Shown in pieces: positions 1-29,166 of a stretch of 29,166 nucleotides of DNA; the first letter of the stretch is position 1; every line of letters begins with the position of its first letter. The DNA comes from a virus. Lineage: Duplodnaviria; Caudoviricetes. The position numbers and the translations under genes were made by a program. The notes under the pieces are model-generated. The model saw only the letters and a program-made list of their open reading frames with translations, made no database searches and had not been told where the DNA came from. Where the stretch lies: IMG/VR virus record IMGVR_UViG_3300020227_000120, positions 1-29,166 of that record. The stretch is one strand, 5' to 3'.

Positions 1-3000
1 TTTTTGTCCTTTTTTAGCAATGATTTTACTCATATGCATGTACCACTGATACCATTTGCCACCAGGCTCATCAAGTGTGATTTGATTACCACCGCCACCA
101 GCAACTGCACCTGCTTGTGATATCTTACCGTCGGTTAAAGCCTTAATTTTAGTACCCGTTGGCATACCGAAGTCAACACCATAGTGTCGACCACCATTGA
201 ACATAAGTCCACTAGTGTAGTGTCCAAATGTTTGCAAGATATTGTTCCATGGCAACCAACTAGCGTCACCATCGCCACCTTCAGCTTCTGTAAACCAGTC
301 TTTCACTTTATCTACCAATGAAGTTTTTAAGTTTTTATAGGCAGCTTTAACTAAATTAACGGTAGCGTTATCGCCGCCCCCGAAGTTGATGCCTATACTA
401 TCCATAACTTTATTCACTAATTTACTAGGATGTTTAACATATTTCCAAACATCTCCGATTTTATCGCCAAGCCATGATGCACCATCTTTAACTTTTTCTA
501 AACCTTTACTTCCTAAATCTTCAACAGTATCTTTGGCATCACTACCTGCTTTTTTCGCACTGTGATAACCATCAGATATTTTACCGCTCACCTTTTTACT
601 TATATTAGCTGCACCATCGATAATATCTTCGTACCAATCTTTTTTGTTTTCTTTAGAGAAACGAGGTATTTTAGTTCCTGTACCCGTTGATAAGCGTTTA
701 GGTATTATCCCTTGTTCTTGAAGTTTGTGCGTATGTCTAGCATTAATAACACCGTCACCTTTGCCTAGCCCAACAACCGTATTTTTGCCTTGTGGGGCAT
801 CGATTGAACCATCTTTACGTTGAATGAGCTCTTGTGTACGTCCACCTGGTCCATTACCTGGTCCTTTATCGTTAACCATCGCAACCATTGGTTGTCTTAA
901 ACCACCATTCGAATCAGTTGTAAGTGATGACCCATCATAAGTTCCAGTTGATAAAGGTTTAATCGTATTAATGAGTTTATCTTTACCCGTAATCGCTTTA
1001 GATATTTTGTTCACGCCGCCAATCATGCCATTTAAACCGCCAATAGCTTTGTTAGCAACTTTTTTTCCTAAATCGCCTGCAGCTTTACCCATATCGGCGC
1101 CGACATCTTTAATCCATTGTAGTGTATCACCTAACCATTTTTTGAAACCTTTATAAACAGACTTCGCTTTTTTCCAGCCTTCACCAGCAATATTACCGAA
1201 ACTTGTTTTGGCTTTACCCCACATATTACTTACATTTGTTTTAACAGAACCATAAGTTTGACCGAAATATTTGCTTGTGCCTTTCCACGTTGATTTCGAC
1301 TTATCCCAAGCTGTACTAGCGGTATCGCTAAATTTACCTTTCGCTTGGTTATATACACCTGTCACTTTGGTTTTGGCTTTCTCATAAGTTTCACCAAACC
1401 ATTTTTTCGTGCCATCATATGCTGATTTGGATTTATCCCACACTTTACCTGCAGCGTCTGTAAATTTATCACGCGTTTTAGTATAAACACCTGTTACTTT
1501 GTCTTTCGCTGAATTGTAAGTATCGCCAAACCATTTAGATGTATTTTTCCAAATACCACGTGTTTTAGTCGTCGCTGTTTCTTTAGCTTCTTCGAGTTTG
1601 TCACGGGTTGATGTCTTCACATTTTCCCAGGTATCAGATACGCCTTTCGTTACTTTGCCCCAAATATCACCTGCTGTGTCCCAAGCAGAATTCCAACCAT
1701 TTTTGAATGATTGTTGAATATTTCGGCCTTTTTCACTAAACCAGCCTTTGGTATTTTCCCAACTTTCACCGAGTTTATTAGTAATTGATGACCAGAGATC
1801 ACCACCTGTTTCTAGTCCGTTATTCCAACCTATTTTGATATTTGACCAGATACTCTGACCTTTTTGAGAAAACCATGTTTTCGTATCCTCCCATTTTTCA
1901 CCAAGCCAGCTAGTTAAAGACTTCCATAAATCGCCACCGTTTTCTATGGCAATGTTCCAACCATCATGAAGTGCGCCCCCAAATTCTTGGCCTTGTTCAG
2001 AGAACCATTCTCCTAAACCAGAAACGCCATTTTTAATTCCTTGCCAAATACTATCATCAGTAAAAAAGCTTGAAATAGAACCACCTACATCACTCATGTT
2101 TTCTTTGAATTTGTTGTAGTTCTTGCCCATTTCAGAAAACGCATCTGACATATCACCAGTAAATTTATTCCATTGTTTTTCAGAATTAGAATAAACCTTG
2201 CCTGTTGTCATATCCATATCATCTGTTATATCTTTATTGTTCTTTTTAACAGACTTGCGTATCTCTTCCGTTTTTCCCTCAGCAGTTTCTATAGCTTCAT
2301 CATAAGCATCTTTAATTTCTCCAATACGCTTATCATGTTCTTTTTGATCAATTTCGCCATAAGCAAGTAAATCATCAGCTTGAATGACATCTTTATCACG
2401 TTGTTTTTTAGCCTCTTTTTTTGCTTTTTTCTCAGCCTTAACAGAATCTTTAATAGCGTCACTTGCTTCTTGCGTATCAATAGCACCAGTATTCGCATTC
2501 ATTCTTGATAATATCGCTTGTTGTTCTTTTTGACCTTTAATTAAAGCTTCCGTCGTAATATTATTACGTTCATCTAATTTAGCTTTTAAATCTTTTTCTT
2601 CTTGCGCTGTAAGTTTACCATCATTAAACTGTTTTAATTCTAATTCTTCGATTTCTTGGTTAAGCTGTTCAAGTCGTCTAACTTTTTCATTAGATGCTTC
2701 TTGATTCTTTTGAATCATATCTTGCTTTTCTTGAGCCGTAAAAGCTTCGCTATTTTCAAGCATATCTTTCAATTCATCAGTCATTTTTTGGTTATGCTTT
2801 TTCGTTTGTTTTAAGGCTTCTTCTCCGCCTTTACGTACGGATGTTTCAAGTTGTTCACGCATATCATCTGTGATTTTACCGTGATTTAATTTAATATCTG
2901 ATAAAATGCGTGTCGTTTCTTCTGAATACTTCACATATTTGTCTAACGCTTTTTCAGTTTCTTTAGAAACGCCTTTGCCTAAAACTTTAGTTGTATCGGT

Positions 3001-5589
3001 TGCTTTATCTGATGCTGTACCAACTTTATCCATGAATTTTTTAAAGCCATCGCCAGCTTGTTTTAATAAATCGTCATCGTCAAGGTCTTTATAGCCTTGT
3101 TTCATTTCATCGAAGAAAGTTTCTTTGATTTTACTTCCTGTTTTCGAGAACCAACCACCTAAGTTTTTAAGTTGATCAATAGCACCGCCACCAAATGTTC
3201 TAACAACATCAAGTAACCCATCAATGCCCTTTTTAAACCAATCCACATTATTATAAGCTTTAGTAAACGCGCCACCTAATAACGTAACACCTGTAATAAT
3301 CCAGCCAATGGGACCGCCCAAAATTTTAATACCATTACCTAAAACTTTACTCGCTTGACCTAATAAACTAACTTTTCCAGCTGCTTTACCTGTTGATTTA
3401 CCAAAACGTCCAAATAAACCTGCAGAACCTTTAGCGCTCTTGCCTGACGCAGCAATTGCGCCTGCATTCGCTTTTGTTGCCCCAGCGTTAATCACAGCTT
3501 CTGCAGAATTTTCAGCCATACGTCTGTTAAGTTGTGCATAGCCTCCAGCTGCTGCTTGAACTGCTCTTAATAATAGCCCCACGCCTAACGTTACGGGACC
3601 AATCGCTGCTGCAACACCTGCAATAGCGACACTAGCTATTTTTGCGCCTTTAGGTAAATCATTTAAGAAATCGACCGTTGATTTCAAACCACCAACCATG
3701 CCAGATAAAGCAGGTTGAATAGTTTCAAAAACAGATAACCCAAGCTCTTCGGCAGCTGACTTTAATTCTCTTAAACTACCACCTAAGCCTTTTTCCATTG
3801 TGTCACCCATTTTTTTAGCTGAACCTTCACTGTTATCAATAGAATTAGCTAGTTTGTCATAGTCTTCTTGAGAAGCATTAATAACAGCTAATGCACCACT
3901 CATTGCTTCTTTACCGAATATTGTACTTGCAGTTGCAGCTTGTTGGTCTTTAGATAAACCACTAAATTTATCTCTCAACTGATCTATAACATCACGCATT
4001 GGTAACATTTCACCGTTACTATCTGTGATAGATAAACCAAGTTCATCCATCTTCGTTTTCATAGCTGCAGTTGGTTTTGAAAGATTCGTAAACATCGTAC
4101 GTAATGCTGTACCAGCTTTTTCGCCTTTAATACCTGCATTACTCATTAATCCAATTGCTGTTGAAGTATCTTCGATACTATAACCTAAGGCACCTGCTAC
4201 GGGAGCCGCATATTTAAAACCTTCACCCATCATTTGAACATTTGTATTGGCATTCGCACTAGCTGACGCTAGAACATCCGCAAAATGACCACTATCTTTA
4301 GCTTCTAGTCCAAATGCCGTTAAACCATCGGTAACAATATCAGAAACAGTGCCTAATTCTTCACCTGATGCAGCAGCTAAATCCATAATACCAGGCAAGC
4401 CACCCATCATATCTTGCGTTTTCCAACCAGCCATAGCCATGTAGTTCATAGCTTCTGCACTATCTGTCGCACTAAATTTAGTTGTTGCGCCCATTTCACG
4501 TGCTTTCGCTTTCAACGCGTCTAAATCTTTACCCGAAGCGCCTGAGACGGCTTGTACTTTACGCATACCGTCATCAAATTCAACACCTAATTTACCAGCA
4601 TAACCCATAGCGCCAGCAATCGGCGTTGTTACATACATAGACATATTACGTCCCACTGAACGCATGTTTTGGGACATTTTGCCATACTTCTCTGACATTT
4701 TATCTAAATGGTCAGCTTGTTTTGTGAATGAGCTATTAGCGACCATTTGTTGTTTGTTCATTTGCTTTAGTTCTTGTTCAGCTTTATTAATATTTTTTTG
4801 TAAGCCGTTCATCGAAGCTTTTTCATTATTCACAGCTTTTTCAGCTTTGGCTAAATCTTTCGGATAATCTTTAATCGTTTTAGAAAGTTTGTCATATTCT
4901 TTTTCAGCTGTTTTTACTGCGTCATTAGACTGTTTATAAGAAGCTTTAACCTTTTTATTTTCTTCTGTAATGCCTTTATGAGACTGTGTTAACTTCTTAA
5001 CATTAGCCGTTTCTTCTTTATGACTCGCAATTAATTTTTGATGGACTTCACGTTGTTGTTTCGTCGCATTAGATGCTTGCTTAATCTGCTCCGTAGAAGC
5101 CTTACCTGATTCTTTTAAGCGTCTTTCTGCCGAACGTAACTCATCTAATTTGGTTTTAGCTTTAGCCTTTTCAGCACTTAATACAGATTGTTTAGCTTTA
5201 GCATTATCTAATTCCTTATTAGATTTTTTCATTTCTTGATTAGATTTGCGCATCGCATCATCTTGTTTCTTATGTGCTTCGGCAAGCGCTTTAACTTTTT
5301 GTTCTTGTTGTTTAATACTGTTCGATGCTTTTTCATAAGCGCTTTTAACGTCATTTAAATTGGTTTTAGATTGATCGTACATTTTCTTTTGGACTTTCAT
5401 TTTATTGTTAAGTCCTTCAATACGCGTCTGGTACTTTTGTACAGACTTCTCACCTTTCCCAAAACTAGACATATTTGCTTTAACTTCTGAACTCAGTACA
5501 CCCATTTGGCGTTTAAGACCTTTCATGCCTTGTTCCACGCCCGTATTATCCATGGTGTTCTTTATCGCGTAACCTTGAATATTTTCCAA
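1..5589 (-). CDS. Tail tape measure protein with M23 peptidase domain; runs off the left edge (3' truncated)
   Basis: Not in the ORF track because there is no stop in the window. TTG start at 5589 behind GGAGG (MENIQGYAIKNTMDNTG...). Contains coiled-coil and TP901-type TMP core segments and Trp-periodic repeats. Near positions 1-190 it reads HYGVDFGMPTGTKIKALTDG...WYQWYMHMSK (M23 HxxxD motif). I checked both ends for frame consistency and sampled the middle. Confidence 0.95.
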   Translation of the reverse strand, partial: MENIQGYAIKNTMDNTGVEQGMKGLKRQMGVLSSEVKANMSSFGKGEKSVQKYQTRIEGLNNKMKVQKKMYDQSKTNLNDVKSAYEKASNSIKQQEQKVKALAEAHKKQDDAMRKSNQEMKKSNKELDNAKAKQSVLSAEKAKAKTKLDELRSAERRLKESGKASTEQIKQASNATKQQREVHQKLIASHKEETANVKKLTQSHKGITEENKKVKASYKQSNDAVKTAEKEYDKLSKTIKDYPKDLAKAEKAVNNEKASMNGLQKNINKAEQELKQMNKQQMVANSSFTKQADHLDKMSEKYGKMSQNMRSVGRNMSMYVTTPIAGAMGYAGKLGVEFDDGMRKVQAVSGASGKDLDALKAKAREMGATTKFSATDSAEAMNYMAMAGWKTQDMMGGLPGIMDLAAASGEELGTVSDIVTDGLTAFGLEAKDSGHFADVLASASANANTNVQMMGEGFKYAAPVAGALGYSIEDTSTAIGLMSNAGIKGEKAGTALRTMFTNLSKPTAAMKTKMDELGLSITDSNGEMLPMRDVIDQLRDKFSGLSKDQQAATASTIFGKEAMSGALAVINASQEDYDKLANSIDNSEGSAKKMGDTMEKGLGGSLRELKSAAEELGLSVFETIQPALSGMVGGLKSTVDFLNDLPKGAKIASVAIAGVAAAIGPVTLGVGLLLRAVQAAAGGYAQLNRRMAENSAEAVINAGATKANAGAIAASGKSAKGSAGLFGRFGKSTGKAAGKVSLLGQASKVLGNGIKILGGPIGWIITGVTLLGGAFTKAYNNVDWFKKGIDGLLDVVRTFGGGAIDQLKNLGGWFSKTGSKIKETFFDEMKQGYKDLDDDDLLKQAGDGFKKFMDKVGTASDKATDTTKVLGKGVSKETEKALDKYVKYSEETTRILSDIKLNHGKITDDMREQLETSVRKGGEEALKQTKKHNQKMTDELKDMLENSEAFTAQEKQDMIQKNQEASNEKVRRLEQLNQEIEELELKQFNDGKLTAQEEKDLKAKLDERNNITTEALIKGQKEQQAILSRMNANTGAIDTQEASDAIKDSVKAEKKAKKEAKKQRDKDVIQADDLLAYGEIDQKEHDKRIGEIKDAYDEAIETAEGKTEEIRKSVKKNNKDITDDMDMTTGKVYSNSEKQWNKFTGDMSDAFSEMGKNYNKFKENMSDVGGSISSFFTDDSIWQGIKNGVSGLGEWFSEQGQEFGGALHDGWNIAIENGGDLWKSLTSWLGEKWEDTKTWFSQKGQSIWSNIKIGWNNGLETGGDLWSSITNKLGESWENTKGWFSEKGRNIQQSFKNGWNSAWDTAGDIWGKVTKGVSDTWENVKTSTRDKLEEAKETATTKTRGIWKNTSKWFGDTYNSAKDKVTGVYTKTRDKFTDAAGKVWDKSKSAYDGTKKWFGETYEKAKTKVTGVYNQAKGKFSDTASTAWDKSKSTWKGTSKYFGQTYGSVKTNVSNMWGKAKTSFGNIAGEGWKKAKSVYKGFKKWLGDTLQWIKDVGADMGKAAGDLGKKVANKAIGGLNGMIGGVNKISKAITGKDKLINTIKPLSTGTYDGSSLTTDSNGGLRQPMVAMVNDKGPGNGPGGRTQELIQRKDGSIDAPQGKNTVVGLGKGDGVINARHTHKLQEQGIIPKRLSTGTGTKIPRFSKENKKDWYEDIIDGAANISKKVSGKISDGYHSAKKAGSDAKDTVEDLGSKGLEKVKDGASWLGDKIGDVWKYVKHPSKLVNKVMDSIGINFGGGDNATVNLVKAAYKNLKTSLVDKVKDWFTEAEGGDGDASWLPWNNILQTFGHYTSGLMFNGGRHYGVDFGMPTGTKIKALTDGKISQAGAVAGGGGNQITLDEPGGKWYQWYMHMSKIIAKKGQK

Positions 5590-5611
5590 TTATATGTACC
5601 TCCCTTCTTAC

Positions 5612-5845
5612 CTATCCACCGAATAGTTTGATTAAGTCCTTACCTTTAATAACTTCTTGTTCTTTTTTAGATTTGTTTTTTTGTTTATCTTGGTTATCAT
5701 TGCCAGTTAGAAACGCAAATAATTCTAAGTAAGGTTGTTCTTTAACTTCTGTTAAAGTCCAGCCAAAGTTTTTCATACAAAATTCATAAGCCTTTCTAAA
5801 CCAGGATAAAATTTCTTTTATTGAGCTTGTTCTTCTGTCTTTCCC
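5612..5845 (-). CDS. Tail assembly chaperone gpT-like segment, expressed as a G-T fusion by -1 frameshift
   Basis: The -1 frame from slippery G GGA AAG (5839-5845) is open to TAG at 5612-5614: GKDRRTSSIKEILSWFRKAYEFCMKNFGWTLTEVKEQPYLELF...LFGG. It lies directly before the TMP gene. Confidence 0.88.
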   Translation of the reverse strand, partial: GKDRRTSSIKEILSWFRKAYEFCMKNFGWTLTEVKEQPYLELFAFLTGNDNQDKQKNKSKKEQEVIKGKDLIKLFGG

Positions 5846-6168
5846 TCTTGGCTTGTTTCATCTTCTGAATCTGCTTCATCTTCGCCGCTGATTTCTCGAA
5901 ATATTTCACCTAATACATGAGAATATGTTTTTGTACCCATGTTGTTTAAAACGTCCTCCTCTGTTAATCCTTGTTTTTCAAACAAACTAACTAAGTAATC
6001 ACGTTCCATTTTTCTCACTTTTTTCATATCCGGTTTTTCTTTATTCACTTCTTTTTCGCGGATTTCCATCCATTCATAAAAACGCTCTGCTTCTCCCATC
6101 GTAATAACGTCTTTGGAATAGCTTTCTACTTTACCTGTTTCTTGGTTTTTAATTTCAAATTTGATCAT
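5818..6168 (-). CDS. Tail assembly chaperone (gpG-like)
   Basis: 116 aa, AGGAG RBS, located between the tail tube genes and TMP; ends ...EGKTEEQAQ and contains the lambda-type GGGAAAG slippery site. Confidence 0.88.
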   Translation of the reverse strand: MIKFEIKNQETGKVESYSKDVITMGEAERFYEWMEIREKEVNKEKPDMKKVRKMERDYLVSLFEKQGLTEEDVLNNMGTKTYSHVLGEIFREISGEDEADSEDETSQEGKTEEQAQ

Positions 6169-6202
6169 GTTATTGTCTCCTTAAAGTTAATTATTTTTGT
6201 AT

Positions 6203-6228
6203 ACAAAAATAGGCGACCGAAGTCGCCT
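6203..6228 (-). terminator. Rho-independent terminator after the Ig-like tail gene
   Basis: On the - strand: AGGCGAC-TTCG-GTCGCCT hairpin (cUUCGg tetraloop) followed by ATTTTTGT. Confidence 0.8.
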
Positions 6229-6243
6229 TGTTTATTCATTTAT

Positions 6244-6774
6244 TTATTCTGCTGATACATCTGCATCGTTTTCATTTGCTTCTACTTCTACATTATCGGG
6301 TTCTTCTGGTGCAGGTTCTTCTTCAGTTTCTACTGTGACGGCACATGTCGCTTTTTTATTGCCATCCTCGGTAGTAACTTCAATGTTAGCAGTACCATCT
6401 GCAATCGCTGTAATTGTACCGTCTTCATTTACTGTAGCTACATCTCTATTGGATGATGCATAAGCTACACCTTTATTAGTCGCAGTCGATGGCGCAACCG
6501 TTGGTCGAATGGTTTCTGTATCTCCGACATTTAGCGTTAAACTTTCTTTATCAAGGGAAACACCTGTTACTTTAATTGGATTTGTTTTAAATCCTGGTAC
6601 CTCTGTTTTATCAGATTCGCCGTTATCGTTACTAAAAGCAGCTTGATACGTGCCTGCTTCATATTCTGTGTCTGCGTCCAGACCTTCAATCGTAACGTTA
6701 GCCTTGCCATCTTCACCACGTTCAGCACTTGCGACTACTTCATCATCTTTATAAATTTTTAAAATATCTGCCAT
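6244..6774 (-). CDS. Ig-like (Big_2) virion decoration protein with an N-terminal partial FN3-like domain and a C-terminal 21-aa motif
   Basis: Own AGGAGG RBS. Central VTGVSLDKESLTLNVGDTETI...VAYASSNRDVATVNEDGTITAIADGTANIEVTTEDGNKKATCAVTV is a typical Big_2 pattern. N-terminal VTIEGLDADTEY...NGES is FN3-like. Confidence 0.88.
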   Translation of the reverse strand: MADILKIYKDDEVVASAERGEDGKANVTIEGLDADTEYEAGTYQAAFSNDNGESDKTEVPGFKTNPIKVTGVSLDKESLTLNVGDTETIRPTVAPSTATNKGVAYASSNRDVATVNEDGTITAIADGTANIEVTTEDGNKKATCAVTVETEEEPAPEEPDNVEVEANENDADVSAE

Positions 6775-6808
6775 TTAATAGCCTCCTAGTAATTTAATAT
6801 AAAAACCC

Positions 6809-6875
6809 CTATTCTGCAGAAATAACAGCCGACTTACTTTTAGCTGTTACTCCTACATTTTGGGGCGCCTTAGGG
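6809..6875 (-). other. Predicted +1 frameshift site (CCC-TAA, 6870-6875) and 21-codon C-terminal extension of the major tail protein
   Basis: ACA CCC TAA G; the +1 frame reads PKAPQNVGVTAKSKSAVISAE then TAG (6809-6811). Confidence 0.8.
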
Positions 6876-7502
6876 TGTTTCTGTTGCTTCGTTATCGTTT
6901 GAATCTTCATTACTATTGTCCGAATCATCATCTTTAACGTCTTCATAACCAGGGAACACACTTTTGAATAATTCATCTGCGCCTTTTTTACCAACGTGGT
7001 AACCATAAATACGTGAATTACCGTCGATTGTGCGCGCAATCCAATCACCTGTGAGTTGTTGTGGTTCTGGCTCTTCTTCTTCTTTCGCCGTTGTTTTCCA
7101 TTCGATTGATTCAAGGCTCATTGTCCCTTTAGTTAACGCACAATAAACAGGGTCACCTGATAGTAAATCGGCAGACTCTCCAATTAATGCGACATACGGC
7201 GCACGAGAATCTTCACCAACCCATGAAGTACCGTTATCATCCATATCACGACCTAAAACGGCGTCTAAATCTTTATCTGGCACGTTAAATAAATCAAGTT
7301 CTGATTGAACTTCGCCTGTTCCTTGTTTCTTAGACCATACGGTCTTATTTGAAGCACGCATTTCAACTTTTTCAGGGGCTAATCCTGAAATATTAAGATT
7401 AACTGTACCACCGTGTTCATCTTTCCATGTCATTAATTTCTTAATTTTTTCATCTTCATCAAAAATACCTACGTGTACTTTTTCAAATCCTACTACTGCC
7501 AT
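6870..7502 (-). CDS. Major tail (tube) protein, phi13/phiSLT-like family
   Basis: 210 aa, MAVVGFEKVHVGIFD...; AGGAGG RBS; follows the neck genes; acidic low-complexity C-terminal linker. Confidence 0.92.
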   Translation of the reverse strand: MAVVGFEKVHVGIFDEDEKIKKLMTWKDEHGGTVNLNISGLAPEKVEMRASNKTVWSKKQGTGEVQSELDLFNVPDKDLDAVLGRDMDDNGTSWVGEDSRAPYVALIGESADLLSGDPVYCALTKGTMSLESIEWKTTAKEEEEPEPQQLTGDWIARTIDGNSRIYGYHVGKKGADELFKSVFPGYEDVKDDDSDNSNEDSNDNEATETP

Positions 7503-7535
7503 AATTTTTTCCTCCTTGAATTAAAAAGAACGCAT

Positions 7536-7931
7536 CTATTCGACACGTTCACCTTTGTAATATTGATTTTTAGGTATGCCACGATATCTTCGTGACATCA
7601 CATACCTTTGTGTTGATTTAAAATAGTCATCTAATTGTGATGATGCTTGATTTAAATTTTCATTTGATAGTAAATAACGAATCCGTTTGGTTATGTCTAT
7701 CGTTTGTTGATGATTATAGGCTTCAACATCGACTTGAAAAAAATAAGTTTCCGATAGATATTTATCAGAAACATATGTGCTCGGGCGATCTAATATCGGG
7801 GTTAAAACGACAAACGCATCACTCGTATCATCCACTTCTGTTACTTCGTAATAATAAATGCGGTTGTTTACTTCTGATGCAAGTATAGGGTCGTTAATAA
7901 TGATATTCTTAATATAATTGAGTATATTCAC
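7536..7931 (-). CDS. Putative tail terminator / tail completion protein
   Basis: 131 aa, last neck gene before the major tail gene; FQVDVEA strand pattern. Confidence 0.7.
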   Translation of the reverse strand: MNILNYIKNIIINDPILASEVNNRIYYYEVTEVDDTSDAFVVLTPILDRPSTYVSDKYLSETYFFQVDVEAYNHQQTIDITKRIRYLLSNENLNQASSQLDDYFKSTQRYVMSRRYRGIPKNQYYKGERVE

Positions 7932-8353
7932 TTTTTGTTCAACTCTCTTCGAATGATGCCACGGTATTTGGTTTGTGATGCATCTAATGTTTTGGCAATG
8001 ACACCGTAACCTTGAGGTGTATACTTTTTACCATTACGTGTATAGCCATGTTCATTAAGATGAATGATATTTTTTCTTTCCTTAGGGCCTTCCCAATGAA
8101 TCATAATCCGTCTTTGACCAGCAACCGTTTCAGGATTACCTCGTTTCATTTCTTGTATGGTCGCCCCTGTATCTTTAAAATCTTCAAATTGATGTTTCAA
8201 CTCTTGTTTTAAAAATTCAGATGCTTCAATTAAAGCTTTATCATTCTTTGTTTGCATCGCTTTTTCACCAAATTTTGCTTCCATCTTTTTCATTATCTCT
8301 TTTTCACCTTCAAGCTTTATATCGTATATACCATTAATTTTAGGTTTGCTCAT
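7928..8353 (-). CDS. HK97 gp10-like neck protein
   Basis: 141 aa; DTG and HLNEHGYTR motifs; position in the neck module. Confidence 0.7.
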   Translation of the reverse strand: MSKPKINGIYDIKLEGEKEIMKKMEAKFGEKAMQTKNDKALIEASEFLKQELKHQFEDFKDTGATIQEMKRGNPETVAGQRRIMIHWEGPKERKNIIHLNEHGYTRNGKKYTPQGYGVIAKTLDASQTKYRGIIRRELNKK

Positions 8354-8681
8354 TTTCAGCTACCACCACCGTAATATAACCTGCTTTTGGTTTATCAAAT
8401 CGAATGTCGTATATGTTAAATAGTTGTGTTTCAAATCGATAATCTTTCACTTTAATTGTATGTTGATAACTCGGGATAAATTGTCGTTGAGCGTCTCTCA
8501 TTATAAATGTAAAACCTTGGGTTTTACCGTTTGTCGTTAGAACTTGTCTGTCTTTAATGGAATTATCATATTTTTCAACTTTACAACTATAAACCTCTTT
8601 TTCTTCTAAATCATCTGGGTAAGGGCCTGTTTTAACCATGTCATAAAAAGTTAAGTACGTATTAAAGTTTTTAAATTGCAC
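8340..8681 (-). CDS. Head closure / head-tail adaptor (SPP1 gp16-like)
   Basis: 113 aa, GTG start, second neck gene, beta-rich pattern. Confidence 0.7.
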   Translation of the reverse strand: MQFKNFNTYLTFYDMVKTGPYPDDLEEKEVYSCKVEKYDNSIKDRQVLTTNGKTQGFTFIMRDAQRQFIPSYQHTIKVKDYRFETQLFNIYDIRFDKPKAGYITVVVAENEQT

Positions 8682-8686
8682 TTAAA

Positions 8687-8974
8687 TCACCAAACTTTCA
8701 ACTTAAGAATAAATGATTGTAAGGTTCTGTCATTAAATCCTTTATTATCGCGTTCATACTCAACAAAGCCACGAGTCTCATAATCACGCGAAACAATATA
8801 ATTAATCGCTTGGCAATATAAAGGATATGCCTCATCACTATGATCGTACTGAGGCACACCACTTAAACTTAATTCAGACTTAGCGCTTAGAATCATATCT
8901 TCTAACGTATCATTTTCGATGTCATAATCTATGTTTAACCATCTTTTGATGCGTAATAATTCATTTTGATTCAT
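8687..8974 (-). CDS. Head-tail connector (HK97 gp6-like)
   Basis: IKRWLNIDYDIENDTLEDMILSAK...YETR pattern. The ATG at 8974 follows a GGGGTGG RBS; the track's start at 8983 lies inside that RBS. Confidence 0.85.
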   Translation of the reverse strand: MNQNELLRIKRWLNIDYDIENDTLEDMILSAKSELSLSGVPQYDHSDEAYPLYCQAINYIVSRDYETRGFVEYERDNKGFNDRTLQSFILKLKVW

Positions 8975-8985
8975 CAAAACCACCC

Positions 8986-9052
8986 CTATTCAGCAGAAAT
9001 AGAGACGGATTTTGCTCTCGTCTCTACTTCTACCTTTTGGGGCTTGTTAGGG
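8986..9052 (-). other. Predicted +1 frameshift site (CCC-TAA, 9047-9052) and 21-codon C-terminal extension of the major capsid protein
   Basis: ACA CCC TAA C; the +1 frame reads PNKPQKVEVETRAKSVSISAE then TAG (8986-8988). Confidence 0.8.
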
Positions 9053-10222
9053 TGTATTCGTGTCTTCAGAACCACCATCAACTTTAGCGATACGGAACGC
9101 ACTATCTAATGTACGTTGTTGGTCATACCAAGCAGTTAAGACGAATAAGTATTCACCTTTTTTAACATCTTTGTCCGTATCAAATGTCGTATTATCATAG
9201 TTAATGCCGAAGTAATTGAAATCACCCACGACTGGGTTAACTGCGCTATCTGTAAACACGACAGGTTTACCAAACACTTTTTCAGCTGGTGTGTCGAAGA
9301 AATTTGTTGTGCCATTTGATAAGATTTTGATAATTTTTACATAATCAATATATCTCATATAGATTGTAGCGTTACTGCGATAATCTTCATGTAAGTCAGC
9401 AATTGCATTAACAATAGCTTCGTATATATCTTCACCAGGCACTTCTTTCACGCCCGTATTATAGAATGACATGTGTTCGATACTATTTTTAGGACTTAGG
9501 GCAAAGGCATCTTTACGTTCTTTGTCAGCTAATCCTGAACGTAACGCATTTTCTACCCAATTAACTAAATCGATATCTGAGCCATGAATAACGGTATCTG
9601 AAACAGCAGCAAAGACTTTAAATTTATGTGGGCTAAATTTCACTGTATCGCCTTTTAACGCCATTTCTTTGGCAGTTTCTTCATCTGTAATAAATTCATC
9701 ATCATCTAACGTATATGAAATACGTGGGATTTCTAATCCTTTAATGTTAGTTAAACGTGCTTTTTCACGTAATTGGTTACGCGCAAATGGTTCAGAGACT
9801 AATTCATTAGACAATGTCGTTGGTAAGAATTTGTCTCCACCTGTATCATTACCTGTCGGTAAAGCATGTAATAAACGTTGTGCTTCTTGAGATGGTTTTT
9901 CAAAGTCATTTGGTAATAAAGCATGACGATAAAACTCAGCTTTTGCTTTAACTTTTTTATCATCTTCACTTAAGGTTTGATAAACTGAAGTTTTTTCCAT
10001 ATCTTTTTGTGCTTTTTCTGACTGTTTTTGTTGCACCTCATCTTTACGTTTCTCAAGAATATCGTATCTTTGTTGTAGAATACCTACGTCTTTTTCTAAT
10101 TGTTTGATATGTTCAAACTCCACATTTGGGTCACCAGCTTTTTGAGATAACTCGTTATTTTTATTTTTTAATTGTTCTCCTACTTCTCCTAGAGATTGTT
10201 TTAACTCGTATAATGTAGACAT
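9047..10222 (-). CDS. Major capsid protein, HK97 fold with N-terminal delta (scaffold) domain
   Basis: 391 aa; coiled-coil N-terminus; GGDKFLP motif; follows the protease; resembles phi12/phiSLT-type capsids. Confidence 0.95.
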   Translation of the reverse strand: MSTLYELKQSLGEVGEQLKNKNNELSQKAGDPNVEFEHIKQLEKDVGILQQRYDILEKRKDEVQQKQSEKAQKDMEKTSVYQTLSEDDKKVKAKAEFYRHALLPNDFEKPSQEAQRLLHALPTGNDTGGDKFLPTTLSNELVSEPFARNQLREKARLTNIKGLEIPRISYTLDDDEFITDEETAKEMALKGDTVKFSPHKFKVFAAVSDTVIHGSDIDLVNWVENALRSGLADKERKDAFALSPKNSIEHMSFYNTGVKEVPGEDIYEAIVNAIADLHEDYRSNATIYMRYIDYVKIIKILSNGTTNFFDTPAEKVFGKPVVFTDSAVNPVVGDFNYFGINYDNTTFDTDKDVKKGEYLFVLTAWYDQQRTLDSAFRIAKVDGGSEDTNTP

Positions 10223-10237
10223 AAATATGTCTCCTTT

Positions 10238-11008
10238 CTATTTATAAAGTAATTTTAAATTTTCTGCATTTTGTTTTATTATTTCTCTTGATTCTTTTTC
10301 CACTTGTGTCATCGTTTCTCGAGGTGTTTCAACCGTATTATCTGCCTGAATATCTGAAACAGTTGTAATTTTATCAACATCTTTTTCAATGTTTTCAGGC
10401 ACGTGTTTAAACATTTGATAACTATCTTTTGAAATACTGGCAGCTATTTCACTTGCGCCTAATATTTCATCTGCTAGTCCTTTTTCTAATGCTTCATCTG
10501 CCGTTAACCAAGTTTCAGCTTCAAGCAATTGTTTAAGTTCTTCTTCAGATAAGTTCGTCGCTTTATCTAAATAAGCGTTATTACTTGATTGGTCTGTTTT
10601 ATCTAATAAATCTGCCGTTTGTCGTAAGTCTTTCGAATTACCTAAGGTCATAATCCAAGAGTTATGAATCATCATAAAGCTATTTTTGTGCATAAAAATA
10701 GTGTCACCGCTCATTGCGATAACACTTGCGATGGATGCCGCTAAGGCATCGACATAAATATTCACTTTGGCTTTATGCATTTTTAACATGTTGTATATCG
10801 CATGACCTTCAAAAACATTACCACCTGCTGAATTGATATGCACATCTATCTCAGATACATCACCAAGTTGATTGAGTTCGTTTTTAAAATCGACAGCGGT
10901 TACATCTGTTTCATCCCATTTACTTGAAACAATATCACCATAAATATAAATTTCACCTTTATTCTGGGTCTTTTTGTTCATCTGAAAGTAAGTTTTTGTC
11001 TTGTTCAT
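10238..11008 (-). CDS. Prohead maturation protease, ClpP (S14) family
   Basis: HINSAGGNVFEG, ALAASIASVIAMSG, MMIHN and ETWLTADEA motifs. Start revised to ATG 11008 (AAGGGGGTGA RBS). Confidence 0.95.
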   Translation of the reverse strand: MNKTKTYFQMNKKTQNKGEIYIYGDIVSSKWDETDVTAVDFKNELNQLGDVSEIDVHINSAGGNVFEGHAIYNMLKMHKAKVNIYVDALAASIASVIAMSGDTIFMHKNSFMMIHNSWIMTLGNSKDLRQTADLLDKTDQSSNNAYLDKATNLSEEELKQLLEAETWLTADEALEKGLADEILGASEIAASISKDSYQMFKHVPENIEKDVDKITTVSDIQADNTVETPRETMTQVEKESREIIKQNAENLKLLYK

Positions 11009-12230
11009 GATTATCACCCCCTTTCGATGTGTGTCTTTGTTCTGGTGGTGTATCAATTGGATATAAGTCACCACTGATTAACGGAACATCGCCACCTTCA
11101 ACAGGTGGTAAATCTTCCCATGACCTAATATCGTTAACCGTATAATAGCCACTACGTACAGCTTTAAAATAAACCTCAGCTTGTGTTTTACTATCTGCAC
11201 GCAAGAACGATTTAACGTTAAATTTGAAGTAGTAACCCATTGTTCGGCGATATTTAGTTAATAATTTTCGATTAAATTCTTCCTCATACTGCTTAATGAT
11301 AGGTAGTAACGTGTGTTGTAAATAATAACGGTCGAGTTCTTCATTTGATTTAAAGGTCATCGCATTATTCGCATTTAAAAATACCGATGGTATCTGAAAT
11401 ACATTCGCAATACGTTCCCTGGTCAAATTTTCAGTAGCTACAATATCTTCAGATACATAATTTTTATTTAATGGATCAATTTCAACCCCGGGTTCTTGGA
11501 ATAAAACCCCGCCATTTTCTTTATAAAACTCTTTAAAATTATCAACAGCTTCTTTTCTTTTCTCAGGTGAAACATTAGTTCCATATTTAAGTACAAATGA
11601 TTCAGGTTTCTCCATCTCTTTTAGATTGAAATTTCGAATAGCATTATCAAAATCAGTTGTATTCTTTAATACATCAACAGGACTAATGCCCTGAACCATA
11701 TTAGAACCCACAATATGTTTGAAATGCATCATATCTGTATTGTGAATGATTAATTTATTATCTGTAGCTGCGTGGATACTGTAATAAACATCTTTTGAGG
11801 TATTTTCAATTAGTATTTCAACGACATCTGGATTAATTAAATATAATTTATTGGGTTGATGATAAATATCACGTTCGATTAATACATAAGCATTCCCTTT
11901 TTCATTTCGACATGTTTCAATTTGATTAATGAAATCAAAACTACTAATTGAGCCATTCGGCGTATCTGTAATGAGTAAAGAAATATCATTGGTTACTGAT
12001 TCATAATTTTTATAAAGCTTGATAGGAATACTAGCCATTGAATTAGATAATTTAGTAATAGCCGCAAATATCGTTTCATTGGTTTCTAAAGTGTTATTAA
12101 TAACACCCCAAAAGTTTTTATTACGCCAAGGCGAAAAGTCGTAAAGCTTTTGCCTGCTTTGGTCTACCCAATTATCTATCAATTTTTGTTTCATCTTACT
12201 GAGTAAATTTTGTTTAGCGATTGCCTTCAC
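10959..12230 (-). CDS. Portal protein, HK97 family
   Basis: GNAYVLIER, HFK...GISP and YTVNDIRSWEDLPPVEGGD motifs; between TerL and the protease. Start is uncertain (see findings). Confidence 0.95.
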   Translation of the reverse strand: MKAIAKQNLLSKMKQKLIDNWVDQSRQKLYDFSPWRNKNFWGVINNTLETNETIFAAITKLSNSMASIPIKLYKNYESVTNDISLLITDTPNGSISSFDFINQIETCRNEKGNAYVLIERDIYHQPNKLYLINPDVVEILIENTSKDVYYSIHAATDNKLIIHNTDMMHFKHIVGSNMVQGISPVDVLKNTTDFDNAIRNFNLKEMEKPESFVLKYGTNVSPEKRKEAVDNFKEFYKENGGVLFQEPGVEIDPLNKNYVSEDIVATENLTRERIANVFQIPSVFLNANNAMTFKSNEELDRYYLQHTLLPIIKQYEEEFNRKLLTKYRRTMGYYFKFNVKSFLRADSKTQAEVYFKAVRSGYYTVNDIRSWEDLPPVEGGDVPLISGDLYPIDTPPEQRHTSKGGDNHEQDKNLLSDEQKDPE

Positions 12231-12233
12231 CTC

Positions 12234-13928
12234 CTAACTCAGTAATTCTTTCATACTAATAAACTCAATATTGCCATTACCTGTGTCTGTAACCACTTTA
12301 TTCATAATGTCAGTGTAAGTATTTAATAACGCTGCAAAACCATCAATTTTACGATAGCGATTTTGTTTCGTTGGTAACCAATTATCATTACGATCTTTAG
12401 TTAATTGAACATTATTGATATACCAACGCATCATTGGGTTATTATTAAAAATAACTTTGCCATCTAAAAACAACTCATTTAGGTCTTTTAAAGCTGGACT
12501 TAAAGTAATCGCGCCTTGTCTTGTTTCTTCTGTTTCAAAACCATAGTTTTTTAATTCTTGATTGAGTTTAAAAGCATTCGCACGGTCATACGTTATCTTT
12601 TCAACAGGATAATATTGATTCATTTCTGTAATCCAATCATAAACTTGTTGGTAATCAACGTATTGTCCAGGTGTTATTGTTAAGTAACCTTCCTCTTGCC
12701 ATTCTCTAAAGGGTATTTTTTCATTAGCGTATTTAACGCGCTCTTCTGGTACCCATGAATGTGAAATAACCGCAATATTACCATCATCTAAGGCAAAAGT
12801 AGCGCAAGCCGCAGTGAAATCTTGTGTTTCAGATAAATCATAACCAATCGTACAAGGTTTCCCTTTGAGTTCTTCTAAATCAATGACTTTATTATTTTTC
12901 TTAAGTGTTTCATAGTCTAAGAAACTCATTTCATCATCGTTCGCAAATATATTAAAGCGTTTCGTTATAAAATCCCCACGTTCCGCTGGAACGCGCTTCG
13001 CTTTTTCCCAATCCTCTTTCATCGTTTCTAAATCAATCGATACACCCAAATTGGGATTTGCTTTCGCCCAATTTTCTGGATTATCTAAATCATCTTCTTT
13101 ATCTAAAGAAGCTAAGAAATAAAAAGTACGTTCATCTTCAACCACACCATTTAAAGTATCTTCACCAGCGCCAACCATATCAACTAAAGGACCATCTAAC
13201 TGATAACCCGCAGTTGTAATATAAACTAGTAAAGGCTGCTTTCTTGATTGTCGAGAGTTTTTTATAACAGAAATCAATTTATAATCTTTGTATTCATGGA
13301 TTTCATCAAACACACCAATATGTGTATTTAAACCATCTAACTTCTCACTATCTGCTGCTTGGGGTTCGATTTTCGAATTTGTTTTATCGTAATATATGGC
13401 ATCTCTTCTTGGTCTGAAATTTTTATTTAATTTAGGTGAAGCTTTTATCATCTTGGTTGATTCATCAAATAATAATCGAGCTTGTTTCATACCATTAGCT
13501 AGTAGAACAACATCTGCCCCGGGTTCGCCATCTTCTGAAGCACCATAAGTTGTTAAACCTGATATCAAAGTCGTTTTACCATTTTTACGCCCAACAAAAA
13601 CGACGCCTTCTTTAAAGCGTCGTAAACGTGTTTCTTTATCTACCCAACCAAACAAAGAACCAATAATAAAATGTTGCCATGGTTGTAATATGAGTTGTCC
13701 GTATTCGCCTTTCGAAGGTTTACAGAACTTTTCGATAAATCTTATTGGTTTATGTCCTTTTTCTTCATCAAATTCCCACCGATGATTATCATTTTTGAGG
13801 TAATTTAAATGCCTTTGGCATTCTTTTCTAACGTATTCATTCGCCGTAATATTACCTCTAACGACTTGTTGCGCATACCATGTGGTGAGCAATTTAGGTG
13901 AAGGTTTATTCAATACTTTAATAGTCAC
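12234..13928 (-). CDS. terL: Terminase large subunit
   Basis: LQPWQ, Walker A GRKNGKT, Walker B FDEIH, ITTAG, GYDLS and KIDG motifs. The GTG at 13928 behind GAGGAGG is the likely start. Confidence 0.97.
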   Translation of the reverse strand: MTIKVLNKPSPKLLTTWYAQQVVRGNITANEYVRKECQRHLNYLKNDNHRWEFDEEKGHKPIRFIEKFCKPSKGEYGQLILQPWQHFIIGSLFGWVDKETRLRRFKEGVVFVGRKNGKTTLISGLTTYGASEDGEPGADVVLLANGMKQARLLFDESTKMIKASPKLNKNFRPRRDAIYYDKTNSKIEPQAADSEKLDGLNTHIGVFDEIHEYKDYKLISVIKNSRQSRKQPLLVYITTAGYQLDGPLVDMVGAGEDTLNGVVEDERTFYFLASLDKEDDLDNPENWAKANPNLGVSIDLETMKEDWEKAKRVPAERGDFITKRFNIFANDDEMSFLDYETLKKNNKVIDLEELKGKPCTIGYDLSETQDFTAACATFALDDGNIAVISHSWVPEERVKYANEKIPFREWQEEGYLTITPGQYVDYQQVYDWITEMNQYYPVEKITYDRANAFKLNQELKNYGFETEETRQGAITLSPALKDLNELFLDGKVIFNNNPMMRWYINNVQLTKDRNDNWLPTKQNRYRKIDGFAALLNTYTDIMNKVVTDTGNGNIEFISMKELLS

Positions 13929-14226
13929 CAAAACCGTCCTCCTCTGATTCAACAATTTTTTCTCTTTGTGCTGCGGTTAATCCTAATGACTTTAATAAAT
14001 TATTTAGCGTTTGAACCGTTTTCGTTAATTCAATACTTAATGGGTTTTTAACTAAATTCGTAGCGCCTGCTTTATTCGTATGTTCATACATAAGCTGAGA
14101 CTCTTCGAGTTCATCTCTTAATCGACAATAAAATTTATAAGTCTCTAAATAGAGATCTATTAAGATATCATCTGAAGTTTGATAACCATCGATATAACTG
14201 ACTAATTGCTTTTTTGTTAATTCCAA
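13918..14226 (-). CDS. terS: Terminase small subunit, P27 family
   Basis: KNP...LGLTAAQR motif; TTG start with a GGGGGG RBS; directly upstream of terL. Confidence 0.92.
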   Translation of the reverse strand: MELTKKQLVSYIDGYQTSDDILIDLYLETYKFYCRLRDELEESQLMYEHTNKAGATNLVKNPLSIELTKTVQTLNNLLKSLGLTAAQREKIVESEEDGFGDY

Positions 14227-14254
14227 CCTTTACCCCCCTTTCATGAAAAAATCG

Positions 14255-14325
14255 TTTGTGTTGCGAACGCTTCAACTGTCCGCGGTCTCTTTATTTCTTT
14301 TTCTCAAAACAAAAACCAGGGGGCA
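14255..14325 (-). other. Candidate cos packaging region (putative cohesive end near 14275-14284, CGCGGACAGT on the - strand)
   Basis: GC-rich patch between HNH and terS, after a CCCCC tract. This is the usual cos position in HNH-TerS(P27)-TerL phages. The exact ends are inferred only. Confidence 0.45.
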
Positions 14326-15048
14326 TCAAAGTTTTATCGTTCGCACTTTTCTTTCTACATTTTCTGTTGTAAAAACTTCCTCTTCATCTTTCGCATGAAT
14401 TCTATTGTGACACTTCGAACAAACACACATGAGATTATCTAAATCTAGAGCTTTTTGAAAATCACTTTTAACATAAATGATATGATGAACTAACTCAGCA
14501 TCTGTATATTTATGTTTCCTTAAACACATTTGACACAAATGATTGTCTCTTTCTAATGCCATGTGTCTCAATGTATGCCAGTCTTTAGACTTGTATAACC
14601 TCTTGGTTTCCTTTGTTAGCTCATCACTATCTATTAATCCTTTGTTGTATATATACTTGCCATACCATTCATGTATCACTTGCATAACGTGTTGCTTATT
14701 GTGTCTACCACTAACGCTTAACCTTCGCTTACACGCTTCTAGAGATGTATCCATTTGTTTGTACTGTGTATTAAAGTGTGTCTCCACCTTGTCTTGTAGC
14801 ATGTAAGATAAGTAAGTCGTAATAAGGTAAAGTGTACCCTCTGTTATTTGTTTAGCGTGGTCTATCATCTTGTTTCTTATGTCCATGACTAACTTATGTG
14901 CACTATCATTATGTTGTTGATACTGACTATTCGTTATTGCTTGCGTTAATGCATCATAATCGAATACTAAATCGGTATCCTGCATAACTTCATTAACGTA
15001 TGTCGTCTTACCACTCATTGGTGCACCGTACACAACTACTATCCTCAT
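14326..15048 (-). CDS. P-loop kinase/AAA-like domain fused to a terminase-associated HNH endonuclease
   Basis: N-terminal VVVYGAPMSGKTT Walker A; C-terminal LERDNHLCQMC...VHH...NLMCVCSKCHNRIH. Confidence 0.88.
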   Translation of the reverse strand: MRIVVVYGAPMSGKTTYVNEVMQDTDLVFDYDALTQAITNSQYQQHNDSAHKLVMDIRNKMIDHAKQITEGTLYLITTYLSYMLQDKVETHFNTQYKQMDTSLEACKRRLSVSGRHNKQHVMQVIHEWYGKYIYNKGLIDSDELTKETKRLYKSKDWHTLRHMALERDNHLCQMCLRKHKYTDAELVHHIIYVKSDFQKALDLDNLMCVCSKCHNRIHAKDEEEVFTTENVERKVRTIKL

Positions 15049-15082
15049 ACTTATTCACTCCCTTACTATTAATCTCTACAAC

Positions 15083-15116
15083 AAAAAGAGACACACCCGC
15101 GGAATGGATGTGTCTC
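15083..15116 (-). terminator. Terminator-like hairpin in the late leader
   Basis: GAGACACATCC-ATTCCGC-GGGTGTGTCTC followed by TTTTT on the - strand. Confidence 0.6.
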
Positions 15117-15173
15117 GATATAATATAGTATTGTTTAGTTATAATAAATCACTGGAACTTAGCGTATATTGAT

Positions 15174-15240
15174 ATTATATATCATGATTCAGTGTAATAC
15201 ATAATTACCTGCAAAGCCTGCAATCTCTGCATTTTCTGCA
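15174..15240 (-). promoter_or_regulatory. Putative late promoter with four activator-binding direct repeats
   Basis: CTGCA at 15209, 15218, 15227 and 15236 (9-bp period) immediately after the activator's stop codon; TATAAT on the - strand at 15174-15179. Confidence 0.65.
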
Positions 15241-15242
15241 TA

Positions 15243-15641
15243 CTATAATTGTGCTTCCATATAAACTTTAACTATCTGTTTAATACGGTTATATATATTA
15301 CGTTCGCTAATATCTAATAGCCTTTCAATCGTACTTACCTTTTCCCCTCTCTTTAATAACTGAAGCAAATGGTAATTCTTAGGATTACTAACCTTATGTT
15401 CATGCTCATCCACAAAAGAAGTTTCTGATATCAATTTCTTAAGTTGCCTATTGTTCTTGTCATTCATCATTACTCTAATCAAAACCTTATCTCCAGTTCC
15501 TCCTTGTGCTTTAGGCATAACAGATTCAATACCATATTGTGCAGTAGATGTACTATCATACTCATACACTTGGTCTTCAATTAGATTAGTTCTCCAATAG
15601 TACCCTGTAATTAATTCTCTTACCTCTGATTCACTATACAT
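15243..15641 (-). CDS. Late transcriptional activator (RinA/Ltr-like)
   Basis: 132 aa; AQYGIESVMPKAQG motif; C-terminal sigma4-like HTH; last gene before the packaging module. Confidence 0.8.
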   Translation of the reverse strand: MYSESEVRELITGYYWRTNLIEDQVYEYDSTSTAQYGIESVMPKAQGGTGDKVLIRVMMNDKNNRQLKKLISETSFVDEHEHKVSNPKNYHLLQLLKRGEKVSTIERLLDISERNIYNRIKQIVKVYMEAQL

Positions 15642-15699
15642 CCAATTCCTCCATTTGCTATCTATTCAGGTTATTGTGTACATCTGATTCATCTACATA

Positions 15700-15948
15700 T
15701 TATTCATGAGTATGTATGTTATCAGTGTTATACTTTTTCATTTGTGATCTCTCTCGTAATGACTTACTTAATTTTTTAGGTTCTTTATATGTCTTACTAT
15801 TAAGCTCTCTCTTAATCTCTTGTTGTAGTAATATATTTTGTTTAGATAGGTTAAATATCTTCTCGTTCTTTCTGTCATTCAATACAATTAAACTAATAAT
15901 TAACGCTATGATTACTATACTGAATACAAAGGTTAGAATTACCCACAT
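15700..15948 (-). CDS. Small membrane-anchored phage protein (DUF1514-like)
   Basis: GGAGG RBS before ATG 15948; MWVILTFVFSIVIIALIISLIVL transmembrane segment; sits between rinB and the late activator. Confidence 0.65.
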   Translation of the reverse strand: MWVILTFVFSIVIIALIISLIVLNDRKNEKIFNLSKQNILLQQEIKRELNSKTYKEPKKLSKSLRERSQMKKYNTDNIHTHE

Positions 15949-15961
15949 ATTATTATCCTCC

Positions 15962-16108
15962 TTAATATTTCTTCCATGCATCTACTTCATCGTAACCAGG
16001 TTGTACTACGATATCGTTTGCCTGTTTTCTTACAACGAGTTCATATGTGATTGCTTTACTTAGTTCGTATAGCGCTAAGATTAATAATGTTTTAAATATA
16101 CGTTTCAT
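15962..16108 (-). CDS. rinB: RinB family transcriptional activator
   Basis: MKRIFKTLLILALYELSKAIT...QAND resembles staphylococcal RinB; AAAGGA RBS before ATG 16108. Confidence 0.75.
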   Translation of the reverse strand: MKRIFKTLLILALYELSKAITYELVVRKQANDIVVQPGYDEVDAWKKY

Positions 16109-16137
16109 TAACTCACTGTCCTTTCTTATATATGCAT

Positions 16138-16320
16138 TTAATCTGTATCCCATCTTGTAACCATACGTAATTCAAGTTCTTCTTTACTCTTAATTATTTC
16201 CTCAGCCTCTTCCTTACTATCTGCCTCAACCAAAGTAAACGTTTCGTTTTCTCGTGCTTGTGTAACGTGAGTGAAAGTGTGACCAGTTGAATCTGTTAGT
16301 GTGCGTATTAGGTATTGAAT
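16138..16320 (-). CDS. DUF1381-like phage protein, apparent ATT start
   Basis: Missed by the ORF track: IQYLIRTLTDSTGHTFTHVTQARENETFTLVEADSKEEAEEII...D*. There is no in-frame ATG/GTG/TTG between the upstream stop and the conserved N-terminus. Confidence 0.7.
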   Translation of the reverse strand: MQYLIRTLTDSTGHTFTHVTQARENETFTLVEADSKEEAEEIIKSKEELELRMVTRWDTD

Positions 16321-16366
16321 GGTATCACCGTCCTTATAACAAATTTGTTATATTATTTAATTAATA

Positions 16367-16395
16367 TTTACGAAAATACATTTATTTGATATTGT
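16367..16395 (+). promoter_or_regulatory. Putative sigmaA promoter for the moron gene
   Basis: TTTACG-17 nt-TATTGT with a TGn extended -10. Confidence 0.45.
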
Positions 16396-16426
16396 TCTTA
16401 TTAATAACTAACAAGGAGACATTTAT

Positions 16427-16762
16427 ATGAACAATCAATCAACACAATCAGAAAAAATACTAGCTGCATTATCATATTTTAGTGTGTTTTTTGCGCCAAT
16501 CCTATTCCCTATTATTGTATGGATCTTAGCCAACAAACCTGTTTCTACTCACGCTAAAAAGTCTTTAGCTTATCACATCTTGCCTTATATCCTAATTTTT
16601 GTAGGTGTAGGTTTAATTGGTTTAAGTGAATCTAATTCTAACAACGCATTAGGAATCACTTTAATTGTTATTGCTGTAATTGCCTTTATAGGCGCAGTTT
16701 ATTACGTAATATATAATTTATACTGTGGTATCAAAGTTTTATTGAAAGATAATTTATATTAA
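16427..16762 (+). CDS. DUF4870-like 3-TM membrane protein (moron, opposite strand)
   Basis: AAGGAG RBS; EKILAALSYFSVFFAPILFPIIVWI...HAKKSLAYHI pattern; three hydrophobic segments. Confidence 0.85.
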   Translation: MNNQSTQSEKILAALSYFSVFFAPILFPIIVWILANKPVSTHAKKSLAYHILPYILIFVGVGLIGLSESNSNNALGITLIVIAVIAFIGAVYYVIYNLYCGIKVLLKDNLY

Positions 16763-16764
16763 AT

Positions 16765-16787
16765 AGTCCCTTTTTTGGGGCTTTTTT
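16765..16787 (+). terminator. Terminator after the moron gene
   Basis: AGTCCC-TTTTTT-GGGGCT followed by a T tract. Confidence 0.65.
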
Positions 16788-16828
16788 ATTTCCTCAACAC
16801 TTCCTTAACCCTCTGTACTATGTCTTTC

Positions 16829-16927
16829 TTACAAGTCTGATTCTTTGATGAACGTTCCATTGATTGTCTTTCCTTTTCTTCCTTTGATTTCGTCATACGC
16901 GTACTGTAAACACTCCTCTAATGTCAT
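16829..16927 (-). pseudogene. C-terminal remnant of a MazG-like nucleotide pyrophosphohydrolase
   Basis: MTLEECLQYAYDEIKGRKGKTINGTFIKESDL* matches my recollection of the C-terminus of phage MazG-like proteins; the N-terminal part is absent. Confidence 0.7.
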
Positions 16928-16970
16928 ACACAATAACGTAATCATCTAAATTTAAGTCTCTTATCTTCAT
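16893..16970 (-). pseudogene. Truncated N-terminus of a phage early gene
   Basis: Good RBS and a TAATG-coupled start; MKIRDLNLDDYVIVYD then runs out of frame into the MazG remnant and stops after 25 aa. Confidence 0.55.
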
Positions 16971-17341
16971 TAACTCCACCCCTTAAACATTTGATTCAAA
17001 GTTATGTCAAACCAGTATGGGTCTCTACACTTCGCATCCTCAATCATCTTCAATCGTTTCTGTTCCTTACGTTGTTTAGCTTCTATTCTTGCTAGTCTGC
17101 GTTCTTCTCGTTCTCTGTCTTTAACAGCTAAACGTTGTAATCCTTTTGCACGGTCGTATTTCTCAATATATTTCTTAAAATTTTCAGGCCCTTGTTTAAT
17201 ATGTTTTCTAATAGTTGTATGAGCCATACCTAAGTCTTTAGCTAGTTGATAATCTTCTACTTGTATTAAGTTTTCATTATTCCCAAACTTAAGTACAAAA
17301 CACACTTCTCCATGTTTATCTTTCGTACGTTTTAACGCCAT
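16970..17341 (-). CDS. PVL ORF50-like / SA1788-family phage protein
   Basis: GGAGG RBS; charged helix; C-terminal RDPYWFDITLNQMFKGW. Confidence 0.65.
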   Translation of the reverse strand: MALKRTKDKHGEVCFVLKFGNNENLIQVEDYQLAKDLGMAHTTIRKHIKQGPENFKKYIEKYDRAKGLQRLAVKDREREERRLARIEAKQRKEQKRLKMIEDAKCRDPYWFDITLNQMFKGWS

Positions 17342-17353
17342 TTATTTATCCTC

Positions 17354-17551
17354 CTAATATCCTCTGTCTGTAATCCTAACTTCATCTATATCTTTAAATA
17401 ATTCCGAACTTGTATACTCATCTAAGTTTGTGAACATATGATTCGCCATTCTAAGTTCTATATCTTCATTTTCTTCATCTACAATTGCAGGAAATGTATA
17501 CTGCCTTTCATATTCTATTGTGTACTTAATCTTGAATGTTTCTTCACTCAT
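17354..17551 (-). CDS. Hypothetical phage protein
   Basis: 65 aa; overlaps the rusA stop; GGAG RBS. Confidence 0.7.
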   Translation of the reverse strand: MSEETFKIKYTIEYERQYTFPAIVDEENEDIELRMANHMFTNLDEYTSSELFKDIDEVRITDRGY

Positions 17552-17954
17552 TTAAATCACTCCAATACTCTAACTCCATAATCACTTTTGGAGTTTCTGC
17601 ATACTTCTTAAAACTTCTTATCTCTACTATTTGATTATCGTCTTGCCATATACGACCATTTGCAGCGTCTAATACAGTTTTAATTAGATTATCTATATCT
17701 GGTTTGGTTCTCTTGTATTGACCTACCATCGCTACATGTTTCTTTTTACTCCATGACTTAAGCAATGGAAAATGAAACTCAATTGTTAATCGGATTGGTT
17801 TATCTATCATCATGTAAGGCATCTGTTGTCTTAACATTCTCTTATGGTTTGTATACTTAGCAGGCATATAAGTTTGAACGTATGTGCCTACATTTCTAAA
17901 CCTTGGCCTAGGTGATGCCATAGGTGCATCTACTATTAGCTCTATACGTTTCAT
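17544..17954 (-). CDS. rusA: RusA Holliday junction resolvase
   Basis: PRPRF and KPDIDNLIKTVLDAANGRIWQDDNQIV signature. Confidence 0.95.
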   Translation of the reverse strand: MKRIELIVDAPMASPRPRFRNVGTYVQTYMPAKYTNHKRMLRQQMPYMMIDKPIRLTIEFHFPLLKSWSKKKHVAMVGQYKRTKPDIDNLIKTVLDAANGRIWQDDNQIVEIRSFKKYAETPKVIMELEYWSDLNE

Positions 17955-17964
17955 TTATTCACTC

Positions 17965-18177
17965 CTATAGATAATCAAATATGCTTGTTTGATCTGCACG
18001 CTCTAATCTATAAGTGCGTTTGATTTCTTCTAATCTCTCGTTACTAATAATGTATTCATCTATGCCAAAATACTTATGCAATCCAAATACACGATTTCTA
18101 TTATTATCTAGTGGGATAACATCGATAGTTATATTACTGTTGCTTTGTTTTAATCTATATTCTGTACTCAATCCCAT
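17965..18177 (-). CDS. Small phage protein (DUF3269-like)
   Basis: 70 aa; GAGGTG RBS; ends QTSIFDYL; usual position after sri. Confidence 0.6.
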   Translation of the reverse strand: MGLSTEYRLKQSNSNITIDVIPLDNNRNRVFGLHKYFGIDEYIISNERLEEIKRTYRLERADQTSIFDYL

Positions 18178-18348
18178 TTAGCACACCTCACGAATAGCGT
18201 CTGTTGTAGCGCGTTTTGCTTTCTCTGAGAATAAAAGTTCATTTAACATTGTTTCGTCTCCATGTGCCCCATCTATGAACTTCTGTGCGTACATATCACT
18301 TAAGTTTGGAGCTTCTAAAAAGTCTTTTACGTATTGTATTTTTAACAT
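18178..18348 (-). CDS. sri: Sri-like protein (host DnaI inhibitor family; 77ORF104/80alpha Sri)
   Basis: 56 aa, below the track cutoff: MLKIQYVKDFLEAPNLSDMYAQKFIDGAHGDETMLNELLFSEKAKR...; the SDMYAQKxID..xGDE motif and the position right after the DnaC-like gene match Sri. Confidence 0.8.
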   Translation of the reverse strand: MLKIQYVKDFLEAPNLSDMYAQKFIDGAHGDETMLNELLFSEKAKRATTDAIREVC

Positions 18349-19143
18349 TTAAACCAATCCTTTCAGTCTGTAATCATCACCATCTACTTTTATCGGTGTT
18401 GCGTTCATCATCATTCTGCTAAATTGTTTTGCTAAGTCTTTATTTTTCGTTAACTCTTTAGCTGTGTTGTTCGTTGTAATGATATTGTGCTTACCTTTAC
18501 GCATATTCATTAAGTTAAATAATTTCTGGTTACCAAAATCATTCACCGTTGTTCCATAATCGTCTAAAACAAGCAAATCTACTTCATCAATAACCTTATC
18601 TAACTCTTTTTCAGTCATTTCACTATCTTTGTTATAGGTATCTTTATAAGCTGTTAGAAGCTGTGGTACGTCCATAAAAAGTACACTGTGATCATTTGCT
18701 TTAATCACTTTAAGTGCTGCCATTGCTAAGTGAGATTTTCCTAAACCGAAATCTCCTTGCAGTAATAAAGATTGTTTATTGTTTATATCGAATTTATCAG
18801 CGTATCTTTTACATATATTAAATAACTTTTCCTGACTCTCATTTTGTGGTTCATAACTTTCAAACGTTGCTTCTTGTAAGTCATAAGGAATAATAGACTT
18901 TCGATAAATTTTTTCGATTTTTCTTCTTTGTTTCTTTTTAGCGAATGCCTTTCTTTGCTCTCTTTGAAATTCATAATTATCACAATTGCAACCGTCTCTT
19001 ACGATTTGTCCGTTATCAAATTTATAATAGTCATACTTTTTCTTGCATTCGTTACAAATCAAACCGAATTCATTTTCTATTAATTCATTTCTGAACCCTG
19101 ATTGTTTAATAGATTTTTCTAAGCCGTTCATATCAAACACCAC
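18349..19143 (-). CDS. DnaC/IstB-like helicase loader ATPase
   Basis: CxxC...CxC Zn motif; Walker A GDFGLGKS; Walker B LLVLDD; ITTN motif. Confidence 0.92.
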   Translation of the reverse strand: MVFDMNGLEKSIKQSGFRNELIENEFGLICNECKKKYDYYKFDNGQIVRDGCNCDNYEFQREQRKAFAKKKQRRKIEKIYRKSIIPYDLQEATFESYEPQNESQEKLFNICKRYADKFDINNKQSLLLQGDFGLGKSHLAMAALKVIKANDHSVLFMDVPQLLTAYKDTYNKDSEMTEKELDKVIDEVDLLVLDDYGTTVNDFGNQKLFNLMNMRKGKHNIITTNNTAKELTKNKDLAKQFSRMMMNATPIKVDGDDYRLKGLV

Positions 19144-19905
19144 CTAAAATATGTCGTTGTATTGACTGTTGTCGTAATCGCTATCTTGTTTACTGTTTCT
19201 CTTATTATTTCTCGCTTGTATATCTTCTGTAGTTATCACACCATCGTTGTACCAAGCTTTTAATATCGAATTCACATAACTCCATCTAGTTACATTGTTG
19301 TTAACTGATTCTTTCATTGCTTCAATAACTATTTCGTTACCGTTATCTTTAAAGTCGTCTATCCAATAACCGATTTGTTCCGCTACATATGGTTTAAGCA
19401 TTCCAAACCCATTTTCTTGATAGAAATCAAACGGCGATAGCTGTGCACTACTACTGTCATTCTTAGTATTGTTATTATTAGTTAAACCATTATTAGTTCT
19501 ATTATTATTAGTAGGGACGGATTCTCCGTTAACGGTTTTTCCGACGTTGGATTCTCCGATGTTGGATTTTCCGTCGTCGGATTTTCCTAGGTAGGAATTT
19601 CCGTTCTGGATAGGATGCTCGTAAACTAAGTATTCGTATCCATTAAGATGTCCTTTGTCATTACGTTTTCTAGTTCTTGCTACGTAACCTACTTCTTCTA
19701 GTTCCTTAATGCCCGATTTCAAACTATCTTTGCCGTCCTTAGTATGTTTAAGTATTTCCGACTCGTATATTTGCCAATCGTCTGGCCTACTTAATAAATA
19801 AAGTAAAATTCCTTTCGCTTTAAATGTAAGATTATTATCATGGATAAAGTTTTTATGGACAGTTACAAAATTCCCACTTTCTTTTATCGCTCTAAATGTT
19901 GCCAT
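19144..19905 (-). CDS. Replication initiator (N-terminal wHTH, C-terminal DnaD domain)
   Basis: LTFKAKGILLYLLSRPDDW and YVNSILKAW motifs; internal iterons; ATG 19905 behind GAGGTG. Confidence 0.92.
   Translation of the reverse strand: MATFRAIKESGNFVTVHKNFIHDNNLTFKAKGILLYLLSRPDDWQIYESEILKHTKDGKDSLKSGIKELEEVGYVARTRKRNDKGHLNGYEYLVYEHPIQNGNSYLGKSDDGKSNIGESNVGKTVNGESVPTNNNRTNNGLTNNNNTKNDSSSAQLSPFDFYQENGFGMLKPYVAEQIGYWIDDFKDNGNEIVIEAMKESVNNNVTRWSYVNSILKAWYNDGVITTEDIQARNNKRNSKQDSDYDNSQYNDIF
19465..19608. repeat. Phage replication origin: six 15-bp iterons plus an AT-rich tract
   Basis: From 19519: GGATTCTCCGTTAAC, GGTTTTTCCGACGTT, GGATTCTCCGATGTT, GGATTTTCCGTCGTC, GGATTTTCCTAGGTA, GGAATTTCCGTTCTG. 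Adjacent ATTATTAGT repeats at about 19465-19512. Confidence 0.85.
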
Positions 19906-20569
19906 GTTTCTCACCTCTCAACATCTTATTCAATTTTTCGTCTACATCCACCCAACTATCTTGTAAGTGGTATTTACTATTAAATGTGTTCATGCCTATT
20001 TGATGTTGTTCTGTATGGTGCTTTCTGCATAAGGCTAATACTTTATTATTTGTATGATTTATTTTGTTTCTATTTCGTCCACTACCTACTGTTTGATAAT
20101 GTGCTAAATCAGCATTTACAGCGCCACATATAACACAAGTTCGGTTAATGGTAGATTTGTATAGAAAGTATTTATCATTGCTCATGAGGTCGCTCGTTTG
20201 CTTTCTCATAGGTATGTCATATTGGCATATAAAATCTAATATAAGTTCGATTAACTCACTTGCTTGTCTTCGACTACAATTACTTAATGACATCGGTTCA
20301 TAACCATGTAAAAACTCCAACTGTTTTTGAAACATATACCTTAAATAGTCCATCGGTTGCCCGTAGTGGTCGAATATATCTCTTATCATCGCGAACACTT
20401 TACGACGTTGTTCACCTGTTATCTTGTATGGATCAATCACATCTACATCACATTCAACTTCTAATCCATTATCAAGTAGTAGAAAATCTTTATTAGTTAG
20501 TTCTACACCCTCGATGACAGCAGTTATTGTGCCGTCATCTTGTTGGATGTAACTTTTAATTATTGCCAT
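19892..20569 (-). CDS. Putative HNHc nuclease (DUF968-like)
   Basis: CVICG...ADLAH...LALCRKHHTEQH motif; usual position between ssb and the initiator. Confidence 0.85.
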   Translation of the reverse strand: MAIIKSYIQQDDGTITAVIEGVELTNKDFLLLDNGLEVECDVDVIDPYKITGEQRRKVFAMIRDIFDHYGQPMDYLRYMFQKQLEFLHGYEPMSLSNCSRRQASELIELILDFICQYDIPMRKQTSDLMSNDKYFLYKSTINRTCVICGAVNADLAHYQTVGSGRNRNKINHTNNKVLALCRKHHTEQHQIGMNTFNSKYHLQDSWVDVDEKLNKMLRGEKHGNI

Positions 20570-21124
20570 TTAAATCAACTTCTCTACCTTGTATTTAGTA
20601 TTATCTTTTGCGTTCAAAGTATTATGTCCTGTTTGTATACGACCACTTGTATAACCTGTAGACCTTTCTAACCATTTATCAGCTCTAGCCATACTTATAA
20701 ACTCTAGTTGTATACCTGTGTTCATTTGAATTAACTTAACTTTTAAATTCGTGTGTGCTAAATCATTTTCAAAAGCGTGATTTTGATTTTCTTTATAATT
20801 ACACCATTCAAGGTTGTCCACTCGGTTATTTCTAGGATTACCATCAATATGATTAACGCATTCTTTACCTTGAATTATCGGAATAAATGCAAATGCAACT
20901 AACCTATGAACCAGAAAGTCTTTGTGTTCTCCGTTCTTCCATAACGAAACTCTTACATCTCTGCCTTTAGGTGTTTTATTTTTTAAATAACGCTGTTTCC
21001 ATTTGCGCCAACATTGATGTTGCTTAGACCATGTTTGTTTATTTTTATGTGTTCTAACTCTTCCGTAATTACTAACTTCGTAAAGATTTTCATAACCTAA
21101 TACATCGCGCCATACTTCTTTCAT
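20570..21124 (-). CDS. NUMOD4-HNH free-standing homing endonuclease
   Basis: EVWRDVLGYENLYEVSNYGRVR (NUMOD4); VHRLVAFAF...VNHIDGNPRNNRVDNLEWC (HNH_3). Confidence 0.93.
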   Translation of the reverse strand: MKEVWRDVLGYENLYEVSNYGRVRTHKNKQTWSKQHQCWRKWKQRYLKNKTPKGRDVRVSLWKNGEHKDFLVHRLVAFAFIPIIQGKECVNHIDGNPRNNRVDNLEWCNYKENQNHAFENDLAHTNLKVKLIQMNTGIQLEFISMARADKWLERSTGYTSGRIQTGHNTLNAKDNTKYKVEKLI

Positions 21125-21126
21125 TT

Positions 21127-21603
21127 TTAGCAGGCCTCCTTAATGGAGGCTAAATCAAAAGGGAGGTCATCATCTTTAATATCAATAGGTCCATTGTTAT
21201 TAGCGAATGGGTTATCATTGCTTGAACGTTGATTATTCGTGCCTGTTTGTTGTCCTTTAGAAACGTTGTTTGCCTGTCCGTTGTTTTTAGGTTCCAAGAA
21301 TTGAACACTGTCTGTGACAACTTCCGTAACGAACACACGCTGACCTTCTTTATTTTCATAGCTACGTGATTGAATACGACCTTCAACACCAGCTAACTTA
21401 CCTTTAGATAAATATTTATTTACGTTCTCTGCTTGCTTTTTAAATACAACACAATTTATAAAATCTGCTTCACGTTCACCCTGTGCATTTGTGAATGTTC
21501 TATTAACAGCTAGGGTGAAAGTTGCGACACTTACGCCAGATGGTGTTGTTCTGAATTCTGGGTCTTTCGTTAAACGTCCTACTAATATGACTCTGTTAAT
21601 CAT
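21127..21603 (-). CDS. ssb: Single-stranded DNA-binding protein (9 extra residues after DDDLPF)
   Basis: [18 protein letters not shown] fold; acidic tip DDDLPF. Confidence 0.97.
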
Positions 21604-22262
21604 TGGTCATTCTCCTTCTCTATTGCTTGTTTACTCCATTTATTTAATTTAGTTATTAACGCAGCTATTTGATTGTTTGTTAGTTGGTTTATATTTGTGA
21701 TATCTAATTGGTTTTTAACTTGTTCAATAGAAACATCTGTACCTAATGACTTCATTAATTCGCTAAACTTTTCTATTTCTTTTTCGAGTTCTTCAACATT
21801 TTTAGGGTCTACTTTTGAATACTTATCTTGTTTTTCTTTTGCGTCTGCATCGTCTTCATCAGTTGGTAATCCGAAAAATTTCATTAAAAAATATCTTTCT
21901 GAATAAGTTAAAGCAGTGCCTAAAGATTTACTTGGGTCATCCTGTTGACCAATAGCGAATATCGTAGATTCGATTTTCTCTTCTGAATTGTCGGTATTAG
22001 TGATTGTGTAATGTACATTAAGAGATACCACATATTCAGTTTTCTCTTTACCTTTAACGACTACATTTACAGTTTCATATTTTGCATCTGATGTTTTAAA
22101 AGTAATGTTAATACCATGCTTATATAATTCTGGATTTAATTTGTGTAGTACTTGGGAGCCTGAAACATAACTATATTGATAACCTGCTTTATCTTTAATA
22201 AAGCCCTCCATCGAATGCTTAGCTTCATTGATACGTTGATGTATATTTTTTGTTTCACTCAT
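21600..22262 (-). CDS. Erf-family single-strand annealing recombinase
   Basis: YSY...[26 protein letters not shown] Erf motif; upstream of ssb. Confidence 0.9.
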
Positions 22263-22509
22263 TTAATTCAACCCTCTCACTTCTGTGTATTCTTATATGA
22301 GTTGATTCGCATATAATTTTGTCGTGTTTAGACCAGTCAATTTGTAATATTTCAAAGTCTTCTTCAAAGAATCTTCTTGCTGTTTCCACATCATCGGTGT
22401 ATTCAACTTTAGGTGCACGGTCAGTCGGTCTATTATCTACATAATGGTCAACGTCTTTATGGACTATATAGCAATATTCTTTTGTATATTTAGTCTTACT
22501 TTTATTCAT
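22255..22509 (-). CDS. Hypothetical phage protein (DUF2483-like)
   Basis: ATG 22509 behind GAAAGG; YVDNRPT...YT...ARRF motif. Confidence 0.6.
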   Translation of the reverse strand: MNKSKTKYTKEYCYIVHKDVDHYVDNRPTDRAPKVEYTDDVETARRFFEEDFEILQIDWSKHDKIICESTHIRIHRSERVELNE

Positions 22510-22744
22510 CGCAAACCAACCTTTCACCCGAAATAACTTTCTTTGCTTGTTCATAGCGTGCTAGTATTTCAGTATCTTTATGTGTGTTATTAAACATGTA
22601 GATACTCGCCATGCCTTCTTTATAGTTTTCATGTGAATGATGAAACCAAATCGTATTATCTATATATTCGATAATCATGCCTTCACATTCTATTTTTTTT
22701 AATAGATCAATGGCTAATCGCTTAAATTTTTGTTTCTTCACCAC
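22502..22744 (-). CDS. Hypothetical phage protein
   Basis: 80 aa; overlaps both neighbours in operon fashion. Confidence 0.65.
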   Translation of the reverse strand: MVKKQKFKRLAIDLLKKIECEGMIIEYIDNTIWFHHSHENYKEGMASIYMFNNTHKDTEILARYEQAKKVISGERLVCDE

Positions 22745-23001
22745 TGCATCACTCGATTCATTATTCTGTCTGCTTCATCTGTGTTCTGTTCTATCCATAT
22801 ATAAGCAGAGTATTCTAATATTTCTTGCGCAGTAGCCATACCTGCATATTCGTCATAGATATGAATACCATCTATAAAATCGTTATTTTCATTTAATAAT
22901 GTGACCTCTATATTATCGTCGTGTTTGTACAAATTAATTTTGAAATCAAAGCCTAATAATTGGATTTTTTTACTTTTGCTTGTACCTGTTTCGTAATACA
23001 T
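22738..23001 (-). CDS. DUF1108-like phage protein
   Basis: MYYETG...WIEQNTDEADRIMNRVMQW; AGGAGG RBS. Confidence 0.75.
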   Translation of the reverse strand: MYYETGTSKSKKIQLLGFDFKINLYKHDDNIEVTLLNENNDFIDGIHIYDEYAGMATAQEILEYSAYIWIEQNTDEADRIMNRVMQW

Positions 23002-23002
23002 C

Positions 23003-23097
23003 TTGTCTACCTCCTATTTTTGGTGGTATACTTATATAGATAAATGACATAAGTATATTTCGACTGTTAGCAATTGCCGTTGCTTTCAGTCTTTTTT
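23003..23097 (+). ncRNA. Candidate antisense sRNA unit (promoter 23003-23032; RNA about 23039-23097)
   Basis: TTGTCT-18 nt-TATACT with a TGn extension; hairpin GACTG-TT-AGCAAT-TGCC-GTTGCT-TT-CAGTC followed by TTTTTT. Confidence 0.5.
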
Positions 23098-23246
23098 ATT
23101 GTCTTGAAAAATTCAGGCCAAAACCAACAGTATGCTATGAAGAATGTTGCAAAGTAGATTACTGTTAAATGAATGAAATCATTTGTAAATATGAATGAAA
23201 GTGACATTGCTAATATCGATGTTAAAACTGATATAATACCGTTCAT
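23067..23246 (-). CDS. Small 2-TM membrane protein (DUF1270-like)
   Basis: 59 aa from ATG 23246 (AAGGAG RBS); hydrophobic with a basic C-terminus. Confidence 0.7.
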   Translation of the reverse strand: MNGIISVLTSILAMSLSFIFTNDFIHLTVIYFATFFIAYCWFWPEFFKTIKKTESNGNC

Positions 23247-23247
23247 G

Positions 23248-23565
23248 TTATCTCTCCTTTCCATGTATAGCTTCAAAGTTTTCGTTAATAAAGCTATTCA
23301 TTTTTCTAGCATTAAATCTCCAACGATTAAACTCTCTGTTTGGATAATGTGCGATGCCTTCTTTTCTCAAAGTTTTTTCAAATTTAGGGTTATACAATAA
23401 TTTATCTTTGATAGTGTCAACTGACGACATTTTCAATTTTTGTTTTAAATCATTCATATCCCAAACTGGATCTAATGAAGATTCTTCTAATTCTTGTAAC
23501 CTAACTGAATCAACAAGTACATATCCTTTAGGTATAGTTATTTCAACATTTAATGTTTGTCCCAT
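23248..23565 (-). CDS. DUF771-like phage protein
   Basis: ITIPKGYVLV...VWDMNDLK...WRFNARKM pattern. Confidence 0.75.
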   Translation of the reverse strand: MGQTLNVEITIPKGYVLVDSVRLQELEESSLDPVWDMNDLKQKLKMSSVDTIKDKLLYNPKFEKTLRKEGIAHYPNREFNRWRFNARKMNSFINENFEAIHGKER

Positions 23566-23584
23566 GTCCTATCTCTCCATTTCT

Positions 23585-23697
23585 CTTTCAGCACCCACAT
23601 ACAACATTTAGTTTTCGCAATGACCTTTCATGTATTATGGTGTGGCTCATATCATCGCCTACTCTCGCTCTTAAATGCTCTATGTGAGCGCTGAAAG
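23585..23697 (-). ncRNA. Candidate structured RNA between the antirepressor and the DUF771-like gene
   Basis: 17-bp closing stem with two G-U pairs that form only on the - strand, extended by further nested helices. Confidence 0.55.
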
Positions 23698-23714
23698 TCG
23701 TTTTAATTCACTCG

Positions 23715-24485
23715 CTATACTTCTAATACTTGAGCTTCATAACCAAATTCAGTTAAAATCTCATGTATTTTCAATCTGCCTTTTTGCGTCCATTTTGTTT
23801 GTGGTTGTGTATCTGGTGTGCCATCTGAACGAACAATGTTAATTGTTTCTGACTTTGTGTAACCTTTATTCATATGTTCTGTGTATAAAACCCACTGTTT
23901 ACCTACACGACGTTGTATACGTGCTTCATGCAGTAATTTATTTAATTTTTGAGCAGACAGACCGTAATCAGCTGCAATTTGTGTTATCGTCATAGTTCCT
24001 GGCGATTTTAATATTTCGTCTACATAATCAGCTTTAGGTTTAAGTTCACCAATTTCTTGTTTCAAAATTAAGTTATTTTCTTTCTCTTGTTTGTATTCCA
24101 TAAGAATATTGATAATGTAATCTGGGTCTTTCATAGTTTGTTCTATTACACTTTCAGTAGCGTAGATGCCATGTTTGCGAATGGAGGGTAAAACTTCTTC
24201 AAACACCCACTCTTCAAATTCTTCTGCTTGTGATAATTTTGACCTAGTGATTAATCTGTATAAATTACCTTCATCAATAAATTTCTTGTTTTGATTTCCA
24301 CCATTTGAAAGGACTGAACGAATCGTTACCCCCTTTTCTTTTGTATGATCTCTTACAGCTTTATGAGGGTTGGAGTATCCTAAAATTTTTGCGACTTTAA
24401 TTGCTGGGAACCATTCCTTACCTTCAATGGTTAAAATTTCTAAATTTCCAAATTGTGAATTTTTAAATACTTGTAAATTTTGCAT
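23715..24485 (-). CDS. Phage antirepressor (Bro-N + KilA-C/ANT)
   Basis: FKNSQFG...VAKILGY...WVFEEVLPSIRKHG (Bro-N); KPKADYVD...TITQIAADYG...WTQKG (KilAC). Confidence 0.93.
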   Translation of the reverse strand: MQNLQVFKNSQFGNLEILTIEGKEWFPAIKVAKILGYSNPHKAVRDHTKEKGVTIRSVLSNGGNQNKKFIDEGNLYRLITRSKLSQAEEFEEWVFEEVLPSIRKHGIYATESVIEQTMKDPDYIINILMEYKQEKENNLILKQEIGELKPKADYVDEILKSPGTMTITQIAADYGLSAQKLNKLLHEARIQRRVGKQWVLYTEHMNKGYTKSETINIVRSDGTPDTQPQTKWTQKGRLKIHEILTEFGYEAQVLEV

Positions 24486-24530
24486 TTTGCTTCCTCCTTT
24501 AAAAAAGTTATCGCTTTCGAAACTTTTAAT

Positions 24531-24743
24531 TCAAAAAAAATCATCAACCTTAATCCCTAAGTAATCAGCCAAAATTTTAGCCTCAGATGTTGAAAAATCC
24601 CTACCTTCTATTCTGTTAATTTTAATGTTTAATAAACTTCTACTCATTCCTATATCATCAGCCACTTGCTTTTGTGTTAAATCATAAAGCGCTATATAAC
24701 TTTTTATTTTGTTATATGGCTGAACTTTTGTTTTTATCACCAT
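24531..24743 (-). CDS. cro: Cro-like XRE HTH regulator
   Basis: 70 aa; LTQKQVADDIGMSRS HTH; divergent from cI. Confidence 0.85.
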   Translation of the reverse strand: MVIKTKVQPYNKIKSYIALYDLTQKQVADDIGMSRSLLNIKINRIEGRDFSTSEAKILADYLGIKVDDFF

Positions 24744-24761
24744 TAAAAGTTACCTCCTTTT

Positions 24762-24866
24762 TGTTTCGATTCCGATAACTTAATTACAGTTTACATTTCT
24801 ATTGTTTCGTCGTCAATAACTTTTTGTGAGGAATTCCTTGTGTTTCGATTTCGAAACATGTATAAT
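24762..24866. promoter_or_regulatory. Lysis-lysogeny switch: divergent promoters and three operators
   Basis: Operators TGTTTCG-N4-C(G/A)A(A/T)A.. at 24762-24779, 24803-24820 and 24841-24858 (the last is the palindrome TGTTTCGA-TT-TCGAAACA). Leftward promoter TTGACG(24816-24811)-17-TAAACT. Rightward promoter TTGTGT(24838)-17-TATAAT(24861). Confidence 0.8.
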
Positions 24867-24896
24867 TAACTTATGTTAATTAAGGAGGTATTCAAA

Positions 24897-25628
24897 ATGG
24901 GCGTTGGAAAAGGTCTAAAACGATTACGTAAACAAAATAATTTAACTATGGAAGAATTAGTAAATGATTTAAACAATAAATATCCTGACGTTGTAAAACT
25001 AACAAAAGGAAAAATATCTAAATGGGAAAACGAAAAAGAAGAACCTAGGTTATCGTCAGCTAAAGTTATAGCAGACTATTTTAATGTAGCTATAAATGAA
25101 TTATATGATGAAAAAAGTTTACCTAATATACTCACACAAATCAACGAAGTCTCGAGTAAATTAGAAGAAAAGAGGCAAAAACGCGTTTTAGCTTATGCAG
25201 AACATCATTACTCTGTGCAGCAACAAGGTGAGAATATTATTTACCTACAATCATATAAAGATTCCAAAACTGAAGAAATAAATGTAAATGGCTATGTGTC
25301 GGCAGGTACCGGTGAAACTTTAGTAGACGATATAGAATTCACAGTGAACTACCCCGCTGGCGTTGTACCACCTCATGATTTTGCTTTACAAGTTAATGGT
25401 GATTCTATGGAACCACTTTTTGAACACAAAGAAATTATATTTGTAGAAGAAAATACAAGTATTAATAGTGGGCAATTAGGTGTATTCGTTGTAGATGGCG
25501 AAGCATACGTTAAAAAAGTTTTCATATACCAAGATCATATTCGTTTAGTTTCTCTAAATCCTAAATATGGAGATATGAATTTTTATGGAGATTCTGATGT
25601 TAAATTTGCAGGCAGAGTTATCCTCTAA
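24897..25628 (+). CDS. cI: CI-like repressor (XRE HTH + S24 autopeptidase)
   Basis: HTH N-terminus; SAG cleavage site; VNGDSMEP catalytic Ser; YVKK Lys; ATG 24897 behind AAGGAGG. Confidence 0.95.
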   Translation: MGVGKGLKRLRKQNNLTMEELVNDLNNKYPDVVKLTKGKISKWENEKEEPRLSSAKVIADYFNVAINELYDEKSLPNILTQINEVSSKLEEKRQKRVLAYAEHHYSVQQQGENIIYLQSYKDSKTEEINVNGYVSAGTGETLVDDIEFTVNYPAGVVPPHDFALQVNGDSMEPLFEHKEIIFVEENTSINSGQLGVFVVDGEAYVKKVFIYQDHIRLVSLNPKYGDMNFYGDSDVKFAGRVIL

Positions 25629-25903
25629 TTTTTTAACCATAGATTTACAAAATTAATAAAAAATACTATACGAATTAATGCACGTGTCCTTGTACACGTG
25701 TGCGTTTAAATAAGTTGCTCGGAATACAAAGTTATACGAATTAAATAATTAAACGACAATTTAATTAAACTGTATATTAATTACGAAATTGTGTAAAATG
25801 TTAAAAATATTTTGTTATACATACTACAAAAGATAATATGGTTTTTGTAAACTAATATTAATGTTTTTTTATAACATAATTAATTATTAGGAGCGATTTT
25901 ATT

Positions 25904-26708
25904 ATGAAGAAAGTATTATTTTTATTATTAGTCAGTTTCTTAGTTTTGGGAGCATGTGGGCAGGAAGAAAGCAAATCAGAGGATAAGAAAGATACTAATC
26001 CATCGTCAAAAAATGATAAGAAGAAAGAAGAAAGAAGAAAACAATCAATCTAATGACGATAAAAAAGAGGAATTAAATAAAGAAGATACTGATAACAACA
26101 GTGAATCAAATTCTGATTCATCGAATGAATTCAAAAAAGATAATAATATTAGTAGAGAATATAAAAATGCGTTAAACAGCGCTAAAAACTATCAACGTGC
26201 TATGCCTATGTCAAAAGCTGGATTATACGAACAACTAACATCTAGTGCTGGTGATCAATATCCAGAAGAAGCAGCACAATATGCAATTGATAACTTAGAC
26301 GCTGATTATAAAGAAAATGCATTAAAAAGCGCTAAAAATTATCAAGATATTATGCCTATGTCTAACAGTCAATTATTTAAACAATTGACTTCTGATGCCG
26401 GTGAAAAATACACTCAAGAAGAAGCTAAATATGCTATCGATAATATAGAAAACAATCAATCTAACCAAGATGCTGATTATGAAGACGATACTGACACAGT
26501 TATAAGAGATAACGTAATGGATTTCGTAGAAACATACGAAGGTGAAACGTTAGACACTGGTACCTACACATATAAAGAACCAGAACAAAGAGAAAATGGA
26601 GATTGGGGATTTGCTTTTTATACTAAAGATGGTGACCTTGCTGGTTCATATATTGTAGATGATGATGGAAATGTTACTAAATATGATGAAAATGGCGTAG
26701 AAGAATAA
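25904..26708 (+). pseudogene. Ltp-family lipoprotein (superinfection-exclusion-like), frameshifted at (AAGAAGA)3
   Basis: The signal peptide and lipobox MKKVLFLLLVSFLVLGAC start at 25904 and stop at 26051-26053. Two Ltp repeats (EYKNALNSAKNY...MSKAGLYEQLTS...AAQYAIDNL) lie in another frame. Removing one 7-mer gives a 265-aa ORF. Confidence 0.88.
26018..26038 (+). repeat. 7-bp tandem repeat AAGAAGA x3
   Basis: Read directly from the sequence. Confidence 0.9.
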
Positions 26709-26714
26709 CTCAAT

Positions 26715-26746
26715 GGGCAGTCCTTACTGCCCTATATATTTTTATC
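26715..26746 (+). terminator. Terminator-like hairpin; left copy of the 19-bp direct repeat
   Basis: GGGCAGT-CCTT-ACTGCCC followed by TATATATTTTT. Confidence 0.7.
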
Positions 26747-26824
26747 AAAAATCGCCTAACAGAGTTAGACGTTGAAAGGTTCCGTTATAGTAAAGAAAAA
26801 AGGAGATTAAGGAGGAATAGAGAA

Positions 26825-27274
26825 TTGGAGCAAGAAATATATGAAAAATTATTAAATAAAATCAAAGTTTTTGAAAAGCAGTCCATTAATATACCTAGTT
26901 TAGGAGAACAAACTAAACATGGTTTAATTCATATAATAGATGATACAGAAAAATTCACATTAATTATTAATAAGAAGGGACATAGAAACCCAGACAATTT
27001 AACGATACTGCTCAATAGCGTTAGTCAAAAAGGTATCATGATAAGATTTGATGTGAATGGTTCTGATCATTCTAATCCTCCAAACTATGAAAGGGTACCA
27101 ACTCCTCATTTACATATCTTTACAAATGAATATTGCAACGGAGGTATAGCTGTACCATTATCTGAACTAAACGATGTTGAATTAACCGATGAACTTATCG
27201 ACTCATTAGAATTTTTTATGAATTATACTAATATAAAGCGTGAAAATGTTATAATAAAACCGAAATTACTATAA
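26825..27274 (+). CDS. DUF6978-like protein
   Basis: TTG start with an AAGGAGG RBS; RFDVNG..HSNP...PHLHIF motif. Confidence 0.7.
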   Translation: MEQEIYEKLLNKIKVFEKQSINIPSLGEQTKHGLIHIIDDTEKFTLIINKKGHRNPDNLTILLNSVSQKGIMIRFDVNGSDHSNPPNYERVPTPHLHIFTNEYCNGGIAVPLSELNDVELTDELIDSLEFFMNYTNIKRENVIIKPKLL

Positions 27275-27294
27275 ATGAAGAGGAGTGATATTCT

Positions 27295-28071
27295 ATGGAG
27301 ATCATCGAACAAAAAATGGACGAGTACTTTAAGTGGATTAAGCAAAATTACAAATATAAACAGTTAGATGGTTCTACTGAAATTACCACTCCCTTCAGAA
27401 ATCACTTAAATGATTTTATAAGAATATATCTTGATATATTACCTAATGGTAATATTCGCTTATCTGATGATGGTTTGACAATGAGCGAATTAGAAATGTA
27501 TGGCATTGACGTTGAAACAAAAACAAGGAATAAATTAGTAAACTCAATTTTAAATCAGTTTAACTTATCATTAGAAAATGACGAAATCATAGCAGATGTA
27601 AAAAATGATAGTTTTGCTCAGTCAAAACATAATTTAATACAAGGGATTTTAAAAGTCTACGACTTAACTTTAACTGCTAAATCTAATGTATCTAATATTT
27701 TTTACGAAGAAGTATATGATTTTCTATTTGATGAAGAAATAACAGGAACAGCAAAAGTAGCTGTTTCTGGAGAATCAGGAATTAAATATACTATAGATTT
27801 TATTTTGCCAGGAACAAAAACAAAACCAGAAATCCTTCTTAATTTCGCTAATAATTTAGATTTCAATAAAATAACTTCTGATGCCTTTGCATATAGAGAT
27901 GTTAAACACAATAGACCGAGTAGAAATAATCTTGATTCTAAAATGGTTATAATTGCAAACGATGTTGATAATTCTATATCTAATAGAGTTAAACAAGCAG
28001 CAGATTATGAAGGAGTTTCAATATTAAATTGGTCAAACAAAAAAGGGATTTTAAAAACGCTACAGAAATAA
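27295..28071 (+). CDS. DUF1828/DUF1829 protein (possible PD-(D/E)XK-like C-terminal domain)
   Basis: EITTPF...D.IRIY...LSDDGLT N-terminal domain; GESGIKYTIDFIL C-terminal domain. Confidence 0.8.
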   Translation: MEIIEQKMDEYFKWIKQNYKYKQLDGSTEITTPFRNHLNDFIRIYLDILPNGNIRLSDDGLTMSELEMYGIDVETKTRNKLVNSILNQFNLSLENDEIIADVKNDSFAQSKHNLIQGILKVYDLTLTAKSNVSNIFYEEVYDFLFDEEITGTAKVAVSGESGIKYTIDFILPGTKTKPEILLNFANNLDFNKITSDAFAYRDVKHNRPSRNNLDSKMVIIANDVDNSISNRVKQAADYEGVSILNWSNKKGILKTLQK

Positions 28072-28075
28072 TTTT

Positions 28076-28109
28076 TAGGGCATTTAACTATGCCCTATAT
28101 ATTTTTATC
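28076..28109 (+). terminator. Terminator-like hairpin; right copy of the 19-bp direct repeat
   Basis: TAGGGCAT-TTAACT-ATGCCCTA followed by TATATTTTT. Confidence 0.7.
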
Positions 28110-28128
28110 TTTTTTTAGGAGGGATAGT

Positions 28129-29166
28129 ATGCAGACTCGTTGTTATGATAAAAAAAAATGGCAATACGAATTTAAACACGAAGGTAAACGTTATCGTAAA
28201 AAAGGATTTAGAACAAAGCGCGAAGCAAACTCTGCAGGGTTAGATAAATTGAACGAGTTAAAAAATGGCCTTGATTACGATAATAATTTAACTTTACAAG
28301 ATTATTTTAAAAATTGGATTGAAACTTATAAAGAATCAGTAGTTGCTACATCAACTTATCGACATTATTATTTTACGTTACAACACATCCAAAATCATAA
28401 AATTGGGAATATTGAATTGTCTAAATTAAACAGACAAATATACCAGAAATTCATTAATGATTTTTCAGAAAATCATGCAAAAGAAACAATACGCAAAACT
28501 AATGGAGCTATCCGTTCAGCTTTAGAAGATGCTGTATATGATGGCTTAATAAATAAAAATCCTACCTATAAAGTTAGTTATAAAGCTGGTAATACAACCA
28601 AGAGTGAAAAAGAAAAATATATATCTTTAACAGAATATGAAAGTTTAAAAGAATATATAAAACAAAAGCGTACTCGTTCAGCATTAGCCTTGTATATTAT
28701 GATTTGCACGGGTTGTCGTGTTAGTGGCGTAAGACACTTGAAGATAGATTATATAGATCAACTTAAAAACCAATTGTTTATCAATGAACATAAAACTGAC
28801 TCATCGCCTCGCCATGTAGAAATAGCAAAATCTGATATGAAACATATAACGAGCATAATTAATGAACTGGCAATTAGCTATGATGGATATATATTTAAAG
28901 ATACTGGTTATTTTATTTCAGTAAATGCCATAAACAAGACATTAAAAAAAGCATGTGACAAATTAGCTATTCCTAGCATAACTTCACATGCAATCCGACA
29001 TACGCACTGCTCTTATCTCCTTGCTAAAGGTGTATCTATATATTATATCTCTAAAAGATTAGGACATAAAAACATATCCATAACTACTTCTATTTATTCT
29101 CATTTACTAGAAGAAAAATTCAAAGAAGAAAATGACAAAGCTATTGATATTTTAGATAGTATGTAG
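28129..29166 (+). CDS. int: Tyrosine integrase, Sa3int/phi13-like
   Basis: 345 aa from ATG 28129 (AGGAGG RBS). Catalytic TGCR, HAIRHTH and LGH...Y motifs. The N-terminus TRCYDKKKWQYEFKHEGKRYRKKGFRTKREAN resembles Sa3int as I recall it. Confidence 0.96.
   Translation: MQTRCYDKKKWQYEFKHEGKRYRKKGFRTKREANSAGLDKLNELKNGLDYDNNLTLQDYFKNWIETYKESVVATSTYRHYYFTLQHIQNHKIGNIELSKLNRQIYQKFINDFSENHAKETIRKTNGAIRSALEDAVYDGLINKNPTYKVSYKAGNTTKSEKEKYISLTEYESLKEYIKQKRTRSALALYIMICTGCRVSGVRHLKIDYIDQLKNQLFINEHKTDSSPRHVEIAKSDMKHITSIINELAISYDGYIFKDTGYFISVNAINKTLKKACDKLAIPSITSHAIRHTHCSYLLAKGVSIYYISKRLGHKNISITTSIYSHLLEEKFKEENDKAIDILDSM

Follow-up and report, generated by a model that had tools for sequence, protein, structure and literature searches.

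Programmed frameshifts reportedly occur in both the capsid and tail genes of Listeria phages PSA, A118 and A500, and the extensions made in these phages and in Lactobacillus phage A2 are regarded as covalent Ig-like or unexplained tails. For A2, paired capsid and tail gene frameshifts are mentioned in a paper that cites the original work (cited in PMC7260188). Two reports on phage SPP1 describe a tail-tube gene, gp17.1, that ends in CCCUAA, where slippage from the rare CCC to CCU yields gp17.1*, a non-essential FN3-type extension carried by a fraction of the subunits at 3:1 (PMC6316719, PMC8718954). In the lactococcal 936 group, a tail-gene frameshift adds the BppA-like carbohydrate-binding extension of TpeX (PMC6669499). 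Split-FN3 docking is known from Lactococcus phage Tuc2009, where a C-terminal 25-residue β-hairpin of BppU completes domain 2 of BppA (PDB 5E7T; PMC4742702).

The system described here joins these two known devices, programmed frameshifting and split-FN3 docking, in a 29,166-nt stretch of DNA from a staphylococcal phage of the Caudoviricetes (IMG/VR record IMGVR_UViG_3300020227_000120; the window). The same CCCUAA signal ends the tail-tube gene as in SPP1, both major structural genes would carry a 3′-terminal programmed frameshift giving minor extended forms as in A2 and the Listeria phages, and a C-terminal hairpin would complete the half-domain of a second protein and so attach an accessory adhesin as in Tuc2009. 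The differences are these: the SPP1 extension is a whole FN3 domain of 87 residues, covalent and on the tail only, whereas here 21 residues follow both capsid and tail proteins and the remainder lies on another gene; the TpeX extension is covalent, hundreds of residues long and lacks the separate acceptor found here; and the Tuc2009 donor is encoded in frame on a baseplate protein and retains the strand-B Trp, whereas here the donors are the major capsid and tail-tube genes, read in +1, with Ala for Trp. The BppA acceptor is also C-terminal, behind a carbohydrate-binding module, while the present one is N-terminal, before a Big_2 domain, and its protein carries another tag at the C-terminus; any baseplate genes of this phage fall outside the window. 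The first-pass annotation, made from the letters alone, knew of no description of such docking; the Tuc2009 hairpin provides one (PMC4742702). Split-FN3 docking is thus already known. No account was found of a frameshift bringing it to the major proteins of capsid and tail tube: the literature searched, in which subscription papers were thinly represented, yielded nothing on docking tags made by frameshifting, and in the main text of two phage 812 structure papers the terms Ig-like, immunoglobulin and fibronectin do not appear.

We propose that some ribosomes slip +1 at the CCC codon with which the capsid and tail-tube genes end, so that a 21-residue tag would be added to some of the subunits in head and tail. 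The tag, modelled as FN3 strands A-B, would complete a half-FN3 at the start of the Ig protein, whereby a single Big_2 adhesin would become attached to some subunits of both structures. An RNA stem-loop 6 nt behind the CCC probably stimulates the slip, whose frequency would fix the density of decoration, and the Big_2 domain may aid reversible adhesion, as put forward for gp17.1* of SPP1. Slip sites, tags, acceptor, conservation and co-occurrence are all present in the sequence, while the composite FN3 fold and the tag/acceptor interface are predicted. The whole reading, in which slip-made tags dock a separately translated Ig protein on both head and tail, is given a probability of about 0.8. 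The first-pass annotation had assigned strands A-B to the tags and strands C-G to Ig residues 1-64; homology, natural fusions, co-occurrence and complex prediction now speak for this arrangement, in which the frameshifting and the binding are putative.

Slip sites and tags in the window

The window contains the motif ACACCCTAA at exactly two places, the stops of the capsid and tail-tube genes (Table 1). The capsid +1 frame reads PNKPQKVEVETRAKSVSISAE-stop, the tail-tube +1 frame PKAPQNVGVTAKSKSAVISAE-stop, and the Ig gene ends in frame with PEEPDNVEVEANENDADVSAE-stop. When scored against a profile of related tags (65 of 96, those at least 70% identical to the window's being excluded), the three 21-mers reach 49.6-51.9, against 6.6 for the next best match elsewhere in six frames and 8.5 for the best in 30 triplet-shuffled windows, which bears out the earlier claim that two genes ending in ACA-CCC-TAA encode related +1 peptides matching the Ig end. 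CCC makes up one of 14 Pro codons in the capsid gene and one of eight in the tail gene, in each case the last codon. As in the SPP1 signal, a rare CCC lies directly 5′ of the stop and overlaps CCU in +1; the +1 frames close after 21 codons and append no whole covalent Ig/FN3 domain of the SPP1 type. The frameshifted lengths given earlier, 411 aa for the capsid and 230 aa for the tail-tube protein, are confirmed from the sequence, as is the observation that the tail tag stop is out of frame with the Ig gene, whose ATG follows after 34 nt and has its own RBS.

An opposition of basic tags and acidic acceptor, also part of the first reading, holds weakly in the window (by sequence count, net charges of +1 and +2 for the two +1 tags against -10 for the acceptor) and fails as a general rule, with a mean of +0.02 (range -5 to +6) over 64 distinct +1 tags. 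The Ig protein's own tag carries -9, and every one of the 22 distinct tags borne by acceptor proteins has a negative net charge (-3 to -10). Contigs of all four runs span the stretch, three of them in one piece, and the single indel listed among them, 8 nt at 6230-6231, lies outside genes, so that assembly error is ruled out. A count of stop-free tag frames (65/65) was discarded as circular. The capsid gene matches the phi12 capsid 7RWZ at E 1e-199, and promoter counts were at chance level.

Table 1. Genes, slip sites and predicted elements of the locus, in window coordinates
Feature	Position	Strand	Basis
Major capsid protein, 391 aa, phi12-type	9047..10222	-	Pfam PF05065, phrog_10
Capsid slip site ACA CCC TAA	9047..9055	-	+1 frameshift inferred
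Capsid +1-frame tag, 21 codons + TAG	8986..9051	-	Predicted FN3 strands A-B
Capsid RNA stem-loop, predicted, overlaps tag	8982..9043	-	Fold energy and covariation
Major tail (tube) protein, 210 aa	6870..7502	-	Pfam PF04630, phrog_88
Tail-tube slip site ACA CCC TAA	6870..6878	-	+1 frameshift inferred
Tail-tube +1-frame tag, 21 codons + TAG	6809..6874	-	Predicted FN3 strands A-B
Tail RNA stem-loop, predicted, overlaps tag	6805..6866	-	Register equals that of the capsid stem-loop
Ig gene RBS AGGAGG, 7 nt 5′ of ATG	6782..6787	-	Sequence
Ig gene	6244..6774	-	Separate ORF
Acceptor half-domain, Ig residues 1-64	6583..6774	-	Predicted FN3 strands C-G; BppA domain 2 homologue; phrog_341
Big_2 Ig-like domain, residues 69-146, cargo	6337..6570	-	Pfam PF02368, E 1.7e-18
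Acidic in-frame tag, Ig C-terminus, residues 156-176	6244..6309	-	Without RNA stem-loop
Terminator-like hairpin 3′ of Ig gene	6211..6228	.	Matched on both strands

Acceptor half-domain and predicted complex

The FN3 E-F strand motif consists of Leu, Thr and Tyr, and canonical FN3 domains have a conserved Trp in strand B. The acceptor profile aligns to fibronectin E-F strand regions (best E 6e-5) with the strand order C-G and with L32, T36 and Y38 conserved; the tags have Ala or Val at the strand-B Trp position. Pfam fn3 (PF00041) does not match the window's Ig protein, acceptor or tags, and two relatives fall under its curated cut-off (P0021, E 0.065, model 37-76; P0016, E 0.0003, model 2-63). 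The same model is divided between the Tuc2009 partners, positions 2-21 matching BppU and 42-82 matching BppA. Compared directly, the acceptor aligns to BppA domain 2 with an hhalign probability of 92.6% (E 4.6e-7, 54 columns, 35% identity), and because this is the domain completed in 5E7T, the homology supplies a solved precedent for split-FN3 docking. The match to BppA in a whole-PDB search is weak (E 0.17), and sequence searches found no solved structure for the acceptor family. The tag shares 47% identity with the BppU hairpin over 17 columns, which is not significant (hhalign probability 2.7%, E 0.017), and the tag HMM did not score BppU.

In structural comparison the Big_2 domain superposes on 7quz (VIA Z 16.5, rmsd 0.7, 86 aligned). 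Single-sequence AlphaFold2 of the Ig protein gave a pLDDT of 53.5 and no useful fold match; with the good Ig model, Big_2 fills the matches from Foldseek and VIA (PDB) and from BFVD, and 5E7T is absent among the matches listed.

The predicted complex of acceptor and tail tag scores 0.74, against 0.15 for the best of three controls. Of 157 solved complexes 116 attain the mark, as do 2 of 215 mismatched pairs; these counts are rough, own alignments having been used. The partner comprised 31 residues, ten of them non-native +1-frame residues, with a pLDDT of at least 75 and a contact agreement between runs of at least 97%. The tag segment S-A-V-I-S-A is predicted to pair antiparallel with acceptor residues 25-29, like FN3 strands B and E, and the contacts as a whole fit B-E and A-G pairing. 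The complex prediction, suggested earlier as a check, comes out in favour of docking in both score and contacts, and the score may stem from likeness to solved FN3 domains and to 5E7T.

Tags and acceptors among relatives

A census of loci L001-L121 and the window, with redundant loci counted, gave 187 tag calls in +1, 12 in -1 (Lactobacillus phages) and in-frame calls on acceptor proteins (49) and other proteins (11), with ten calls unassigned. CCC stands at the slip position in all 194 +1-type junctions counted, and the conservation of the +1 frame on which the first reading had been staked is upheld. The encoding of one peptide in three ways (+1, -1 and in frame) indicates a function at the protein level. 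Several families of capsid protein (hosts of about 290-450 aa) and of tail protein are followed by tags. In the whole records searched (5/5), the tags are confined to capsid, tail-tube and acceptor ends, except in the Kayvirus record, where they occur at an anchor protein, an acceptor and the sheath; one extra weak match (E 0.016) was obtained.

A survey for co-occurrence of tag and acceptor had been suggested in the first-pass annotation, and the two do occur together: selection by tail-tube similarity gave 80 loci, of which 20 have both, 59 have neither and one carries a tag but lies on a contig with a chimeric upstream part. The tail query for this sample was seeded with tag-positive proteins; the tag profile had already drawn on 8 of the 20 positive contigs, and 4 of the 59 negatives are contigs without the upstream DNA where an acceptor would sit. 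The tree requires four changes, at least three of them forced by starred branches. No anchor tag was found near the acceptor loci SEP1 gp164 and Ph15 CDS64.

The acceptor matches 512 phage records, 502 of them named Staphylococcus phage, including Triavirus, Kayvirus and Silviavirus; a Latilactobacillus acceptor compared with genome contigs gave no relatives among 296 candidates. In a survey of 165 proteins, 124 passed the filter, and in 112 of these the acceptor begins no more than 12 residues from the N-terminus. Internal acceptors may come after a tag-like segment, as in the natural fusions P0115, P0162 and P0081, and P0050 and P0054 have the order half, whole, half. The cargo varies between Big_2, G5, GDSL hydrolase and Thr-rich stalks. 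If the docking reading is correct, the second 'major tail protein' genes of staphylococcal phages, of which there are hundreds, would encode a plug-in surface protein, and the capsid and tail genes would yield unannotated minor products. It would also account for the arrival on head and tail alike of an accessory protein that has no domain for binding capsid or tube, and for the exchange of cargo domains between unrelated virion architectures; tag and acceptor would then form a natural peptide-tag/catcher pair.

The presence of both an acceptor and a tag on the Ig protein, the latter a feature whose role the first-pass annotation did not take up, raises the tentative prospect of chains. In chaperone-usher pili, an incomplete β-sandwich is completed by a strand of the neighbouring subunit, and acceptor-plus-tag proteins could chain likewise. 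The Ig protein would then be an FN3-fibre repeat out of register: a frameshift tag would seed pilus-like filaments on capsid and tail, RNA-stimulated slippage would govern their density, the protein's own tag would recruit the next copy, and tag-less acceptors would act as caps. Kayvirus-type phages encode an anchor with tag, an acceptor-Ig-tag protein and an acceptor-only protein in a row. FN3 termini lie at opposite poles, and if this applies here, the 89-aa relatives, in which acceptor and tag are joined by a 4-residue linker, are unlikely to complete themselves because the linker is too short. The pilus strand is, however, a single N-terminal one in an Ig fold, whereas here two C-terminal strands of FN3 are concerned, and no chaperone or usher gene was recognised. 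We regard such filaments as possible but doubtful.

In an alternative reading, the Ig protein would complete its own half-domain and attach by another surface, the tags being made but acting alone or binding another target such as the cell wall or an assembly factor. AlphaFold2 with an alignment is compatible with self-completion, since it folds the own tag of the Ig monomer into two confident strands (pLDDT 82-85; linker 73). Many acceptors, however, have no own tag (phi12 gp38, 42E, 187, SN8), the 70-aa acceptor-only protein of phage Remus is annotated as an MS-confirmed structural protein, and the co-occurrence of tag and acceptor would be left unexplained, which together make this alternative unlikely.

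RNA stem-loop within the +1 tags

The +1 tags also contain a conserved RNA stem-loop that the first-pass annotation had overlooked. The capsid stem-loop begins 6 nt past the CCC codon and has a CCCC/GGGG outer stem. The 66-nt capsid tag folds at -25.6 kcal/mol (z -7.2) and the tail tag at -20.6 kcal/mol (z -3.1), and z is below -2 in 55 of 71 +1-class tags. Among relatives, 81.5% of cells are paired against 67.0% in shuffled sequences (best slid register 55.2%) and covariation is 0.426 against 0.204, a comparison in which kin sequences may beat such shuffles without structure and with which the recoding control concurs: +1 tags (n=70) form 13.2 of 16 pairs against 10.8 ± 0.2 under synonymous recoding, and in-frame tags (n=25) form 9.0 against 8.8. 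The outer CCCC/GGG is found in 61/70 +1 tags and 0/25 in-frame tags. Only in the +1 tags is the stem-loop under selection. Two Rfam matches were at chance level and under gathering scores.

So strong and covarying a hairpin could itself be the conserved element, as an mRNA stabiliser, processing site or attenuator at the end of strongly expressed structural genes, with the +1 peptide made rarely or never. Against this, in-frame copies of the peptide lack the hairpin, copies in -1 frames have another one, and the terminal CCC and the tag disappear along with the acceptor gene. Moreover, differences between close tags (152 pairs) fall mostly at tag-frame third positions (788 vs 260 and 310), partly by selection. 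A role for the RNA without the peptide is accordingly judged quite improbable.

Published phi12 particles

Phage phi12 encodes both tags and the acceptor gp38, which in published particles is a major band with 96% coverage at an apparent 19.9 kDa. A covalent fusion of the Ig protein to tail tube or capsid, by frameshift and then stop read-through or ribosome hopping, which would make a whole FN3 in one chain as with gp17.1* of SPP1, might be suggested by the tag lying directly 5′ of the acceptor gene, with a gap divisible by three in 19 of 43 loci, but it is very improbable given that these gaps range from 8 to 239 nt and are out of frame in the other 24, that 34 nt and an RBS intervene here, that the second tagged gene is about 2 kb from the acceptor gene, and that gp38 runs as its own band. 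The preparations contained procapsids and tails mixed, and the gp38 band is not assignable to heads. No gel band was assigned to the tagged tail form (25.2 kDa), and in the intact-mass spectrum only the untagged forms of capsid (30,374 Da) and tail protein (23,293 Da) are reported, the minor peaks having no assignment. The capsid protein forms two bands at an apparent 29.5 and 32.6 kDa, and the computed masses are 30,375 Da untagged and 32,310 Da tagged. The gap of 3.1 kDa, against 1.9 predicted, could be accounted for by a different N-terminal cut. If docking by slip-made tags is correct, a tagged capsid form perhaps explains this second band of 32.6 kDa in the published particles (PMC8569155).

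Putative frameshift-encoded tags on capsid and tail tube

The head and tail module of this 29,166-base virus record is phi12-like, and Staphylococcus equorum, xylosus and shinii are the sources of the named homologues of its Ig protein. The capsid and tail-tube genes terminate in ACA CCC TAA, a 9-mer with no third copy in the window, and the terminal CCC is the only such codon in either gene (1 of 14 proline codons in the capsid, 1 of 8 in the tail tube). The +1 frames at both stops encode 21-residue peptides (tags) that align without gaps with the in-frame C-terminus of the Ig protein. With a profile of 65 of 96 related tags, those at least 70% identical to the window's being left out, the three window sites score about 50, whereas the next site reaches 6.6 and 30 shuffled windows reach 8.5 at best; the equal-length peptides described in the first-pass annotation are confirmed. 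In 4 of 4 public runs, the contigs over 6200-9100 carry no indel within the genes or tags. Elsewhere in the window, the -1 frame is open from the last codon of a tail chaperone, as expected of a G/GT-type frameshift, and two unannotated genes form a putative accessory cassette.

Features of the window and of surveyed phage loci (L-numbers)
Feature	Position	Strand	Remark
Capsid gene	9047-10222	minus	E 1e-199 to phi12 capsid 7RWZ
Tail-tube gene	6870-7502	minus
Ig gene	6244-6774	minus
Tail chaperones, tape measure		minus	in head and tail module
Tail chaperone, then 54-aa ORF	5612-6168	minus	PF23857
Genes of 149 and 258 aa	26825-28071	plus	between lipoprotein-like gene and integrase
-1 tags, Lactobacillus phages	L030:5841-5906; L034:7900-7962		also in their tail genes
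Capsid tag with extra C	L121:6868-6933
Tail-gene repeat and truncated second acceptor gene, phage IMEP5	L029:3656-6762
Three-gene row	L031:3337-4746; L032:2818-4213; L036:2800-4228		Kayvirus, Silviavirus, Baoshanvirus phages
Sheath segment, phage K	L203:10043-10105		residues about 274-294 (PDB 5li2 277-293)
697-aa Kayvirus protein	L204:329-2422	minus

The search for a tag-like 21-mer ahead of a stop covered acceptor-selected loci plus eleven regions from named phages, and scores across 11,894 segments are bimodal. With redundant loci counted, 187 tags lie in the +1 frame and 12 in -1, and the in-frame tags number 49 on acceptor proteins and 11 on other proteins; 10 are unassigned, of which seven distinct cases prove to be +1 tags with a capsid frame that extends three codons beyond CCC. 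CCC-T or CCC-A stands at all 194 +1-type junctions. The tags are kept in related phages, on hosts spanning several families of capsid and of tail protein. Related tags lie in the -1 frame after both genes in Lactobacillus phages iLp84 and TMW 1.706 P2, phages 187 and SN8 carry the capsid tag in +1 and the tail tag in frame, and the acceptor gene sits behind either the tail or the capsid gene. The Lactobacillus -1 tags follow TCA AAA TAA/TAG with a different hairpin, and the iLp84 acceptor carries a Thr-rich stalk, with an unannotated gene of 292 aa coming next. At one locus an extra C, either a sequencing error or a variant, sets the capsid tag in frame after a TAG stop, unlike its near relatives. 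In IMEP5 the tail gene is duplicated, by either true duplication or an assembly artefact, and the second acceptor gene is truncated.

In both +1 tags of the window a stem of 16 pairs is predicted (z -7.2 and -3.1), which begins 6 nt past CCC and is lengthened by CCCC pairing with GGGG beyond the tag stop; the Ig protein's own tag shows no such stem (z -1.0). Across 65 +1 tags, 81.5% of cells are paired, compared with 67.0% after shuffling; slid registers reach no more than 55.2%. Random synonymous recoding lowers +1 tags from 13.2 to 10.8 +/- 0.2 pairs (n=70) and leaves in-frame tags unaltered (9.0 and 8.8, n=25), and an outer stem occurs in 61 of 70 +1 tags versus 0 of 25 in-frame tags. We infer that the stem-loop is a frameshift stimulator; it may instead stabilise the mRNA.

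Among the best 80 of 218 loci chosen by tail-tube similarity alone, 20 have tags and acceptor, 59 have neither (4 without the upstream DNA), and the remaining one carries a tag but lies on a chimeric contig, with unrelated DNA upstream. The proposed co-occurrence holds in this set; tag-positive proteins seeded its query, and 8 of the 20 positives are contigs already in the tag profile. The tail tree of these loci needs four changes, at least three of them forced. In five whole records, tags are confined to capsid, tail and acceptor ends, except for the Kayvirus record and one weak match; no anchor tag was found near the acceptor loci of SEP1 gp164 and Ph15 CDS64. Tag-less tail proteins of 266-268 aa (L126, L156, L166, L188) end in what resembles, by eye, a fused Ig-type domain, a candidate covalent decoration in place of tag plus acceptor.

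A predicted half-domain acceptor

The N-terminal ~64 residues of the Ig protein, the predicted acceptor, are by profile comparison half an FN3, as had been proposed: they match fibronectin strands E-F (E 6e-5), the match to Tuc2009 BppA is weak (E 0.17), and pairwise hhalign against BppA domain 2 gives 92.6% (E 4.6e-7). According to PMC4742702, one sheet of that domain is completed by a 25-residue C-terminal BppU hairpin, the composite resembling a titin domain. The BppU end covers Pfam fn3 positions 2-21 and BppA 42-82; tags have Ala at BppU's Trp position, and tag-to-BppU similarity is not significant. From 165 proteins (the best 150 of 308 full-library matches plus a further Ig-homologue list), 124 passed the coverage filter, and the acceptor stands at the start of 112 of these. 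In P0115, P0162 and P0081 an internal acceptor is immediately preceded by a tag-like segment, and P0050 and P0054 have the order half, whole, half. Acceptor cargo varies among P0127, P0110, P0073 and P0016, with G5, GDSL hydrolase, FN3 plus Big_2 or tandem FN3-like repeats. Precomputed Pfam lists PF26918 for Ig homologues P0005, P0006, P0010, P0013 and P0015; the local Pfam scan does not.

Modelled with a 61-row alignment, the Ig protein reached pLDDT 92.8, its own tag forming two strands (82-85) behind a linker at 73; without an alignment it did not fold so. The complex of acceptor and tail tag, the latter within a 31-residue partner including 10 residues of non-native +1-frame sequence, scored 0.74 against 0.15 for the best of three controls; 116 of 157 solved complexes attained this mark, as did 2 of 215 mismatched ones, counts that are approximate for the alignments used here. 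No less than 97% of contacts are common to the runs, and the partner's pLDDT is 75 or higher. Of the two tag strands, the second lies antiparallel to acceptor residues 25-29 and the first contacts 60-62. Strands B-E and A-G pair in FN3 folds, and the predicted contacts correspond to these pairings. The score reflects fit rather than binding, because two halves of a familiar fold may pass simply by resembling it.

Probable mechanism and relation to known systems

Taken together, the data favour, with a probability of roughly 80%, a system in which a fraction of ribosomes would slip at the terminal CCC, tagged subunits would be incorporated into head and tail, and the tag would complete the acceptor and thereby display Big_2; stimulation of the slip and adhesion by Big_2 are predicted further steps. 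The proposed docking would resemble BppU/BppA in that a half-domain is completed by a partner's hairpin, but the BppU donor is in frame and in the baseplate, a placement the tags lack. Encoding resembles that of SPP1 gp17.1* (PMC6316719, PMC8718954), where a whole domain is appended, which is not so here, so that neither class applies. The proposed system combines a known kind of docking with a known kind of encoding. The first-pass annotation knew of no description of the mechanism; BppU/BppA (PMC4742702) is a precedent for the docking, and no description of a frameshift-encoded tag joined with split-domain docking was found in the literature searched. In Listeria phages PSA, A118 and A500, capsid and tail genes reportedly both end in programmed frameshifts yielding minor longer products; Fraser 2006 is a further point of comparison.

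The Ig protein's own tag could serve as a weak placeholder within its own chain, or it could offer the next copy a docking site. Chaining of Ig copies through it is suggested by 89-aa relatives with a 4-residue linker and by the three-gene row of Kayvirus-type phages, and seems rather unlikely; many acceptors have no tag of their own. Tags on acceptor proteins are acidic without exception (mean -6.3, n=22) and +1 tags average +0.02 (n=64), so that steering of basic tags to an acidic acceptor, as first suggested, does not generalise. Read-through fusion of the Ig protein to the upstream tagged gene is disfavoured, in agreement with the original view that this is no simple broken fusion, since 8-239 nt separate the tag's stop codon from the start of the acceptor gene, a spacing that is out of frame at 24 of 43 loci.

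Hints from published virions

Phage phi12 has both tags and an acceptor-Big_2 protein, gp38 (16.0 kDa), which in PMC8569155 (section 8) is a major band of procapsid-plus-tail preparations. The same section reports the capsid protein as two bands (29.5 and 32.6 kDa); computed masses are 32,310 Da tagged and 30,375 untagged, a hint that the upper band is the tagged form, although the gap is 3.1 rather than 1.9 kDa. In that section, the reported intact MS peaks are all untagged, with minor peaks unassigned, and none of the bands is attributed to a tail protein with tag. The annotation of phage Remus marks the products of three genes as structural and confirmed by MS, namely the anchor, the acceptor-Ig-tag protein and the acceptor-only protein of 70 aa. 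The three-gene row runs from a 210-216 aa in-frame-tag protein through acceptor-Big_2-tag to an acceptor-only protein of 70-75 aa. The phage K tail sheath contains an internal tag-like segment (profile score 34; E 0.064 versus PDB, 1.5e-4 within one genome), probably within an outer region of the sheath that is poorly resolved, and possibly a docking site on contractile tails. In a further Kayvirus protein, of 697 aa, a divergent acceptor lies at the start, ahead of collagen-like repeats and then an enzyme-like domain.
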